The position numbers were made by a program, and so were the translations under genes. From the NCBI GenBank assembly GCA_038885755.1, contig JAVZZH010000002.1, forward strand, positions 1 through 64,000: a stretch of DNA of 64,000 bases. The letters run 5' to 3'. Positions 1-64,000 of this stretch are shown in pieces. Source of the DNA: Candidatus Caldarchaeum sp. (lineage in GTDB: Archaea; Thermoproteota; Nitrososphaeria_A; Caldarchaeales; Caldarchaeaceae). Under the pieces are notes generated by a model, which was not told the origin of the DNA, did no database searches, and saw only the letters and a list, made by a program, of their open reading frames with translations. How positions within the stretch are numbered: position 1 is the stretch's first letter; every line of letters begins with the position of its first letter.

Positions 1-3
1 GCT

Positions 4-903
4 GTGGCTGCTGCTGGCATGGTGGTCCTGCTATCAATACCTACCATGGCTGCTGAAAACAACTTCATCATAACCCTAGCATTCATCTTCTCAGCCTACA
101 CAACGCTGGCGCTGGCGTGGAACATAGTAGGGGGCTTCGCAGGGCAGCTGAACCTCGGCCATGCAGCCTTCTTCGGCGTAGGGGCCTATGTTTTATCCTT
201 GGTTTCGACCGCCGGAATGCATCCCTACTTAGGCGTGCTGGGCGGTGGAGCTGCAGCAGTCGGGTTAGCTTTGTTGATGTCGCCTCTACTAAGGCTGCGT
301 GGGGATTATTTCGCCATAGGCACGCTCAGCCTAGCTGAAGCCATCAAGATAGCGATCCTAAACGTACACGCATACGGCATGAGGGTTGCGCCGTATCCAG
401 GATTAGGCCGCATAGAGAACTACTACTTTCTCTCAGGGCTTTTGACCGCCGCATCCCTCACAACATACTTCATCCTAAGGTCGAGGCTCAAGCTAGCTCT
501 CGTCTCGATCAGGGAGAACGAAGTTCTCGCCGCGGGGAGCGGGGTGAATCCTCTGAAATACAAGATTCTAGCCCTTGTCGTGAGCGGGTTGTTCGCAGGC
601 TTGACGGGTGGAATATACGGCTACAACCTTCTATACGTTCCAGCGGAGCATGTCTTCTCGATAGAGTGGACGATAATCCCCCTCTTCATGGTTTTGATAG
701 GCGGCCGAGGAACGTTGACCGGCCCCCTGATAGGAGCCGTGCTATACCTAGGCATCTACTACCTTCTCCAGTTCACGATAACGGAGATAAGCCTGCTTGT
801 CTTCGGGCTGACAGTGGTGCTGATTATAAAATTCATGCCTCAGGGATTGGTAGAAACGGTTTTAATAAATAGGGTTGGGGTGAAGAGAGCCAGCATTCCT
901 TAA
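4..903 (+). CDS. livM: Branched-chain amino acid ABC transporter permease (LivM-like); may be 5'-truncated by the window edge
   Basis: Multi-TM protein with motifs WNIVGGFAGQLNLGHAAFFGVGAY, LRGDYFAIGTL, IRENE and VLIGGRGTLTGP. Confidence 0.9.
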   Translation: MAAAGMVVLLSIPTMAAENNFIITLAFIFSAYTTLALAWNIVGGFAGQLNLGHAAFFGVGAYVLSLVSTAGMHPYLGVLGGGAAAVGLALLMSPLLRLRGDYFAIGTLSLAEAIKIAILNVHAYGMRVAPYPGLGRIENYYFLSGLLTAASLTTYFILRSRLKLALVSIRENEVLAAGSGVNPLKYKILALVVSGLFAGLTGGIYGYNLLYVPAEHVFSIEWTIIPLFMVLIGGRGTLTGPLIGAVLYLGIYYLLQFTITEISLLVFGLTVVLIIKFMPQGLVETVLINRVGVKRASIP

Positions 904-2276
904 CGGGATTCCCATGGCGGGAAGGGATATATCGGCGTAGTCGTAGCCTTGTCGGACGGCCATATTATCTCAAGCTTTCCGCCACGCCACTGCAAAAGCA
1001 GAATCAGCTTGTCGGTGTTGTTCATCTTGCCTCCGGGCCCGAAGCTAACGGTCCCCATCATGGTTTGGAACTGTAGGCTTGCGAGAGCTTCTCTTATTCT
1101 CTCCCTGTCGAGCAAGCCGGCCCACTCTAAAGCCTTGACCGCGATCTGGCCCGTCGAGTAATGGATGCCCAGCAAGGTCGGAGGCCTGTTAGTCTCTTGA
1201 CGATACTTCCTAACCAAGTCTGCAGCACCCGGAAGCGATTCATGCCATACGAAGGCGGCTGTCACATACTCTGCGTCGGCTCCAAGCTGTGATCCGAACG
1301 TTCCCGTAGCCGTCCCCCTGGTAAAGGCCCAGATCTTTGGAGAAAACCTGAGCTCCTTGGCTATCTTGATCATGTTGATGGCGTCCGGCGGTCCCGGAAT
1401 GGCACCCACCACGTCCGGGTTGAGCGCCTTTGTCTTCGTCACTAGAGCAGTCAGGTCGGATCCTGGGGTATACTTCTCACGCAGAACAATCTCATACCCG
1501 TACTGTTTGGCGTAGTTTTCAAACCATGTTGCGTTGTCGGCGCCGAGGTCTGAAGCTTCCTCCCAGATAGCTATGGTTCGAGGCCTCTGGCCGGGTGGCA
1601 GGCTGTTGAAGAAGTTGAAGTATACGCCTACCTCGTCCCGTGCAAGGTGGAAATTCGAGAACAGGTACCTGTACGTGGGGGGGATGAATATCTTCTCGGT
1701 CGTGGCCAGAACGCCGACTATCGGGGTTTTCGCCTGCTCGACCACAGGGGCGATAGCTAGGCCGATGTGGCTTCCCGTCTCGCCGATGAGCAGGTCGACC
1801 TTGTCGACGTTGATCAGCTTCTCGATGTTCGCTAAAACCGTTGGAATCTCGCTCTTCGAGTCGTAGACGATGAACTCTATCGGAAGTTTACGGTCATATC
1901 CCATGAGGTAGACGCCTCCCTCAGCGTTCACCTTTTTGAAAACTTCCTCGAGAGCCCATTTCTGCTCCGTCCCGAAGCCCGCCAAGCCGCCTGTCAAGCT
2001 TATCGAAGCACCAATTAAGATCCTATCGCGTGGAGGAGACCTAGCGCCTGCAACAGTTCTAGTCACGGTCTGCATCGCTGTCACGGTCTGGGTGCCGCCC
2101 GCAACTGTTCGTGTGACTGTCTCGACCCGGGTTCCTGAAGAGGAGCCGAGGAAATATCCTCCAACGCCAGCCACGACGCCGACTCCGACGATTGCTCCAG
2201 CGGCTAAGGTGTTGGTTATCGCCTGACGTCGAGTAATACGTTTTTCTTTGTTCATGCGGGTTTCAACGTGCATCAA
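900..2276 (-). CDS. Branched-chain amino acid ABC transporter substrate-binding protein with a Tat-like signal and Thr-rich linker
   Basis: ITRRQAI plus hydrophobic stretch, repeated TVTRTVAG linker, then IGASISLTG, YDSKSE and DKVDLLIG typical of the LivJ/K family. Confidence 0.88.
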   Translation of the reverse strand: MMHVETRMNKEKRITRRQAITNTLAAGAIVGVGVVAGVGGYFLGSSSGTRVETVTRTVAGGTQTVTAMQTVTRTVAGARSPPRDRILIGASISLTGGLAGFGTEQKWALEEVFKKVNAEGGVYLMGYDRKLPIEFIVYDSKSEIPTVLANIEKLINVDKVDLLIGETGSHIGLAIAPVVEQAKTPIVGVLATTEKIFIPPTYRYLFSNFHLARDEVGVYFNFFNSLPPGQRPRTIAIWEEASDLGADNATWFENYAKQYGYEIVLREKYTPGSDLTALVTKTKALNPDVVGAIPGPPDAINMIKIAKELRFSPKIWAFTRGTATGTFGSQLGADAEYVTAAFVWHESLPGAADLVRKYRQETNRPPTLLGIHYSTGQIAVKALEWAGLLDRERIREALASLQFQTMMGTVSFGPGGKMNNTDKLILLLQWRGGKLEIIWPSDKATTTPIYPFPPWESR

Positions 2277-2313
2277 AAACTTATAAGCTTTAACCGCAGC
2301 CGGGCCACGTAGT

Positions 2314-4566
2314 TCACTGACTCAGCTCGTAAACACGTGTCGGCTCGCCGGTGTTTCGGCTGAATTTGTAGACATGCGCGTCTGTGCCCGTGAAGAGCTC
2401 TTCGTCGTGTGTTATTACCAGTACCTGGTTTATTGTTTGGGCTAGTGATGTGAAGAGATGGGATAGTCTTGACCTGTTCTCGGGGTCCAGATGCAATGTC
2501 GGCTCGTCGAGTATGAAGAACCCAAGCCGTTCCGCCCCCAAGACATCGCCTATCGCGAGACGCAAAGCCAGCGCCACACCAACACGTTCACCTCCACTCA
2601 GCGAATCAACAGAAACCTCACGCCCGTGCGAAAAACATTCAACCACAACGTCTCCGTTCTCCTCGACAACAGCTATGTCGTCCACCAGTAAGTTGAGAAT
2701 CTCGACGTAGCGTGAAACCGCTTGAGAGACCTTCTTGACAGCCCAAGACCTGAGAGAACGCGGGACGTAGCCGTCTCTGCTGTAGACCTCTCTCCTGACG
2801 AGCTCAAGAAGCTCGTAGAATTTCACAGCCCGAGTCAGCTTAGAGTGTGTCTCCTGAAGAGTTTTCAGCTGATCCCGAACATTCTCAAGTATTCTTTGCT
2901 TCTCCGCTATCCGGCCTCTGAGCATACCCGCCTCCCTCCTGACCTCGTTAAGCTCTTTCTCCAGTTCCTCAACAGCACCGCTGTCTACGGCCGCCGCCCT
3001 GTCATAGTTAGACCTAAGGAATTCAAACCATTCAGCCTCACGTCCGCCAAGCCTCGACAACGGCTCTAGCTCCCGAACAGTTATTTCATGCAGCTTCTTC
3101 GTCTTATTCCTCTCAACCAGCACGCTCAAATCTCTGCATGTTTGCTTAAGGTCCTCCAGCATCCGTTTGTCTGAGATACGTTTATTCTCCAGCCATAGTT
3201 TGGCCCTCCCCAGCCTTTCCCTAAACCTATCCACGGTAGCGCCGTCAAACGTCTTGAGTTCTTCAAGCCTCTCGCCTACCTCTGTTGATTCTCTCCTCTT
3301 GGCCTCGAGCTCCTCTTTCAACCTAGCTATCAACTCCCGCAGCTCCTGCACCATGCAGCTTACGCCGCTGGCGCGGCCGGCCTCATGGGCCTCGACAACC
3401 AACTCCGGCAGGCTCCGAGACTCCGCCTTCACTACGTCAGTCCACCTACCAGCCTCTTCAACCAGTCCACGGCCGGCGGCTTCCAGGGCTTTTTCAGCCG
3501 CGTCGATAATCCTAGCGCCAACCTCAACGGCTCGGTTTCGAACCTGCTCCAAGCCCGTGGCCTGCACGCTGATCGCTGCATTATTGTCGAGTGCCTCCAG
3601 CCGTTTTTCCTCCTCCTTCAGCCGCTTTCGAAGAGCCTCAACATCCCTGTCAATAACGGTCTTCCTCTCTCGGACTTCTTCCAGCTCTTTCTCGACCTTC
3701 CTGAACTCGGCCTCCCTCTCCACGATGGAAATATTTTCCTCCGCCTCGACGATGTCCCTCTCCTTGTCCTTGATCCAGTTCTCGGCCGAGTTTAACAGGC
3801 TCCTGAGGGCTGTTTCGGTCTTCACACGCGTCTCGAACAAGCTCCTGAGACTCTGAGCCTTTTCCTCGAGCTTCTTCTCACGCTCCGCGACGGCCTGCAA
3901 CAGGCTCGTGTCTTTGTCCAACTCCTCGGCAATCCTCCTCTGTTCCTCCTCCAGCTGTTTCAATCGTTCCTCCAAATTTTCTGCATCAGAAACGGAAAAC
4001 CTGAGCTCCCTCCTCACCTTGTCGTCAAACATTTCGATGATTTTCCTCATGTTGTCGTAAGCCGCTTCCGACCCTATTCCTATAAGGTCGTCGAACAAGT
4101 TTTTCAGCTCCCTAGGCTTCATCGAGATTATTCTGTCAAGCTCTCCCTGCTGGACGACGACGCATGACTTCAGCTTTTCATAATCCAGTCCAAACAAGTT
4201 GGCGATGTATTCTGACACGCCCTGCTTTCTTCTCTCGCCGACGATTACGGGCTTGCCGTCTTTGACGACCTCGGCGTGCTCGAGCCCTCCATCCCATCCG
4301 AAGGCCCTCGAGACCGTATACCGGCTTCCGTTGTAGAAGAGATCGACCTGAACCTTGCCCCCGCCTCCATACAGATTGTTCACGACGTTCCGCACCTCTC
4401 CACGGCTGTGTCTCCCGTAAAGACAGTACAGCAGGGCGTCCACGACAGAGCTCTTGCCCGCACCATTACGTCCTATGAAGACGTTAAGCCCTCTCCTCAG
4501 CTCAAGCGACGTCTCCCTGTGCGACATGAAGTTCCTAATCTCAATCCGCTCTATCAACAGCTTCAC
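2314..4566 (-). CDS. rad50: Rad50 DNA double-strand break repair ATPase
   Basis: Walker A GRNGAGKSS, Q-loop VVQQGE, long coiled coil, signature LSGGE, Walker B/D-loop ILDEPTLHLD, ITHD; follows mre11. GTG start at 4566 with SD-like GGAGAGGT is preferred over the ORF start at 4605. Confidence 0.93.
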   Translation of the reverse strand: MKLLIERIEIRNFMSHRETSLELRRGLNVFIGRNGAGKSSVVDALLYCLYGRHSRGEVRNVVNNLYGGGGKVQVDLFYNGSRYTVSRAFGWDGGLEHAEVVKDGKPVIVGERRKQGVSEYIANLFGLDYEKLKSCVVVQQGELDRIISMKPRELKNLFDDLIGIGSEAAYDNMRKIIEMFDDKVRRELRFSVSDAENLEERLKQLEEEQRRIAEELDKDTSLLQAVAEREKKLEEKAQSLRSLFETRVKTETALRSLLNSAENWIKDKERDIVEAEENISIVEREAEFRKVEKELEEVRERKTVIDRDVEALRKRLKEEEKRLEALDNNAAISVQATGLEQVRNRAVEVGARIIDAAEKALEAAGRGLVEEAGRWTDVVKAESRSLPELVVEAHEAGRASGVSCMVQELRELIARLKEELEAKRRESTEVGERLEELKTFDGATVDRFRERLGRAKLWLENKRISDKRMLEDLKQTCRDLSVLVERNKTKKLHEITVRELEPLSRLGGREAEWFEFLRSNYDRAAAVDSGAVEELEKELNEVRREAGMLRGRIAEKQRILENVRDQLKTLQETHSKLTRAVKFYELLELVRREVYSRDGYVPRSLRSWAVKKVSQAVSRYVEILNLLVDDIAVVEENGDVVVECFSHGREVSVDSLSGGERVGVALALRLAIGDVLGAERLGFFILDEPTLHLDPENRSRLSHLFTSLAQTINQVLVITHDEELFTGTDAHVYKFSRNTGEPTRVYELSQ

Positions 4567-5674
4567 ACCTCTCCCTATAATGTTTCCATACAAGCTCGAA
4601 AGCATGCTTGACAGCTCCCTCTACAAGCAATCGCCTAAACTCGCCTGTGAAGAAGACGGCGTCTACATCGTCCTTTATGACCTCGGAAGCCAGCTTCACC
4701 AACTCCCTCTCTATGTCCGGCGGCTCGTCGTAAACCATGCCGTTGCCTCCCCTGACTACCTGCATGATTCTCCCGCCGTGCAGCAGGTACTTCTCCGAAA
4801 GCTTCTCCTCCAGCTGTCGCATGTTCCTGCGTTCGGTTGTGCGGACCATGAGTGAGAGGAGTGGTTTTTTCACGTGGTTTTCGGACAAAAGCTGTGAAAC
4901 CATCATCGCGACGTCTTCTTCATCCACCTGCCTGACGATCTTCGGCCTTACGTTGCTCAGCCTCACCCATTCAAGATCCGGCTCGCCTCCAGAAAGGTCG
5001 ACAACGTAGAACCCGCATTCGTCTGGGTCGTCTATCTTAGTCCAGTGCAGGGCGCCAGGGTATGCTAGAAGGCCTCTGCCTTTTACTCGTCTGGAGGGGG
5101 TGTGGATGTGCCCCATCGCATAGTAGTCGAATTCGTCGGGAATCATCGCTATGGATAGGTCTCCAGCAGGGCCGTGAAGCTCGTTGAGTCCTTGATGGAG
5201 GATTAGAATCTTCTTCCCAGAGCCCGTGTTCCGTGCTTCGGCCGCTATTCTATCAAGCTTCTCCTCGAGCCTTCCTGTGAATGCTTTGTGATGCCTCATC
5301 AAGCCGAACACGCTTATCTGTTCGTCTCCATGTCTTCTTCCGTCGCCAACGTATTCTGCGAGTCCGAGAACGGAGTCGAGCAGTAGCGGGCTGGGTGTTC
5401 CCGGGTAGCTGGCTATGTCGTGTTCGCCCAAAGTGAAGTAGGTTTTGACACCGCTGCGGGAAAGCCTGCCGAGCTCTTTCAGTAAAACCTTGAGCGGCGT
5501 TCCGTACACGAGTGGTTTGTTCAGGATGTCGCCTGAGTGGACAACGACTCGGACGTGGTCTTCCAGTATCTTGTCAACCGCTTCGCTGAAGGCCTCGTAA
5601 TGGTCATTCTCCCTCTCCTCATCCTCACCCATGTACCTGCCTAGATGTGTGTCGGAGAGATGGGCGATGATCAT
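4541..5674 (-). CDS. mre11: Mre11 nuclease
   Basis: Phosphoesterase motifs HLSDTHLG, HSGD, GEHD, LHQG, YYAMGHIH and YPG; operon context. Confidence 0.93.
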   Translation of the reverse strand: MIIAHLSDTHLGRYMGEDEERENDHYEAFSEAVDKILEDHVRVVVHSGDILNKPLVYGTPLKVLLKELGRLSRSGVKTYFTLGEHDIASYPGTPSPLLLDSVLGLAEYVGDGRRHGDEQISVFGLMRHHKAFTGRLEEKLDRIAAEARNTGSGKKILILHQGLNELHGPAGDLSIAMIPDEFDYYAMGHIHTPSRRVKGRGLLAYPGALHWTKIDDPDECGFYVVDLSGGEPDLEWVRLSNVRPKIVRQVDEEDVAMMVSQLLSENHVKKPLLSLMVRTTERRNMRQLEEKLSEKYLLHGGRIMQVVRGGNGMVYDEPPDIERELVKLASEVIKDDVDAVFFTGEFRRLLVEGAVKHAFELVWKHYRERCEAVDRAD

Positions 5675-7149
5675 GGCCTGATCAAGTCTTCAGGAGACGA
5701 AAGCGTTGTCTCTCTATCCTCCAGCCATTGTTTGACGGCGTCGATGTCTCTGCCGATTAGTTTCTCCTCGACTCTGTCCACCAACACGAGCGTGGTTGTT
5801 TTCACCCACTGTCCTGCCAGGATCATTTCTCCCGTGTTGAGGCAAGGCAGGTTCACGCCTAGCTCCTCTGAAACGAAATCGGTGGATTTTGTGATGAAGG
5901 CTTGGTCTTCTGGATGGGTTATTCCAGATATTGCGAAGCTGCCCATCTGGCTGACGACGTCCGGGTCAAGCCTGTTGGGCCTCTGCGACACGATGATGAG
6001 CCCTACGCCGAACTTCCTCCCCTCCCTAGCAACTCTCGAAACAACATCGGCGCATTCGCTGCCACCCTTGTCGGCTGGGATGAAGACATGAGCCTCCTCC
6101 ACAGCGACCAGCACGGGCGAGGTGAATTTAGCGTCGTATCCTAAAACAGCGTTCTTGCGGTCGTTAAGTATCTCCAGCAGAAAGTGGCGTAGAAGTATCT
6201 GGGCCTGCTTCTCCGTGAACTCGGAGAGGTCCACCACGTTTATTCTGTTTCTCTTAAGCGACTCGAGCACGGTTCTGCTTTTCTCATCGAATATCCGGCC
6301 CTTTATGCTGAGGGCTCGTTCTATTATTTCAAGCAGTCTCGAAGCTGTTTGGGCTGTGTTTGAATCGCTGTTGTCGTCGTTCGCTATGCCGCGGAGCCTG
6401 TTTCTCAAATCCTCCCAGAAGTTTTCCCTTGTCCGAGAATCCCTGAACACGTTCGAGAGGATGCTTCTCTGTTTCTCGGCGCTTGAGCGGATGTCGAGAA
6501 GGTCGGCTAATTCCTCTGAGTCTAGGTTTCTGGGGTTGATGCGTGGAGCGACGTAGTGCGTTTTCCTGCTTTTCATCTGGCTGTACTCGGCGTGGTAGTC
6601 GAAGATGACCATGGTGCCGTTTCTCTCAGCGGTCCTCTTAGCTATGAGGGCGAGAAGGTTTGACTTGCCCTTACCTGTCGTCGCCAAGATGGCTAGGTGT
6701 CTAGACGCTACTTTGTTCAGGTTCACGGCGACTCCGACGCTAGGCCTCCTCAGCAGACGCCCCACCTCAACCCATTCCTCGCCCTCCATCCTGTACACAG
6801 ACCTCAGCAACCCGTCGTCAACATCGTAGACGTAAGAGCCCGGCTCGGGTGGGATGGATGGAGTCGCCGCCCTCCAGCCGTCCTTGAACATGCCGAGAGC
6901 CCTCGCTACGCAGGTGTAGCTTCTGTCCCGTGGGTTTAGTTGGGAGGCTCGCCGGGCTTCTTCAGCCGTGATGAAGTCTCTGACGGTTGACAAGAGCTTG
7001 CTCTCGGTCTCCGAGCGCTCAACCATGTACAGGACCTGGCCTTCAGCTGCATCGACCATCACAAACTCACCCACTTTGACAGGTCTGTTGGACAGGAACA
7101 TGACACGGTCCGGCATCGACCGTCCCACAACTATCCCCACGCTACTCAA
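5671..7149 (-). CDS. herA: HerA bipolar helicase/translocase
   Basis: N-terminal HAS barrel, RHLAILATTGKGKSN, IFDYHAEY, VEEAH and REGRKFGVGLIIVSQRP. Confidence 0.95.
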   Translation of the reverse strand: MSSVGIVVGRSMPDRVMFLSNRPVKVGEFVMVDAAEGQVLYMVERSETESKLLSTVRDFITAEEARRASQLNPRDRSYTCVARALGMFKDGWRAATPSIPPEPGSYVYDVDDGLLRSVYRMEGEEWVEVGRLLRRPSVGVAVNLNKVASRHLAILATTGKGKSNLLALIAKRTAERNGTMVIFDYHAEYSQMKSRKTHYVAPRINPRNLDSEELADLLDIRSSAEKQRSILSNVFRDSRTRENFWEDLRNRLRGIANDDNSDSNTAQTASRLLEIIERALSIKGRIFDEKSRTVLESLKRNRINVVDLSEFTEKQAQILLRHFLLEILNDRKNAVLGYDAKFTSPVLVAVEEAHVFIPADKGGSECADVVSRVAREGRKFGVGLIIVSQRPNRLDPDVVSQMGSFAISGITHPEDQAFITKSTDFVSEELGVNLPCLNTGEMILAGQWVKTTTLVLVDRVEEKLIGRDIDAVKQWLEDRETTLSSPEDLIRP

Positions 7150-8014
7150 GGCTCAACACCTCCCTAGCTTGCTCAAAACTAGCAAACCCTGCAGCCTCGG
7201 CAAGCATGACCATCAACTCGTAAGAGAAGCCGGCTAATTGATGAGCTGTCAACAGCTCCGCCGGATATCCCTTGACCGACGTGGTGGACAGAGCGTCCAT
7301 CAACTCCTCTATGTCGGAGGCTGAAACGGGCTGGGTGGACTCGAAATGAAGCGCCGGCGTGTTTCTAGCGAGTCGTGCGTAGAAGACCCAGACGTAGCCG
7401 CCCAAGGTCTCCAACTCTCTGGCAGCCGGTAGTGTGTACCCCGTTTCAGAGGTTGATCTGTTGATGTAGTAAACGTCCCCGAGCAGGCCTTCAAACATGC
7501 TGTTGTCCTGCGAATACTTTGAGACGAAGAAAATTCTCCTGTCCAGAAGTGGTCTGAGGTTCGCCAGATACTCGTTGAACATCTTAATACCCTTCAGACG
7601 GGATGCTTTTACAGTTCTTGCGAGCAGAGAACCGTCGACAAGCGTGCAGTCAAGGTCTGCGGCTGATTTCGCCGCGAGCCTGTGTTCGTGAGACTCGGCT
7701 ACAGCTTCAACGTATAGTTGGGGGAGGAGTCCTTCAGTTCTTGCGACCAACTCTACTTCAGCAACCGATGGCACTACATCATTACCGCTTCTGTCAACTG
7801 CAACGGCCTTCAAACCGTATAGGAAAAACCCGTGATACAGTAGCGTGTTCCAACCGCTGTCAACAGCAGCCACAGACGAATCTACGGCTCTAGGTTCGTA
7901 AACATTCCAAGCCGCTTCAGCTTCTTTGAGATAACGCTTGGCATCGTCTCCCACCAGTATTTCACGGCTTCGTACACCTAGGCCGACCGCCTTACTGAAC
8001 AGGCTTTCCAGCAA
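7142..8014 (-). CDS. nurA: NurA 5'-3' nuclease
   Basis: AAVDSG, LVDGSL and GYPAELLTAHQLA motifs; overlaps the herA start. Confidence 0.88.
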   Translation of the reverse strand: MLESLFSKAVGLGVRSREILVGDDAKRYLKEAEAAWNVYEPRAVDSSVAAVDSGWNTLLYHGFFLYGLKAVAVDRSGNDVVPSVAEVELVARTEGLLPQLYVEAVAESHEHRLAAKSAADLDCTLVDGSLLARTVKASRLKGIKMFNEYLANLRPLLDRRIFFVSKYSQDNSMFEGLLGDVYYINRSTSETGYTLPAARELETLGGYVWVFYARLARNTPALHFESTQPVSASDIEELMDALSTTSVKGYPAELLTAHQLAGFSYELMVMLAEAAGFASFEQAREVLSLE

Positions 8015-8514
8015 CCCGCTGAAACATTGTCCCGGATTCTTATTATTCTTTTTTCATTCCGACGAATGCGATGTCCAGAAATAGGCTTTGAGGAGTTTCT
8101 TGACGTTGTGTCTTTACTTGTTCAAGCCTCCACAACTCTGTCGTTCCTGCACATCCCGCACTGCTCCGCCTCCGGGTCTGAACTGAGCCTGCTCAAGTTT
8201 CCTCCTGCGTGTCGCGAAGAATACTTCGCCGGAGTCGTGGCAACCGTCGACGGCGGCAAACCAGTGCCCGATGAGCTTGAACACATGAATGGGTCGGTGA
8301 TTTGTCGACCGTGTCATCCAGAGAAAGCTTCTCTCTTGAGTTGCGGTGCTGAGGTTAGAGATGTCGGGAAGTTGAAGCCTGTGTTTATCGCAGCAGGATT
8401 GTATCCGGCCGGCTCGGGCCGTAGAATCGTGGTTGGCGCTAGGCTGCAGTACAGGCTTGATGCTTGTTCAGCTTTGTCGTCAAGCCGTGAGACACTATTG
8501 TTCGGCCTGCTTTT

Positions 8515-10089
8515 CTAATCGATGACGTTCGTCCTAGACTGTTCTCTGAGGAATGTCAGCAAGTAGTGAGGGCCTCCCACTCCCTTCCCGGTTGCGCCGC
8601 TTGCCTTCCAGCCGACGAATGTCTGAGCTCCTGGCCACGCTCCCGTCGTAGAGCCTCCCTTCCTGTTGGCGTAGGCCACGCCGAACTCGATGTTGCTGAA
8701 GAAGTACTCGATTTCTTTGGGGTCTTCGGAGAAGATTCCCGCTGTGAGGCCGTACTCTGTGTTGTTGGCTTCACGCAGCGCTTCCTCGAGTGTCTCGAAC
8801 TCGTCGACCAGTAGTATTGGTAGGAAGAGCTCTTGTTTGAAGAGTGGATGGCCTCTCGGGAGTTTGTCGATTATCGTCGGCTGCACGTAGTAGCCTTTGT
8901 CAAACTCGCCGCCCGAAAGCACCTCCCCGCCGTACAACACTTCTCCACCGTCTCTCTTCGCCGTTTCAACGCAGCGTCTGTAGTTTTCCACAGCTCTTGC
9001 GTTTATCACGGGCCCGAGGAAGACATCCCTGCGGCGTGGGTCTCCTATCTTGACCTTGCTGGTCTCCTTGACCAGCTCGTCCAAGAACTTCTGCTTAACA
9101 TCTTTCTGGACGTAGAGCCGTGAGGTTGCAGAGCATTTCTGGCCCCCGTAGCCGAAAGCGGCCCTCACAACGCCGAGAACGGCTTTCTTGACGTCGGCTT
9201 TGTTGGTGACGATGGTCGGGTTCTTGCTGCCCATCTCAAGTAGTATGGGCTTCGGATACGGCTGGGATGAGGTGAACCTTCTGTAGAGCCTCATGCCGAC
9301 TTCTTTCGAGCCCGTGAAGGCTATTCCAGCAACGTCGGGGTTGGAGACGATTTCATCCTCGAAGGCTGACCCAGAGCCAGTGAGGTAGTGGAGTGCGCCT
9401 GATGGAACGCCTGCATCCCTGAAGACTCTGTAGAGGAGAAGGCCTGAAAGCGGTGTTTCGCTGGTCGGCTTGAAGACCACGGTGTTGCCTGTGATCAGGG
9501 CTCCCATCATCATGCCGTTCGCCAGCATGAACGGGAAGTTGAACGGCGAGATGACGACCCACACGCCGTAGGGGCGTGCAACCATCCTGCACCGCTCGCC
9601 GGGGCCGCCGGGGCCCAATTCCCGCTCGTAGCCGTTGTTCTCCTCCATAACCCGGGCGTAGTACTTCAGGGCGTCCACCGCCTCCCAGCACTCCGCTAGG
9701 GCCTCGAGCCTATTCTTCCCAGCCTCGTAGGTGATCACGGCCGCTATCTCGAACTTCCTCTCGTCGATGAGCTCAGCCGCTCTCAGGATTATCCTTACTC
9801 TTTCACGCCAGTCCAAGTTCGACCATTCTTGGAAACTTTTCTTGGCTTCCTCGACAGCCCTCCTCATGTGGCCTGCGTTGCCCTTCTGGAAGTATCCGAC
9901 GACGACGGACCTGTCTACCGGGCTTCTCTCCTCGAACTCGCCGTCCTCCGAAAAAACCTCCTCCCCCGCTATGTACATGGGATAGTGTTTTCCAAAGTAT
10001 TTTGACCTCACTTCCTCCAAGGCCTTCTCGTAGGCAGGATGCAGGCTTTCGTCGGCGAAAAGAGAAACATATGTTATCTTAGAAGACAA
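8515..10089 (-). CDS. Aldehyde dehydrogenase, 1-pyrroline-5-carboxylate dehydrogenase-like
   Basis: ISPFNFP, FKPTSETP, FTGS, LEMGSKN, GQKCSATS, ELFLP and YGLTAG. Confidence 0.9.
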   Translation of the reverse strand: MSSKITYVSLFADESLHPAYEKALEEVRSKYFGKHYPMYIAGEEVFSEDGEFEERSPVDRSVVVGYFQKGNAGHMRRAVEEAKKSFQEWSNLDWRERVRIILRAAELIDERKFEIAAVITYEAGKNRLEALAECWEAVDALKYYARVMEENNGYERELGPGGPGERCRMVARPYGVWVVISPFNFPFMLANGMMMGALITGNTVVFKPTSETPLSGLLLYRVFRDAGVPSGALHYLTGSGSAFEDEIVSNPDVAGIAFTGSKEVGMRLYRRFTSSQPYPKPILLEMGSKNPTIVTNKADVKKAVLGVVRAAFGYGGQKCSATSRLYVQKDVKQKFLDELVKETSKVKIGDPRRRDVFLGPVINARAVENYRRCVETAKRDGGEVLYGGEVLSGGEFDKGYYVQPTIIDKLPRGHPLFKQELFLPILLVDEFETLEEALREANNTEYGLTAGIFSEDPKEIEYFFSNIEFGVAYANRKGGSTTGAWPGAQTFVGWKASGATGKGVGGPHYLLTFLREQSRTNVID

Positions 10090-10202
10090 GCACTCACCCG
10101 CTTCAGGAGATCATTAGGACCGTTAAATATCTTTTCATGCTACATCCACATCCCTGGCATGGTAGTCTAATCTTAAAGCCCGCCGTGAGGGGTTTAACGT
10201 TG

Positions 10203-11132
10203 ATGAACCCGTTGACTCTACTCGTCAAGCCTCACCAGTTCTTCAGCCTGCTGGAGTCGGTGTCGAGCATCAGGAAGGGGCTGACAATCTTCACGGCAGC
10301 CGCCATAACTCAGATACTTGCCGGGCTTGTGTTCCTAAGCTTCAAAACCGTTTACGAGGTCGGGCTGGAAGCCTACTCGCTCGTCGAGATCAGGCTTTTC
10401 AGATGGGACTACGTGGTGATGTCAAGCCTTACGACTGTCTTCGTCGCCGTAGTCGTCCTCGTGGGCGTGGGCAGGATTCTCGGACGATTGTTCGGCAGAC
10501 AGGCTCCATCCATGAAGACGTTCATAAACGCCGTATTCCACGTCTTCCTCATACTCGCAGTGGTCAACTCTGCATACGTAGTTCTCGCATCAGCTTCTCC
10601 TCCTGAAAAGTACTACATCTTCGGAGTCGAGCTCACCGATGTGGTGTTCTACAACGTCTCGCTAGGATACACAGACACGGCTGGAGAGAAGGTCTTGGTT
10701 GAGAACAGCATCCTGTACGCTAAGCAAGCCAACATATCGCGGGTCTACGCCGACACGAAGCCAGTGCGGACAGGAGCCTTCACCGCTGAAGAAGTTTCTA
10801 GGATAATGGCTGAGACCGAGCTCCGAGCTGTTTTGTACAAACCCTCCTCACCGCCTTACACGATGCCCGAGACCGTTGAAGCGAGTTCGCTCAACTTCGA
10901 CGACGTCGAAGCAAAGAACATCGTCCTCACCTCGGTCGCCGCCGTTAGAGACGAGCCTGGAACTTTCCTAGTCCAGCTTAGCCTCGCCCGCAACGTTGTC
11001 TGGCGCGTGCTTACGTCCGTTTACTTAGGAATAGCCGTCTACGTTCTCCACAAAACTTCGAGGAAGGTGATGTTTATCATCATGCTAGCTGCCTACCTGG
11101 CTTCTGCAAACCTTGTTCCTAGTCTCTTCTGA
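10203..11132 (+). CDS. Hypothetical membrane protein (Yip1-like TM pattern with an inserted soluble domain)
   Basis: About 5 hydrophobic segments around a ~120 aa polar region; begins LLVKPHQFF. Confidence 0.55.
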   Translation: MNPLTLLVKPHQFFSLLESVSSIRKGLTIFTAAAITQILAGLVFLSFKTVYEVGLEAYSLVEIRLFRWDYVVMSSLTTVFVAVVVLVGVGRILGRLFGRQAPSMKTFINAVFHVFLILAVVNSAYVVLASASPPEKYYIFGVELTDVVFYNVSLGYTDTAGEKVLVENSILYAKQANISRVYADTKPVRTGAFTAEEVSRIMAETELRAVLYKPSSPPYTMPETVEASSLNFDDVEAKNIVLTSVAAVRDEPGTFLVQLSLARNVVWRVLTSVYLGIAVYVLHKTSRKVMFIIMLAAYLASANLVPSLF

Positions 11133-11835
11133 CCTTTCCCTCAACCGTGATCTCGCCAGCCATGACGCGTGTCGTTGATATTGGCTTTCCGTCTTCAGCG
11201 ACAACCAGTGGGCAGACGAGGACGTCGAGCGGCTTCATCATCCTCTCGGCTCTCTTTGCGTTGATCTCCACGGCTCGGTCTGCGGTTGCGGGGCTTACGA
11301 CCAAAGCCTCTATGGTTGGGTCCTCCACGGAAGGTCCGTAAGGGTCCTCGATGGGTATGAGCTGAGTTCTGTCGAGCCATCCTTGGTCGTTGAGGAATCG
11401 TCGGAGGCTTCGGAGCCGTTCCTCCTGTGGAGGTATCGGGTGTTTCTTGAGGAGCTTGGAGGCGAAGCTGTCTGATGTGATGCCGATTATCACTCTCTCC
11501 GAGTTGCAGAAGGCTGTTAAGAGCAGAACCATGTGCCCGGCGTGTATGGTTGAGAAAGTGCCGCCCAGAGCCGCTAAGCTGTAGCGTGGTTTGCCCGCAC
11601 ACCCCTCCTTAAGCATCAGCAAAACCTCCTCCCCGGTCTTCCTCAGCTCCCAGAGAATAACCAAGGCCTCTCCCCGGGTTATGCCAAGCCTTCTGACAAG
11701 CTCTTCAGCCGAGACGTCGGGCTGGCTAAGGAGTATCTTGTCCCGCACGTAGGCCTTGTGCGCCGGGTACATCGGAAGGGCGTGAACGGTCTCGACCAGC
11801 GTAGCCCAGTCTATTTTCGGATGGGCGGCGGTCAT
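11119..11835 (-). CDS. coaD: Archaeal phosphopantetheine adenylyltransferase with an N-terminal HTH-like extension
   Basis: LGGTFSTIHAGH (HxGH), IGITSD, IEDPYGP, ALVVS and EDGKPISTTR. Confidence 0.85.
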   Translation of the reverse strand: MTAAHPKIDWATLVETVHALPMYPAHKAYVRDKILLSQPDVSAEELVRRLGITRGEALVILWELRKTGEEVLLMLKEGCAGKPRYSLAALGGTFSTIHAGHMVLLLTAFCNSERVIIGITSDSFASKLLKKHPIPPQEERLRSLRRFLNDQGWLDRTQLIPIEDPYGPSVEDPTIEALVVSPATADRAVEINAKRAERMMKPLDVLVCPLVVAEDGKPISTTRVMAGEITVEGKVRRD

Positions 11836-11905
11836 GGGCCTGATTCACTATCTCGGTATATTACATTATTGGAAAAACTTATTATTCCTTGATAGCGGGC
11901 GTTTT

Positions 11906-12166
11906 ATGGGCGGGATGACTGAAGACAGGCAAGCCCTCGAATCGCTGACCGAACAGCTCGAGTACTGTGAGAGGATGCTCTCCATGGAGGCCCGTCTCGA
12001 CCTAGTCGTCGTCATCTTAGAGGAGTTGATCGAGAAGCTGTCCACCCAAAACCCGGGAATAGACGAGCAGGTTAGGAAGACCATCCTCGAGAGGGCCAAG
12101 ATAAACTACCACAGGGCTAAAACTCTCCTCTACCTCGCTGAGGAAGCCAAGGGAACGAAGTACTAA
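11906..12166 (+). CDS. Small helical hypothetical protein
   Basis: Charged helical ORF with typical codon usage, upstream of tldD. Confidence 0.6.
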   Translation: MGGMTEDRQALESLTEQLEYCERMLSMEARLDLVVVILEELIEKLSTQNPGIDEQVRKTILERAKINYHRAKTLLYLAEEAKGTKY

Positions 12167-12200
12167 ATTTAATAAAATCGGCTCACGTCTTTACGGCAGA

Positions 12201-13637
12201 ATGGACGACCTTCTAGACTTGATTCTGAGGAAAGGAGGAGAGCTCGGCGCATCCTACGTCGAGGCCCGGTTCCAAGCAGACTACAGCTCGGAGATACTGC
12301 TCAAAAACGGGGTGCCCGAGGTCTCAGCTGACTCGGTCGAGAAAGGCATAGGTCTGCGTGTTCTGGTCGACGGAAGCCTCGGCTTCGCCTACGTGAACAG
12401 GCTTGAGAGGGCATTGGTTAGGAAAGCCGTTGTAGAAGCAATCTCAGCCGCAAGGGCTTCGGCACGCGGGTCGCAGAAAATCAGGATGTCGGACGAGAAG
12501 CTTGCATCCGCATCCGACTTCAAGAAGCCGCGGATAAAGTACGAGGACGTGGCCGTCGAGGACAAGATTGAATACTTGAAGGAAGCCGACAGCAACGCGG
12601 TCGCAACGGCTGAGAAACACGGCGTCAAGCTCGTCTCAAGAATAATAACCGTGGGCAGGTGGGACATGGAGAAGCACGTGGTAAACAGCGACGGAGGCGA
12701 TGTAAGATACAGAGCATGCAGAGCGGTCTGCAACTACATAATCACGGCCTACAGTCCGCAGAAAGGCTCGGTTCAGAGGTTTGAAAACCTCGGCGAAACA
12801 GCTGGCTGGGAGGCGGTGGAGAGATGGGACCTACCCGGCAGGGTCGGTGCAGAGGCGGGCGACATCAGCCAAGCATTAACAAAGTCTGTGGCTCCGCCGA
12901 AAGAACCATGCAACGTTGTCCTAGGGTCTGAGATAGTCGGCTTGGTCTGCCATGAGTCCTGCGGGCATCCGGGGGAGGCTGACAGGATGCTGGGCCGTGA
13001 GGCTGCGCAGGCTGGCGAGACCTATGTGAAGCCCGAGCTTCTCGGGACAAGGATAGGCAGCGACAGGGTGACGGTTGTAGACGACCCACGGCTTCCACGG
13101 TCGTTCGGCTACTACCTGTACGACGACGAATGTGTTCCGGCGGTTGAAAGGGTTTTGATCGACAGCGGAGTTTTGAATGAGTTGCTGCACAACAGGGAGA
13201 CAGCCGCCGACCTCAACACGCACAGCAACGGAGCCTCGAGGTCGAGCATGTACAACCGTGAGCCTATCGTCAGGATGGCCAACACCTACCTCAAGCCCGG
13301 AGACCACAGCCTCGAAGAGCTGTTTGAGCTCGCTGGGAACGGTGTTTACATCAAGTCCTACCAAGAATGGAACATAGACGACCGCAGGTGGAACCAGAGA
13401 TACGTCGGGGTTGTCGCCTACCTCATACGGAACGGCAGGCTGGCTGAGATGGTCAGGAACCCCGTCCTAGACCTAACCACGAAAGGCTTGTGGTCTTCCG
13501 TCGATGCTGTGGGTAAAGACCTAGGCTTCTACGCCGGATACTGCGGTAAGGGAGACCCCATGCAGGGTATTCCAGTCTGGTTCGGAGGGCCGTCTGTGCT
13601 GCTGCGCAGCGTGAGGCTGGGGACTAGGAATGAATGA
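12201..13637 (+). CDS. tldD: TldD/PmbA family metalloprotease (TldD)
   Basis: HESCGHPGEAD zinc motif, YDDE, RMANTYLKPG and GYCGKG. Confidence 0.93.
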   Translation: MDDLLDLILRKGGELGASYVEARFQADYSSEILLKNGVPEVSADSVEKGIGLRVLVDGSLGFAYVNRLERALVRKAVVEAISAARASARGSQKIRMSDEKLASASDFKKPRIKYEDVAVEDKIEYLKEADSNAVATAEKHGVKLVSRIITVGRWDMEKHVVNSDGGDVRYRACRAVCNYIITAYSPQKGSVQRFENLGETAGWEAVERWDLPGRVGAEAGDISQALTKSVAPPKEPCNVVLGSEIVGLVCHESCGHPGEADRMLGREAAQAGETYVKPELLGTRIGSDRVTVVDDPRLPRSFGYYLYDDECVPAVERVLIDSGVLNELLHNRETAADLNTHSNGASRSSMYNREPIVRMANTYLKPGDHSLEELFELAGNGVYIKSYQEWNIDDRRWNQRYVGVVAYLIRNGRLAEMVRNPVLDLTTKGLWSSVDAVGKDLGFYAGYCGKGDPMQGIPVWFGGPSVLLRSVRLGTRNE

Positions 13638-14013
13638 CGAGGGCAGGGAAGTCGAAGATTTGGAGCTGAGGAGAATCCAGCTGCGAAGATTGATGAGCTT
13701 AGCGGCGAGGATGTCGGAGAAGAAGGAGCAGCAGCCGCAGCAGAAGCAGACGCCGCTGGACGTGCTGAAGCCTCATCTCGGCCCGAGAGGCGACGAGGTG
13801 CTGCAGGCGGCTTTAGAGCAGTATCCGAACGAGGCCATGGCTGTTGTCGAAAGGCTAGCCGAGCTGGTTAAGTCGGGACACCTGCCTGAGAAGATAGACG
13901 GGGGAGACCTCTACAGCCTTTTCAGAAGCCTCGGCTTGAGGGTTAAAGTCGACACAAAAATTATGTATGTAAAAAGAGGGGAGGCGAAGGATTTGAAGGA
14001 GTTTTTCAAGTAG
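13630..14013 (+). CDS. PDCD5-like double-stranded DNA-binding protein
   Basis: ELRRIQLRRL...EVLQAALEQYP...LAELVKSG...LFRSLGLRVKVDTKI. Confidence 0.75.
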   Translation: MNDEGREVEDLELRRIQLRRLMSLAARMSEKKEQQPQQKQTPLDVLKPHLGPRGDEVLQAALEQYPNEAMAVVERLAELVKSGHLPEKIDGGDLYSLFRSLGLRVKVDTKIMYVKRGEAKDLKEFFK

Positions 14014-14604
14014 CTACCAGTCGGATTTGCTTGCGTAGGGTATGCTCCAGAGGACGACGGACAACACAACGGCTTTGAACCAAGCGTTGTACATCTTCTC
14101 GACTTCTTCAGCAGGGTGCCCTTTCTTGGCTAGGAAGGGCTTTATGGTAGCGGTTATCGGGACGATGAAGGCTATCAAGTACCTCAGCGGGATGTGGTCG
14201 ACCGAGTCCACCCCGTCGGTCTTGTTCTTCTTCTCCCGGTGATGACGCCTTCCTATCTCGTACTGGTAGTTTAGCCACTCCCTGTCGTACTCTCTGAAGC
14301 ACGTGTCGAGTATCCACTGGCCGAACCTCTTCCTAACGGCTTCAAGGTAAGCCCCTATCGGCTGTCCCGTCTTCCTGTCGCCGAAGTAGTAGACGAGATG
14401 CTTGTGCGAACCCACCCAGCCGTACCAAAGGTCTAGGACGTCGTTTACCTGGTCCTTGAGAACCTCGCCCGCCATCCTAAGGTATTTGATGTCTTCGTCG
14501 GTCATCAAAACTGTGGTCTTCAGCAGCTTGAACTCCTCGTCGGATACCGGTGCAGCTGGAAGCTCCTTCGACCCATACTTATAGCCGGGTATCTGTGATG
14601 CCAT
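14014..14604 (-). CDS. pgb: Protoglobin
   Basis: IPGYKYG N-terminus, LDLWYGWV, RFGQWILDT, YQYEIGRRHHREKKNKTDGV, HIPLRYLIAF and terminal DW, all typical of archaeal protoglobins. Confidence 0.93.
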   Translation of the reverse strand: MASQIPGYKYGSKELPAAPVSDEEFKLLKTTVLMTDEDIKYLRMAGEVLKDQVNDVLDLWYGWVGSHKHLVYYFGDRKTGQPIGAYLEAVRKRFGQWILDTCFREYDREWLNYQYEIGRRHHREKKNKTDGVDSVDHIPLRYLIAFIVPITATIKPFLAKKGHPAEEVEKMYNAWFKAVVLSVVLWSIPYASKSDW

Positions 14605-14639
14605 GGCTGTGTGGGTTCGTTCACCGTATTTGAGAATAT

Positions 14640-14676
14640 GCTGACAAAACGGTTAGCTGCTTACCGAAACGTTAGC
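14640..14676. promoter_or_regulatory. Tandem imperfect palindromes GCTnAC-N6-GTTAGC, a putative operator between pgb and the birA-like gene
   Basis: GCTGACAAAACGGTTAGC (14640-14657) and GCTTACCGAAACGTTAGC (14659-14676). Confidence 0.5.
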
Positions 14677-14726
14677 CGTGGCTGGGATGGAAAAAGATTA
14701 AGCCTAGTGATTTATGTGTTGATGGG

Positions 14727-15464
14727 TTGAAGGCTGAGCAGAGCAGGGTTGTTGAGGTGGCGGAGACGGCGTCAACCTTCGACGAGGCTAGGAGCCTTGG
14801 AACAGTTGACGAGGGAGCTGCGGTTTACACGAGAAGCCAGAGGACCGGGGTCGGCAGGCTCAAGCCCGTCAAAACCGGAGGGCTTTGGTTCACCTCGGTC
14901 GTCTACCCCCGGCTGAGCGCCACCACCTCGCCCTTGCTGATCTTGACGACGGCGCTGTCCGTGGTCGAGGGAATCGCCCGGACCACCGGCCTGCAGCCGC
15001 TCCTCAGATGGCCCTCCGAAATCACGCTGGGCGGGCTTAGAGTCGCAGCTGTCTCGGTTGAGATCGATGCTTTCAACGACTTGATCGTGAGAGCCTACGC
15101 TGGAGGAGGAGTTTACTGCAACGTCAAGCTTGAGGAGACAGAGTCAGGCGGGATGGCCGACAGCACGTCGTTATCGGCTGAGGTGGGCGGCGAGGTTGAC
15201 GAGAAACAGCTGCTGCAGAACATACTCGCCGAGTTCGCCAGAGAATACGACCTCTACAAGACGGGCTGGAGGGTTGAGCTCATCGAAAGGATAAGAGACG
15301 TGATGGAGTTCATAAAGACCACCGTCAGCGTAGCCCTATCCAACGGCACGCAGCTGATAGGCTACGTCGAAGACCTCGACGACCTCGGCCGCATATCCCT
15401 CAAGGTAGACCAGGAGAGAATATTTCTGGCTCCGGCTGAAGTCGAGAGCATCTCTCTCTTCTAG
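14727..15464 (+). CDS. Biotin/lipoate ligase-like (BirA/BPL fold) protein with degenerate active-site motifs
   Basis: QRTGVGR, GGLWFTS, RWPSEI and TSL, plus an SH3-like C-terminus GYVEDLDDLGRI. Confidence 0.75.
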   Translation: MKAEQSRVVEVAETASTFDEARSLGTVDEGAAVYTRSQRTGVGRLKPVKTGGLWFTSVVYPRLSATTSPLLILTTALSVVEGIARTTGLQPLLRWPSEITLGGLRVAAVSVEIDAFNDLIVRAYAGGGVYCNVKLEETESGGMADSTSLSAEVGGEVDEKQLLQNILAEFAREYDLYKTGWRVELIERIRDVMEFIKTTVSVALSNGTQLIGYVEDLDDLGRISLKVDQERIFLAPAEVESISLF

Positions 15465-15498
15465 AAACGTTTTTGAGTAGCCGTGGGAAGCCTGATGC

Positions 15499-16209
15499 AT
15501 GGAGCCGCAGCACCTCAAGACGAAAGACGTGGCTAAGCGTGTGGTTGCTGCAGGAGACCCCGCCCGAGTTGTTCAGCTTTCGAAGATGCTTGACAGCCCG
15601 AGGCTGGTCAACGAGAACAGGGGCTTCATAACCTACACCGGGTCTTTTCACGGCGTTCCCGTGACGGTTGCCTGCCACGGCGTGGGAGGGCCTTCGTCGG
15701 CCATCGTTTTCGAGGAGCTCATCATGCTGGGGGCGAGGCTGATAATCAGGCTCGGAACATGCGGAGCCTTCGTCAAGGGAATCAAGAACGGCGAGATAAT
15801 CATACCCACGGGAGCCGCTTACATAGGCGGGGCGTTGAAGCAGTACATTCCAGAACTCCACATAACTCCCGTGCCGAGCTACGAAGTGCTGACAACGCTG
15901 GTCAGCGAGGTGAAGAGCCACGGCCTAACCAGCCACGTGGGGCCCGTCTTCTCGAGCGACGCCTTCTACGCCGAAGACCCTGAATTCGCGGCCAAGTGGG
16001 CTAAAAGAGGCTACATAGCCGTAGAGATGGAGTGCGCAACCCTCTTCGGCCTCGGAATGATGAGAGGAGTTAAGACAGGGTCAGCCCTGCTCGTCAGCGA
16101 CAACCTAGCTGAGATGACTCCGATGGTTGACGCGGAATACTTGAAGCCTTTCGTAGAAAAGGCTGGCAGAGCCGTTCTGTCGGCTGCCGTGAAAGCCCCA
16201 CTCGACTGA
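15499..16209 (+). CDS. deoD: Purine nucleoside phosphorylase (DeoD/MTAP-I type)
   Basis: GDPARV, NENRG, HGVGGPS, IRLGTCG, SSDAFYAE and VEMEC. Confidence 0.92.
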   Translation: MEPQHLKTKDVAKRVVAAGDPARVVQLSKMLDSPRLVNENRGFITYTGSFHGVPVTVACHGVGGPSSAIVFEELIMLGARLIIRLGTCGAFVKGIKNGEIIIPTGAAYIGGALKQYIPELHITPVPSYEVLTTLVSEVKSHGLTSHVGPVFSSDAFYAEDPEFAAKWAKRGYIAVEMECATLFGLGMMRGVKTGSALLVSDNLAEMTPMVDAEYLKPFVEKAGRAVLSAAVKAPLD

Positions 16210-16257
16210 GGCCCTGCTTCAATTTATTGGGGGAAACCTCGCAACGGAAGATACACG

Positions 16258-16695
16258 TTGCTGGAGCTGTGTCGCTCGCTTCCGACCAAGATGCCGCCCG
16301 AGGCGGCTCACGACCTTGGTCTGCAGAACTCGGTCTGGAGAGCTTGAGCTCGGCTGCATGGTGGTCGGCACGGCGGCATTGAACGCGGGGAAAGGGTTGG
16401 TGGGGCCGGCTCGTCAAGGCGATGGCTTTCCAAAACATGTCCGAGAAAAAGAGTGTCAGGGGGCTTAAGCGGTGTGCTGCTGTAAAGACACGTGCTCGGG
16501 ATGGTTGAGAAGGCTGGAACGATGTTTGGGGAGGAGTTTGAAATCCGTGCTGTCGGCGGCATCTTCACAGGCTCCGACGTGCTCGAAACTCTAACCGGCG
16601 GCGCCAGCACGGTCGAGATCTATGCGGCGCTGGCTTACAGAGGCCTTAAAACCTCTACATTCGTTGAAAGCATTTCCACAGCTTTAGCTCAGTAG
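16258..16695 (+). pseudogene. pyrD: Internally deleted quinone-dependent dihydroorotate dehydrogenase remnant
   Basis: N-terminal LLELCRSL..PPEAAHDLGL, then GGLSG followed by an in-frame stop, then IRAVGGIFTGSDVLETLTGGASTVEIYAALAYRG; about 440 bp versus about 1 kb expected. Confidence 0.75.
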
Positions 16696-16757
16696 AACAA
16701 TGTTTTTGACTTCCTCTAACTCCATACATCTTTATACCGCTTAACATCTCGACGGGT

Positions 16758-17588
16758 GTGCGTGCACAGCTGGCCGTCTCCACGCTCATAGTGTTCGGCT
16801 TGGTCCTGATAGGTTTAGGGTTTGTTGGAGTCCCTTACGTCTCTACTTCAGAAGATTCCGTAGTTGTACAAACATCCTCTATGCGGACGATTAAGGCTGA
16901 AGACGCCACTTGGTCGGCTTTAACTGAGACAAACACCGTTGAGCTTGTCTCGACTACAAGGCTTACAACCACCATCACCGAAACCTACAACACAACAACC
17001 ACGTCGCTTAGAACCATAGCCCAAGTAGACAATATAATCATAACCGCCGGCTCAGCCCTCGTCCTAGGGCCGTTCGAAGTCAACCCACCCGCAACCATAG
17101 CTGTGTCATGGTCTTCAGACAAACGGCTGGAGGTTTACACCGCTTCCGCGAGGACGCTGGGCAACCGGAGCGGGTGGATACTTTTAGGAGACGGCGCCAA
17201 CGGCCTAAACAGCTTCAGCCTGACTGAGCCCGGGCCGACCTACTTCGTCCTGAGCACGCCGGCTGAGCCGGCTGTTTTGAATTTTTTGAGGGTTTTGGCC
17301 AACGAAACCACGACGGCTCACCGAGAGGAAGTGAAGGCCGTCGTCTATGAAACCACGGTGAGGACGGTTCTGCCAAGCTATACGACGAGGACTGTGAGCT
17401 ACACGACTATAATCACCACGACCGTCGTGGAGTATTTCACGCTCGCCGTGGCAACAACCCTCACAGAGACAAGGTACGCCGACCTCAGCTTCATGACCGT
17501 CATGGGCTCATTCCTAGTCTTCGCAGGCTTGCTGGTGATGATGCTCCTGCTGCGAACCGTCGGCAGGCCTTTAGACAAAAACGTATAA
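16758..17588 (+). CDS. Thr-rich surface/membrane protein with N- and C-terminal TM segments
   Basis: Hydrophobic N- and C-termini with Thr-rich stalks flanking a beta-rich domain. Confidence 0.7.
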   Translation: MRAQLAVSTLIVFGLVLIGLGFVGVPYVSTSEDSVVVQTSSMRTIKAEDATWSALTETNTVELVSTTRLTTTITETYNTTTTSLRTIAQVDNIIITAGSALVLGPFEVNPPATIAVSWSSDKRLEVYTASARTLGNRSGWILLGDGANGLNSFSLTEPGPTYFVLSTPAEPAVLNFLRVLANETTTAHREEVKAVVYETTVRTVLPSYTTRTVSYTTIITTTVVEYFTLAVATTLTETRYADLSFMTVMGSFLVFAGLLVMMLLLRTVGRPLDKNV

Positions 17589-17613
17589 GAACTAATATAA
17601 TGGTTTCGTCGAG

Positions 17614-18984
17614 TTGGGGTACTTGTCGGACAGGGTTGTGGACCAGATAGTTCGATTCGTCTCCTCCAAGACGTTTCTGAGGGAGGACGTGGCTGTAGAG
17701 GTCAAGAGGAGAGTGTTAGACAGCTTGGGATGTTTCTTCGGAGCGTTCCACGAAAGTGTTTCGAAGGCTGCACGTCAGGCGGCTTCAAGGCACGAGGCGA
17801 AAACATCGGGCGCGACCCTCTGGCTCACGGGCATGAGGACGACGCCGGAATGGGCTTGCTTCGTCAACGCCGTCGGCGTCAGGGCGTTGGACTTCAACGA
17901 CACCTACCTCTCGAAGGAGCCGCTCCACCCCAGCGACATGATTCCGGCTTTGGTGGCTGTCGGAGAGGTCTGCGGGGCAAGCGGGAGGGAGCTGGTTGAA
18001 GCTGTCGCTGTTGCCTACGAGGTTGGATGCCGGCTCTGCGACGCCGTCAGCCTGCGGAGGAGGGGATGGGACCATGTTAACTTCACGATGGTGGGTGCTG
18101 TCGCAGGTGTTGGGAAGCTTATGAAACTCGAAGACGAGAGGCTGGCGAACGCTCTGTCGCTTGCCGTCGTCCCTCACGCAGCCATGAGACAGACCAGAGC
18201 GGGGGAGCTGTCGATGTGGAAGGGAGCGGCTGCGGCCAACGCCTGCAGGAACGCCGTGTTTGCATGCATGCTTGCTGAGAACGGCATGACAGGCCCCTCC
18301 CAGCCGTTCGAAGGCGAGATGGGTTTCTTCAGACAAGTCTCGGGCGAGCCCTTCACGCTCGAAACACTAGATCCGGGCAAGCCTCCTGAAATGGTGCTCA
18401 AAACCTACATCAAACACCATCCAGTAGAGTACCACGCCATGACAGCCGTCGACGCGGCTCTCAAGATAAGACACGAGGCCAATCCAGCCGACATAGCTGA
18501 AGTCAGGGTGGACACCTTCGAAGCCTCCTACACCATCCTAGCCAAAGACCCTGAGAAGTGGAGACCTGCGACGAGGGAGACAGCGGACCACAGCCTTCCC
18601 TACATAGTCGCAGCCACGCTGCTCGACGGAGGCGTCTGGCTCGACAGCTTCACCGACGAGAGAATAAGCCGGGAAGACATAAGGCAGTTCATCAACAGGG
18701 TAAAGGTCTACGAAGACCCCGTGCTTACAAACAAGTATCCGGAGGAGCTGCCGAACAGAGTCTCTGTTGTTTTGAGGGACGGGAGACGGCTGGAGGCCTC
18801 GGAGGCGATTCCACGAGGCCACCACAAGAACCCTATGACGGATGAGGAGATTAAGACGAAGTTCAACAGGCTGTCTGCAGGATTGTTGGACGAGGAGCGG
18901 CGGAAGAGGGTGTTCGAGGTGGTTGAACGTCTCGACAGGCTGGGTAGTGTCTCAGAGCTTGTGGAGGCGCTGGTCGTAGGATGA
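17614..18984 (+). CDS. prpD: 2-methylcitrate dehydratase (MmgE/PrpD family)
   Basis: RALDFNDTYLSKEPLHPSD, GWDH, LSMWKG and RETADHSLPY. Confidence 0.93.
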   Translation: MGYLSDRVVDQIVRFVSSKTFLREDVAVEVKRRVLDSLGCFFGAFHESVSKAARQAASRHEAKTSGATLWLTGMRTTPEWACFVNAVGVRALDFNDTYLSKEPLHPSDMIPALVAVGEVCGASGRELVEAVAVAYEVGCRLCDAVSLRRRGWDHVNFTMVGAVAGVGKLMKLEDERLANALSLAVVPHAAMRQTRAGELSMWKGAAAANACRNAVFACMLAENGMTGPSQPFEGEMGFFRQVSGEPFTLETLDPGKPPEMVLKTYIKHHPVEYHAMTAVDAALKIRHEANPADIAEVRVDTFEASYTILAKDPEKWRPATRETADHSLPYIVAATLLDGGVWLDSFTDERISREDIRQFINRVKVYEDPVLTNKYPEELPNRVSVVLRDGRRLEASEAIPRGHHKNPMTDEEIKTKFNRLSAGLLDEERRKRVFEVVERLDRLGSVSELVEALVVG

Positions 18985-20075
18985 GCCAGTACGTGGCGGG
19001 GCTGGAGGGAGTACCTGCGGTAGAGTCTACGATAAGCACCATAGACGTCGAGAACAGGCGCATAATAATCAGGGGGAAGAGCCTTGAGAAGCTGGCGCGT
19101 GAGAACAGCTTCGAGGAGGTAGCCTACCTTCTTCTCTACGGCAAGATGCCCGACGGCGACGAAGTCAGGATGTTCAGGGAGGAGCTGGCGTCCAACAGGA
19201 CTATCCCGGAGCAAGTGGTCGAAGCCTTGAAGACCCTTCCCTCGAGCACCCATCCCATGGACGCCTTGAGGACAGGCGTCTCGACGCTAGCTCCGTACGA
19301 CCCTGAGCTCGACGACACTGCCGTGGAGGCGAACAGGAGGAAGGCCGTGAGGCTAATCGCCAAGACGGGGGTTTTGACCGGAAACCTCGACAACCTGCTG
19401 TACAGAAGAACGTGGAACCAGCCTTTCAAGGAGCTCAACCACTCGGATAACATCCTCACACTCATCAAGGGCAAACCTGTCGAGGAATGGGCTGCAAAAA
19501 CGTTTGAAACACTCTTCATACTCTACGTAGAGCATGAGCTCGCGGCGTCAACTTTCACGGCACGCGTCATCGCCTCAACGCTGTCAGACATGTACGGTGC
19601 TTTTGTCGGCGCCATAGCGGCTCTGAAAGGGCCTCTGCATGGAGGTGCGAACGAGAAGGCTGTCGAGGTTTTCGAGCAAGACGTGGCGGGGGCTGAAAGG
19701 CTGGTCAGGGAGAAGCTGGCTAGGAAGGAGAGGGTGATGGGGTTCGGGCACAGGGTTTACAGGCGTGGGATAGACCCTCGAGCCGAAGTCGCCAAGCAGC
19801 TGCTCGAGGAAGCCTGCAGGATTGTCGGCGACGACAGGCTTTACCGTGTGGGCGACCATGTCGAGAGGCTGATGGAGAAGGAGAAGAACCTCTACCCCAA
19901 CCTAGACTTCTACGCCGCCGCCCTTTACAGGCTCATGGAGATACCGCCACGCCTATACACGCCCATATTCGTCGCCTCGAGGACGGCTGGATGGGCTGCC
20001 CACGTGGTTGAGCAGCAGGCCGACAACAGGCTGTTCAGGCCTAGGGCGGTATACAAAGGCCCGGTCGAGGACTAG
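18981..20075 (+). CDS. prpC: 2-methylcitrate/citrate synthase
   Basis: GLEGV, EHELAASTFTAR, GPLHGGANE, MGFGHRVY and YPNLDFY; coupled to prpD by an ATGA overlap. Confidence 0.88.
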   Translation: MSQYVAGLEGVPAVESTISTIDVENRRIIIRGKSLEKLARENSFEEVAYLLLYGKMPDGDEVRMFREELASNRTIPEQVVEALKTLPSSTHPMDALRTGVSTLAPYDPELDDTAVEANRRKAVRLIAKTGVLTGNLDNLLYRRTWNQPFKELNHSDNILTLIKGKPVEEWAAKTFETLFILYVEHELAASTFTARVIASTLSDMYGAFVGAIAALKGPLHGGANEKAVEVFEQDVAGAERLVREKLARKERVMGFGHRVYRRGIDPRAEVAKQLLEEACRIVGDDRLYRVGDHVERLMEKEKNLYPNLDFYAAALYRLMEIPPRLYTPIFVASRTAGWAAHVVEQQADNRLFRPRAVYKGPVED

Positions 20076-21226
20076 TCTGGCCAGCTCTCCCACATTCTCT
20101 CGGCCAGCTTACCGTAGCGTGTGAAGAGATGAATCTTGTCCGCAGCCCTCTCCCTCGACTCTCCAAACTTCTCCAGAAAACGTTGAACCTTCTCGATCAA
20201 GATTTCCTTAAGCTCGCCCGTCAAAAGCTTGCCTGAGACATAGTCGTTTCTTATCTGCTCGACCCGCCGGTCATCCTCCTCGAAGAAGTAGTAAAGCCAC
20301 TGGAACGCAACGTCCACGTCGGGGTTGCCTCCCAGCTTTCTGTGCAGCTCGACGGTCGGCTGGCCTCCAGAGTACGCCTGCCAGATCTTCCTCCTCACGT
20401 CCTTAGGGTTGTCCGTGAGGAAAACAGCGGACTCGGGCTGGGAGGCGCTCATCTTACCCGACGGACCTGTCAAAGGCATCAGGAAACGGCTGTGAATGGC
20501 GGCGGACTTGTAGAAACCAAGCCCCTCCGCTATGTCTCTCTGTATCCTCCAGTATGGGTCTTGGTCTATCGCCGCAGGTATCAGGCATCTCTTACGCTCG
20601 AACAGCGTCGGCACTATCTGGACAGCTGGGAAGAAAGCCATACCTATGTTGGTCTGGTCGTTGAACCCGAACACCGCTCGAACCCAGCTGAAGTTTATCT
20701 TCCTAGCGACTTTGAGGACCAGCCTATACATCCTGCCCATGAACTCCGTGTTCCTGAAGATGAACGTGCGGTCGGGGTCGAACCCCACAGCCGCTATGTT
20801 GAGCATGTTGTCGTTAGACCAGTAAGCCGTGTCCTCCAGCGATAGCCCCCGGCTCTCCTCGAGAAACTTCTCATCATCCGTCAGCTGGATGTAAAGGTTT
20901 ACTCCGAACCGTTCCTGAAGCCACTTCGTAAAGTAGAACGGAATGATGTGCCCGATGTGCATCGGCCCGCTCGGGCCCCTGCCTGTGTAGAGGAAGAAGC
21001 CTCTGCCGGCCTCGTGGTCGTCGAGGACAAGGTCCACGTCCCTATGGGAGAAGAAGACACGGCGCCTCAGCATGTGGTTGTCTCCACCAGCCGCCTTCAC
21101 AATCCTGTCCATCAGCTTGTCCGAGATGAGCTGAGTTCCGAACTCTTGGACCAGCCTCTCGTAGTTGACAGCGCCCTCGACATCCCAAGGCGTGACTCGA
21201 AAACCTTCGGACTCGCCCATGCTCAC
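20072..21226 (-). CDS. trpS: Tryptophanyl-tRNA synthetase (archaeal/eukaryotic type)
   Basis: VTPWDV, YTGRGPSGPMHIGH, AIDQDPY and KMSAS. Confidence 0.96.
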   Translation of the reverse strand: MSMGESEGFRVTPWDVEGAVNYERLVQEFGTQLISDKLMDRIVKAAGGDNHMLRRRVFFSHRDVDLVLDDHEAGRGFFLYTGRGPSGPMHIGHIIPFYFTKWLQERFGVNLYIQLTDDEKFLEESRGLSLEDTAYWSNDNMLNIAAVGFDPDRTFIFRNTEFMGRMYRLVLKVARKINFSWVRAVFGFNDQTNIGMAFFPAVQIVPTLFERKRCLIPAAIDQDPYWRIQRDIAEGLGFYKSAAIHSRFLMPLTGPSGKMSASQPESAVFLTDNPKDVRRKIWQAYSGGQPTVELHRKLGGNPDVDVAFQWLYYFFEEDDRRVEQIRNDYVSGKLLTGELKEILIEKVQRFLEKFGESRERAADKIHLFTRYGKLAERMWESWPD

Positions 21227-21396
21227 CCACCCACCGCGACCGCAAAACCTTTGAACAGCATAGGCCTAGGAGTCAGAGCGGCGCCAAAGACATCCACCCG
21301 TCGAGTCCCCGGTCATGCTGCAACTCCTGCCGAAGGAAGGATAAAAACATGACGGAGGCCATAAAAACAAGCAGAATATATTGAAGATGATGGTTT

Positions 21397-21828
21397 GTGA
21401 GTTCGGCGGTTGCTTCCAAGAGGTTTAGCGACGAGTTCGCCCTCATGCTGGATAGGACGGTAAAAGTTGTCTCCTCCACAGGCGTTTACACGGGCCGTGT
21501 TCTAGCCTACAACCCAAGCGACTACAGCCTATGGATGGCTGACGTGAAAGACGACGCGGGAAACACCTACACCAAGCTGTTCATAGCCGGCCGCAGCATC
21601 TCCCGCATCGAGGTTCTGGAAGCCGGCCCCGACATGTCAGCTCTGGCAGAAAGGCTCAACCGCCTGTTCCCCAACCTAGTTGTCTACCACAGAGAATCCG
21701 ACACGATAGTCGTGATGGACCGGGTGAGGGTGTCGAGGGAGGGGGTCTTCGGCGAAGGACCTGCGGCGGAGAGGGTGAAGAGAGTCTACGACGAGTTCAT
21801 GAAGGAGTACAGGGCGAGGCCTTCCTAA
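21397..21828 (+). CDS. Lsm family RNA-binding protein with C-terminal domain (SmAP3-like)
   Basis: Sm fold (YTGRVLAYN..LFIAGRSISRI) plus LAERLNRLFP...VMDRVRV...GPAAERVKRVYDEF. Confidence 0.8.
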   Translation: MSSAVASKRFSDEFALMLDRTVKVVSSTGVYTGRVLAYNPSDYSLWMADVKDDAGNTYTKLFIAGRSISRIEVLEAGPDMSALAERLNRLFPNLVVYHRESDTIVVMDRVRVSREGVFGEGPAAERVKRVYDEFMKEYRARPS

Positions 21829-21887
21829 ACCATTCCTTATTTTATTACTGGGCTGGATAATGTTTTTATAGCGATTGTTTAGACGGC

Positions 21888-23519
21888 GTGTTAGCCTTCT
21901 CTAAGGTGGTTCTTTTGGCAAAGTGGCGCACTCTCGTACACAACGGGGTTGCACTCCCACCTCCCTACCAGCCTAAAGGACTTTCGATAAAGATTAGGGG
22001 GGAGGAGGTCAGGCTGGACCCGCTTCAGGAGGAGATGGCTTACGCTTGGGGCTTGAAGAAGGACACGCCCTACGTCAAGGACCCGGTCTTCAGCAGGAAC
22101 TTCCTCAACGACTTTCTCAAGACGTTCAACGGCCGCTACTCAGACGTCTCGCTGGAGGAGGTTGACTTCAGCGAGGTTTTTGAATACGTCGAGAGGGAGC
22201 GGAGGCTCAAGCAGGACCCCGACTACAGGAAAAAGCTGTCGGCTGAGCGTAAAAAGCTCAGGGAGGAGCTCAAGGCTCGCTACGGATGGGCTGAGATGGA
22301 TGGGAAGAGGTTTGAAGTCGCTAACTGGATGGTCGAGCCTCCGGGCATCTTCATGGGACGTGGGGCCCACCCTCTAAGGGGTAGGTGGAAGCCTAGAATC
22401 TACGAGCGGGACATAACGCTCAACCTCGGCGAGGACGCGCCCATACCTCCCGGAGACTGGGGTCAGATAGTCCACGACCATGATTCGATGTGGTTGGCTA
22501 GGTGGAACGACAAGCTCACCGGGAAGGAGAAGTACGTCTGGCTGAGCGATACAGCCGACATCAAGCAGAAAAGGGACAAGAGTAAGTACGACAAGGCCTT
22601 GCTGCTCGAGAGTCATATAGATACGGTGCGCGGGAAGATTATGGATGGGTTGAAGTCGAGCGACCCGAAGCAGCGTGAGGTGGCGCTGGCGTGCTATTTG
22701 ATTGACAGGCTGGCCATGAGGGTGGGCGACGAGAAAGACCCCGACGAGGCTGACACCGTGGGAGCGACGACGCTACGGGTGGAGCACGTCAAGCTGTCGA
22801 GGCACGTCGTCGAGTTCGACTTTCTGGGCAAAGACAGCGTCAGGTGGCAGAAGCAGCTAGACCTGCGGAAAGAGCCTCCGGAAGTATATATAGTCTTCAG
22901 AGAGCTTCTCAACGGCAAGAAGGAGGGCGAGCAGATCTTCCAGAGCATCAACAGCAGGCACGTCAACAGGTTTCTCGGAAAAATCGCTAAAGGCCTTACG
23001 GCGAAAGTCTTCAGGACATACATAGCGACGAAGGTCGTCAAGGATTTTCTGTCTTCTGTCCCACGTGAAGAGGTCACCTCCGCCGACAAAGCGGTCTACT
23101 ACGCCAAGCTGGCCAACTTGAGGGCGGCCGAAGCCCTAAATCACAAGAGAGCTCCGCCGAAGAACTGGGAGTCCTCCATCATGAAGAAGGAGGAGAGGGT
23201 CAGGAGGCTGATGGAGCAGCTGAAACAGGCTCAGACGGAGAAGAAACGAGCCCGTCTCGCCTCCAGCCTCGAGAAGGCCAGGCTGGCTCTGGATTTGGCC
23301 GTCAAGGTGAAGGACTACAACCTCACTACCTCTCTCCGAAACTACATAGACCCTAGGGTGTTCAAGGCGTGGGGTAGGACGGTAGGCCTCGACTGGAGGA
23401 AGATTTACACGGCTTCGTTGCTGAGGAAGTTCCGCTGGGTTGAGAAAGCGGGGGTTAAGAGGTTCGCTGAATTTTTCGCCGGGGCTAGGGCGGTGCTTGC
23501 CGTGGACCGTGTGGACTGA
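21888..23519 (+). CDS. top1: Eukaryote-like DNA topoisomerase IB
   Basis: KWRTLVHNGV and VEPPGIFMGRGAHPLRG; catalytic R (MRVGDEK), K (FLGKDS), R (KVFRTY), H (LNHKR) and Y (RNYIDPR); true start possibly TTG 21915. Confidence 0.96.
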   Translation: MLAFSKVVLLAKWRTLVHNGVALPPPYQPKGLSIKIRGEEVRLDPLQEEMAYAWGLKKDTPYVKDPVFSRNFLNDFLKTFNGRYSDVSLEEVDFSEVFEYVERERRLKQDPDYRKKLSAERKKLREELKARYGWAEMDGKRFEVANWMVEPPGIFMGRGAHPLRGRWKPRIYERDITLNLGEDAPIPPGDWGQIVHDHDSMWLARWNDKLTGKEKYVWLSDTADIKQKRDKSKYDKALLLESHIDTVRGKIMDGLKSSDPKQREVALACYLIDRLAMRVGDEKDPDEADTVGATTLRVEHVKLSRHVVEFDFLGKDSVRWQKQLDLRKEPPEVYIVFRELLNGKKEGEQIFQSINSRHVNRFLGKIAKGLTAKVFRTYIATKVVKDFLSSVPREEVTSADKAVYYAKLANLRAAEALNHKRAPPKNWESSIMKKEERVRRLMEQLKQAQTEKKRARLASSLEKARLALDLAVKVKDYNLTTSLRNYIDPRVFKAWGRTVGLDWRKIYTASLLRKFRWVEKAGVKRFAEFFAGARAVLAVDRVD

Positions 23520-23532
23520 TAGATACTTTTGT

Positions 23533-23552
23533 ATACTTCACGGTTGAAGTAT
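23533..23552. promoter_or_regulatory. Perfect 8-bp inverted repeat upstream of the sulfur operon (putative operator)
   Basis: ATACTTCA-CGGT-TGAAGTAT; the TATA-like TTATATA at 23571-23577 is bracketed by CATA-N7-TATG (23565-23579). Confidence 0.55.
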
Positions 23553-23610
23553 TTTCGGTATTTACATAAATTATATATGAAAATTCGAATATACTAATGT
23601 TTGAAGAAAC

Positions 23611-24111
23611 ATGACCCAAGCAACACTCTCAACCCAAGCCAAGAAACCCGAGCAGACATCCAAGCTCTGCATAATCCTCTCGAAAGGAACTCTCGACATG
23701 GCCTATCCCGCCTTCATGCTCGCCAACGCAGCGGCCGTCATGGGCTACGAGGTCCACATCTTCTTCACATTCTGGGGAATGGACGTAATCAACAGAAAGA
23801 AGATAGACAGCCTCAAGATAGCTTCAGTCGGCAACCCCGGCCTCCCGATGCCCAACATCCTCGGAATACTCCCGGGCATGACCAGCATGGCGACGAGGAT
23901 GCTTAAGGGGAAGATGCTCAAGCAGAAGGTTCCGTCCATCAGAGAGCTGGTGAAAAACGCCAAGGACGCCGGCGTCAAGCTTCACGCATGCTCAACCACC
24001 ATGGACGTCATGGGCCTCAAGAAGGAGGACTTCATACCCGAGGTTGACGACGTGGTGGGGGCTGCGACGTTCATCCAGCTCAGCGACGGCGGCCAGGTAA
24101 TCTTCATCTAG
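23611..24111 (+). CDS. DsrE/DsrF-like (DsrE2) sulfur relay protein
   Basis: SKGTLDMAYP, FFTFWG, ACSTTMDVMG and VVGAATF. Confidence 0.9.
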   Translation: MTQATLSTQAKKPEQTSKLCIILSKGTLDMAYPAFMLANAAAVMGYEVHIFFTFWGMDVINRKKIDSLKIASVGNPGLPMPNILGILPGMTSMATRMLKGKMLKQKVPSIRELVKNAKDAGVKLHACSTTMDVMGLKKEDFIPEVDDVVGAATFIQLSDGGQVIFI

Positions 24112-24126
24112 GAGGTGGACGAGCAC

Positions 24127-24372
24127 ATGAGTCAGGCTAGCAGGCGTGTGATAGACTCGAGGGGGAGCTTCTGCCCAGGCCCGTTGACAGACCTCTTCAA
24201 AGCATACAAGGAGGCTAAGAACGGCGACGTCCTGGAGCTGCTGGCCACAGACCCAGCCGCCAAGTCCGACGTGCAGGCGTGGGCTAGGAAGACAGGCAAC
24301 GTCGTCGAGGAGATTGTGGAGGAGCAGGGCTACGTAAGGATCGTCGTCCGTGTGGTTGCGAAAAGTGGATGA
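24127..24372 (+). CDS. tusA: TusA/SirA family sulfur carrier
   Basis: IDSRGSFCPGP and ATDPAAKSDVQAWA. Confidence 0.92.
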   Translation: MSQASRRVIDSRGSFCPGPLTDLFKAYKEAKNGDVLELLATDPAAKSDVQAWARKTGNVVEEIVEEQGYVRIVVRVVAKSG

Positions 24373-24375
24373 GAG

Positions 24376-25554
24376 ATGACGAGCAAAATACTCGTCGTGG
24401 GCGGCGGCACCGGCGGAACTCTGACAGCTAACCTGCTGGCACGCCGGCTGAGGAACGAGATAAAGAACGGCCTTGTCTCACTGACTCTCGTAAGCGGCAG
24501 CGACCAGCATTTCTTCCAGCCCTCCAACCTAGACATAGCATTCAAGGGTGCAAAGCCTTCAACATACGTCAGAAACCAGCGAAGCCTACTCCGCAGCGAG
24601 ATAGCTTTTATCAACGAGCCGGCCCGGAAAATAGACCTCCACAACAGAAAGGTCGTGGCTGGGAGGGAAATCGACTACGACTACCTTGTGATAGCTACAG
24701 GCTCCGTGGCGGACCCATCCCTCACCCCGGGGTTGGCCGAAGGCTCGTACAACTTCCACACGACGCCGTCGGCCGCTGAAGAGCTGTGGAAAGCTCTCCA
24801 GAGGTTTGAGGGAGGCAGGGTTGTCGTCGCAATAGCCGGAGTGCCTCATAAATGCCCGCCAGCCCCGACAGAAGCCTTGTTCCTGCTGGACGACCACTTC
24901 AGAAAACGTGGGATGCGTGATAGGGTCGAGCTAACCTTCCTGACGCCCTACCCGCATGCATACCCCGCCAAGCCGATAGCCGAAGTTGTCGAGCCCCTGC
25001 TGGAGGAGAGAAACATCACCGTCTCCACCTTCTTCAACGTGGAGAGCGTCGACCCCGCCAAGAGAACCATAAACTCAGCCGAGGGCGAGGAGGTTAAGTA
25101 CGACATCCTGATATCCGTCCCACCCCACCGGGGAGCTGAAGTAGTTCTGTCGTCGGAAATAGGGGACAAGGACGGGTGGATACCTGCGGACAAGCACACG
25201 ATGCGTGTTAACGGGTTTGACGACGCCTACGCCTTAGGCGATGCCACCAACATCCCTATATCCAAGTCAGGCGTGGTGGCTCACCTGCAGTCAGGAGTAG
25301 TGGCCCACAACATAGCGAGCGAGATACTCGGGGTTGACGGCGAGCGGCGGTACAACGGAAGAATAAACTGCCCGCTCGAGGTCGGCGGAGGCAGGGCCCT
25401 GTTCGTTTCGGGGTCTTACACAAGGCAGCCTCAGCCCATGAAGCCCACCCGCCTCCGCTACTTGATGAAGAAAAGCTTCGCAAGACTCTACTGGCTGATG
25501 CTCAAGGGCACGCTCGAGCCCATCTTCGACATCTACCTCAGTGAAAAGTCATGA
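24376..25554 (+). CDS. sqr: Sulfide:quinone oxidoreductase-like FAD oxidoreductase
   Basis: GGGTGG, YDYLVIATGS, KCPPAPTE, GDATNIPISKSG and NC; C-terminal amphipathic helix. Confidence 0.82.
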   Translation: MTSKILVVGGGTGGTLTANLLARRLRNEIKNGLVSLTLVSGSDQHFFQPSNLDIAFKGAKPSTYVRNQRSLLRSEIAFINEPARKIDLHNRKVVAGREIDYDYLVIATGSVADPSLTPGLAEGSYNFHTTPSAAEELWKALQRFEGGRVVVAIAGVPHKCPPAPTEALFLLDDHFRKRGMRDRVELTFLTPYPHAYPAKPIAEVVEPLLEERNITVSTFFNVESVDPAKRTINSAEGEEVKYDILISVPPHRGAEVVLSSEIGDKDGWIPADKHTMRVNGFDDAYALGDATNIPISKSGVVAHLQSGVVAHNIASEILGVDGERRYNGRINCPLEVGGGRALFVSGSYTRQPQPMKPTRLRYLMKKSFARLYWLMLKGTLEPIFDIYLSEKS

Positions 25555-25868
25555 GCGTCAGCGAAACCCTCGCGTCCGAGAAGTTCTACGAGGCCTTAGC
25601 CGAGTTCTGCAAGGGGCAGGCTCATCCGAAACGGTTGATGATCCTCCACCTGCTGATGGAGGGGGAGAAGTCTGTCGGCGAGATTGTCGAAGCCCTCGGA
25701 GCCGGCCAGCCCACCGTCTCCCAGCACCTCGGCTACATGAAGCGGAGCGGGGTAGTCAAATCGAGGCGGGAAGGCAACATCGTATACTACAGTCTCGCGG
25801 ACAAACGGATAGCCGAGGCATGCAGCATCATATCACAAATCGTGAAAGAAAGAATAGCCAGTGAGTAA
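25551..25868 (+). CDS. ArsR/SmtB family regulator, BigR/SqrR-like (two Cys)
   Basis: EFCKGQAHPKRLMIL, SQHL, RREGNIVYYSL and EACSII. Confidence 0.88.
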   Translation: MSVSETLASEKFYEALAEFCKGQAHPKRLMILHLLMEGEKSVGEIVEALGAGQPTVSQHLGYMKRSGVVKSRREGNIVYYSLADKRIAEACSIISQIVKERIASE

Positions 25869-25961
25869 ACGTCCTGTATCCACGACGGCTTGGAGGCCGG
25901 CTCTCCCCTAGTTTCAAACGGGTGTGCGGGTGGGCTGTTGGTGGTCGACGACGCCTCGTGT

Positions 25962-26369
25962 CTAGTCCGTCGCCGGGCCCGCTGAGTAAAGCTCCTGAAG
26001 AATATCTCTCACGGAGACGACGCCTTCAAGCTTGTCATTCTCGTCAACCACAACGATGTGCCTTATCCTGTGCTTGCCCATGACTTGAGCAGCATCCTCA
26101 ATCGTCTTGTCCGACCGCAGCTTGATGATGTCGGTTCGTGTTATCTCCTTCACTTTTTTGTCGAGGTTCTTCTCCTCAGCCAAAGACCTTATGACGTCCC
26201 TCTCCGAAAACACCCCCACTATGTCGTTTCCCTCGACCACTACCAGAAACCCTATGTTCTGCTCAGCCATCAACTTGATTACGTCGTGAAGCGTCGCGTC
26301 GCCGGATACGGTTATGGGTCTCCTCCTAATCAGCTCTTTTATCTTCAACAGGCTAAATTGCAAGGACAC
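25962..26369 (-). CDS. CBS-pair protein
   Basis: IGFLVVV..VGVFSERD and IRHIVVVD..GVVSVRD. Confidence 0.92.
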   Translation of the reverse strand: MSLQFSLLKIKELIRRRPITVSGDATLHDVIKLMAEQNIGFLVVVEGNDIVGVFSERDVIRSLAEEKNLDKKVKEITRTDIIKLRSDKTIEDAAQVMGKHRIRHIVVVDENDKLEGVVSVRDILQELYSAGPATD

Positions 26370-26407
26370 GATATATAACAGTTGCGTCAGAATAATCTCT
26401 TATAGTT

Positions 26408-27820
26408 ATGAAAACAAGATTCAACGCGTTGACCACGGTCGGGCTGGTAGGCTTGGGCGTGATGGGGCAGAACCTAGCCAAGAACATCGCCTCCAAGGGT
26501 TATGAAGTCGTGGTCTACAACAGGTCGAGGGAGAAGACCGACAGCCTTGTCTCGTCGGTGAGGGAGATCAGGCCCTCGTACAGCCTCGGACAGCTGGCAG
26601 CCATGCTTGAGAGGCCCCGCCGCGTGATTCTGATGGTTGAGGCAGGCCGTGCGGTGGATGCCGTGCTGGACGAGCTCACGCCACACCTCGATAGCGGGGA
26701 CTTTGTCTACGACTGCGGAAACTCCCACTACGTTGACACCGAGAGGAGACAGGCCTCTCTAAGCCGTGTCGGCGTCGTGTTGCTGGGCGTCGGCATAAGC
26801 GGCGGCGAGGAGGGAGCGTTGAAGGGCCCTTCGGTCATGGTGGGAGGCGAACTGAAGGGCTTCGAGTCGACGGAGGCTTTGTGGAGGGCTGTGGCGGCGA
26901 AAGCCGACGGCGACCCGTGCGCTGGATACATGGGAAGGAAGGGAGCGGGCCATTTCGTAAAAATGGTTCACAACGGTATCGAGTACGCAGTTCTCCAGCT
27001 CATAGCCGAGACCTACGACATCCTCAAAACAGGGCTCGGAAAATCAAGCGACGAGATAAGCGCTGTGTTCGCAAACTGGCGGGAAACGGAGCTCTCATCC
27101 TACCTCGTCGAGATATCTGCGGAAGTTCTCTCATTCAGAGACCCTGAGACAAACAAGCCCTTGGTCGAGCTCGTCTTGGATAGGGCTGAGCAGAAGGGGA
27201 CGGGGAGATGGTGTGTGCAGGCTGCGGCTGAGCTGGGCGTCCCAACCCCCTCCATAGACGCAGCACTCTCCGCCAGGAACGTTTCAGCCCTCAAGCCTCT
27301 GAGAACATCGCTGTCGAAAGTCTACGGACCGGGACCGGCTGTGAGCAGAGCAAGCATCAACATGGTTGAGATGCTGAGGGATGCTTTCTGGTGCACCTTC
27401 CTGATCAGCTTCGTCCAAGGCCTCAGCTTGATACAGGCAGCTTCGCAGGCCTACGACTACGGCGTAAACATCGACGAGGTGTTGAGGGTCTGGAGGGCGG
27501 GGTGCATAATAAGAGCGTCGATGATCAGAGACCTCCGCACGGCTCTGGCTGAAGTCGGCGACGCACAGCAACTCCTCAGGGCTGGCTTCCTCGCATCCCA
27601 GCTGTCGGAGAAAGAGAAGAGCTGGAGGAACGTAATAACCTACGCCAAGGAAGCCGGCATACCGACTCCGGTTCTCGACGCATCCTACAACTACTTCCTC
27701 TCAATCAAAAGGGAGAGGCTGCCGGCCAACCTCATACAAGCCCTCCGAGACAGGTTCGGAAGCCACGGCTACGAACGCGTCGACAAGACGGGGAAGCATC
27801 ACTCCAGCTGGAAACCTTGA
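26408..27820 (+). CDS. gnd: 6-phosphogluconate dehydrogenase, decarboxylating (long bacterial type)
   Basis: GLGVMGQNLA, YNRS, SGGEEGA, HFVKMVHNGIEY, QKGTGRW and LPANLIQALRDRFGSH. Confidence 0.95.
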   Translation: MKTRFNALTTVGLVGLGVMGQNLAKNIASKGYEVVVYNRSREKTDSLVSSVREIRPSYSLGQLAAMLERPRRVILMVEAGRAVDAVLDELTPHLDSGDFVYDCGNSHYVDTERRQASLSRVGVVLLGVGISGGEEGALKGPSVMVGGELKGFESTEALWRAVAAKADGDPCAGYMGRKGAGHFVKMVHNGIEYAVLQLIAETYDILKTGLGKSSDEISAVFANWRETELSSYLVEISAEVLSFRDPETNKPLVELVLDRAEQKGTGRWCVQAAAELGVPTPSIDAALSARNVSALKPLRTSLSKVYGPGPAVSRASINMVEMLRDAFWCTFLISFVQGLSLIQAASQAYDYGVNIDEVLRVWRAGCIIRASMIRDLRTALAEVGDAQQLLRAGFLASQLSEKEKSWRNVITYAKEAGIPTPVLDASYNYFLSIKRERLPANLIQALRDRFGSHGYERVDKTGKHHSSWKP

Positions 27821-28407
27821 GACGTCAACCCTACATCATGTTTTGACGCTGTGGTCTCACCAGCATACCCTCGGAGAATACCTACCAAAACAGCGACAGT
27901 GGCAGTATGAGGCTTAAGCTACCAGAGACGGTGTGGCAGGCCTTAAACATACCAGACAAGGGAGAGAAGTTTAAGGGAAGATACGGCGTCGCGGCGGAGT
28001 TCAGGCACAGAATACCGTGCATGTATAAAACCTGTTCCACATAGAGGCTAGCGACGGGAAAGACAGCTCTATGGGTTGAGGATGGAATACCCCACTTCAG
28101 CCATAAGGAGGAGTAGAGGTCTTTCTTCATTCCCGGCGGCAGCTCCCCACGCTACAGGATGGGTTCTGCGGTAGATGCGGAGATACACCCGAAATGCAGC
28201 AGAACACTGAGAAAAAACCCGAGAAAGAAAAAGAGCAGGGATCAGCCACCTCAGCCAGACCCTAAATCCTCTAGATGTTTAACTATGGGCTAGTGGCTTC
28301 AAGCGTCTCGTAGAGTAGCTCACGCAGGTGGAGCACACACTTAACTTCTGGCTTGTGTTTATGATGGTGGGGCTGTTCAACGGCATGGCGGAGGGGGTTG
28401 GGAGACC

Positions 28408-29850
28408 GTGATGCACGACGTTCTCAAGAAGAAGAGAGGCTCGTTCTACACGCCTGACGAAGTCTTCAACCGTTACATTCTACCTAAGATAAGGGATGTT
28501 CTCTGGAGCTATACGTGGCTCGACCTCTACTGCGGCAGAGGCGATTTAATCATGCCTGTTCTGAAGGCGGTGGACGAGAGCAGGCGGAACGAGTTCTTCG
28601 ACGAACACGTTAGATGCTTCGACATCGACGAGAAGGCTCTGGCCTTGTTCGCAGAAAGGCTGAGACAGCTGGGGATCGAGGAGAAGCTGATAAACAAGAA
28701 CCTGATCCAAGGAGACACGCTGCAGCGGTTTCCAAAACTCAGCTTCAAACACCCGCTCTACCACATAACCAACCCTCCCTACCTCTACCGTGGCTACATG
28801 CCCAAAACCGAGAAGACAAGGGACTTGCTCAAGTATTTCGAGGGGGAGCGGGAGCCTCTGCAAGACCTGTATCAGGTGGCTTTGTTCAACGACCTCAAGC
28901 ACGGCTTGGAGAGAATGGTTTACATCATTCCGACGAACTTTCTTTTCGGCGACGCAAACGCAAGCCACATAAGGCAGCTTGTCTTCAGACACTACAACCT
29001 CACAGACCTGTACATACTCGAGAAGAAGGTCTTCGCAGAAACAGGCACAAACACATGCATCTGCTTCTTCCAGCGCAAGAACCAGCCGTCGGAAGAAGAC
29101 CAGACAGTCCACGCCACGAAAGTCTCTACCGAGGGGGAGAAGACACGGGTTTACAGGCTGTCCAAGCGGTTCAAGTGGAGGGCTGGCTCGGAGTTTTACG
29201 AGTTCGTCGAAAGGTTCAGAGCAACCAACCCCATAAGGTTCACATACTACCTGACGAGGAGAGAGGTCGAGGCCAACAAGGGCGAATACACGCTCGTCCT
29301 CCTCGACGTCAACAAATACACCAAAAGCATCGCGCGGGTCAACAAGGAGCTGTACGAAAAAGTCAGGAACAACTATTTGTTCCTCAAAACACTTGACACC
29401 GGAAGGTTCGAAGGCAAGGCCGGGCTGTACGAATGCAGGAAGGTTTTCGACGTCGATGGCATCTTGGTCTCAAAGCAGCACACCTACAGAACTCATCCGA
29501 TACAGGTATTCTTCGAGCCGAGGCTGAGCTACGAGGAACAGGTCTTCGTCAAAGACTGGTTCAACACAATCCTCAACAAGCTTAGACAGGAGCTTGACAG
29601 CGACTTCATGACAACATACAGAGAGACCACAAGGCATTACACGAGAAAATACCTAGGGCTTAACCAAGCGAGGGCCCTGATCGAGACATGCCCCCTGCTG
29701 GACATCGAACCCCACGAAAGGAGGCGCATAAACCTAACGAAGGAGTGGGTGGAAAAATATCTAGAGGCTAGGGGAAAAGAAGGAAACAATGCTCAAAGAC
29801 AGCCTACATTACTTGAATGTTTCAGCCCAACACTCCGAGCCTCTGATTGA
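28408..29850 (+). CDS. Amino (N6-adenine/N4-cytosine) DNA methyltransferase, gamma-type motif order, apparently orphan
   Basis: GSFYTP (motif X), DLYCGRGDL (I), FDID (II), TNPPY (IV), DLYQ, YIIPTNFL and VFAET. Confidence 0.85.
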   Translation: MMHDVLKKKRGSFYTPDEVFNRYILPKIRDVLWSYTWLDLYCGRGDLIMPVLKAVDESRRNEFFDEHVRCFDIDEKALALFAERLRQLGIEEKLINKNLIQGDTLQRFPKLSFKHPLYHITNPPYLYRGYMPKTEKTRDLLKYFEGEREPLQDLYQVALFNDLKHGLERMVYIIPTNFLFGDANASHIRQLVFRHYNLTDLYILEKKVFAETGTNTCICFFQRKNQPSEEDQTVHATKVSTEGEKTRVYRLSKRFKWRAGSEFYEFVERFRATNPIRFTYYLTRREVEANKGEYTLVLLDVNKYTKSIARVNKELYEKVRNNYLFLKTLDTGRFEGKAGLYECRKVFDVDGILVSKQHTYRTHPIQVFFEPRLSYEEQVFVKDWFNTILNKLRQELDSDFMTTYRETTRHYTRKYLGLNQARALIETCPLLDIEPHERRRINLTKEWVEKYLEARGKEGNNAQRQPTLLECFSPTLRASD

Positions 29851-30496
29851 CGAGATATTGGAGCTCAGACGGAGGTGATCAAGCGTGTTAAACGAATCGT
29901 CAAACATGTCTGCGAGAGGCGTGTCTTTGACGACGAGGCGCTTCTCCGGCTGCAACTTTTTCGTCAACACGAACGGCTTCAAGGTCCTTCTGGCAGACCT
30001 AGCCTCCTTGTGAGTCCCAATTAAACAGGAACCACGTTAACGTGTGAAAAAGTTTGGTCCGTCGGGCAGGGTTGTTGGTGTTGTGATGGGCCTTGCCGTT
30101 CTTCCTTCGGTTTTCATCCTACCCTTTCACGGCAAAACCCCCGACCACGCTCTTCAACATGGTTAGCCCGCTCGTCGAGAACACAGGCTTCATAACAAGC
30201 CTAGCGAGCCCGGCACCAGTCCTCTACGCCTACCTTCTCTTTGCAGGGCTTGTTGGTGTCGTCGTCTTGTAGCAACCATCGCTTCCTAGCATGCCACAGC
30301 CTGCTCGGGGGTTTTGGGTTCAGCGCAGCCCGGCCGCGGTAGGCGAGATCACCAGCCCACCAGTGTTCAAGCCCGAGAAACACGTCGTCCAGACCGCTGC
30401 ACCTAACCCGCCGCCGTGGCCTGCCGGTATCGCTGGGGATGCGGATGGTTTTTGGCTTTAGGGATGGGGGAGGTGGGATCGGTGTTTGGATTAAAC

Positions 30497-30510
30497 TTAT
30501 ATAGATATAA
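30497..30510. promoter_or_regulatory. Palindromic TATA region upstream of the RHH-cysM operon
   Basis: TTATAT-AG-ATATAA, about 20 nt upstream of ATG 30531. Confidence 0.45.
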
Positions 30511-30530
30511 TACATGGATGGGGTTGCGCT

Positions 30531-30749
30531 ATGGTTAAGCATATACTGGTTACGTTGTCGGACGAGCAGTACAAGTGCGTGTCCTTCCTACGGAACAAGA
30601 TGGGGTCTAGCGACGCCGAGGTTTTGAGGAACATCTTCCTTTCATGGCTTGCTGAGAAGGCCATGATTGGATGTTGGGAGACCGACCGAGCCGTCGAGGA
30701 GTTCCAGAAAAGATGGATGGAGAGGAAGGAGTCGAAGACGACTGTTTAA
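30531..30749 (+). CDS. Ribbon-helix-helix (CopG-like) DNA-binding protein
   Basis: Alternating beta strand KHILVTL, then SDEQY helix, and G.SDAEVLRNI second helix. Confidence 0.75.
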   Translation: MVKHILVTLSDEQYKCVSFLRNKMGSSDAEVLRNIFLSWLAEKAMIGCWETDRAVEEFQKRWMERKESKTTV

Positions 30750-30764
30750 ACCGGCTGGAAAGCC

Positions 30765-31688
30765 ATGACGTACGGCGGGGCTTTGCTCGAGAACGTCAAG
30801 GGCCGTGGTTTAGCCGAGTTCATAGGCAACACCCCCATGCTGCGCCTCAAGATGTTTGAAAAGCCGGGGGTCAAGCTGTTCGCAAAATGCGAGATGTTCA
30901 ACCCCGGAGGCAGCGTCAAGGACAGGCCAGCGCTGAGCATCGTGTTGGAGGCCGAGAGGAGCGGCTTGCTCACGCCGGACAAGACTTTGCTCGACGCCTC
31001 TTCAGGCAACACGGGCATCGCCTACGCCATGCTGGGAGCCTCCATGGGGTACAGCGTCAAGATAGTCGCCCCGTCTAACATCTCTAAAACCAAGCTGACG
31101 AAGATCAGAGCCTTCGGCGCCGACGTCGTCCTCACTAACGCACTGGAGGGCATGGATGGAGCTATCAAAAAAGCCCGGGAGATCTATGAAGAGGACCCTC
31201 GGAGGTATTATTACGCCGACCAGTACAGCAACCCAGCCAACCCGAGAGCCCACTACGAATCAACGGGGCCGGAGATCTGGCTGCAGACGGCCGGCGGCAT
31301 TACCCACCTGGTTGCAGGCGTCGGAACATCCGGAACCCTCCAAGGAACAGCTACTTTCCTCAAGGAGAAGAACCCCGAGATACGGGTTGTGGAGGTTCAG
31401 CCCGAGAACGAGTTCCACGGAATCGAGGGGCTCAAGTATATGAGCCCTCGGTCCAGGCCTCAGCTCTACCGTGAAGACATCGCCGACGATAGATACTACG
31501 TGAAGACGGAGGAGGCTGTCGAGATGACTAGGAGGCTTCTACGCTCCGGCGTCCCATCGGGTGTTTCGGGAGGCGCTGCAGCAGCGGCTGCACTGAGGCT
31601 GTTGAACGAGCTGGACAGGGGCCTCGTGGTCATCATCATACCCGACGACGTCTCCAACTACCCCGACCTAGAGAGCGGGCTCGGATGA
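30765..31688 (+). CDS. cysM: PLP-dependent cysteine synthase (CysM-like, probably sulfur-carrier dependent)
   Basis: IGNTP, NPGGSVKDR (PLP Lys), ASSGNTG, QYSNPAN and GVGTSGT; adjacent to JAB and CysO-like genes. Confidence 0.9.
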   Translation: MTYGGALLENVKGRGLAEFIGNTPMLRLKMFEKPGVKLFAKCEMFNPGGSVKDRPALSIVLEAERSGLLTPDKTLLDASSGNTGIAYAMLGASMGYSVKIVAPSNISKTKLTKIRAFGADVVLTNALEGMDGAIKKAREIYEEDPRRYYYADQYSNPANPRAHYESTGPEIWLQTAGGITHLVAGVGTSGTLQGTATFLKEKNPEIRVVEVQPENEFHGIEGLKYMSPRSRPQLYREDIADDRYYVKTEEAVEMTRRLLRSGVPSGVSGGAAAAAALRLLNELDRGLVVIIIPDDVSNYPDLESGLG

Positions 31689-32095
31689 TCGTGAAACGAG
31701 GCATCCTCGACCGCATCTTCAGAGAGTGTGAAGACGGATATCCGTATGAGGTTGCGGGGCTTATGCTGGCCAGCTCCGGACAGGTCGTCGAGATCCACCC
31801 CGTCTCCAACGTCCACGAAGATAACCGGCGAATCCGGTACAGGATAGACCCGTTGGAGTATTACCGGGCGGAGCTCGCCGCAGCCGAGCGCGGGCTTGAA
31901 GTGGTGGGCGTTTACCATTCCCATCCCGACGCGGCACCCATCCCCTCACGCTACGACCTCGAGTACGCTCTACCGGGATGGCTCTACCTAATCGTGTCCG
32001 TCTCGGGCGGCATGGTTGCGGGCTACGCTTGCTGGAAGGCTGTCGATCACGGGTCGGGTAAGGAGTTTGTCGAGGAGAGGGTGTCGGTTGAATGA
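31685..32095 (+). CDS. JAB/MPN+ (M67, Mec-like) metalloprotease
   Basis: YPYEVAGL (catalytic Glu) and YHSHPD...PSRYD JAMM motif; ATGA overlap with cysM. Confidence 0.93.
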   Translation: MIVKRGILDRIFRECEDGYPYEVAGLMLASSGQVVEIHPVSNVHEDNRRIRYRIDPLEYYRAELAAAERGLEVVGVYHSHPDAAPIPSRYDLEYALPGWLYLIVSVSGGMVAGYACWKAVDHGSGKEFVEERVSVE

Positions 32096-32137
32096 CTTCG
32101 AATTTATATACAGCTTTCAAACTATGGTAAAAGGCAC

Positions 32138-32680
32138 ATGCCTGTAAAGGTTTATCTCCCAACCCCCCTCCGGCAGTACGCCGACGGCAAGGACGTGGTT
32201 GAGGTTGACGGAGCGACGGTTGGAGAGGTTTTGAAGAGCCTAACTAACCGGTTCTCAGCCCTTCAGAAGCATCTTTTCACGGAGACAGGCTCCGTGAGAA
32301 GCTTTGTCAACGTCTTCCTCAACGACGAGGACATCCGGTATCTTGAAGGCCTTCAGACCAAGATCAAGGACGGCGACACGATCTACATCATTCCATCCAT
32401 CGCAGGCGGGTTGAGCGTTGCTCAGACCGTCTCGATAAGCAGGAAGCTCGGCCGGACAGTCAGGGAGCACGGCCGCATAACTGTACCGATGAAGCTTCTG
32501 AAAAAGGCTAGGAAGCGAGAGGTCTCGCTGGTGCTTGAAGACGTCAAGTATGTCTTCGAGGCCGACAAATACGGCAGGATCTATCTTCCCCCAGTTCTAA
32601 GGGAAAGGCTCGCCAACATGGCCGCCTTCGAGATCACTCTAGTCAACGGCGAGCTTTTCCTGAAGTTCAGAAGGTTCTAG
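32138..32680 (+). CDS. MoaD/CysO/SAMP-like ubiquitin-fold protein (internal Gly-Gly at aa 90-91) fused to a C-terminal MraZ/AbrB-like domain
   Basis: aa 1-91 VKVYLPTPLRQY..GATVGEVL..FVNVFLNDEDIR..DGDTIYIIPSIAGG; aa 92-180 has two xGRIxxP repeats (EHGRITVP, DKYGRIYLPPVLRE); own TATA (TTTATATA) about 28 nt upstream. Confidence 0.85.
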   Translation: MPVKVYLPTPLRQYADGKDVVEVDGATVGEVLKSLTNRFSALQKHLFTETGSVRSFVNVFLNDEDIRYLEGLQTKIKDGDTIYIIPSIAGGLSVAQTVSISRKLGRTVREHGRITVPMKLLKKARKREVSLVLEDVKYVFEADKYGRIYLPPVLRERLANMAAFEITLVNGELFLKFRRF

Positions 32681-32695
32681 GCCCTGGGTGCTCGC

Positions 32696-33097
32696 ATGCC
32701 GAAGTATGTGATAACGCTGGAGTCGGACGACGTCGAGGTTTCCTGCGAAGCTGCTTCTAAGGAGGAGGCGATGAGCCATGTCGACGACCTGATAGAGGTC
32801 TACAGAGCTGTGCTGGAGAGGTTGAGGGAGAAGCCGAAGACGACGGTCTCCAAGCGGAGGGGTAGGTCGGAGGCCGTGGAAGTGCTCAGGATACTCGAGG
32901 AGCAGCTCATACCGTCTTCTTTCTTCAGCCAACCTCGCTCGACGGCAGAGGTCAGGGAGAGGGTCTCCGAGCTCGTCAACGTTAGGTTCCAGAGCAGAAA
33001 GGTAAGCCAAGCTCTCGGCATACTCCACAAGAAGGGCGTCCTCTCAAGAGTGGGGTTGAGAGGGGACTACAAATACTATCTCAAAACAAGTAGGTAG
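32696..33097 (+). CDS. Hypothetical protein with a HicB-like N-terminus and C-terminal winged HTH
   Basis: EAASKEEAMSHVDDLIEVY; FFSQPRSTAEV..VSQALGILHKKGVLSR..YKYY. Confidence 0.65.
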   Translation: MPKYVITLESDDVEVSCEAASKEEAMSHVDDLIEVYRAVLERLREKPKTTVSKRRGRSEAVEVLRILEEQLIPSSFFSQPRSTAEVRERVSELVNVRFQSRKVSQALGILHKKGVLSRVGLRGDYKYYLKTSR

Positions 33098-33101
33098 GAA
33101 G

Positions 33102-33977
33102 ATGTCTCAGGTTCTTGAAACCGTCAAGGTTTACTTCCTGCTGACCAAGCCCAACGTCTGGTGGCTTCTCGCTTTCACAGGCGTGGCGGGGATGGTTGCG
33201 GGCTCGGGCGGGCTGCCCAACCCCTCGCTCTTCGCCGCTGCTTTTGCCGGGATAACGCTAGGCGTCGCCGGGACGGAGGCCGTCTCCAACTACATCGAGA
33301 GAAACCTCGACGCAAGCATGAAGAGAACCTCGCGCAGAGTTCTTCCCCGTGGACTGATATCGCCGGAGTGGAAGGCCCTAGCCTTTGGGCTGGGCTTGAT
33401 GGCTGTTTCGCTCGTGATTAGTTTCTCGATAAACCCTGTGGTTTTCTTCTTCATGTCCAGCGGGATGTTCAACTACTTGGTGATGTACGTGTTGTGGTCT
33501 AAAAGACGCACCCCTCTAAACATCATCATCGGCAGCTATTCGGGAGGTGCTCCGTTGATGGCCGGCTACACAGCAGCCAGCCTCTGGCCTACTCTAGAGG
33601 CCTGGATTCTAGCCGCCTTGATAGTGCTGTGGATCCCGCCGCACATCTGGAGCCTAGCCCTGATATACAGGGAGGACTACAGGAACGCCCACGTCCCCAT
33701 GCTGCCTGTCGTGGCTTCGGAGGCCACGGCCATACGCTGCATATCTTCAACAACCATAATCTCAGTCATCTTCACTTTCCTGCTATACGTTCTGTACCCC
33801 GAGAAGTATGGCTTGGTCTACTTGACGGCTGCCTTCCTCAGCGGAGCGGTTATAGCTGTGCCGTCCCTCGCCCTCATCGTCAAGCCGTCCAAAAGGTCGG
33901 CGTACACGTTGTTCAAGCTCACAAGCCCGCAGCTATTCATAATAATGATGGCCGTGATTGTTGACAACCTAGTCTGA
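33102..33977 (+). CDS. ctaB: Protoheme IX farnesyltransferase (heme O synthase)
   Basis: LLTKP, NYIERNLDASMKRTSRR, KRRTPLNI, WIPPHIWSL and DYRNAHVPMLP. Confidence 0.95.
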   Translation: MSQVLETVKVYFLLTKPNVWWLLAFTGVAGMVAGSGGLPNPSLFAAAFAGITLGVAGTEAVSNYIERNLDASMKRTSRRVLPRGLISPEWKALAFGLGLMAVSLVISFSINPVVFFFMSSGMFNYLVMYVLWSKRRTPLNIIIGSYSGGAPLMAGYTAASLWPTLEAWILAALIVLWIPPHIWSLALIYREDYRNAHVPMLPVVASEATAIRCISSTTIISVIFTFLLYVLYPEKYGLVYLTAAFLSGAVIAVPSLALIVKPSKRSAYTLFKLTSPQLFIIMMAVIVDNLV

Positions 33978-35543
33978 CCCTTCGGGCGGGCCGTATCCTC
34001 CCCCTCCCGCCGTGCGGATTATCAACGTATCACCCTTCTCCAGAACAACCACGTCCTTAGACCTAAGCTTCACCGTCTCACCGTCCGCCCTGACCACTAG
34101 GTACTCGCTGGGCGCTCCGTCTCCACCTCCCCGAAGACCCCAAGGCCTGTTCCTCGACCTCTCACCCATGACGGCGACGTTTATCCTCGCCAAAGCTTTC
34201 AAGCTCCTCTCAATACCCATGCCTCCCCTCCACCTGCCAACCCCTCCGCTGCCGTCCCTCAGCCTGTAGCACATGAAAAGCACGGGGTAGTAGTGCTCGA
34301 TCACCTCAACCGGCGTGTTGAGCGTGTTCGTCATGTGGCTGTGAATCCCGTCCACGCCGTCCATCCCCGGCCGAGCGCCTCCACCCCCTCCAATGGTTTC
34401 GTAGAACGCCCACGCCCTGCCAGTCTCGGGATGGATTCCACCCATCATCAGGTTGTTCATGCTGCCGTTGCTCGCCGCGGGAACCTTGTCGGGCATGGCC
34501 TGCGACAGGGCTTTGAAGAGAACGTCTACGATGCGCTGGCTTGTCTCCAAGTTGCCGGCCGCTACTGGCGCCGGCTTGACAGGGTTGACTATCGTTCCGG
34601 GAGGAGCGTGGATTGATATTGTGCGGAGGAAGCCGTCGTTGAGAAGTATCTCGGCCGGGAGAATCGTCTTCAGGGCGTAGGTGGTCGCCGCCGTCGTGAC
34701 CCCGAGCACGGCGTTTAGAGGTTTGTCAACCTGCTTATCAGTACCCTCGAAGCTGACGTCAAAGCCTTCAGAGTTTATCGAAACCCTGGCCCTGATTACC
34801 AAGTCCCTGTCATCGAGCTCTAGGCAGTCCTCGCCGTGCCAAGAACCGTGGGGGATCTTCTCCAGCTCCTTCTTGACGAGCTGATTCGTTCTGTCGAGTA
34901 TCTGCTCAACGGCCTCGTTGAAGACTTTGAAGGACACTTTGTCGATGAGCTCGACTACTTTCTTCTCGCCCATGAGGTTCGCCGCCACCTGAGCCCTGAG
35001 GTCTCCCAGCGTTGTCTCCGGCATGCGTGTGTTGGACTTGATTATCTCGACGACGTCGTCGACCAGCTTGTTCTTCTCCATCAGCTTTACGGGAGGTATC
35101 ACCAGCCCCTCCTGCCACAAGGTCTCCGCCCTTATCGATATGCTGGACGGGTCTATTCCCCCCACGTCGACTTGATGGGCTTTGTTGGCCACGTATGCGG
35201 CCAGCCGGCCGTTGAAGAAGACAGGCCTTATCGTGGTTACGTCGTTCAGGTGTGTTCCAGCGATGTAGGGGTCGTTCAGCACGAACATGTCGCCGGGAGA
35301 GACCTCGACGCCTTTCTGCTCCAAATACTTGATCGTGTTTCTCAGCCCTAGAGGCAGCGACCCTATGTGGACTGGGATGTGTTCAGCCTGCCCTATCAGC
35401 CTGCCCACAGAGTCGAGTATGGCGCAGCTGTGGTCCGCTCTCTCACGTATGTTGGGCGAAAAAGCCGACTTCCTCAAGGCCACGCCCATCTCCTCAGAGA
35501 TGTAGAGAAGGCTGTGCCTGACTATCTCGACCGTTATGCTCAC
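33969..35543 (-). CDS. hyuB: Hydantoinase B/5-oxoprolinase beta subunit
   Basis: SPNIRERADHSCA, HIPVH, NDPYIAGTHLND, YETIGGG and MTNT; GTGA overlap with the A subunit gives start 35543. Confidence 0.92.
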   Translation of the reverse strand: MSITVEIVRHSLLYISEEMGVALRKSAFSPNIRERADHSCAILDSVGRLIGQAEHIPVHIGSLPLGLRNTIKYLEQKGVEVSPGDMFVLNDPYIAGTHLNDVTTIRPVFFNGRLAAYVANKAHQVDVGGIDPSSISIRAETLWQEGLVIPPVKLMEKNKLVDDVVEIIKSNTRMPETTLGDLRAQVAANLMGEKKVVELIDKVSFKVFNEAVEQILDRTNQLVKKELEKIPHGSWHGEDCLELDDRDLVIRARVSINSEGFDVSFEGTDKQVDKPLNAVLGVTTAATTYALKTILPAEILLNDGFLRTISIHAPPGTIVNPVKPAPVAAGNLETSQRIVDVLFKALSQAMPDKVPAASNGSMNNLMMGGIHPETGRAWAFYETIGGGGGARPGMDGVDGIHSHMTNTLNTPVEVIEHYYPVLFMCYRLRDGSGGVGRWRGGMGIERSLKALARINVAVMGERSRNRPWGLRGGGDGAPSEYLVVRADGETVKLRSKDVVVLEKGDTLIIRTAGGGGYGPPEGSD

Positions 35544-37612
35544 CGCTTCATCACCAAGCACCCTGATCCGTCCACCGAAGCCCTCCAACCTTGAGGGATT
35601 ACAGTCGTCGAGTCATATTCCTCCACCACCGCAGGACCCTCAACTACGTCGCCGACTTGGAGCGAGTCGCGTCTGATGACGGTGGAGTCGACAAACTCCT
35701 GCCCGAAGAAGACACGTCTGATCCTGACGCTCTTGGTGGTGGAGGAGTTGGGCCTTTGAGTGAAGACCGGCCGCTTCGACGGAACAACCACCGCTACCCT
35801 AGCCGCAACCACCTCTATCTTCTCGCCGGAGTGAGTATACCCGTAGGTTGCTTCATGCTTCTCCTCGAAAAGCTCCAACGCTCTGCGGAGGTTCAGAGGC
35901 CTGCTTGCCTCCACCTCTATCTCGTAGCCCTGACCGCTGTATCTGAGGTCTAGGCTCCGCAGAACGCTGGACCCGCTGAGGTCAAGCCTTCTCGACAGCT
36001 GGTTGAGTGCGTTTGTCTCGATCTCTCGAAACAAGTTTTCGAGGAGGTTTTCGTCGCCGGGCTCGATTACTTTGACGAGACCCTTTACGTAGGTGTATCT
36101 CATGTCGGTCATCAATAGCCCGAGGGATGAGAAGAGGCCGGGGTTGGGCGGTATGATCACGGTTGAGACTCCGATGTGCTGGGCCAGCTCAGCCGCATGC
36201 ATGGGTCCTGCTCCCCCGAACGCGAAGAGGACGAACTCAGTGGGGTCTAGGCCTCTCTCCAGCGTCACGATGTGTATAGCCCTCGCCATCTGGAGGTTGA
36301 TGAGCACAAGCGAAGCCCATGCACATTCGACGACGCTCATCCCAACCCTTTCCGAAACACGCCTCAAAGCTTCCTCCGCAAGCCTCTTGTCCAGCTTCAT
36401 CATACCCCCGAGCAGGTACTCGACCCTGCCCAGCACAAGGTTGGCGTCAGTTATCGTAGGCATCACTCCTCCAAGCCCGTAGCAGGCGGGCCCCGGCTCA
36501 GCTCCAGCGCTCAACGGCCCGACTCTGAGAAAACCTCCCGGGTCAGCGTCTATGACGGTCCCGCCGCCAGCGCTGACCTCAGCCAAGTCGATTGATGGAA
36601 ACCTCACCGGGTAGCCGCTCCCCTTGACCATCCTCCCCATATGCACCCTGCCGCCCACCTCTATCTCGGGCACGTAGGTAGGCTGGCCGTCGACGACGAC
36701 TCCGGCTTTGGCGGTCGTCCCACCCATGTCGAGGCTGATGACTCTCCTGTAGCCCGTCAACGCAGCCAGCTTAGACGCGCCGATGACTCCCGCAGCAGGC
36801 CCCGACTCGATGCAAGCCACAGGCCTCGTCGCAGCCTCCAACACGTCCACAAGCCCGCCCGCAGAACTCATTATCTGCACAGGCGCCGCAACCCCTATCT
36901 CCACAAGCCCACGCCTAACAGACTCAAGGTATCGCGCAACCACGGGGGCTAGGGCTGCGTTGACGACTGTTGTGCTCGTCCTCTCGTACTCCCTGTGCTC
37001 TGGGTCAACTTCGTAGGACGCGAAGACAGGCACCCGGAGCCTTTCAGCCAGATGGTTCTTAGCCTTAACCTCGTTGGCGGGGTTGACGTAGCTGTTAAGG
37101 AAAGAGACAGCCACAGCCTCGACTCCTAACTTCTTCAAGGCTTCCGCGACTTTTTCCAGCTCCTCCACGCTAACCTCCTTCAACACGTTCCCACGGCTGT
37201 CAACCCTCTCCGCCACCTCCAGCCTCCTCTCCCTCGAGACGACCGGGCTAGGCCTCTGGTAGAACAAGTTGTAAAGCTCAGCCCTGTTCTGCCTGCCTAT
37301 CTCGAGAACATCCCTGAAACCAAGCGTGGTGATCAGTCCAACCCGTGGAACCCTCAGGCCGAGCTGGCCCCTGAAAAGGTTCGTCCCGATGGTGTTGACG
37401 TGGACAACCATCTCCACCGCGCCGGGCTCAACCCCGTCCATCTCCAGAAACGACTTCACAGCGTTGAGGAAACCGTTCTCAGGGCTTGACGGAGTGCTCC
37501 TCACTTTGACCTTGAACATCCGACCGCTCTCCATGTCGACGGCGACAAGGTCCGTGAAAGTCCCGCCAACGTCTACAGCGACGTGAACCCGAGCCGGCAT
37601 AAGCCGCTTCAT
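35540..37612 (-). CDS. hyuA: Hydantoinase A/5-oxoprolinase alpha subunit
   Basis: DVGGTFTD, EYERTST, ESGPAAG, DMGGTT, SAGAEPGPACY and FGGAG. Confidence 0.93.
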   Translation of the reverse strand: MKRLMPARVHVAVDVGGTFTDLVAVDMESGRMFKVKVRSTPSSPENGFLNAVKSFLEMDGVEPGAVEMVVHVNTIGTNLFRGQLGLRVPRVGLITTLGFRDVLEIGRQNRAELYNLFYQRPSPVVSRERRLEVAERVDSRGNVLKEVSVEELEKVAEALKKLGVEAVAVSFLNSYVNPANEVKAKNHLAERLRVPVFASYEVDPEHREYERTSTTVVNAALAPVVARYLESVRRGLVEIGVAAPVQIMSSAGGLVDVLEAATRPVACIESGPAAGVIGASKLAALTGYRRVISLDMGGTTAKAGVVVDGQPTYVPEIEVGGRVHMGRMVKGSGYPVRFPSIDLAEVSAGGGTVIDADPGGFLRVGPLSAGAEPGPACYGLGGVMPTITDANLVLGRVEYLLGGMMKLDKRLAEEALRRVSERVGMSVVECAWASLVLINLQMARAIHIVTLERGLDPTEFVLFAFGGAGPMHAAELAQHIGVSTVIIPPNPGLFSSLGLLMTDMRYTYVKGLVKVIEPGDENLLENLFREIETNALNQLSRRLDLSGSSVLRSLDLRYSGQGYEIEVEASRPLNLRRALELFEEKHEATYGYTHSGEKIEVVAARVAVVVPSKRPVFTQRPNSSTTKSVRIRRVFFGQEFVDSTVIRRDSLQVGDVVEGPAVVEEYDSTTVIPQGWRASVDGSGCLVMKR

Positions 37613-37699
37613 GACCAGAGGTGCTTAGTTTTTAAACATATGGTGGTAATTGGAGCATGAGTTATTTTTATATAGAGAGCTAGCTGATAACCAACCGTA

Positions 37700-39043
37700 A
37701 TGTCTCAGAAAGCGGAGACCGGTCCTTTAGGCAGGGTGTTTGACGAGTTTTTCAAGTGGCTTGTTGAGAGGCTTGAAAGAACGCCCATAGTCACTTTCAG
37801 GTTTCAAATCCCGAGGCTTGCCGTCAGCCCTTTCGGCTACCTAGGGACTCTCACAGGCATCGTGTTTCTGCTTCTGGGCATCACAGGCGGGCTGCTGATG
37901 CTGTACTATCGGCCGGACATCAACCTAGCCTACAATAGCGTGAAGGAGATTGAGGAAACCATCGAGTTCGGCTTCTTCCTCCGAAACATCCACTACCATG
38001 CGTCCAACGCCATGGTCTTCCTCGCCATCGCACACATGTTCTACCAGTACTTCAGCGGCCGGTACAAGGTCAAGAACGAGGTGATATGGGTCACGGGAAT
38101 AATCCTAGGAACGGTCACGGTTCTGGAGGCTTTCACGGGCTACGACCTGATACTCAACCAGAGAGCCATGCTGGCCGTCAACATAGCAGTCGGGCTTACG
38201 AACGCAGCTCCCCTGCTGGGGCCGCAGGTGGCGCCCATACTTCTAGGCGGAGGCTTGTACGACCTGATAATCAGGTTCTACGCTCTCCACGTCTTCATCC
38301 TCCCGATGGTGATGCTCCTGCTGGCTCTCGTCCACTTCCCACGAAACCTTGTCTTCGACCCGCCTGTCGTGGCGGGAGTGATTGGCGCAATCCTCATAGC
38401 GGGAGGCCTGTACCCCGTCGACCTAGGTCTGAAGTACGACCCGACGCGGGCCATCGTCGAGGTGCCTGAATGGTATCTGACAGCCATCTACGCCTTCATC
38501 AGGACAGGTCTGGAGAGGTTCACGTCAGGCGCTCTGCTCCCGCTCCTCTTCATACTGTTCTTCCTCCTCATCCCGTTCGTAGACAGGTCTAAGAAGCTCA
38601 GCTGGAAGGAGAGGCCTTTCCTCACAGCCGTGGGCCTCGCATCCATAGTGTTGATAATCGTCACAACGGTCTGGGGCTTCTACACCACTCCGAGGGTTGA
38701 CGCGTTCACAGCCGTCTACATAGAGCCTCTAGTCTTCTACCCGGCCCTGCTCTTCACAGTAGCGGCAACCTTCGCCATAAGCTACAAGTACATCGCACCC
38801 CCCGTCAAGCAGGCTGCCAAGCCAGCTCCCAGAGCACGCCCAGTCACTATACAGCTGCCCTACGAATGGTCTGTGAGGATTATCACGGGGCTGCTGGCCG
38901 TCATAGGTATTCTCTCGCTTCTGGCCTTCCAGCAGTACTTGGAGGGGTTGAAGAACCTTTCACTCTTCAACCTAGGGGTCGTCGTGATGCTTTTCGGGTT
39001 GATAGCCCACATCTACCGCCACGCCCTACAACAGATCAAGTAG
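37700..39043 (+). CDS. Cytochrome b of a Rieske/cytochrome b complex
   Basis: Heme ligands in RNIHYHASN..AHMF and YALHVF..LVHF; PEWY Qo motif; extra C-terminal TM helices. Confidence 0.92.
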   Translation: MSQKAETGPLGRVFDEFFKWLVERLERTPIVTFRFQIPRLAVSPFGYLGTLTGIVFLLLGITGGLLMLYYRPDINLAYNSVKEIEETIEFGFFLRNIHYHASNAMVFLAIAHMFYQYFSGRYKVKNEVIWVTGIILGTVTVLEAFTGYDLILNQRAMLAVNIAVGLTNAAPLLGPQVAPILLGGGLYDLIIRFYALHVFILPMVMLLLALVHFPRNLVFDPPVVAGVIGAILIAGGLYPVDLGLKYDPTRAIVEVPEWYLTAIYAFIRTGLERFTSGALLPLLFILFFLLIPFVDRSKKLSWKERPFLTAVGLASIVLIIVTTVWGFYTTPRVDAFTAVYIEPLVFYPALLFTVAATFAISYKYIAPPVKQAAKPAPRARPVTIQLPYEWSVRIITGLLAVIGILSLLAFQQYLEGLKNLSLFNLGVVVMLFGLIAHIYRHALQQIK

Positions 39044-39083
39044 CAGCCAAATCCTTTTTTAGCCAGCCCATCACCATACATAG

Positions 39084-40076
39084 GTGTTGGAGCTCGTAGA
39101 CGGCTTCGGCAGAGCAGCCCGTAAGCTGAGGCTCTCCGTAACCGATAGATGCAACTTCCGATGCGACTTCTGCATGCCGCTACATCCAGTCTGGATACCC
39201 CATTCAGAGATACTGACCTACGAGGAGATTGCTCGAGTGGTTAAGATCCTCGCCTCGATGGGAGTGTCCAAGGTAAGGATGAGCGGCGGCGAGCCCCTCA
39301 TGAGGAGGGATGTCGAGAAAGTCGTCCGGCTCGTCAAGAACGTTCCGGGAGTGGAGAGCGTCTCGATGACGACCAACGGCTACTTCCTAGCTGAGAAGGC
39401 TGAGTCTCTAAAGCAGGCTGGGCTGGACAGCGTGACGGTTAGCCTCCACAGCCTCAAGCCTGAAAGGTTCGAGCAGATAGTCGGCCAGAGAGAGGTCTTC
39501 AGCAGGGTCATGGAAGGGTTGAGGAAAGCTAGGGAGGTTGGGCTGAAGCCGGTAAAGATAAACTGCGTGATAACCCGGGGCTGCAACGACGACGAGATAC
39601 TCGACTTCGTCGAGCTCGGCCGTCAAACCGGCATGGTCATCAGGTTCATCGAGTACATGCCCTTCGACGGCAGGCATACGTGGAGCAGCGATAGGCTCGT
39701 CAGCGGAAGGGAGATTATCGCCAAGATCGAGGAGAGGTACAGTCTTGTGAAGCTTCCGCGGGAGGCTGGAAGCACGTCAGTGGCTTACAGGCTCGTCGAC
39801 GGCTCAGGAGAAGTCAACGTAATAACTTCGATGACTCAGCCATTCTGCGGCGACTGCGACAGAATACGTTTGTCAGCCGACGGCAAAATCGTTCCATGTC
39901 TCTTCAGCCGCGACGAGTACGACGTCAAGAAGCTGGTCAGGGGAGGGGCCTCGGACGAGGAAATCGCCGAGTTTATACGAAGCGCATTCCGCAGAAAGTT
40001 CGCAGGAGTAGAGACCATGATAAAGAGCGGCAGAGTAAGCCCGCTCATAAGACCCATGCACACGATCGGCGGCTGA
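39084..40076 (+). CDS. moaA: GTP 3',8-cyclase
   Basis: LRLSVTDRCNFRCDFCMP, GGEP, FCGDCDRIRL..PCL and terminal IGG. Confidence 0.96.
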   Translation: MLELVDGFGRAARKLRLSVTDRCNFRCDFCMPLHPVWIPHSEILTYEEIARVVKILASMGVSKVRMSGGEPLMRRDVEKVVRLVKNVPGVESVSMTTNGYFLAEKAESLKQAGLDSVTVSLHSLKPERFEQIVGQREVFSRVMEGLRKAREVGLKPVKINCVITRGCNDDEILDFVELGRQTGMVIRFIEYMPFDGRHTWSSDRLVSGREIIAKIEERYSLVKLPREAGSTSVAYRLVDGSGEVNVITSMTQPFCGDCDRIRLSADGKIVPCLFSRDEYDVKKLVRGGASDEEIAEFIRSAFRRKFAGVETMIKSGRVSPLIRPMHTIGG

Positions 40077-40527
40077 GAAAAATTCGTCCTCAACTCATGA
40101 TAGATGAGAATTTCCTCGACACAATGAATTAATGCTTATGCAGCGCCGTCAGCATATCCGTCGGCAGGGAAAACGCTGCGGAAGTCTTCCGTGAAGTTTG
40201 GAGGCTTCAAAGCGTTGCGTGAAAAAGGCGAAGTCAAGGTAGGCAGCACTCCGCTCGAGACGCTGGAGAGCATATCCCGGTACCTAAGTCCGGCTACATG
40301 AACAAGATAGTGATAAAGCGGATGGGGGAGAACATGGCGGTCGTCGACATGTCGGTGCTGGACTCGTCTGTGAGGCTCACCGACGAGAACAAAGCACCAT
40401 CCCACATCATGACATGTTCGCGGCCTTGGACGAGATGAGCTACGAGGCTGAGTTGATAGAACTGATTCTCGACAGAGAGGGAACCACGTCAGGGAGAATT
40501 GGGTGATCAGTAAGCGTGGCTGAAGGC

Positions 40528-41226
40528 CTACAGCGTGAAAACCCGGCCGAGATGCGAGAGGTCGGCGTCCAGCCCCAGTCTCCTTACAACGTTCCACAAA
40601 GTCGACGAGTTGCTCGATATGGTTGGCCTGTTCGTCCTCTCCTCAACCAGCTTAATCGCCTTGAAAGTGCTGAGGTTCGTGCAGCTTATGAAGACGGCTT
40701 CAGCTCTTGGATGAAGGTTTTCAACAGCCCAGCGGGCTACTTCATCGTCTGAAACCCTGCCTATCCTGAGGTTTTCCGTAAGGGATGCGTGAAAGTAGTT
40801 AAGCACGTCGACGTCGTGAGCCCGCAGGTACTGCTTCTCTATCTCTGTGATGTCGTGTGTGTACGGCGTTATCATCGTGATTTTCTTAGCGCCCAGCCTT
40901 TCGAGAGCCCGGACAACGGCCCCCGACGTAGCCACGCATGGAATCCCGAAAGACTCTTCGATCCTCCTCTCGATGTCCAAGTACTGCCTGCCTCCCTTGA
41001 TGAAGCTTCCGCTTGTGCAGCCATAGACAATAACGTCAACCTCCGCCGAGGCTAGCTTCTCAGCTTCCCTCTGAGCCTCGTCCTCCAAAGCCGCCAGCTC
41101 AGAGTAAACAACTCTCTCGAGCTTTATCCTCGCACCGTGCACGGTCGCCTTCCCGGCCAAAGCCTCGTTGAACTCCCTCTCCATCGTCGTGTTCGACGAC
41201 GGCAGAATCAAGCCAACTCTCTGCAT
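40528..41226 (-). CDS. Maleate cis-trans isomerase / Asp-Glu racemase family protein
   Basis: GLILPSSNTTME, YGCTSGS, ITPY, ISCTNL and SSN. Confidence 0.9.
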   Translation of the reverse strand: MQRVGLILPSSNTTMEREFNEALAGKATVHGARIKLERVVYSELAALEDEAQREAEKLASAEVDVIVYGCTSGSFIKGGRQYLDIERRIEESFGIPCVATSGAVVRALERLGAKKITMITPYTHDITEIEKQYLRAHDVDVLNYFHASLTENLRIGRVSDDEVARWAVENLHPRAEAVFISCTNLSTFKAIKLVEERTNRPTISSNSSTLWNVVRRLGLDADLSHLGRVFTL

Positions 41227-41298
41227 GACGATCAGGGTTTATCCCGGTGGATAAATTTTTGAGGGCTTTCACCAACCCCGCAGGCTTAAATACAGTCC

Positions 41299-42234
41299 AT
41301 GAAATCGCCCTTCATGAAACGGCACATAATCTCCGCAAAGCAGTTCGAGAGAGACGAGGTCCTGAACCTGTTTGAAAAAGCGAAGAGGCTTAAACAGCTA
41401 TTCAAGGAGAAGCGGGTCCTCAACCTAGCCGGGGACAGGATAATGACCACGGTCTTCCTCGAGCCCAGCACGAGGACGAGGCTGAGCTTCGCCTTCGCCA
41501 TGAAGAGGCTGGGCGGAGACGTGGTGGATTTTGGAGCTGAGGAGATAACCAGCAGGGCTAAGGGCGAGTCTTTCGAGGACACGATGAAGATGCTTGACTG
41601 CTATTCGCCCGACGTGATAGTGTTGAGGAGCAGGGAGGTCGGGGCCGCTGAAAAAGCATCGAAGATTGTAAGCTGCCCGGTCGTCAACGCTGGAGACGGC
41701 TGGAACGAGCACCCCACTCAGGCCCTCCTAGACGTCTACACCGTTTGGGAGGTTCTGGGCAGGGTTGACGGGCTGAGCGTGGGGATTATGGGCGACCTGA
41801 AGTATGGAAGAACGCCCAGCAGCCTCTCCTACCTCCTGTCCAAGTTCAGCAACATCTCCATCACCTACATAGCGCCCGCCGAGCTGCAGATAAGGCAGGA
41901 AGTACTGGACTACGTCAAAAACATCAGGGTAAGCATGCGTTCTAGGCTGGAGGAGGTTGAGGAAGAGCTCGACATCCTGTACGTCACGAGGCTGCAGAAA
42001 GAACGCTTCACCGACCAGCGGCTCTACGAGTCGTTGAAAGGCAGCTACACCCTGACCCCGGCTCTTCTCAAAAAGCTGAAGAAAACCCCGGTCATACTCC
42101 ATCCTCTACCACGGGTGGACGAGCTCTCAACCGAAGTAGACAACCTGCCAGAGGCCAAGTACTTCTTACAAGCTGAGAACGGCGTCTACGTGAGAGCCGC
42201 CCTGATAGCCGAGCTGCTGTCGTTGAACACGTGA
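41299..42234 (+). CDS. pyrB: Aspartate carbamoyltransferase catalytic subunit
   Basis: EPSTRTRLSF, KGES, EHPTQALLD, GDLKYGRT, RLQKERF and HPLPR. Confidence 0.9.
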   Translation: MKSPFMKRHIISAKQFERDEVLNLFEKAKRLKQLFKEKRVLNLAGDRIMTTVFLEPSTRTRLSFAFAMKRLGGDVVDFGAEEITSRAKGESFEDTMKMLDCYSPDVIVLRSREVGAAEKASKIVSCPVVNAGDGWNEHPTQALLDVYTVWEVLGRVDGLSVGIMGDLKYGRTPSSLSYLLSKFSNISITYIAPAELQIRQEVLDYVKNIRVSMRSRLEEVEEELDILYVTRLQKERFTDQRLYESLKGSYTLTPALLKKLKKTPVILHPLPRVDELSTEVDNLPEAKYFLQAENGVYVRAALIAELLSLNT

Positions 42235-42274
42235 AGGAAGCTCGATTAAATGCCTGCCACGCTACATTTGGTTA

Positions 42275-42706
42275 ATGATTTCTTCGTCAAGCTCAGACGC
42301 TCTAGAAATCCTACGTGAAAGGCTTGGACGTCAAGACTTCACCGTTGTGGGAAGAGACACGGTGAGTTACGAATAAGCTGCGGGAGTTAAGGGCTTACTG
42401 CGGTATGTTGAAGACCATGTGGGCGGGAAACGTAAGTAGGCCCGAATCGTCAGGAGCACCGTTCCCCACGGCTTGATCAAATCAATCAAGCTTAAGGGCG
42501 GCGGGTTTCTCATCACCGAGTCATACGGCCCCTACGGGCCCTACGATGCCAAAAGCATAGGAGAGCTGGCGACCAAATCCGTCGGCTCCGCGATAGCCAA
42601 CGCCGTCTCCCGGGCTCTGGGCAAGCGTGTAAAATCTCTACCCATCAAGCCTGAAGAAGCCCTGCGTATGCTGAAGGACTCCCTTGTTGTAAAACTAATT
42701 AAGTGA
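42275..42706 (+). pseudogene. Xanthine dehydrogenase/CoxL-type molybdenum hydroxylase large-subunit remnant
   Basis: N-terminal FTVVG and ARIVRSTVPHGLIKSI joined directly to the extreme C-terminal GPYDAKSIGE..AIANAV..LPIKPE, with in-frame stops. Confidence 0.8.
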
Positions 42707-42733
42707 TTTTTCGATTCTCGACCGTGGTGATGG

Positions 42734-43771
42734 ATGCCTAGAGTGGTCTTGATAAGAGGCGATGGAACGGGGCCTGAGCTGGCTGAGGCTTTGAAGACTG
42801 TTTTCGCAGCCATCTCTCCACCCGTAGAGTTGGTTGAGTGCGAGGCTGGGTCGGAGTGGTGGAGCAGGCATGGAGGAAACAGCATGATCCCTCCCGAGAC
42901 ATGGGAAGCCATCAAGTCGAGCGACGCCTGCTTCAAGTCGCCGACCACGACCCCGCCCGACCCGAAGGCCCCCCGGAGCGTGGCGGTGTCAATCCGTCAG
43001 GAAATGGACCTATACGCAAACGTCAGGCCCATCAAGACCTTCAAGGGGGCTGAGAGCCCGCTGTCTCAGATATTCGGCCCGTTCGACTTTGTCTGCGTAA
43101 GGGAGGCTACGGAGGGCCTTTACTCAGGGATCGAGTACAAGCTCACCGACGACGTCTCGATCGCTGTCAGGAAGATTACGAGGAGGTCTAGCGAGCGGGT
43201 GGCTAGGTGGGCTTTCAGGCTGGCCCGCGAGAAGGGATGGAGCAAGGTGATCGCAGTAACCAAGCGGAACATCCTGAAGGTTTCGGACGGGGTTTTCTGG
43301 GAGGCTGTCGAGAACGTTGCGAAGGAGTTTCCGGGGATCGAGTACGAGGAGTACTACATCGACAACATGTCTCAGCAGCTTGTCAAGAACCCTAACAGGT
43401 TCAACCAGAACGTCATCCTGAGCACCAACCTGTTCATGGACGTGCTGTCGGAGCTGGCGGCCGGGCTTGTCGGCAACATAGGGATGGTTTACGCCGCAAA
43501 CATAGGCGACAGATACGCCATGTTCGAGCCCGCTCACGGCAGCGCCCCCAAGTACAAGGGGATGGACAGGGTGAACCCCACGGCCACCATACTCTCGGGT
43601 GCTTGGATGCTAAAATACCTCGGCCTGCATAAATACGGTGAAGCAGTCGAGAGAGCCACGGAGGAGGTGATCGCTGAGAAGAAGAACGTGACTGTTGACA
43701 TGGGTGGGACAGCCAAAACGTCTGAGATGGCTGCGGCTATAGCTAGGAGAGCAGCCACGCTCCTCTCCTAA
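42734..43771 (+). CDS. Isocitrate/isopropylmalate dehydrogenase family protein
   Basis: GDGTGPE, LYANVRP, REATEGLY, NLFMDVLSE and FEPAHGSAP. Confidence 0.92.
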   Translation: MPRVVLIRGDGTGPELAEALKTVFAAISPPVELVECEAGSEWWSRHGGNSMIPPETWEAIKSSDACFKSPTTTPPDPKAPRSVAVSIRQEMDLYANVRPIKTFKGAESPLSQIFGPFDFVCVREATEGLYSGIEYKLTDDVSIAVRKITRRSSERVARWAFRLAREKGWSKVIAVTKRNILKVSDGVFWEAVENVAKEFPGIEYEEYYIDNMSQQLVKNPNRFNQNVILSTNLFMDVLSELAAGLVGNIGMVYAANIGDRYAMFEPAHGSAPKYKGMDRVNPTATILSGAWMLKYLGLHKYGEAVERATEEVIAEKKNVTVDMGGTAKTSEMAAAIARRAATLLS

Positions 43772-45291
43772 AAATCCTCAACCCCTAGAATCATGCGTCC
43801 GGGCTTTGCACGGTAAGCCGGATGCCCGACGGCCACGACCAGCACGTTCTCCTTCTCTCCCGCGTGAGGGGAGAAGAACTCTCTCACATCGTCGTCGTAG
43901 AAAGTAAGCCCCGTTGCGCCGACCCCAGCCATGTAAGCAGCTAGGTAGGCCAGCCCAGCCCTGATACCTCCCTCCAGCTGCGCAACCCTGTATCCACGGT
44001 TGCCCAATTTCTTGAGAACATCAGTCAACGGAGTCATGAAGAAAAACACGGCGGCGGCGTCGCTGCCCAAGTCCTGCTCCAGACAAAGATAGCCGCTGAC
44101 TCTCCGAAACTCACCCCGCTTGAGCGTCTTGAGGTTTTCCCCGTCGTAGAAGTAGGCGCCCGGAGGAAGGCCTTCAACCGAGTGTGCTATGACGTAGATA
44201 TCTATGTGGGGCCCGTTGAAGTCCGTCCTCAAGCTTTGCGACGCCGTTTCGAGGATTGTGGAGAGCTGATTCAGAGTTATTGGCTGCCTGCTGAACCTTC
44301 TCGTGGAGCCGCGTCTAAGTATGGTCTCCCAGAGCGGGGGCCCTGCCGCGTCCGCAGGCTTCAGCTCGATCACCTCACCATCCTCGTGTCTCAGCTCCCT
44401 CTTCTGCATAGCCCTAGCTCTCCAATCCTCCAGCTCCTCGGTAGAATGTATGCATGAGGCCAGATGCATCTCCTCCACAAGCCTGTAGGACACTTCCCTC
44501 GCGGACAATGGTCTAACCCTCGGGCTTACCGCCTCTACGACGGCGTGCTCGGGAGCTGGTTTAACCGACCGCCCCACCGGAACCACGGCGACCGCTGCTT
44601 CCCTCAACCCATCGACCGCCACAAGCCTGTTTACCGCCTCGTCCACGAACCCGGCCGCCACGACGGACTCGAGCCCGTAAGAGCTGCACACAGCCAGAAG
44701 ATTGGCCAACATAACGCCCGAGTCCCAGAACCAGTGCCTGTAAGACCTCTCCCTGTACTTCCAAGCGTTGCGCCATCCTATCGACGTTAGGACGATGGAT
44801 GCTTGGCTGGATCCAGCCTCTCCGAGGGAGTTCCTTGCTAGGAACCCGCGGTAGTCTCCTGACCTCAGGCATGTTAGGGCGTATCTGCTGGGGCTGAAGT
44901 GGTACACGCCGTCCGCAAGCCCGTCAACATCCCCCGCTACGACGTAAACCTCTGTCGGGTAGAGGGCTCCGGTCGCAGGTGCGGCCCTGAAGTAGTGGAC
45001 GCCGTCGGGGTATCTTACCTCACGGGTTATTCCCGCCGTGAAATACAGCAGCGAGGCTAGGGACTCGAGGCTGAGACGGTTTCCCCCGGCGGTGGCGAGG
45101 TTCTTCAGGGTTCTTGACATGGGCTTGGGTATTTCTCGTGGCAGGCGTGTGGACGGCAGGTCTTCGTAGGTCTTGAAGGGATGCGGCTTGTTGGCCCAGT
45201 CCAGCCTGTGGAGGACTGTGCGTACGCTCACGTAGCTGTGCTTCGTGGCTTCGTGGAACTCCAACGCCTTCCGGTAGTCGGGGCTAGTCAA
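43768..45291 (-). CDS. SagB/ThcOx-like tandem nitroreductase-domain dehydrogenase
   Basis: FRAAPATGALYPTEVY, WKYRERSYRH, second domain RRGSTRRF and GATGLTFYDD. Confidence 0.88.
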   Translation of the reverse strand: MTSPDYRKALEFHEATKHSYVSVRTVLHRLDWANKPHPFKTYEDLPSTRLPREIPKPMSRTLKNLATAGGNRLSLESLASLLYFTAGITREVRYPDGVHYFRAAPATGALYPTEVYVVAGDVDGLADGVYHFSPSRYALTCLRSGDYRGFLARNSLGEAGSSQASIVLTSIGWRNAWKYRERSYRHWFWDSGVMLANLLAVCSSYGLESVVAAGFVDEAVNRLVAVDGLREAAVAVVPVGRSVKPAPEHAVVEAVSPRVRPLSAREVSYRLVEEMHLASCIHSTEELEDWRARAMQKRELRHEDGEVIELKPADAAGPPLWETILRRGSTRRFSRQPITLNQLSTILETASQSLRTDFNGPHIDIYVIAHSVEGLPPGAYFYDGENLKTLKRGEFRRVSGYLCLEQDLGSDAAAVFFFMTPLTDVLKKLGNRGYRVAQLEGGIRAGLAYLAAYMAGVGATGLTFYDDDVREFFSPHAGEKENVLVVAVGHPAYRAKPGRMILGVEDF

Positions 45292-45596
45292 GCACCAGCG
45301 TCAAGAAACGAAACCATGCAGGTATTAAGCTCAGCGGACAGTAAGACAAGCAGCTCCGCAGAAGACCGTCTGGGATGCGCATAAGCACCGGGATGCTTGC
45401 TTTGCTCATCGAAACTCGGCTCCGAAACGCCAACCCTTAAGCCAATCCCATCCCTCAGGTAGTCGGCTATGTAGGCCTGCAACTCTCCCTCCTGCCCCGT
45501 CGCGCTTGGGACCGGGACGACCTTCCGCAGAAACTTGACGAGCTCTTCACGGCGCTTGTCTACGCTTGAAAGTGCTGTGTCTTTGACGGACTGCAT
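45288..45596 (-). pseudogene. N-terminal fragment of an M20 (ArgE/DapE) amidohydrolase
   Basis: RREELVKFLRKVVPVPSATGQEGELQAYIADYL, after which the similarity is lost. Confidence 0.65.
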
Positions 45597-45693
45597 GACG
45601 TCCGCACGGTTTCCGGAGTGGGGTTCAAGGCTTTTTTTTCAGAAAACAGGCGTGAAACACGTAAATATTCCACCTGTCGACAGATTTTCTGCG

Positions 45694-46641
45694 TTGCCGT
45701 CTAAAGTCAGGCTTGGGATAAGTCTGCAGAACTATTTCGCCTCAGACGATCACATCTCTATCAAAGACCTGCTGGAGACCGCTAAGCTGGCGGAAGACCT
45801 AGGGTTCCACTCTGTCTGGGTGTGGGACCACCTCGTTTTAGGAAGCCGGAAATACTTCCCCATACACGAGTCCCTCGTCGTTCTCTCCGCAGTCGCAGCA
45901 CACACAACCAGAGTCAGGCTCGGGACCGGAATCTACCTACTAACCCTCCGCACCCCTCTCGCTGTTGCTAAGCAGTTGACAGCCATAGACCATTTGAGCG
46001 GCGGGCGAATAACTTTCGGCGTTGCGGCGGGATGGTACGAGAGGGAGTTCAAGGCGAGCGGGGTTCCGTTCAACAAGAGAGGGGAGATACTCGTCAAATA
46101 CGTCAAAATAATCAAGAGGCTGTTGACTGAAGACTACGTCGACGGCGTCTACGACGGGCTGCAGTTCGACAAAGTCAGGCTGGAGCCGAAGCCTGTTCAG
46201 AAACCTCATCCACCCATATGGCTGGGAGGCTATGTTGAGAAGGCGTTGGAGAGAGTTGGCGTGATTGGCGACGGCTGGGTCTCCTACTTCTACACGCCGT
46301 CGAGCTTCAAGAAGAGCTGGGAGAAGATTCTAGGCTATGCTGGTAAGCATGGACGCAGCGGTGAAAAACTCGACAACTGCGTGATGGTGCCGGCGTTGAT
46401 AGACGAGAATAGGGTTTCAGCTATGAAGAGGGTGAACAGCTTCGTGAGCAGGTACTGCGACCTCCCGCCTTGGAGCGAGGCTTCAGCAGAAAGCGCTGTG
46501 GCGGGCAGCAGAGACGAGTGTCTGCTGCAAGTCGAGAGGTACCGGGAGAGCGGGGTGAGGGAGCTGGCTTTGATGCCGGTGTTTGAATCCCCCAAGCAGG
46601 TCAACGAGAGAGTCAGGGAGATTGGGCGGGCTTTGCTTTAA
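45694..46641 (+). CDS. LLM-class (probably F420-dependent) oxidoreductase
   Basis: AEDLGFHSVWVWDH, RVRLGTG, DHLSGGR and PKPVQKPHPPIWLGG. Confidence 0.9.
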   Translation: MPSKVRLGISLQNYFASDDHISIKDLLETAKLAEDLGFHSVWVWDHLVLGSRKYFPIHESLVVLSAVAAHTTRVRLGTGIYLLTLRTPLAVAKQLTAIDHLSGGRITFGVAAGWYEREFKASGVPFNKRGEILVKYVKIIKRLLTEDYVDGVYDGLQFDKVRLEPKPVQKPHPPIWLGGYVEKALERVGVIGDGWVSYFYTPSSFKKSWEKILGYAGKHGRSGEKLDNCVMVPALIDENRVSAMKRVNSFVSRYCDLPPWSEASAESAVAGSRDECLLQVERYRESGVRELALMPVFESPKQVNERVREIGRALL

Positions 46642-46659
46642 GCCAGCGCCTAACCCTTT

Positions 46660-47200
46660 TCAGTAGTCGACCACTACTCCGAACAACCGCTGACGAGGAC
46701 CCATCACCATGTTCTTGTACAGGCTATCGACGAGCTTGACAGGCCACCCGCACAGCTTCGCCGGCAGGCATGCGGTTATCTCGAGCGTGAAGTTAACCTT
46801 GTTCCCGAACCCTCCGCCCACATCAGGCTTCAGAACTTTGACGTTTCCCACAGGCACTTGAAGAGCTTGGGCAATCACGTGCCGAGCTGTAAACCAAGTG
46901 GCTGTTGAAAGCCTCGTCGCACGTAGCTACGACTTGTATGGATCATGAAGCCCGGCTGCCCAGCCTTCCTCCGCCTTACATTCATCTGTCGGCCGCCGAG
47001 AAAACCTCTGCGACGCCGGGAGCGCTGTGGCTGGAACGATGCTGAACACTAGAACCCCAATATCGGAAGAGCAGCGGGGCGTCAGGCTCGAGCGCCGCTC
47101 AACACCACGTCTACAGGCTCTCCAACAAACCTGACACTGTCAACAGCCAGAGGCATGGTCTTGGGGTCTCTCCAGACTAAGCCATCAACGAAAGGGGCTC
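46660..47200 (-). pseudogene. Second CoxL/XdhA-type molybdenum hydroxylase remnant
   Basis: PLAVDSVRFVGEPV and VKVLKPDVGGGFGNK..PVKLV in broken frames. Confidence 0.75.
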
Positions 47201-47524
47201 CATGCATCTCGTCAAACCCCTGCCGTTCAAGACCATCTGTAAGCCGGGGAATTGGAGAGCTCTGGAGACGTAAGGCGTGTGCGTAGAGGCTGTTGACTAC
47301 GCAGTGAAGCAGCTTGGGCGGGTTTATGTCGTCGACGTGCTGTCCGAAGCCTTTCAAAAGCCAGCCCACCCTCTCCCTGAAACCGCCATTCTTCAAGCTG
47401 TCGCTCACGAGCGGAGTGCATCATGCTTCAGCCGTCTGCAAACGGCATACAGGTGTCTACGAAAAACAGTTCCATGTATTTTGATTTCTTAAGGCTTAAA
47501 TTACTCAGGAAATCACCAACGTCC

Positions 47525-48883
47525 GTGGCTGTCGACCTTGTTGTAAAAAATGGAATAATCGTGACTTCTGAAGGGATGTTTGAAGGATACTTAGCGGTTG
47601 ATGAGGGCAAGATAGTCTCGATAGGAGTCGGAGCTGAAACTCCTCAGGCTGACAGGGTGATTAACGCCTCGGGGCTGTTCGTTCTCCCCGGCATAATCGA
47701 CGCCCACGTCCACTTCCGCGAGCCGGGCCTCGAGTACAAGGAGGATTTCAGGACAGGCTCGATGGCGGCCGCTGCGGGAGGAGTTGCAACCGTCGTCGAC
47801 ATGCCCAACGTCGTCCCACCTACTCAGGACGCTCAAACCTTCAAGCTTAAGCTGGAGAGAGCGCTCCAGAAATGTCTGGTCGATTTCGCGATACTGGGAG
47901 TCGTGATTCCAACAAACATAGACAGGATCCAAGAGATGGCTAGAGAGGGGGCGATAGGTTATAAGATATTCATGGGCGAAACCACCGGCAACCTTCCAAG
48001 CCCCGACGACTGGGAGCTCATACGTGCTTTCGAAGAGGTTGCTAAGACCGGGCTCAGGGTGTGCGTGCATGCGGAGAACAAACCCATAACCACTCACCTC
48101 GTCAACGAGCTCAAGAAGATGGGCCGCGCCGACCCGCTGGCACATTTAGAATCACGTCCAGCGATCTCGGAGGAGGAGGCGATAATGAGGGCTGTGGTCT
48201 TCGCGAAGCCGTTCCGGACGAAGCTTCACATCGTCCACGTAAGCTCGAAGAACGGAGTGGAGGCCATCAAGCTAGCTAAGAGCATGGGGCTTCCAGTAAC
48301 GGGAGAGACCTGTCCTCACTATCTTTTGCTGGACGGGGTGGAGGCTGTGAAGAAGTATGGGTCGATGATTAAGATGAACCCGCCGGTGAGGACTAGAGAC
48401 CATGCAGAGGCTCTCTGGCAGGGGTTGAAGACAGGTGTTGTGGACATAATCGCCACCGACCATTCACCGCATTCACGGGAGGAGAAGTTCAGGGATAGCA
48501 TCTGGGAAGTCATGGCTGGCGGGCCCGGGGTTGAGACGATGCTGCCTTTGATGCTGAACGAGGTTAGCGGGGGAAGGATTACTCTGACCGAGGTTGTGAA
48601 GTACATGAGCGAGGGGCCGGCGAAGGTCTGGAGCATGTATCCTCAGAAAGGCAGCATCAGGGTCGGAGCTGACGGAGACCTGACGATAGTCGACATGAAC
48701 AGACAGCACACCATCAAGGCTGAGAACCTCCACAGCAAGAGCAAGCTAACCCCGTTCGACGGCTGGACCGTGAAGGGTTTCCCGGTCTACACCATAGTGG
48801 GCGGCCGTGTGGTCATGGAGAACGGCGAGGTCTACGAGGACGGTGGACGTGGAAAGCTCATAAAACCCCTGAAAAACCAGTGA
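47525..48883 (+). CDS. Cyclic amidohydrolase (allantoinase/dihydroorotase family)
   Basis: PGIIDAHVHFREPG, DMPN, YKIFM, VHAE, HIVH, ETCPHYL, KMNPP and TDHSPH; GTG start 47525. Confidence 0.9.
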   Translation: MAVDLVVKNGIIVTSEGMFEGYLAVDEGKIVSIGVGAETPQADRVINASGLFVLPGIIDAHVHFREPGLEYKEDFRTGSMAAAAGGVATVVDMPNVVPPTQDAQTFKLKLERALQKCLVDFAILGVVIPTNIDRIQEMAREGAIGYKIFMGETTGNLPSPDDWELIRAFEEVAKTGLRVCVHAENKPITTHLVNELKKMGRADPLAHLESRPAISEEEAIMRAVVFAKPFRTKLHIVHVSSKNGVEAIKLAKSMGLPVTGETCPHYLLLDGVEAVKKYGSMIKMNPPVRTRDHAEALWQGLKTGVVDIIATDHSPHSREEKFRDSIWEVMAGGPGVETMLPLMLNEVSGGRITLTEVVKYMSEGPAKVWSMYPQKGSIRVGADGDLTIVDMNRQHTIKAENLHSKSKLTPFDGWTVKGFPVYTIVGGRVVMENGEVYEDGGRGKLIKPLKNQ

Positions 48884-49152
48884 GACATTTTTCGCCGGCT
48901 GAGGCGGTTTCGAGCGGGGGTCGTGGGTTGGCGGGCATGCAGCATGGCTTGTAAGGCTGAACCTAGCCAGCTTCGCAGCCCTCTGCAGCGTCTGGGGCAC
49001 TAGCATTACAGGGTTGGCTGAGAGGATAGACGTCAAGAAAGCGGGGGAGTTTCTGCCGGAGAGCACGGCTGACTACCTTAAGGGATTGGCTGAGGGGGCT
49101 TCAATACCCTACAAACACCTCTTGGCATAACGGGAGGCTGGCTCCTAGGTAG

Positions 49153-49384
49153 TGCACCGTGCTTTTTGCGATGGGCGACTCCATGGAGAACGGGAACACT
49201 ATCATGCTGAAGAACAGCGAGAAAATAGGGTCCGAAAAAGGAGATAAACGTCGCTGTTGCCGAAAAACCAGACAACGGTCATGCTTTCATCGCCGTGGCT
49301 GCCGCCGGAGAAGCCTTCATCAAGATGGGGCTGAACGAGAGAGGGGTTGCTGCGGGAAGCAACATCTCGAGGATTGGGAGCTGA
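49153..49384 (+). pseudogene. Ntn-hydrolase (peptidase C45/C69-like) remnant
   Basis: CTVLFAMGDSMENGNTIMLKNSE, then frameshifted MGLNERGVAAG. Confidence 0.5.
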
Positions 49385-49566
49385 AGCAGAAGAAGGTTGA
49401 CTTGGGCTGAGGGCTCTGGACAGAGGTTGGCTGATGCGTGAGGGGATCTCGAGGAACTCGTGTGCACAGGGAGCCACGTCAACAGCCCTAGCCCGTCTTC
49501 CATGTCGACGCCGGGAAACATCGCGTTCTTCGCCCACGAGGTAATGCCGCGATATTCCTGAAAGGT

Positions 49567-50739
49567 TCAGCTCAAGACCCTGTCTGTCTGCGACAGCCTG
49601 AAAACACCAGCCTTGAACGTACAGCCAAAAACCTCAACCCTCTCCAACGTCTCTTCAACAGCTTTCTCAACACCCAGCTCAACCCACTTCTCCTCCACAC
49701 TCCTCCAGTCAGCGCTCGTAGCCGGATGCCGGGCAAGTAATGAGCAACAGTCTTTGTACTGCTTCTGCACCACATCCAACAAGCCGTACCTCCCGGCGAG
49801 CTCGATTATCTCATCCTTCCCCATACCGATCAAGGGCCTGAACACCGGAACGTCTGCAGAGGTCTTGACTGCGGCGATGTTGTCGATGGTCTGGGAGGCG
49901 GTCTGAGCCAAGCTGTCGCCTAAAGCCACGGCCCTGTATCCTCCACGCTCCACAATCTTAAACGCTGTTGCCAGCATGTATTTCCTGAAAAGGAGGAGCT
50001 CCAGCCTTGTCCGGCTTCCCAGAACTATGCGGTAGAACGGGGTGAAGTCAGCCATGTAAAGCCTCGTCCTCAACCCGTACAGGGTAAGCCTCTCGACCAG
50101 CTCTTTCATCTTCATCTCGAGGGCTTCCTGCGACGACCTGTAGCTGTGGAAATGGAGAAAATCCACGCGGCAACCTCTTCGCATGAGCAGAACGGATGCC
50201 GTGGCTGAATCAACTCCTCCCGAGAGGAGGCAGAGTACGTTGCCGCTGCTGCCGACGGGAAGCCCTCCAAAACCCCTCACCTTCTCAACGTACAGGTAGG
50301 CGTTGTTCTTAGTTACTTCAACGTAGAGCTTCTTCTCGTTTTTACACACCTTTACTCCGAGCCGTGTCCGCACAATCTCAGCCAGCTGCCTGCGCAGCTG
50401 CTGCGACGTAAAAGGATGCTGCTTGTACGACCTCTTGACATCTATGTCCACAGCGGGCGGAGGAGGGTCTAAAACCTTCAACGCCGTCTCGCTTATCTCT
50501 CCGGCCTCCGGGCTGCATCTGTACCCAACACCTATGTGGCTCACTCCAAACATTTTCCTCAACAACTCCACCGCTGACGTAGACGGGTTGTAGAGAACAA
50601 GCCTGTTCTCGTCCCTCACCAAACGTACGCCACGGCCCAGAACTTGTCTGATGTTGTCGGCTAGCTTCATCTCAAAATAAGACCTCTTCCTACCCTTCAG
50701 CACTATCTCCGAATGATGAACCACTAAGACTCTCTCCAT
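49567..50739 (-). CDS. thiI: tRNA 4-thiouridine synthase
   Basis: HSEIVLKG, THUMP domain, GGLPVG, LLSGGVDS PP-loop, GDSLAQTASQT, RPLIG and DCC. Confidence 0.93.
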   Translation of the reverse strand: MERVLVVHHSEIVLKGRKRSYFEMKLADNIRQVLGRGVRLVRDENRLVLYNPSTSAVELLRKMFGVSHIGVGYRCSPEAGEISETALKVLDPPPPAVDIDVKRSYKQHPFTSQQLRRQLAEIVRTRLGVKVCKNEKKLYVEVTKNNAYLYVEKVRGFGGLPVGSSGNVLCLLSGGVDSATASVLLMRRGCRVDFLHFHSYRSSQEALEMKMKELVERLTLYGLRTRLYMADFTPFYRIVLGSRTRLELLLFRKYMLATAFKIVERGGYRAVALGDSLAQTASQTIDNIAAVKTSADVPVFRPLIGMGKDEIIELAGRYGLLDVVQKQYKDCCSLLARHPATSADWRSVEEKWVELGVEKAVEETLERVEVFGCTFKAGVFRLSQTDRVLS

Positions 50740-50823
50740 CCACTCCAGCCCGAATCAAGCCGTTTTAAAATTGTTTATCCTCGAACGAACATGGACCATC
50801 TACCACAGATCGACGCCCGGCTT

Positions 50824-51090
50824 TTATCGAAGACCAACGGACCGCTCAAGCCCTGCAACTTTGTCCAATACAAACACGAGAATAAGGGTGAACGCCATCA
50901 GCAGGGTTGAGGCCACTGCTACGGCTGGGTCGAAGACAGCCTTCAGGTAAGCGAAAAGCGCCGCCGAAAAAGTGTAGTTTCTGACGTCCGACAGAAAAAC
51001 GCTCACCGCGTAATCGTTCATAGATACTGCAGAGGAGAATACCAGCGATGCGAGAAGCCCCGGCTTAACAAGAGTCAGCGTTATGTGCAT
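50824..51090 (-). pseudogene. C-terminal fragment of a PotC-like ABC permease
   Basis: HITLTLVKPGLLASLVFSSAVSMNDY..DPAVAVASTLL; N-terminal part absent. Confidence 0.7.
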
Positions 51091-51140
51091 GAATGTTTTA
51101 AGTTCGTTTCGGGCTTAATTAGCCTGTCTGGCTTGTATGG

Positions 51141-51425
51141 GTGTGGCGGGTTGTCGCCGTTTTCGCGCAAGAGTGGGGCTTTGCTGTGATAGGCTCGTTG
51201 GTTGTGGGTTCAGTTGTGCTGACTAGGTTCATCGGCTTGGGCGGGAGGCCTGAGAGAGCTGGGCGGGAGTCGTCGGGCGAGGTTGTTGCTCTGCCGAAGC
51301 CACGGCTCGACGGCCACCTGTCGGTTGAGGAGGCCATTCATCTCAGGAGGTCTCGGAGAGATTACGGGCCTGAGCCGCTGAGCCTTGAGCATGTTTCTTA
51401 GCTTCCCTGGGCTGCTAGGGAGTGA
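51141..51425 (+). pseudogene. Truncated SagB/nitroreductase-family gene
   Basis: TM segment plus LPKPRLDGHLSVEEAIHLRRSRRDYGPEPLSLEHVS, stop, then LPWAA. Confidence 0.7.
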
Positions 51426-51540
51426 CGATGCGCCATCTCTGGACGGGTTTGCGGACGGATTCGTTCACCTACTCCTAGCGGTCGAGCTCAGGTTCCTCAC
51501 AGCGTGATACGTTTTATAGAGGGAGGTGGTTTTTAACAGC

Positions 51541-52827
51541 ATGGCGGTTCTGCGGATAGGCGTCGACGACACAGACTCGCCCAGAGGAATGTGCACCACC
51601 TACGTTGGAGCTGTGATGGAGCGAAGGCTGCAGGGCATGGGGTTGAGGAGGCTGGAGTACAGCCGCCTGATCAGGCTAAACCCCTGCTGCCCGTTCAAGA
51701 CCCGTGGCAACGCAGCGGTCTCGCTTCACTTCGAGTGCCCGGAGTATCTGGTTGATCGGGCGGTTGATGTGGTTGTCGACACGGTTGAGGAGCTTTACGA
51801 GAAGGGGTACGGAGAGACCCAGCCGGGGGTGGTTGTGCTCATGGAGAGGGAGGTTCCAGCGAGTTGGCGGGATTTTGCGCTGCGAGCTGTTAGGGAGATG
51901 GTTGCGGTGGAGGAGGCGTTGGAGCTGGCTGAGGATGCCGGGGCTCTCGTGTACAGGTTCAACGGAGGCCGCGGCGTTGTCGGAGCGGTCGCCTCTATCG
52001 GATGCCCTCTCGAGAACCCCACGTACGAAGCCATAGCCTACAGGGCTAGGAAGAACTGGGGAACTGTGAGGAGGGTTGACATCAACTCCGTCGCACAACT
52101 CCACGCAGCCGGAGTGAGCTTCGACAGCTTCGACCCCGAAACCAACGAGCCGAGAATAACGCCTCACACACCCTGCCCGGTCTTGGCTGGGGTGAGGGCC
52201 CTTACTCCCGAAAACGCTTTGAAAGGCCTTTCGATGGTGAGGTTCCACGAAGAGGTTGAGCTCCTGACGGTCTACGCAACAAACCAAGCCACCGACATGC
52301 ATCTTACGAAGACCACCATCGCGGGCTTGAAGCCGTTCAGCAACGCAGTCGTGGAAGGCAGGATAGTCTCGAAGCCGCGTATCACTGCAGGAGGCCATGT
52401 CTTCACCGAGGTTGACGACGGCACGGGGGTGGTGACGTGCGCAGCCTACCGGCCCACAGGCCCTCTGAGGAGGGTTGTCGCCAGCCTCAGGCCGGGCGAC
52501 CGTGTGAAGATGATGGGGAGCGTGAAGCCCAAGCCTTCCGGGCTGACTCTGAACATCGAGAAGCTGGAGGTCTCTGAAGTGGTTGAATACATTGTCGTGA
52601 GGCCTCCTAGGTGTCCTTCATGCATGAAGAGGATGGACTCCGCTGGAAGGGGTAAGGGATACAGATGTAAGGGTTGCGGGGTGAGGCTGGATGATTCTTT
52701 CGGCGAGAGGACGGTTGAGAACCGTGCGCTCAACGCCGGGATGTACGAAGCATCGGTCTCCGCTCGACGACATCTGTCCAAGCCTTTATGCCTTCAGTCT
52801 ATCTTCCCTATGACGAACTCGCAGTAA
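51541..52827 (+). CDS. tiaS: tRNA(Ile2) 2-agmatinylcytidine synthetase
   Basis: IGVDDTDSPRGMCTTY, LIRLNP..KTRGN, TNQATD, OB fold GGHVF, zinc ribbon CPSC..CKGC and RRHLSKP. Confidence 0.96.
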   Translation: MAVLRIGVDDTDSPRGMCTTYVGAVMERRLQGMGLRRLEYSRLIRLNPCCPFKTRGNAAVSLHFECPEYLVDRAVDVVVDTVEELYEKGYGETQPGVVVLMEREVPASWRDFALRAVREMVAVEEALELAEDAGALVYRFNGGRGVVGAVASIGCPLENPTYEAIAYRARKNWGTVRRVDINSVAQLHAAGVSFDSFDPETNEPRITPHTPCPVLAGVRALTPENALKGLSMVRFHEEVELLTVYATNQATDMHLTKTTIAGLKPFSNAVVEGRIVSKPRITAGGHVFTEVDDGTGVVTCAAYRPTGPLRRVVASLRPGDRVKMMGSVKPKPSGLTLNIEKLEVSEVVEYIVVRPPRCPSCMKRMDSAGRGKGYRCKGCGVRLDDSFGERTVENRALNAGMYEASVSARRHLSKPLCLQSIFPMTNSQ

Positions 52828-53606
52828 GGGTCGCCTGCAGCTATGCACTTAGTTTCCTTACTCTTCTCCGACCCCACCAGCTCGCTGAAGATTCCGGCAA
52901 CAACTCCTCGGTGGAGGTTGCTGAAAGGCTTGCCGTAGTTCTTCACGAGGCTGCATTCGTAGTTGTCTTCCAGCTTTACCACAACTCGCCCAGCCTCCAA
53001 GTCTATGTTTACCTCCTTGACTCTGCTTGTTTTGTTCATCAACTGACGGTACTTGAAATGCTTCACTAATAGGTCGAGGTCCCCGCCTGTTATCTGCTTC
53101 AGCTTGTTCCAAATGCCCTTTCCTATGTTCAGGCCTATGTGGTAAAGTATAGCATCGCCCCCAGTCCCAAGCTGTCTCTTGATGCCCAGAATCATCTCCC
53201 CGTAGGCTGACTCTCTGTGGATTATCGCCCGCTCCCCCATGATACGCATGGGAAAATGATGCTCGTCGAACAGCATGTCGGGGAGCTGTTTACCGTAGTA
53301 GGTGATGTCCTTCACTACATTCAGCAGGCTGATGCTCTTCGCCAGCTGCTCGGCTGAGAACGGCTTGCCCGTCAAGTCGACGATGATGTTAACCTCCGCC
53401 ATCTCCCTCTCCCCGAGATAGCTCGCGTCGACGGTGTAGATGCTTACCACGTTCAAGCCGTAGGAGGCTATTACCGAGAAAACCTGTTGAAGAGCCCCCG
53501 GCACGTCGGCAAGCTTTACCGTGAAGAGGAAAACCTCCCGGTCGCCGCATAGGACAGCGAACGGGACCTCGAGGGGGAGAGGCATGGGATTTAACGGCCG
53601 GCGCAT
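52794..53606 (-). CDS. ACT + V4R domain protein
   Basis: DVPGALQQVFSVIASYGLNV (ACT); NYEC..HRG..ETKCIAAGDPYCEF (V4R). Confidence 0.88.
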   Translation of the reverse strand: MRRPLNPMPLPLEVPFAVLCGDREVFLFTVKLADVPGALQQVFSVIASYGLNVVSIYTVDASYLGEREMAEVNIIVDLTGKPFSAEQLAKSISLLNVVKDITYYGKQLPDMLFDEHHFPMRIMGERAIIHRESAYGEMILGIKRQLGTGGDAILYHIGLNIGKGIWNKLKQITGGDLDLLVKHFKYRQLMNKTSRVKEVNIDLEAGRVVVKLEDNYECSLVKNYGKPFSNLHRGVVAGIFSELVGSEKSKETKCIAAGDPYCEFVIGKID

Positions 53607-53659
53607 TATATATATGTAAAAAGCCTGTTAAACAGGTTTTCAGCGCTGTTTCGCCTCCT

Positions 53660-54652
53660 TCATTTTGAGAATATTTCAAGGATGGCGTCGTCAGCCAAGG
53701 CGACACCGTAGCCGGCGACCGCCCGGATGGCTCTTATGACCAGCCCGAGCGTGTGAGCTTCCTTCTCAGGCTTCTTGAGCAGCATTTTGAACACCTTCGA
53801 GTACAGCGTCCTGACTTGGTCCATGCTGTCGATTACGCCGCTGGCCAGAAGAAGGTCGTGCTTCAGCAGAGCCTTCAACGAGTCCTCCAGCATCTTGTCG
53901 GTTTTCTCAGCCATCTCCTTGATGACGGCAGCCATCTCGCCCTCACATCTCTCAAGCTCTTCAACCCTCTCAGCAATCTTCATGCAGTAGTACGCAACCC
54001 TGCCCAGCTCCCTCACGGCTATGATTCTCACCGCCAAGCTGGGAGCATCCTTGACCTTCACCATCTCCCGTACAGCGCTGCTCCTCAGAGCCTGAAAACA
54101 GACACGCATCATCAGACGATAGAGGCGAGTCAGCTCAGCACCACGCTCGTAAGCATCGTGCGCAAGCGTTTTATCACCGACTTGGAGAGCGTTGACAGCG
54201 TCTCGTAAAACCGCTCTAGAGAGCTGCGTGAACCGGTCCAGCAGCTGGTCCACCTCGAACTTCGAAGGGTCGACCAGAGACTGTAGGACCACACGGTCGG
54301 CGTAGTCCTCGACGATCTCGACGCCGACGAGGTTTTCAACAGATTCTCGCACGCTTCTCTTGTGGGCTAAACTCATCTTGCCGTTCGCGACTACCTGAGC
54401 AACGTCATGGCCCATGATGTAGAAGTTGACGATGGCGAGACCGAGAAGCTTGGGGTCCTTGAAGTCCGTTATCTTGATCGTCTTGCTGACGATGCTCTGC
54501 CTTGGTGTTGTGGGGGTAAGGACTATGCGGTCGTCCTCAAGCTCGACTCTTACGACGTGTTTCCTGTCAAGCCCCAGAGACTTGACGAACTGCTTGGGAA
54601 GCGTGACCATGTATGTTCCGCCGGCTGTTGTCTGAATTGTACGTACGAGCAT
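53660..54652 (-). CDS. phoU: AbrB-PhoU family regulator
   Basis: RTIQTTAGGTYMVTLPK AbrB domain followed by two PhoU helical repeats. Confidence 0.85.
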   Translation of the reverse strand: MLVRTIQTTAGGTYMVTLPKQFVKSLGLDRKHVVRVELEDDRIVLTPTTPRQSIVSKTIKITDFKDPKLLGLAIVNFYIMGHDVAQVVANGKMSLAHKRSVRESVENLVGVEIVEDYADRVVLQSLVDPSKFEVDQLLDRFTQLSRAVLRDAVNALQVGDKTLAHDAYERGAELTRLYRLMMRVCFQALRSSAVREMVKVKDAPSLAVRIIAVRELGRVAYYCMKIAERVEELERCEGEMAAVIKEMAEKTDKMLEDSLKALLKHDLLLASGVIDSMDQVRTLYSKVFKMLLKKPEKEAHTLGLVIRAIRAVAGYGVALADDAILEIFSK

Positions 54653-54756
54653 GGCTGCAACCGTCTATTGTGTAATTTATGCATTATGTATAGAGATCAT
54701 CCATAAACTTACAGGCGATACGTATAAATTATCCACCACCGCCGTAAACAACCAAC

Positions 54757-56040
54757 ATGAACCCGCTTCTAGAAGCCCAAACACCTGAAGAGCTCGAGAA
54801 GGTCTGGAAATCGCCGCGATGGAACGGCGTCGTCAGAAAATACTCGGCTGAAGACGTGCTGAGGCTTCGTGGAACTTGGAAGGTAGACCACTCAATAGCC
54901 CGCATGGCTTCCGAGAAGCTCTGGAAGCTTTTGAACACGTCCGACTACGTCCTCACGGCGGGAGCCCTGACGGGAAACCAGGCCATCCAACTCGTGGAGG
55001 CAGGGCTCAAAGCAATATACTTAAGCGGCTGGCAGGTAGCCGCAGACAACAACCTATCCGGAAACATGTATCCAGACCTTGGACTCTACCCCTCCAACAG
55101 CGCACCACACCTCATCACCAGCATACTGAAAGCACTCCAGAGAGCCGACCAGATACAACACCTCGAGCAGCGAGAGAAGAAGATAGACTATTTCGCACCC
55201 ATCGTAGCAGACGGCGAAGCCGCCTTCGGAGGCCCCCTCCACGCCTTTGAGCTGACGAAAGCCATGCTGGAGGCCGGTGCTGCAGGCGTGCATTACGAGG
55301 ACCAGTCCCCCGGCGAGAGAAGATGCGGCCATCTGGGGAGCAAGGTGCTCGTGCCTACGAACCGGTTCATAAGCATCCTCACCGCCGCAAGGCTCGCGGC
55401 CGACGTCCTAGGCGTGCCCGCTGTCCTGATAGCTAGGACCGACGTGATTGGAGCGAGATACATCACGAGCGACGCCGACGAAGTCGACCGGCCATATCTT
55501 ACTGGCTCGAGAACCAGCGAAGGCTACTTCGAGGTGAGGAGCGGGATAGACATGGCTGTGTCGAGAGGACTGGCCTACGCGCCCTACGCAGACATGGTAT
55601 GGTTCGAGACTTCAAAGCCGTCCTTGGAGGAGGCCAAGCAGCTGGCCGACGCCATTCACAGAAAGTATCCGGGCAAGATGCTTGCATACAACCTGTCGCC
55701 TTCGTTCAACTGGGTTAAGCTTCTGGACGCCGAGACGCTGCGAGAATTCTGCAGGAAGCTCGGCCAGATGGGGTATAAGTTTCAGTTCATCACGCTGGCG
55801 GGCTTCCACACCCTCAACTCGTCGATGTTCGAGCTGGCCAAGAACCTTGAGGAGCACGGCATGCTGGCTTATGCGGAGGTTCAGAAGAAGGAGATTGAGC
55901 TTGAGAAGAAAGGCTACAGAGCCTTCAAGCACCAGCGATTCGTCGGAGTACACTACTACGACGAGGTTTTGACAGCTGTAGAGGGGCGTGAGACCATAAC
56001 AGCCCTGTCCAACTCGACTGAAAGCTCCCAGTTCACCTGA
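54757..56040 (+). CDS. aceA: Isocitrate lyase
   Basis: YLSGWQVAAD, MYPD, PIVADGE, HYED..RRCGH, ARTD, WFET, YNLSPSFNW and FQFITLAG. Confidence 0.95.
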   Translation: MNPLLEAQTPEELEKVWKSPRWNGVVRKYSAEDVLRLRGTWKVDHSIARMASEKLWKLLNTSDYVLTAGALTGNQAIQLVEAGLKAIYLSGWQVAADNNLSGNMYPDLGLYPSNSAPHLITSILKALQRADQIQHLEQREKKIDYFAPIVADGEAAFGGPLHAFELTKAMLEAGAAGVHYEDQSPGERRCGHLGSKVLVPTNRFISILTAARLAADVLGVPAVLIARTDVIGARYITSDADEVDRPYLTGSRTSEGYFEVRSGIDMAVSRGLAYAPYADMVWFETSKPSLEEAKQLADAIHRKYPGKMLAYNLSPSFNWVKLLDAETLREFCRKLGQMGYKFQFITLAGFHTLNSSMFELAKNLEEHGMLAYAEVQKKEIELEKKGYRAFKHQRFVGVHYYDEVLTAVEGRETITALSNSTESSQFT

Positions 56041-56052
56041 CGGCGTCCAAAG

Positions 56053-57621
56053 ATGTTGCTGCTGAGAGAAGTCCCGCCTTCAGGCAGGGAAGTTCTCAGC
56101 AAGGAAGCCGTCGACTTCGTGGAGCAGCTTGTCCGAGCACACAGCCCAAGCCTTAACAATCTCATGCATCAGCGGAAAGAAGTCGCGGAAGCTCTCCGCA
56201 GCGGAGGAAAGCTGGACTTCCCAGCCGAGACAGCGGACGTTCGCAGGTCAAGCTGGAGAGTTGCGGAAATACCTCAGGACCTCGAAGTCAGGCATGTTGA
56301 GATAACGGGGCCGGTTGACAGGAAGATGATGATCAACGCCTTAAACTCGGGGGCCGACGTCTACATGGCTGACTTCGAGGACTCGTTTTCACCCGTATGG
56401 GAGGCTACTGTGCAGGGCCAGCTAAACCTGATGGACGCGGTGCGGAGAACGATCGAATACAGGGGCCCTGACGGAAAACGCTACGAGCTGGCGGAAAAAA
56501 CAGCAACCCTCGTGGTCAGACCGCGCGGGCTACACATGCTTGAGAAAAACGTGAGCGTGGACGGGTCATCGATTCCGGCTGCTCTGTTCGACTTCGGAAT
56601 ATACCTTTTCCACAACGCCGAGGAGCTGGTTAGAAGAGGCTCAGGCCCCTACTTCTACCTCCCCAAGCTGGAGAGCTACCTCGAGGCAAGATGGTGGGCT
56701 CAGGTGTTCAGGGACGCCGAGAAAGCTCTAAACCTGAGCCACGGAACGATAAAGTGCAGTGTTTTGATAGAGACTATCACAGCGGCTTTTCAGATGGACG
56801 AGATTCTGTACGAGCTTCGGGACTACGCCACGGCGCTCAACCTCGGGCGGTGGGATTACATCTTCAGCTTCATCAAACGCCTTGGACACGACCCGCGGTA
56901 CGTCATGCCAGACCGAAGCCTTCTCACGATGGACAAGCATTTCCTCAAGTCGGCCGCGCTGCTACTTGTTCAGACATGCCATCGGAGGAGAGCCTACGCC
57001 ATAGGAGGGATGGCTGCGCAAGTACCCATACGTGGAAACCCTGAGGCCCAGCAGAAGGCTTTCGACAAGGTTAAGGAGGATAAGCTTCGAGAGATTTCGC
57101 AAGGGTTCGACGGAGCTTGGGCGGCTCATCCAGACCTAGTCCCGCTCGTCAAACGACTCTTCGTCGAAAACGTAAAGGGCCCCAACCAGCTCAACATCAG
57201 GCACGAGGGCCTCGTCATAACTGCCGACGACCTTCTCCAAATCCCTTCGGGCGAGAGGACGGCTGAAGGCATGAGGGCGAACATGGAGGTGGGGCTCCGC
57301 TACCTCGAATCATGGCTGCGTGGAAACGGCTGCGTCGCGATCAACTTCCTGATGGAGGACGCTGCAACTTTCGAAATAGCTCGAGCGATCATCTGGCAGT
57401 GGGTCAAGCACGGCGCCAAGCTCTCCGACGGCCGTGTCGTCACAGCCGAGGTTTTCGAGGAGGAGCTGTCGAAGGTGTTGACGAAGCTGAGGAACGAGAT
57501 GGGAGAGGAGAAATACAGGACGTCGAGATACGGCCTCGCAGCCGACATCCTGCGGCAGACAGTTCTAGCCAGCGAGTTCGTCGAGTTCACCCCGCCCATC
57601 GCCTACAGATACATCGACTAG
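56053..57621 (+). CDS. aceB: Malate synthase A
   Basis: EITGP, MADFED, RPRG, GPYFYLPK, LIET, GRWDYIFS, GGMAAQ and LMEDAAT. Confidence 0.96.
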   Translation: MLLLREVPPSGREVLSKEAVDFVEQLVRAHSPSLNNLMHQRKEVAEALRSGGKLDFPAETADVRRSSWRVAEIPQDLEVRHVEITGPVDRKMMINALNSGADVYMADFEDSFSPVWEATVQGQLNLMDAVRRTIEYRGPDGKRYELAEKTATLVVRPRGLHMLEKNVSVDGSSIPAALFDFGIYLFHNAEELVRRGSGPYFYLPKLESYLEARWWAQVFRDAEKALNLSHGTIKCSVLIETITAAFQMDEILYELRDYATALNLGRWDYIFSFIKRLGHDPRYVMPDRSLLTMDKHFLKSAALLLVQTCHRRRAYAIGGMAAQVPIRGNPEAQQKAFDKVKEDKLREISQGFDGAWAAHPDLVPLVKRLFVENVKGPNQLNIRHEGLVITADDLLQIPSGERTAEGMRANMEVGLRYLESWLRGNGCVAINFLMEDAATFEIARAIIWQWVKHGAKLSDGRVVTAEVFEEELSKVLTKLRNEMGEEKYRTSRYGLAADILRQTVLASEFVEFTPPIAYRYID

Positions 57622-57649
57622 GTTCCCATCCTGGCCGGCCAAAGCCTGC

Positions 57650-58834
57650 ATGCGGTTCTTCGCAACGACTTTCCACGGGCTTGAAGACGTAGCTGCTTCA
57701 GAGGTCTCTGGAATTGTGGGAGAAGAGGCGGAGGCAGATGTTTCGAAGGTGTTTTTCACAGGGTCGGCCGGGGACTGTGTCAAGGTTAATCTAGCTTCAC
57801 AGACCGTTAACAAGGTTTTCCTCCTCCTGCTGAAAGACCGGGCCGAGTCTCTGGAGAGTGTCGAAAGCCTTGCGGCCAGCGTCGACTACACTGACTTGAT
57901 CACGAGGGGGCAGAGCTTCGCGGTGGAGGCGGAGAGGGTCGGGTCCCATCCATTCACGAGCTTGGACATAGCGGCGGCGGTTGGGAGGGCTGTCATCGAA
58001 TCCTACCGGGCGGCTACGGGGTTCAGGCTTAGAGTTGACTTGAAGAACCCCGACGTCAAGCTTTACGTGATTCTGCGCGGCGATGAGCTGCTGCTGGGGC
58101 TTAACACGACGGGGGAGTCGCTTCACCGAAGGTTCTACCGCCGAGGAGCGCACAGAGCAGCCCTATCACCAACGGTGGCCAACGCAGTGGTCAGGATATC
58201 GGGCTGGAGGCCGGGGCGCACCCTCCTAGACCCCTTCTGCGGAAGCGGAACCATACCGCTGGAAGCAGCCGTCTACGGCCTCGACATATGCCCCGGAGCT
58301 AGGACCGGCCAGCTGGCTTTCCAAAAAATCTGCTTGTTCGACGCCGAGGAGGCTGAGAAGGTCAAGCAGGAGATGCTGCGGCGTGAGAAGAGAGGGGCTG
58401 TCGATGTTGTTGGGCTTGACATATCCAGTAAGGCTCTGGCTTTGGCGGAGGAGAGTAGGGCCGTGTTTGGATTCGACTGCGGAGTTAGGTTCGTCCGAGG
58501 CGATGTTTTCAAGCTCGACAGATACATAACCCAGCGGGTTGACACGGTCGTCTGCAACCCTCCGTTTGGAGTTAGGATGAAGGTCGAAGACCCGGAGAAA
58601 TTCTACACCGAAGCCTTCAAAGCTGTGATGAAGGCCTGCCCAAACGCATTCCTCACAGTCATCTGCAACAAGCCCTTCAAAATGCTAAGGGCTCTGGAAA
58701 ACTCCCTCTACAACCCCATCTCGCTGAAGAAAGTTCTACTGGGAGACCTAGCTGCTTACGTCTTCTCTTCAGCCAGCACGGGCACGAGCCTAGACTCCGT
58801 ATTCTCCGGTCGAAGGGTCTCGGAAAAGCTCTAG
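57650..58834 (+). CDS. trm14: THUMP-domain tRNA (guanine-N2) methyltransferase (Trm14-like)
   Basis: THUMP domain, TTGESLHRR, DPFCGSGTI and NPPFG. Confidence 0.85.
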   Translation: MRFFATTFHGLEDVAASEVSGIVGEEAEADVSKVFFTGSAGDCVKVNLASQTVNKVFLLLLKDRAESLESVESLAASVDYTDLITRGQSFAVEAERVGSHPFTSLDIAAAVGRAVIESYRAATGFRLRVDLKNPDVKLYVILRGDELLLGLNTTGESLHRRFYRRGAHRAALSPTVANAVVRISGWRPGRTLLDPFCGSGTIPLEAAVYGLDICPGARTGQLAFQKICLFDAEEAEKVKQEMLRREKRGAVDVVGLDISSKALALAEESRAVFGFDCGVRFVRGDVFKLDRYITQRVDTVVCNPPFGVRMKVEDPEKFYTEAFKAVMKACPNAFLTVICNKPFKMLRALENSLYNPISLKKVLLGDLAAYVFSSASTGTSLDSVFSGRRVSEKL

Positions 58835-59332
58835 CTCGGGGGGTGCGAAGGTGAAGACGAAGAACAGCAGCGCCGCAAAGGCTAGAGCTGCTGCGGGAGC
58901 GGGGTTGAACGGCTTGGCTCCGTGTGTCAGCGTGATGCGGTAGCTTATGGCTTGGCCTGCTGCAACCGACGCTATGAAAAGCCCGATGTCGTATGCGAGG
59001 TTGCTGCTGTGGAAAACAGCCTCGTAGGCGTAAAAACCTGCCACGATGATTGTTGGCATCGAGAATATGCCGACCGCCTTTCCGAGCAATAGGTTTGGAT
59101 ATGTTTTACGGATGCGGGCATATTGGTAGACGGTTAGGGCGAGAGCTGGGAAGAAAGGCAGCTTCAGATGTTCCCAGACGCTTTCGTTCACGGCGGAAAA
59201 CAGGGCTGCAACCATGTTTCCGCCTGAAAGCTCGTATGTGAAATGCAGGAGCGAGCCCGCGAATACGATGAAGAAGAAGCCTCCAACCTCGGTTTGCTTC
59301 AGAATCCTCTGGTGCTGGACCGTCTCCATCAA
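58790..59332 (-). CDS. Conserved membrane protein
   Basis: GSLLHFTYE and NESVWEHLKL; about 5 TM segments. Confidence 0.7.
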   Translation of the reverse strand: MMETVQHQRILKQTEVGGFFFIVFAGSLLHFTYELSGGNMVAALFSAVNESVWEHLKLPFFPALALTVYQYARIRKTYPNLLLGKAVGIFSMPTIIVAGFYAYEAVFHSSNLAYDIGLFIASVAAGQAISYRITLTHGAKPFNPAPAAALAFAALLFFVFTFAPPELELFRDPSTGEYGV

Positions 59333-59412
59333 AGAATTTTAGGGGTGGCCTAAAATATATACCTTGCCAGCATCTTGTAAACAACACATCCTAATAAAGC
59401 AGCAACAACTCC

Positions 59413-60003
59413 ATGCCTCGACGAGAGTTGCGTGAAGACCTGGCAGTCGACATACAGAGGGATGAGGAGGAGGTTCTGAAAGCTCTGTCCACGGCCTCCG
59501 AGGGAGAGGTGAGCTTCAACGGCATGCGGAGGGTGTTGGGAATGCATCAGGAGAAGCTTTCACGGATACTTAGGCGGCTTGAGAAGCATGGCCTCGTGAG
59601 CCGGACTGATACCGGGTACAGGCTCAGCGGGAAGGCTCTGAAGCTTGTTTCAAAAACCGGCGGGAACCGGCCGCACGTCGTCGTCGACACCTTGGTGGAG
59701 GACGTGGGGTTGTTGCTCGCGGGTGTTGCGGCTCTTAGGGGAAGATGGGTTGACGAGCTCCGCTGGCTGGGGTACAGCATCGAGGACGAAGCCCACGTGC
59801 TCCGCTGGATCTCACAGGACGGAGCACTCACCATAACGCTGAGGCTTAAGAACAGCCGGCTCGTGATCGAAAGCAACGCAAACGACCGGAGAGCCGTCCG
59901 CGCAGCCCTAGCCATCCTACGCAAAGCCTACGAACTTGCTCTTGTTGACGACGAAACACCGTTCAAAGCACTCCAAGCAAACCCCTTCAACATAGCTGCG
60001 TAG
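59413..60003 (+). CDS. Winged-helix DNA-binding protein
   Basis: SFNGMRRVLGMHQEKLSRILRRLEKHGLV..GYRLS. Confidence 0.8.
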   Translation: MPRRELREDLAVDIQRDEEEVLKALSTASEGEVSFNGMRRVLGMHQEKLSRILRRLEKHGLVSRTDTGYRLSGKALKLVSKTGGNRPHVVVDTLVEDVGLLLAGVAALRGRWVDELRWLGYSIEDEAHVLRWISQDGALTITLRLKNSRLVIESNANDRRAVRAALAILRKAYELALVDDETPFKALQANPFNIAA

Positions 60004-60068
60004 GCGTGACTAGCGGCACATTAACTCAGTCAATAAACACAACTCAACACCATGTTTGCTGAGCGAGA

Positions 60069-60632
60069 ATGACCACGATAGTTGGTTTGAAAGCTGTTGA
60101 CGGAGTAGTCCTGGCATCGGACAGAAGAGCCAGCAAGGGTTTCTTCATAGCTTCGAAGACGACGCAGAAGATCATGAAGGTTGACGACCGGCTGGCCGTA
60201 GCGGTTGCGGGCTTGTTGTCGGACGCCGTCTACCTAGTCAACGTCGTCAGGGCCGAGCGAAAGCTCATATCGCTGAGGCGTGGATACCCGCTCTCCGTAG
60301 CCGAGTCAAGCAAGCTCATAGCAAACCTGTTCTACAGCGGAATGAGGAGCTACATACCCTACTTCGCCGAGCTGATCGTCGCAGGAGTCGACGACGAAGG
60401 GCCCCACGTGTTCAGCAGCGACATGAGCGGGTCGATGGTTGCTGAGGAATTCGTCTCCTCCGGCTCCGGGTCGCCAGTAGCCTACGGCGTCTTGGAAAGC
60501 CTTTACAGCCCTAGCATAAACTTGGAGCAGGCACGGAACATAGCTGTGAAGGCTGTTGAGGCGGCGATGCAGCGAGATCCCGGCTCAGGCAACGGCGTCG
60601 ACGTCCTAGCTATTCCGGCTGGAGGTGTTTAG
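60069..60632 (+). CDS. psmB: Proteasome beta subunit without propeptide
   Basis: M-T1TIVG, D17RR, K33, GSGS and RDPGSG; in-frame TGA at 60060-60062. Confidence 0.93.
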   Translation: MTTIVGLKAVDGVVLASDRRASKGFFIASKTTQKIMKVDDRLAVAVAGLLSDAVYLVNVVRAERKLISLRRGYPLSVAESSKLIANLFYSGMRSYIPYFAELIVAGVDDEGPHVFSSDMSGSMVAEEFVSSGSGSPVAYGVLESLYSPSINLEQARNIAVKAVEAAMQRDPGSGNGVDVLAIPAGGV

Positions 60633-60635
60633 GAG

Positions 60636-61310
60636 ATGACGGTAGACCCTTCAAGGTTTCAGATGTTCTACGGCCCTGAGGGGAGGATGACTCTCGTCGA
60701 CAGAGCTCTCGAGGCGGTCATGCGTGGAGCGATAAGCCTAGGTCTTCGGTTCCCGTCTTTCGCAGTCGTGGCAAGCATGGTGAAGCCGACGAGGAAGTTG
60801 ATGAAGCCCAGCGACAAAGTCTTCACGATCGACGACCACGTGGGGATTACGGGATCAGGCTACATCAGCGACCTTTACAGGGTGGTCGACCACATGCGTG
60901 TCGAGGCCCAGCGGCACAGGCTTTTGTTCGACGCTCCGATGGACGTCGGATCCATCGTCGACTCGGTGAGCAGCTACTTCCACGGCTACACCCTCTACCC
61001 TGTAAGGCCTCAGGGAGTTGCTGTAATCATAGCGGGCGTCGACAAGCTCGGAGTCCAGCTCTACCAAGTCGACCCGAGCGGCACAGCCTTCAACGGCGAC
61101 GCCTTCGCAGTAGGCATGAACAGCGACAAAGCCCTAGAGATAATCGAGAACGAGTATAGGCCCGACATGAAGCTGGATGAAGCCATCAAGATGGTTGTCT
61201 CGGTCGTGGAGAGGACGGGCAACCCAGAGCCAGCCATACAGTACGGATACGTGAGCCTAGAAAACCCTGTTTTCACGAGAAGGAACATCAACAACCATTC
61301 AAACACGTAG
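60636..61310 (+). CDS. psmA: Divergent proteasome alpha subunit
   Basis: GPEGR..EAVMRG, KVFTIDDHVG..SG..SD, RVEAQ, RPQGV..IAGVD and YQVDPSG. Confidence 0.88.
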   Translation: MTVDPSRFQMFYGPEGRMTLVDRALEAVMRGAISLGLRFPSFAVVASMVKPTRKLMKPSDKVFTIDDHVGITGSGYISDLYRVVDHMRVEAQRHRLLFDAPMDVGSIVDSVSSYFHGYTLYPVRPQGVAVIIAGVDKLGVQLYQVDPSGTAFNGDAFAVGMNSDKALEIIENEYRPDMKLDEAIKMVVSVVERTGNPEPAIQYGYVSLENPVFTRRNINNHSNT

Positions 61311-61518
61311 GCAGAGCAGCCCGAGAGGAGCAAGCGGAACAACGTCAACAACAACAGAGCCGTAATCGTTCATCAAACGCCTAATCCGCCGAAGTTCATC
61401 CTGCCTAACCTCAGCCACACACTCAGCGGGAACTCTGAAGTGCGGCGAAATGTAAAGAACAGGCTACCGGGCAGTCTCCCTAACGAGGGTTTTGTTCCCT
61501 ATGGAGATGAATTTATTT

Positions 61519-61752
61519 TTAGGTGCTTACAACCAGCATGGTCAGCGTTGACCTCACTTTCTCAAGCCGGCGGATGCTCCACGAAACGATCTCCTTCAGC
61601 TTCTCCATCGAATCCGCCTCAACCTTGGCCACGATGTCGTAAACGCCGTAGACCACGTACGCCTCCTTGATGTAGGAGATCTTCTTGAGCTCGTTCACAA
61701 CCTCTTCCTCGGCGCCTATCTCGGTGTTGATTAGGACGAATGCAGACGGCAT
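61519..61752 (-). CDS. Stand-alone Lrp/AsnC ligand-binding (RAM) domain protein
   Basis: AFVLIN, VYGVYDIVAKVE and IRRLEKVRSTLT. Confidence 0.9.
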   Translation of the reverse strand: MPSAFVLINTEIGAEEEVVNELKKISYIKEAYVVYGVYDIVAKVEADSMEKLKEIVSWSIRRLEKVRSTLTMLVVST

Positions 61753-61803
61753 CTAACCTCGCTTTATCAACGCAGCACCTGTATTTAAATAATCTGGGAA
61801 GTT

Positions 61804-62925
61804 TCACCCGTAGATCTTTGTGAACAGCTTCAAGCCAGCCCTAGCTCCGAGGAACATGCCTGCGGCGTACATCCATCCCTCGGGCCTCAGCGTCGCGACA
61901 GAAGCCCAGAACCCCGAGACGTTGCATCCCACAGCTATCCAGACGGCTACGCCCATGAACAAGCCTGCGGCAAACCCCACGGCCATGTCGCCGGGCCTTC
62001 CACCACGGTAGCAGCCGAAGCCGCCAGACGTCGTCGACCCCAGCATCGCCCCCACTACGAGGGCTATGACGAGCAGGAGAAGCGGGTCGTTGAACGGCTC
62101 CCTCAAACCCCATCTGACGGCCCAAGCAACTTCCTCGACGTCCACCAACGGGGAGGCCGTCCAGAGAGCTAGCCTTGCAAGTGGAAGCTGGACGGAGAGC
62201 GACGAGTAGAAAGCGAACTGGGCGATGAAGACAGCCGCCATCACCAGCCCTCCCAGCCAAGTAGGCCACCAGCCTGTCTTGAAGACGAGCCTCAACCCTG
62301 ACACGAATGTGCTGAAGCCGGGCAGGTTGAGACTTCCTCCACGCCGCTGGAGAATGGCTAGGAGAATAGCTATCAGGCTGATGTTTAGCGCCAGTCCTCC
62401 TAAAGGTCCGATGGCTTGGTATAAGCTGAAGCCCCTGCCCAAGTCTACGAAAGGCTCGACAAAACCCCACACGAAGAAAGCGCCCACGAAGTTGCCGACG
62501 AGGATCCCGGCGAGTGATGACAAAGCCTTCGCCTGCCCAGCTCCGAACCTATACATAACCCCGGTTATGCATCCTCCAGCAAACGGCATGGCGAGGCCAA
62601 AAAGAAACGAGCCGACCAAGATGTGGGGCCCCACCGGTATTGCAGGCGGTGCGTTGAGCCCATGCAACAAGATGAAGGCAGAGCCGATGCTGGCTACAGC
62701 CATGCTCAACAGTATAGCCGTCATTATCTGGGAGTCGCCGTAGAAGGCTGTTGCGAAGCATATCCTAGACTTGTAGATGGCGTAGCCGTACATGAGGCCG
62801 AAGACTATGAAGAACGCATGCTGCACATATCCGGCGGCAAGGTAGACGGCGACGGAGGCCAGAACAACTACGAGAATCGCCGAGGATGTTAGCTTCTGTT
62901 CAACGCCGGCCTGCAGGGCCTTCAT
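61804..62925 (-). CDS. YeeE/YedE family (thio)sulfur transporter
   Basis: Multi-TM protein with three conserved Cys motifs: SRICFA, AGGCITG and VGCNV. Confidence 0.88.
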   Translation of the reverse strand: MKALQAGVEQKLTSSAILVVVLASVAVYLAAGYVQHAFFIVFGLMYGYAIYKSRICFATAFYGDSQIMTAILLSMAVASIGSAFILLHGLNAPPAIPVGPHILVGSFLFGLAMPFAGGCITGVMYRFGAGQAKALSSLAGILVGNFVGAFFVWGFVEPFVDLGRGFSLYQAIGPLGGLALNISLIAILLAILQRRGGSLNLPGFSTFVSGLRLVFKTGWWPTWLGGLVMAAVFIAQFAFYSSLSVQLPLARLALWTASPLVDVEEVAWAVRWGLREPFNDPLLLLVIALVVGAMLGSTTSGGFGCYRGGRPGDMAVGFAAGLFMGVAVWIAVGCNVSGFWASVATLRPEGWMYAAGMFLGARAGLKLFTKIYG

Positions 62926-63344
62926 GACCGGCCACCCGCCTCAACGACCACTTTTCCACGCATCCATGGATGGGGGGAGCATCGGTAGCCGTACCTACCC
63001 GGCTGCGTGAAGGTGTAGGCGAAGCTCTCGCCGGTCTCGAGGAGCTTGGACTTGAAAGTCTTGATGCAGCCCTGCTCGTTGTACATGCATGGCTCGTGGG
63101 TTACGTCGTGGACTGTGATGTCCTCGTTGACCCAGACGACTGTGTTGTTCACCCCCAACACCACCCTTACCGTGGGAGGGTCGTAGGTTGTTGAGGCATC
63201 CTCACGGTAGGAGCCCAGCCTTATGAACACCGTCGTTGAGCCCGGCTCGCCGCGATTCTCTCCGCCAAGCCCGTACAAAAACGTGTAGAACAACAGAGCC
63301 GAGGCAGCCACGGCGACGACAGCCAAAAAAGTCTTCATGAACAA
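62922..63344 (-). CDS. Membrane-anchored cupredoxin (plastocyanin/azurin-like)
   Basis: Signal/TM segment, WVNED..HDV, and YRCSPHPWMRG type-1 copper ligands. Confidence 0.9.
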   Translation of the reverse strand: MFMKTFLAVVAVAASALLFYTFLYGLGGENRGEPGSTTVFIRLGSYREDASTTYDPPTVRVVLGVNNTVVWVNEDITVHDVTHEPCMYNEQGCIKTFKSKLLETGESFAYTFTQPGRYGYRCSPHPWMRGKVVVEAGGRS

Positions 63345-63997
63345 GTCCCCACATAGAACAGCATCTTCTCAGTCGCAACCACTTGCATGCTCAGCCTTCC
63401 AGCCGACTGCCCACCCTCAACCACTAGGTAGACGTCGTCAAAGTTATCCGACTCTATCGTGAGGCTTCCAGAGCCCCTGATACAGTTCGATGCTTTACAC
63501 AGGTCTGAAAGCTGTTTTCTCGCCCTGCTGTAGGCGAGGAAGTCGCTCGACTCCACAACGGCCACGGCTCCGTCGCCTTCAGCCGTTAGATGAAGCTTGG
63601 TTCCGGGTATGAACTGGTACACTGGCATGGCGAAGCCTGAATGCGGTGAGACGACGGCTTCGAACGAGTTTCTGACAACCTCCCGGCCCGACCTCAGAGC
63701 TTTGGTTGCGTCGTCGACCGTCCCAGCCTCCACACGGAGCTTCACTTCTCCGGCTTCACGCTGCTTGACCAAGACAAGGTAGAGGCCTCCTGTCTGAGAA
63801 GGAATCGCGTATGTCAGCTTTTTGAGTGAATTGAACGCTGTAGCCGATTTGGGTGTCGAGCCGCTGGCCTTGTACGCCTCCGCTTCCCGCCCCGCCATTA
63901 TGTACAGGTCGCTCAGCCCGCTGGTCTCCAGCCCAACCACATACCTGTCTCCCGGCTTGAGAACAAGCTCCACAACCCTCTCCTCTCCAGCCTCCAT
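63335..63997 (-). CDS. Hypothetical protein (probably 5'-truncated by the window edge)
   Basis: Open frame running to the window end; overlaps the cupredoxin start. Confidence 0.6.
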   Translation of the reverse strand: MEAGEERVVELVLKPGDRYVVGLETSGLSDLYIMAGREAEAYKASGSTPKSATAFNSLKKLTYAIPSQTGGLYLVLVKQREAGEVKLRVEAGTVDDATKALRSGREVVRNSFEAVVSPHSGFAMPVYQFIPGTKLHLTAEGDGAVAVVESSDFLAYSRARKQLSDLCKASNCIRGSGSLTIESDNFDDVYLVVEGGQSAGRLSMQVVATEKMLFYVGTCS

Positions 63998-64000
63998 CCA

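What the first reader, a model, noticed from the sequence alone, without database searches (positions are those of the whole stretch)
59413..61310. Adjacent proteasome beta-alpha pair with a propeptide-less active beta and a gate-less alpha: a candidate alternative 20S particle
Seen in sequence: beta starts Met-Thr, and an in-frame TGA lies 9 nt upstream (60060-60062), so no propeptide can be encoded. Thr1, Asp17 and Lys33 are in exact register, and GSGS and RDxxSG are intact. Alpha starts 3 nt after the beta stop; its N-terminus (DPSRFQMFYGPEGRMTLVDRA) lacks the YDR motif and the Tyr of VEYA but keeps the Pro and the Lys66-equivalent (DKVFTIDD). Established: canonical archaeal beta subunits carry an autocleaved propeptide ending in Gly, the YD-P-Y cluster stabilises the open gate, and archaeal psmA and psmB usually lie in separate loci, whereas beta-alpha adjacency resembles actinobacterial prcBA. 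Inference: this is a second, specialised proteasome activated by Met removal alone (as in HslV), with altered gating, possibly controlled by the co-oriented upstream wHTH gene.
Basis: partly seen in the sequence, partly recalled or inferred. Interest (0 to 1): 0.8.

Follow-up and report, generated by a model that had tools for sequence, protein, structure and literature searches.

The report
Second proteasome operon with own regulator
This archaeon carries, besides its ordinary proteasome genes, a conserved three-gene unit (a DNA-binding regulator, a protease subunit made without the usual removable leader, and an altered outer-ring subunit) that probably builds a separately controlled second proteasome, also found in ammonia-oxidising archaea.

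Summary
Window 60069-60632 encodes a beta-type subunit starting Met-Thr-Thr, with an in-frame TGA 9 nt upstream. Window 60636-61310 encodes an alpha-type subunit lacking the YDR motif and the Tyr of VEYA. The genome (a Candidatus Caldarchaeum, 86.5% complete) also has a canonical alpha and two canonical betas elsewhere, so the pair is extra.

The pair is conserved: beta' sits directly upstream of alpha' in 80 of 80 related loci (Caldarchaeum, archaeon HR01, Nitrososphaerales ammonia oxidisers), and a third family has it too. All 71 complete beta' genes start directly at Thr-Thr, and their catalytic residues are invariant in 70-71 of 71.

The upstream MarR-like wHTH gene is part of the unit. 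It co-occurs with the pair, and a fixed-spacing inverted repeat (GTGAC-N17-GTCA, window 60006-60032) followed by an AT-rich box precedes beta' in 71 of 72 loci.

The best reading is a separately regulated second 20S-type core particle. Assembly, activity and gating are inferred, not shown. "Gate-less" is overstated, because the ammonia-oxidiser orthologs have 8-19-residue N-terminal tails. Seven full-text searches found no description of it. I rate it a new variant of a known kind.

The parts
59413..60003 (+). Gene for a 196-aa regulator: an N-terminal MarR-like winged helix (about residues 13-84) plus a conserved C-terminal alpha/beta domain (about 85-180, motif GRW..LRWLG) that has no family assignment
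   Evidence: Pfam MarR_2 scores 28.6 bits against a cut-off of 27. The AF2 model built with a 28-row alignment has pLDDT 84.9. VIA-align against MarR-family chains gives Z 13.3, rmsd 1.0 over 71 residues. An ortholog lies upstream on the same strand in 44 of 61 loci with room for it and in 9 of 9 loci of family f11. It is encoded elsewhere in 4 of 5 genomes that lack it at the locus. Among 41 relatives, full-length copies occur only in the 12 genomes that carry alpha'.
60006..60032 (+). Operator-like inverted repeat GTGAC-N17-GTCA (core TGAC-N18-GTCA), the predicted binding site of the wHTH dimer
   Evidence: This is the only match in the 64-kb window. GTGAC-N13-19-GTC[AG] is present 56-79 nt before the beta' start in 71 of 72 loci, against 40 of 5871 background 120-nt windows. 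The spacer is fixed in 61 of 62 distinct sequences while its letters vary. It is exact in 6 of 9 f11 loci and one letter off in the other 3. Binding itself is inferred.
60032..60039 (+). AT-rich box (AATAAACA) directly after the proximal half-site: putative TATA box of the beta'-alpha' promoter
   Evidence: An AT-rich heptamer (ATTAAT., ACTAATA, CTAAAC., ATTTAC.) follows the repeat in the related loci. The role as a TATA box is inferred from position only.
60069..60632 (+). beta' : proteasome beta-type subunit without a propeptide (Met-Thr-Thr start) and with a complete catalytic set
   Evidence: PF00227 E 1.2e-49. The archaeal beta equivalog model scores 211.5 bits, below its cut-off of 224. 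There is an in-frame TGA at 60060-60062. In 71 of 71 complete orthologs a start codon directly precedes Thr-Thr, and 49 of these have no other in-frame start before the upstream stop. The catalytic positions are invariant in 70-71 of 71. beta' forms its own clade with support 100/98.
60621..60627 (+). GGAGGTG inside the last codons of beta', 9-15 nt before the alpha' ATG: a Shine-Dalgarno-like site for coupled translation
   Evidence: Read from the sequence. The beta' stop to alpha' start distance is -8 to +6 nt in 76 of 80 loci. The function is inferred.
60636..61310 (+). alpha' : proteasome alpha-type subunit with a derived N-terminal region (no Tyr-Asp of YDR, Arg/Ser instead of the VEYA Tyr), a one-residue shorter loop before VRPQ, and retained Pro and pocket Lys
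   Evidence: PF00227 E 8.8e-40. The archaeal alpha models score 153.9 and 163.4 bits, below their cut-offs of 287 and 219. The position of the VEYA Tyr is Ser in 71 and Arg in 9 of 80; the Lys is present in 80 of 80 and the Pro in 80 of 80. alpha' forms its own clade with support 100/95.

Best explanation
The three genes form one conserved unit that encodes a second, separately regulated 20S-type proteasome core. A MarR-like wHTH protein with an uncharacterised C-terminal domain binds, as a dimer, the fixed-spacing inverted repeat that abuts the promoter of the beta'-alpha' operon, and so sets its expression (inferred). beta' and alpha' are translated from one transcript with coupled translation and assemble with each other into an alpha'7-beta'7-beta'7-alpha'7 particle (inferred). 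beta' needs no autocatalytic maturation: removal of the initiator Met exposes the Thr nucleophile, as in HslV (inferred from the sequence; Thr is a residue that methionine aminopeptidase accepts, by established knowledge). In Caldarchaeum and the ammonia oxidisers alpha' has lost the Tyr-Asp/Tyr residues that in canonical alphas stabilise the activator-opened gate. It keeps the pocket Lys that receives activator C-termini, so entry into this particle is probably controlled differently (inferred). The unit is ancient: each of the five paralog groups holds a member from each of the six genomes compared. It was then lost from many lineages or moved between them.
For: The pair is extra. The genome has 5 PF00227 genes: a canonical alpha with YDR and VEYA beside exosome/SBDS-type genes, a beta with a propeptide ending Gly before Thr-Thr-Thr, a beta with Ala at the Thr1 position, and this pair.

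The pair is conserved. Of the 501 stretches that matched the scan patterns in the species-genome collection, 209 encode a relative of alpha', and the best 80 were kept. beta' lies directly upstream of alpha' in 80 of 80 (9 are cut by a contig end). The distance between the genes is -8 to +6 nt in 76 of 80.

The propeptide-less start is a family trait: 71 of 71 complete genes have it (68 ATG, 3 GTG).

The catalytic residues are invariant in 70-71 of 71.

Constraint on beta' is strong. beta' is 66-67% identical between this genome and three ammonia oxidisers, against 44-48% for the canonical betas and 48-49% for the canonical alpha.

The paralogy is old. In a careful tree of 54 rows all five groups are single clades: beta' 100/98, alpha' 100/95, canonical alpha 98/91, active beta 94/77, Ala1 beta 100/99. 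Each holds all six genomes compared.

The two partners share their distribution. In the same sample of 401 genomes of the phylum, alpha' (E<=1e-45) is in 20 and beta' (E<=1e-55) in 35. All 20 alpha' genomes are among the 35. The other 15 belong to family f11, whose alpha partner is more divergent.

The regulator is linked to the pair: see the wHTH gene and operator entries under parts.

RNA-library contigs of a relative (90-97% identical; 2 runs of one study) lie on all three genes. One bridges the beta'-alpha' junction (60318-60672) and two bridge the wHTH end to the beta' start (59967-60143). This is a weak hint only, because contigs in an RNA library do not prove transcription.
Against: No result here shows assembly, peptidase activity, a free Thr N-terminus or DNA binding. 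Archaea with several alpha or beta genes are reported to mix them within particles (passages of the review PMC13022661), and this lineage's canonical set already combines two beta types, so mixing is a real alternative. alpha' keeps the pocket Lys (80 of 80) and Pro (80 of 80), so it may dock the same ATPases as the canonical particle. The alpha of the third family keeps VEYA in 8 of 8 readable loci and YDR in 3, so altered gating is not a property of the whole unit. By recalled knowledge, eukaryotic propeptides protect Thr1 from N-acetylation, and archaea do acetylate N-termini, so a propeptide-less beta' could be blocked in vivo. The patchy distribution (2 of 15 genera of the class; 5 of 64 genomes of family f5) shows that the unit is dispensable. 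The position of beta' relative to the two canonical beta groups is weakly supported (93/60).
Confidence: 0.62

Rival explanations
1. beta' and alpha' are alternative subunits that enter the canonical 20S particle (mixed rings, or one alpha' ring on a canonical beta core) when the wHTH regulator turns them on. They change the particle's properties rather than forming a second particle.
For: Review passages say that archaea with two to three alpha or beta genes make alternate particles with mixtures of subunits under changed conditions (PMC13022661). This lineage's canonical set already has two beta types, one with Ala at the Thr1 position. beta' is 43% identical to the genome's active beta and alpha' 38% to its canonical alpha. 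alpha' keeps the pocket Lys and Pro.
Against: The two genes occur together and adjacent in 80 of 80 loci, with overlapping or near-touching reading frames. The 20 genomes with alpha' are all among the 35 with beta'. A replacement subunit for one ring would not need a dedicated partner for the other ring. Both have evolved as separate clades since before the six lineages compared split.
Confidence: 0.22
2. The products form a proteasome-like complex that does not work as a general protease: either a particle whose beta' N-terminus is blocked, or a different architecture such as a beta' double ring with alpha' as an accessory.
For: Without a propeptide the Thr amine is exposed to N-terminal modification from the moment of synthesis (recalled knowledge about eukaryotic propeptides). 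Proteasome homologs are known to adopt other architectures and activities (Results of PMC8665760). alpha' has a changed loop (one residue shorter, VRPQ invariant in 80 of 80) at the place where canonical alphas have GGVRP.
Against: Every catalytic position of beta' is invariant in 70-71 of 71 orthologs, and beta' is the most conserved of the five paralogs, which fits an active enzyme. Both proteins align over their full length with solved 20S subunits (E 2.5e-34 and 5.2e-41).
Confidence: 0.1
3. The wHTH gene is only a neighbour: it regulates other genes, or only itself, and the repeat before beta' is bound by another factor.
For: In 17 of 61 loci with room no wHTH homolog was found upstream, and where one is present the distance ranges from 59 to 3657 nt. 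Binding was not tested. The C-terminal domain has no known family.
Against: Full-length wHTH copies occur in exactly the 12 of 41 relatives that carry alpha'. The gene is elsewhere in the genome in 4 of 5 cases where it is not adjacent. It is adjacent in 9 of 9 loci of the distant family f11. The repeat has the two-fold symmetry and fixed spacing expected for a dimeric winged-helix protein.
Confidence: 0.06

Closest known systems
Canonical archaeal 20S proteasome (psmA/psmB; solved for Thermoplasma, Archaeoglobus, Methanocaldococcus)
   Same: Both proteins belong to PF00227 and align over their full length with solved archaeal alpha and beta chains (best E 2.5e-34 for 9s34_H, 5.2e-41 for 6he5_1). 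beta' has the full catalytic residue set. alpha' has the alpha-type N-terminal helix region, the Pro and the pocket Lys.
   Different: Both score below the NCBIfam equivalog cut-offs (211.5 against 224; 153.9 against 287). beta' has no propeptide. alpha' lacks Tyr-Asp of YDR and the VEYA Tyr and has a shorter loop before VRPQ. The two genes are adjacent and have a dedicated regulator gene and operator-like site, whereas the genome's canonical alpha and beta genes lie at three separate loci.
Actinobacterial prcBA operons, including the two beta-alpha sets of Rhodococcus erythropolis
   Same: The gene order is beta then alpha in one operon. Rhodococcus shows that one organism can carry two alpha and two beta genes (passage of PMC13022661).
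   Different: The sequences are of archaeal type: the bacterial beta model scores 75.2 bits against a cut-off of 191.9, and the bacterial alpha model 17.8 against 139. By recalled knowledge bacterial betas carry long propeptides needed for assembly; beta' has none.
HslV (ClpQ)
   Same: The protein starts Met-Thr, so the nucleophile is exposed by Met removal alone.
   Different: The HslV models score 22 bits against cut-offs of 137-158. HslV has no alpha partner and forms hexameric rings (recalled).
Alternative subunits in other archaea (Haloferax alpha1/alpha2, Pyrococcus beta1/beta2, Sulfolobus beta1/beta2) and eukaryotic alternative core particles
   Same: Extra paralogs give condition-dependent variants of the core particle (passages of PMC13022661).
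   Different: Those cases add one alternative subunit of one ring type at its own locus. Here a complete alpha plus beta set is inherited as an operon with a regulator.
Proteasome homologs catalogued by Fuchs, Alva and Lupas 2021 (Anbu, BPH, connectase and 22 new families)
   Same: They are also extra Ntn-hydrolase paralogs of proteasome subunits, mostly without propeptides.
   Different: Those families are distant single-gene homologs. The Results section (read whole) describes no alpha/beta-type pair, and places sequences of archaeal alpha and beta type in the central proteasome clusters. The paper's cluster map and supplements were not available to me.

Membership tests
Proteasome subunit superfamily (Pfam PF00227) | Match to the family model above its gathering score | tested here: met
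   beta' scores 168.9 bits and alpha' 136.8 bits against a cut-off of 22.4.
Archaeal proteasome beta subunit (NCBIfam TIGR03634, equivalog) | Score at or above the curated equivalog cut-off (224 bits) | tested here: not met
   211.5 bits, E 7.6e-63, over the full model length 1-184/185. It is the best-matching family but falls below the cut-off.
Archaeal proteasome beta subunit | Catalytic Thr1, Asp17, Lys33, Gly47, Ser129, Asp166, Ser169 equivalents | tested here: met
   T2, D18, K34, G48, S133, D170 and S173 are invariant in 70-71 of 71 orthologs. T2 aligns with residue 1 of the mature chain 1j2q_H. The residue numbering of the reference enzyme is recalled.
Archaeal proteasome beta subunit | N-terminal propeptide removed autocatalytically at Gly-1/Thr1 | tested here: not met
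   An in-frame TGA lies 9 nt before the ATG. In 71 of 71 orthologs a start codon directly precedes Thr-Thr. The genome's own active beta does have a leader ending in Gly.
Archaeal proteasome alpha subunit (NCBIfam TIGR03633 / NF003075) | Score at or above the curated cut-offs (287.35 / 219 bits) | tested here: not met
   153.9 and 163.4 bits.
Archaeal proteasome alpha subunit | Gate cluster Tyr8-Asp9 (YDR), Pro17, Tyr26 (VEYA) (residue roles recalled) | tested here: not met
   Tyr-Asp is absent. The Tyr26 position is Ser in 71 and Arg in 9 of 80. Pro is kept in 80 of 80. The sister alpha of family f11 keeps VEYA in 8 of 8 readable loci and YDR in 3.
Archaeal proteasome alpha subunit | Pocket Lys (Lys66 equivalent) that receives activator C-termini (role recalled) | tested here: met
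   K61 is present in 80 of 80 and aligns with the Lys of the canonical alpha.
20S core particle (four stacked heptameric rings) | alpha and beta assemble into an alpha7-beta7-beta7-alpha7 particle with peptidase activity | not testable with these tools
   No assembly model of alpha' with beta' was made.
HslV | Match to the HslV equivalog models | tested here: not met
   22.2-22.8 bits against cut-offs of 137 and 157.75.
Bacterial 20S (prcB/prcA) | Match to the bacterial beta and alpha equivalog models | tested here: not met
   beta' scores 75.2 bits against 191.9; alpha' scores 17.8 against 139.05.
MarR-family winged-helix regulator (for the upstream gene) | MarR-type wHTH domain | tested here: met
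   MarR_2 scores 28.6 bits against a cut-off of 27 and MarR 26.7 against 24.6. All 28 of 28 aligned members match MarR_2. VIA-align gives Z 13.3, rmsd 1.0 over 71 residues to 7wze_A.
MarR-family winged-helix regulator | Dimerisation through the N- and C-terminal helices that flank the wHTH (recalled) | tested here: inconclusive
   Residues 85-196 instead form a beta-alpha-beta4-alpha domain in the model. It has no Pfam or PDB sequence match. The fold search covered only residues 7-84.

The most novel reading that the evidence does not exclude
The unit is a stress-inducible, activator-independent proteasome. The C-terminal domain of the wHTH protein senses a proteotoxic signal and releases or activates the promoter. 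The propeptide-less beta' lets active particles form at once, without a maturation step. The alpha' ring, lacking the residues that lock canonical gates open or closed, lets unfolded or damaged proteins in without an ATPase. This would be an on-demand second degradation route in ammonia-oxidising archaea and Caldarchaeum, and the first archaeal proteasome with a dedicated transcription factor and mapped operator.
Probability: 0.25. Interest if true: 0.75.

Novelty: new variant of a known kind. Interest (0 to 1): 0.6.

Why it matters
Archaeal proteasomes are the reference model for how the 20S particle assembles, matures and opens. Two rules drawn from them are that the beta subunit is made with a propeptide and that the alpha N-terminus carries the YDR/Pro/Tyr gate cluster. 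This unit is a natural, strongly conserved exception to both rules. It is paired with what looks like a dedicated regulator and operator, and it occurs in ammonia-oxidising archaea, which are abundant and include cultured strains. That makes several questions directly testable. Does a propeptide-less beta assemble and stay active in vivo? Can two core particles coexist without mixing? What signal calls for a second proteasome? It also shows that annotation pipelines label beta' as an ordinary 'proteasome subunit beta' and often label alpha' 'hypothetical protein' (source names), which hides the paralogy.

Tried and rejected
Complex prediction: alpha' + beta' + wHTH residues 85-196, with the wHTH domain as partner, gave 'no answer' (score 0.00, mark 0.32, controls not run). 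This is no evidence for or against binding.

Fold of the wHTH protein: the single-sequence model was poor (pLDDT 55.7). The alignment-based model (pLDDT 84.9) gave only winged-helix-driven Foldseek hits with TM about 0.3. VIA-align rows covered residues 7-84 only. The ESM Atlas gave no usable hit. Pfam on all 28 aligned members and a PDB profile search matched only the winged helix.

RNA runs: the contigs of runs X1 and X2 gave no cover at 59300-59443 and 61316-61450, and run X3 gave none at all. Missing cover proves nothing. The holders are a relative (90-97% identity) from one study, so expression in this organism is not shown.

Broad alpha tree with unlabelled representatives (quick method): the alpha'/alpha'' clade grouped with three representatives whose N-termini look like eukaryotic alpha2-type subunits. 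I take this as a possible long-branch effect and draw no conclusion on the deeper origin. P0276 (495 aa) is a tandem duplicate of a eukaryote-like alpha, not a beta-alpha fusion.

A hairpin reading of the repeat was rejected: the fifth arm position is complementary in only 30 of 62 distinct sequences, and the spacer letters vary while its length is fixed.

The bacterial-type promoter and terminator scan is not applicable to an archaeon and was ignored.

PAN: no match above the cut-off in the 86.5%-complete genome. This is not proof of absence.

Literature: seven full-text searches and passages of five papers found no description of this pair, of a natural propeptide-less archaeal beta, or of the regulator. 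What I read of each: PMC8665760, abstract and the whole Results; PMC3082918, 11 passages with 'proteasome'; PMC13022661, 9 passages with 'archaea'; PMC4453063, 2 passages; 10.1101/2025.02.13.638070, 1 passage. PMC3936409 and 10.1073/pnas.1601212113 were not held.

Full report
**What is there.** On the + strand the window holds three co-oriented genes:
- a 196-aa winged-helix protein (59413-60003);
- a 187-aa beta-type proteasome subunit (60069-60632);
- a 224-aa alpha-type subunit (60636-61310).

The beta gene starts ATG-ACC-ACG (Met-Thr-Thr), and an in-frame TGA lies at 60060-60062. The beta stop (60630-60632) is separated from the alpha ATG by 3 nt, and GGAGGTG lies 9-15 nt before that ATG. 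Both proteins match PF00227. Their best NCBIfam families are the archaeal beta and alpha models, but both score below the curated cut-offs: 211.5 against 224 for beta, and 153.9 against 287 for alpha. The HslV and bacterial 20S models score far lower. Thr2 of the beta aligns with residue 1 of a mature solved beta chain. The alpha aligns with solved alphas from its residue 10-11 on.

**The pair is extra.** The assembly (1.33 Mb, 10 contigs, 86.5% complete) has five PF00227 genes. Three lie elsewhere:
- a canonical alpha with YDR and VEYA, next to exosome/SBDS-type genes;
- a beta with a leader ending in Gly before Thr-Thr-Thr;
- a beta with Ala at the Thr1 position.

The names sources give to the closest proteins (94% and 93% identical) place the organism in Candidatus Caldarchaeum.

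**The pair is a conserved family.**
- alpha' has orthologs at 80-97% identity in Caldarchaeum, 63% in archaeon HR01 and about 45-52% in many Nitrososphaerales. beta' orthologs in the same groups are 87-93%, 79% and 66-72% identical.
- A scan of one genome per species matched 501 stretches, of which 209 encode a relative of alpha'. In the best 80 loci, beta' lies directly upstream of alpha' in 80 of 80 (9 are cut by a contig end).
- The beta' stop to alpha' start distance is -8 to +6 nt in 76 of 80.
- All 71 complete beta' genes have a start codon (68 ATG, 3 GTG) directly before Thr-Thr. In 49 of them no other ATG/GTG/TTG lies in frame before the upstream stop.
- The catalytic positions are invariant in 70-71 of 71.
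- In alpha', the position of the VEYA Tyr is Ser (71) or Arg (9) of 80. The Pro and the pocket Lys are kept in 80 of 80, and the loop before an invariant VRPQ is one residue shorter than in canonical alphas.
- The N-terminal tail before the conserved Arg is 6-7 residues in Caldarchaeum and HR01 but 8-19 residues, rich in Gly/Ala/Ser, in the ammonia oxidisers. So 'gate-less' does not describe the family.

**Distribution.**
- Within the window's class, alpha' was found in 11 of 76 genomes, in 2 of 15 genera.
- In a sample of 401 genomes of the phylum (at least 85% complete), alpha' (E<=1e-45) was found in 20 and beta' (E<=1e-55) in 35. By family, beta' is in f1 9 of 12, f5 5 of 64, f11 18 of 23, and others 2 of 57. 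All 20 alpha' genomes are among the 35. One of these genomes (G421) is flagged unpublished.
- In family f11 the same three-gene order (wHTH, beta' with Thr-Thr directly after the start, alpha) is present in 9 of 9 loci examined. There the alpha keeps VEYA in all 8 readable loci (the ninth, L133, is split between frames). It has YDR in 3 loci, a related Y-x-R in 3 and neither in 2. The loss of these residues in Caldarchaeum and the ammonia oxidisers is therefore secondary.

**Age.** A careful tree was built (54 rows: six genomes with all five paralogs, plus 12 further pairs). It recovers each paralog group as one clade:
- beta' 100/98;
- alpha' with the f11 alpha 100/95;
- canonical alpha 98/91;
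- active beta 94/77;
- Ala1 beta 100/99.

Each group holds all six genomes. The duplications therefore predate the split of these lineages, and the present patchiness needs losses or transfers. The order of the three beta groups is weakly supported (93/60). beta' is the most conserved of the five between this genome and three ammonia oxidisers: 66-67% identity, against 44-49% for the canonical subunits.

**The regulator belongs to the unit.**
- The upstream protein has a MarR-type winged helix and a conserved C-terminal domain (motif GRW..LRWLG). That domain is modelled as beta-alpha-beta4-alpha (pLDDT 84.9) and has no family match.
- A homolog lies upstream on the same strand in 44 of 61 loci with at least 1500 nt of room.
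- In 4 of 5 genomes without an adjacent copy it is encoded elsewhere; the fifth is a 1.0-Mb partial assembly.
- Among 41 close relatives, full-length copies (E<=1e-60) occur in 12 genomes. These are the same 12 that carry alpha' (one as a fragment at a contig end). None occurs in the other 29.
- Between the wHTH stop and the beta' start lies GTGAC-N17-GTCA (60006-60032), the only match in the window. The pattern GTGAC-N13-19-GTC[AG] occurs 56-79 nt before the beta' start in 71 of 72 loci, against 40 of 5871 background windows.
- The distance between the TGAC and GTC[AG] cores is 18 nt in 61 of 62 distinct sequences, while the spacer letters vary. An AT-rich heptamer follows directly.
- The repeat is also present in f11: exact in 6 of 9 loci and one letter off in 3.

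This is what an operator for a dimeric winged-helix protein abutting a TATA/BRE region would look like. Binding, and whether it represses or activates, are inferred.

**Expression.** Contigs from two metatranscriptome libraries of one study, from a relative 90-97% identical, lie on all three genes. They bridge both gene junctions. This is a weak hint only.

**Interpretation.** The most economical reading is a second 20S-type core particle made of alpha' and beta', under its own transcriptional control. Its beta subunit needs only Met removal to expose the nucleophile, and its alpha ring has lost the residues that stabilise the activator-opened gate in canonical particles (the role of those residues is recalled, not tested). 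The main rival is that the two products mix into the canonical particle, as reported for other archaea. The strict co-inheritance of a complete alpha plus beta set argues against this but does not exclude it. The genome shows no PAN above the model's cut-off and has two Cdc48-like ATPases. Which activator, if any, serves this particle is open.

**Comparison and novelty.** Multiple alpha or beta genes in archaea, and two beta-alpha sets in Rhodococcus, are known. So are propeptide-less proteasome homologs. I could not find in print, in seven searches and the passages read (listed under Tried and rejected), an archaeal-type alpha/beta pair inherited as an operon, with a naturally propeptide-less active-type beta, a derived alpha N-terminus, and a dedicated regulator and operator. 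I therefore rate it a new variant of a known kind, of moderate to high interest. It is testable in cultured ammonia oxidisers and touches the textbook rules for proteasome maturation and gating.

Noticed in passing
L002 1477-2082 (G000:C1, about 218.5 kb); also L107, L109, L110, L111, L103: One of the two canonical beta paralogs has Ala where the catalytic Thr1 should be (leader ...Pro-Gly, then Ala-Thr-Thr/Ala-Val-Gly). This holds in all six genomes compared, so the canonical particle of these lineages probably combines an inactive and an active beta.
   Followed up: partly
G000:C1:268639-270222 (L125) and G000:C7:5604-7238 (L126): No PAN-type ATPase reaches the TIGR01242 cut-off in this 86.5%-complete genome. 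Two Cdc48-like double-AAA proteins (723 and 726 aa) are present, ending in ...AYIG and ...MMIG. Whether either serves one of the two alpha types was not examined.
   Followed up: partly
window 59337-59355: A second palindrome, TTTTAGG-N5-CCTAAAA followed by TATATA, lies between the divergent DUF6512 membrane-protein gene (58790-59332, - strand) and the wHTH gene. Similar sequences are seen in 5 Caldarchaeum loci that have the DUF6512 gene (L019, L020, L023, L024, L025) and not in the two that lack it (L018, L021). Its role is unknown.
   Followed up: partly
L028, L076, L133: In three related loci the beta' gene (L028, L076) or the alpha gene (L133) is split between reading frames in the tblastn hits. 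These may be pseudogenes or assembly errors in those metagenome-assembled genomes.
   Followed up: no
L129-L136 and L114 (family f11): The alpha partner in family f11 shows a graded series at the N-terminus (YDR in 3 loci, YER/YSR/YGR in 3, none in 2), while VEYA is kept in the 8 readable loci (L133 is frame-split). Representatives P0275 and P0278 have Phe or Tyr at the VEYA position but no YDR. This looks like stepwise loss of the gate cluster.
   Followed up: partly
window 61519-61752 (- strand): A 77-aa stand-alone Lrp/AsnC ligand-binding domain protein lies convergent to alpha'. It is kept next to alpha' in Caldarchaeum and HR01 loci (86-99% identical), and lies about 3 kb downstream in two loci labelled Nitrosopumilaceae (38-46%). 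No link to the unit was tested.
   Followed up: no
window 56053-58834 and 61804-63344: The flanking genes are unrelated housekeeping or metabolic genes: malate synthase, a THUMP-domain RNA methyltransferase, a YeeE/YedE-type sulphur transporter and a plastocyanin/azurin-like copper protein.
   Followed up: yes
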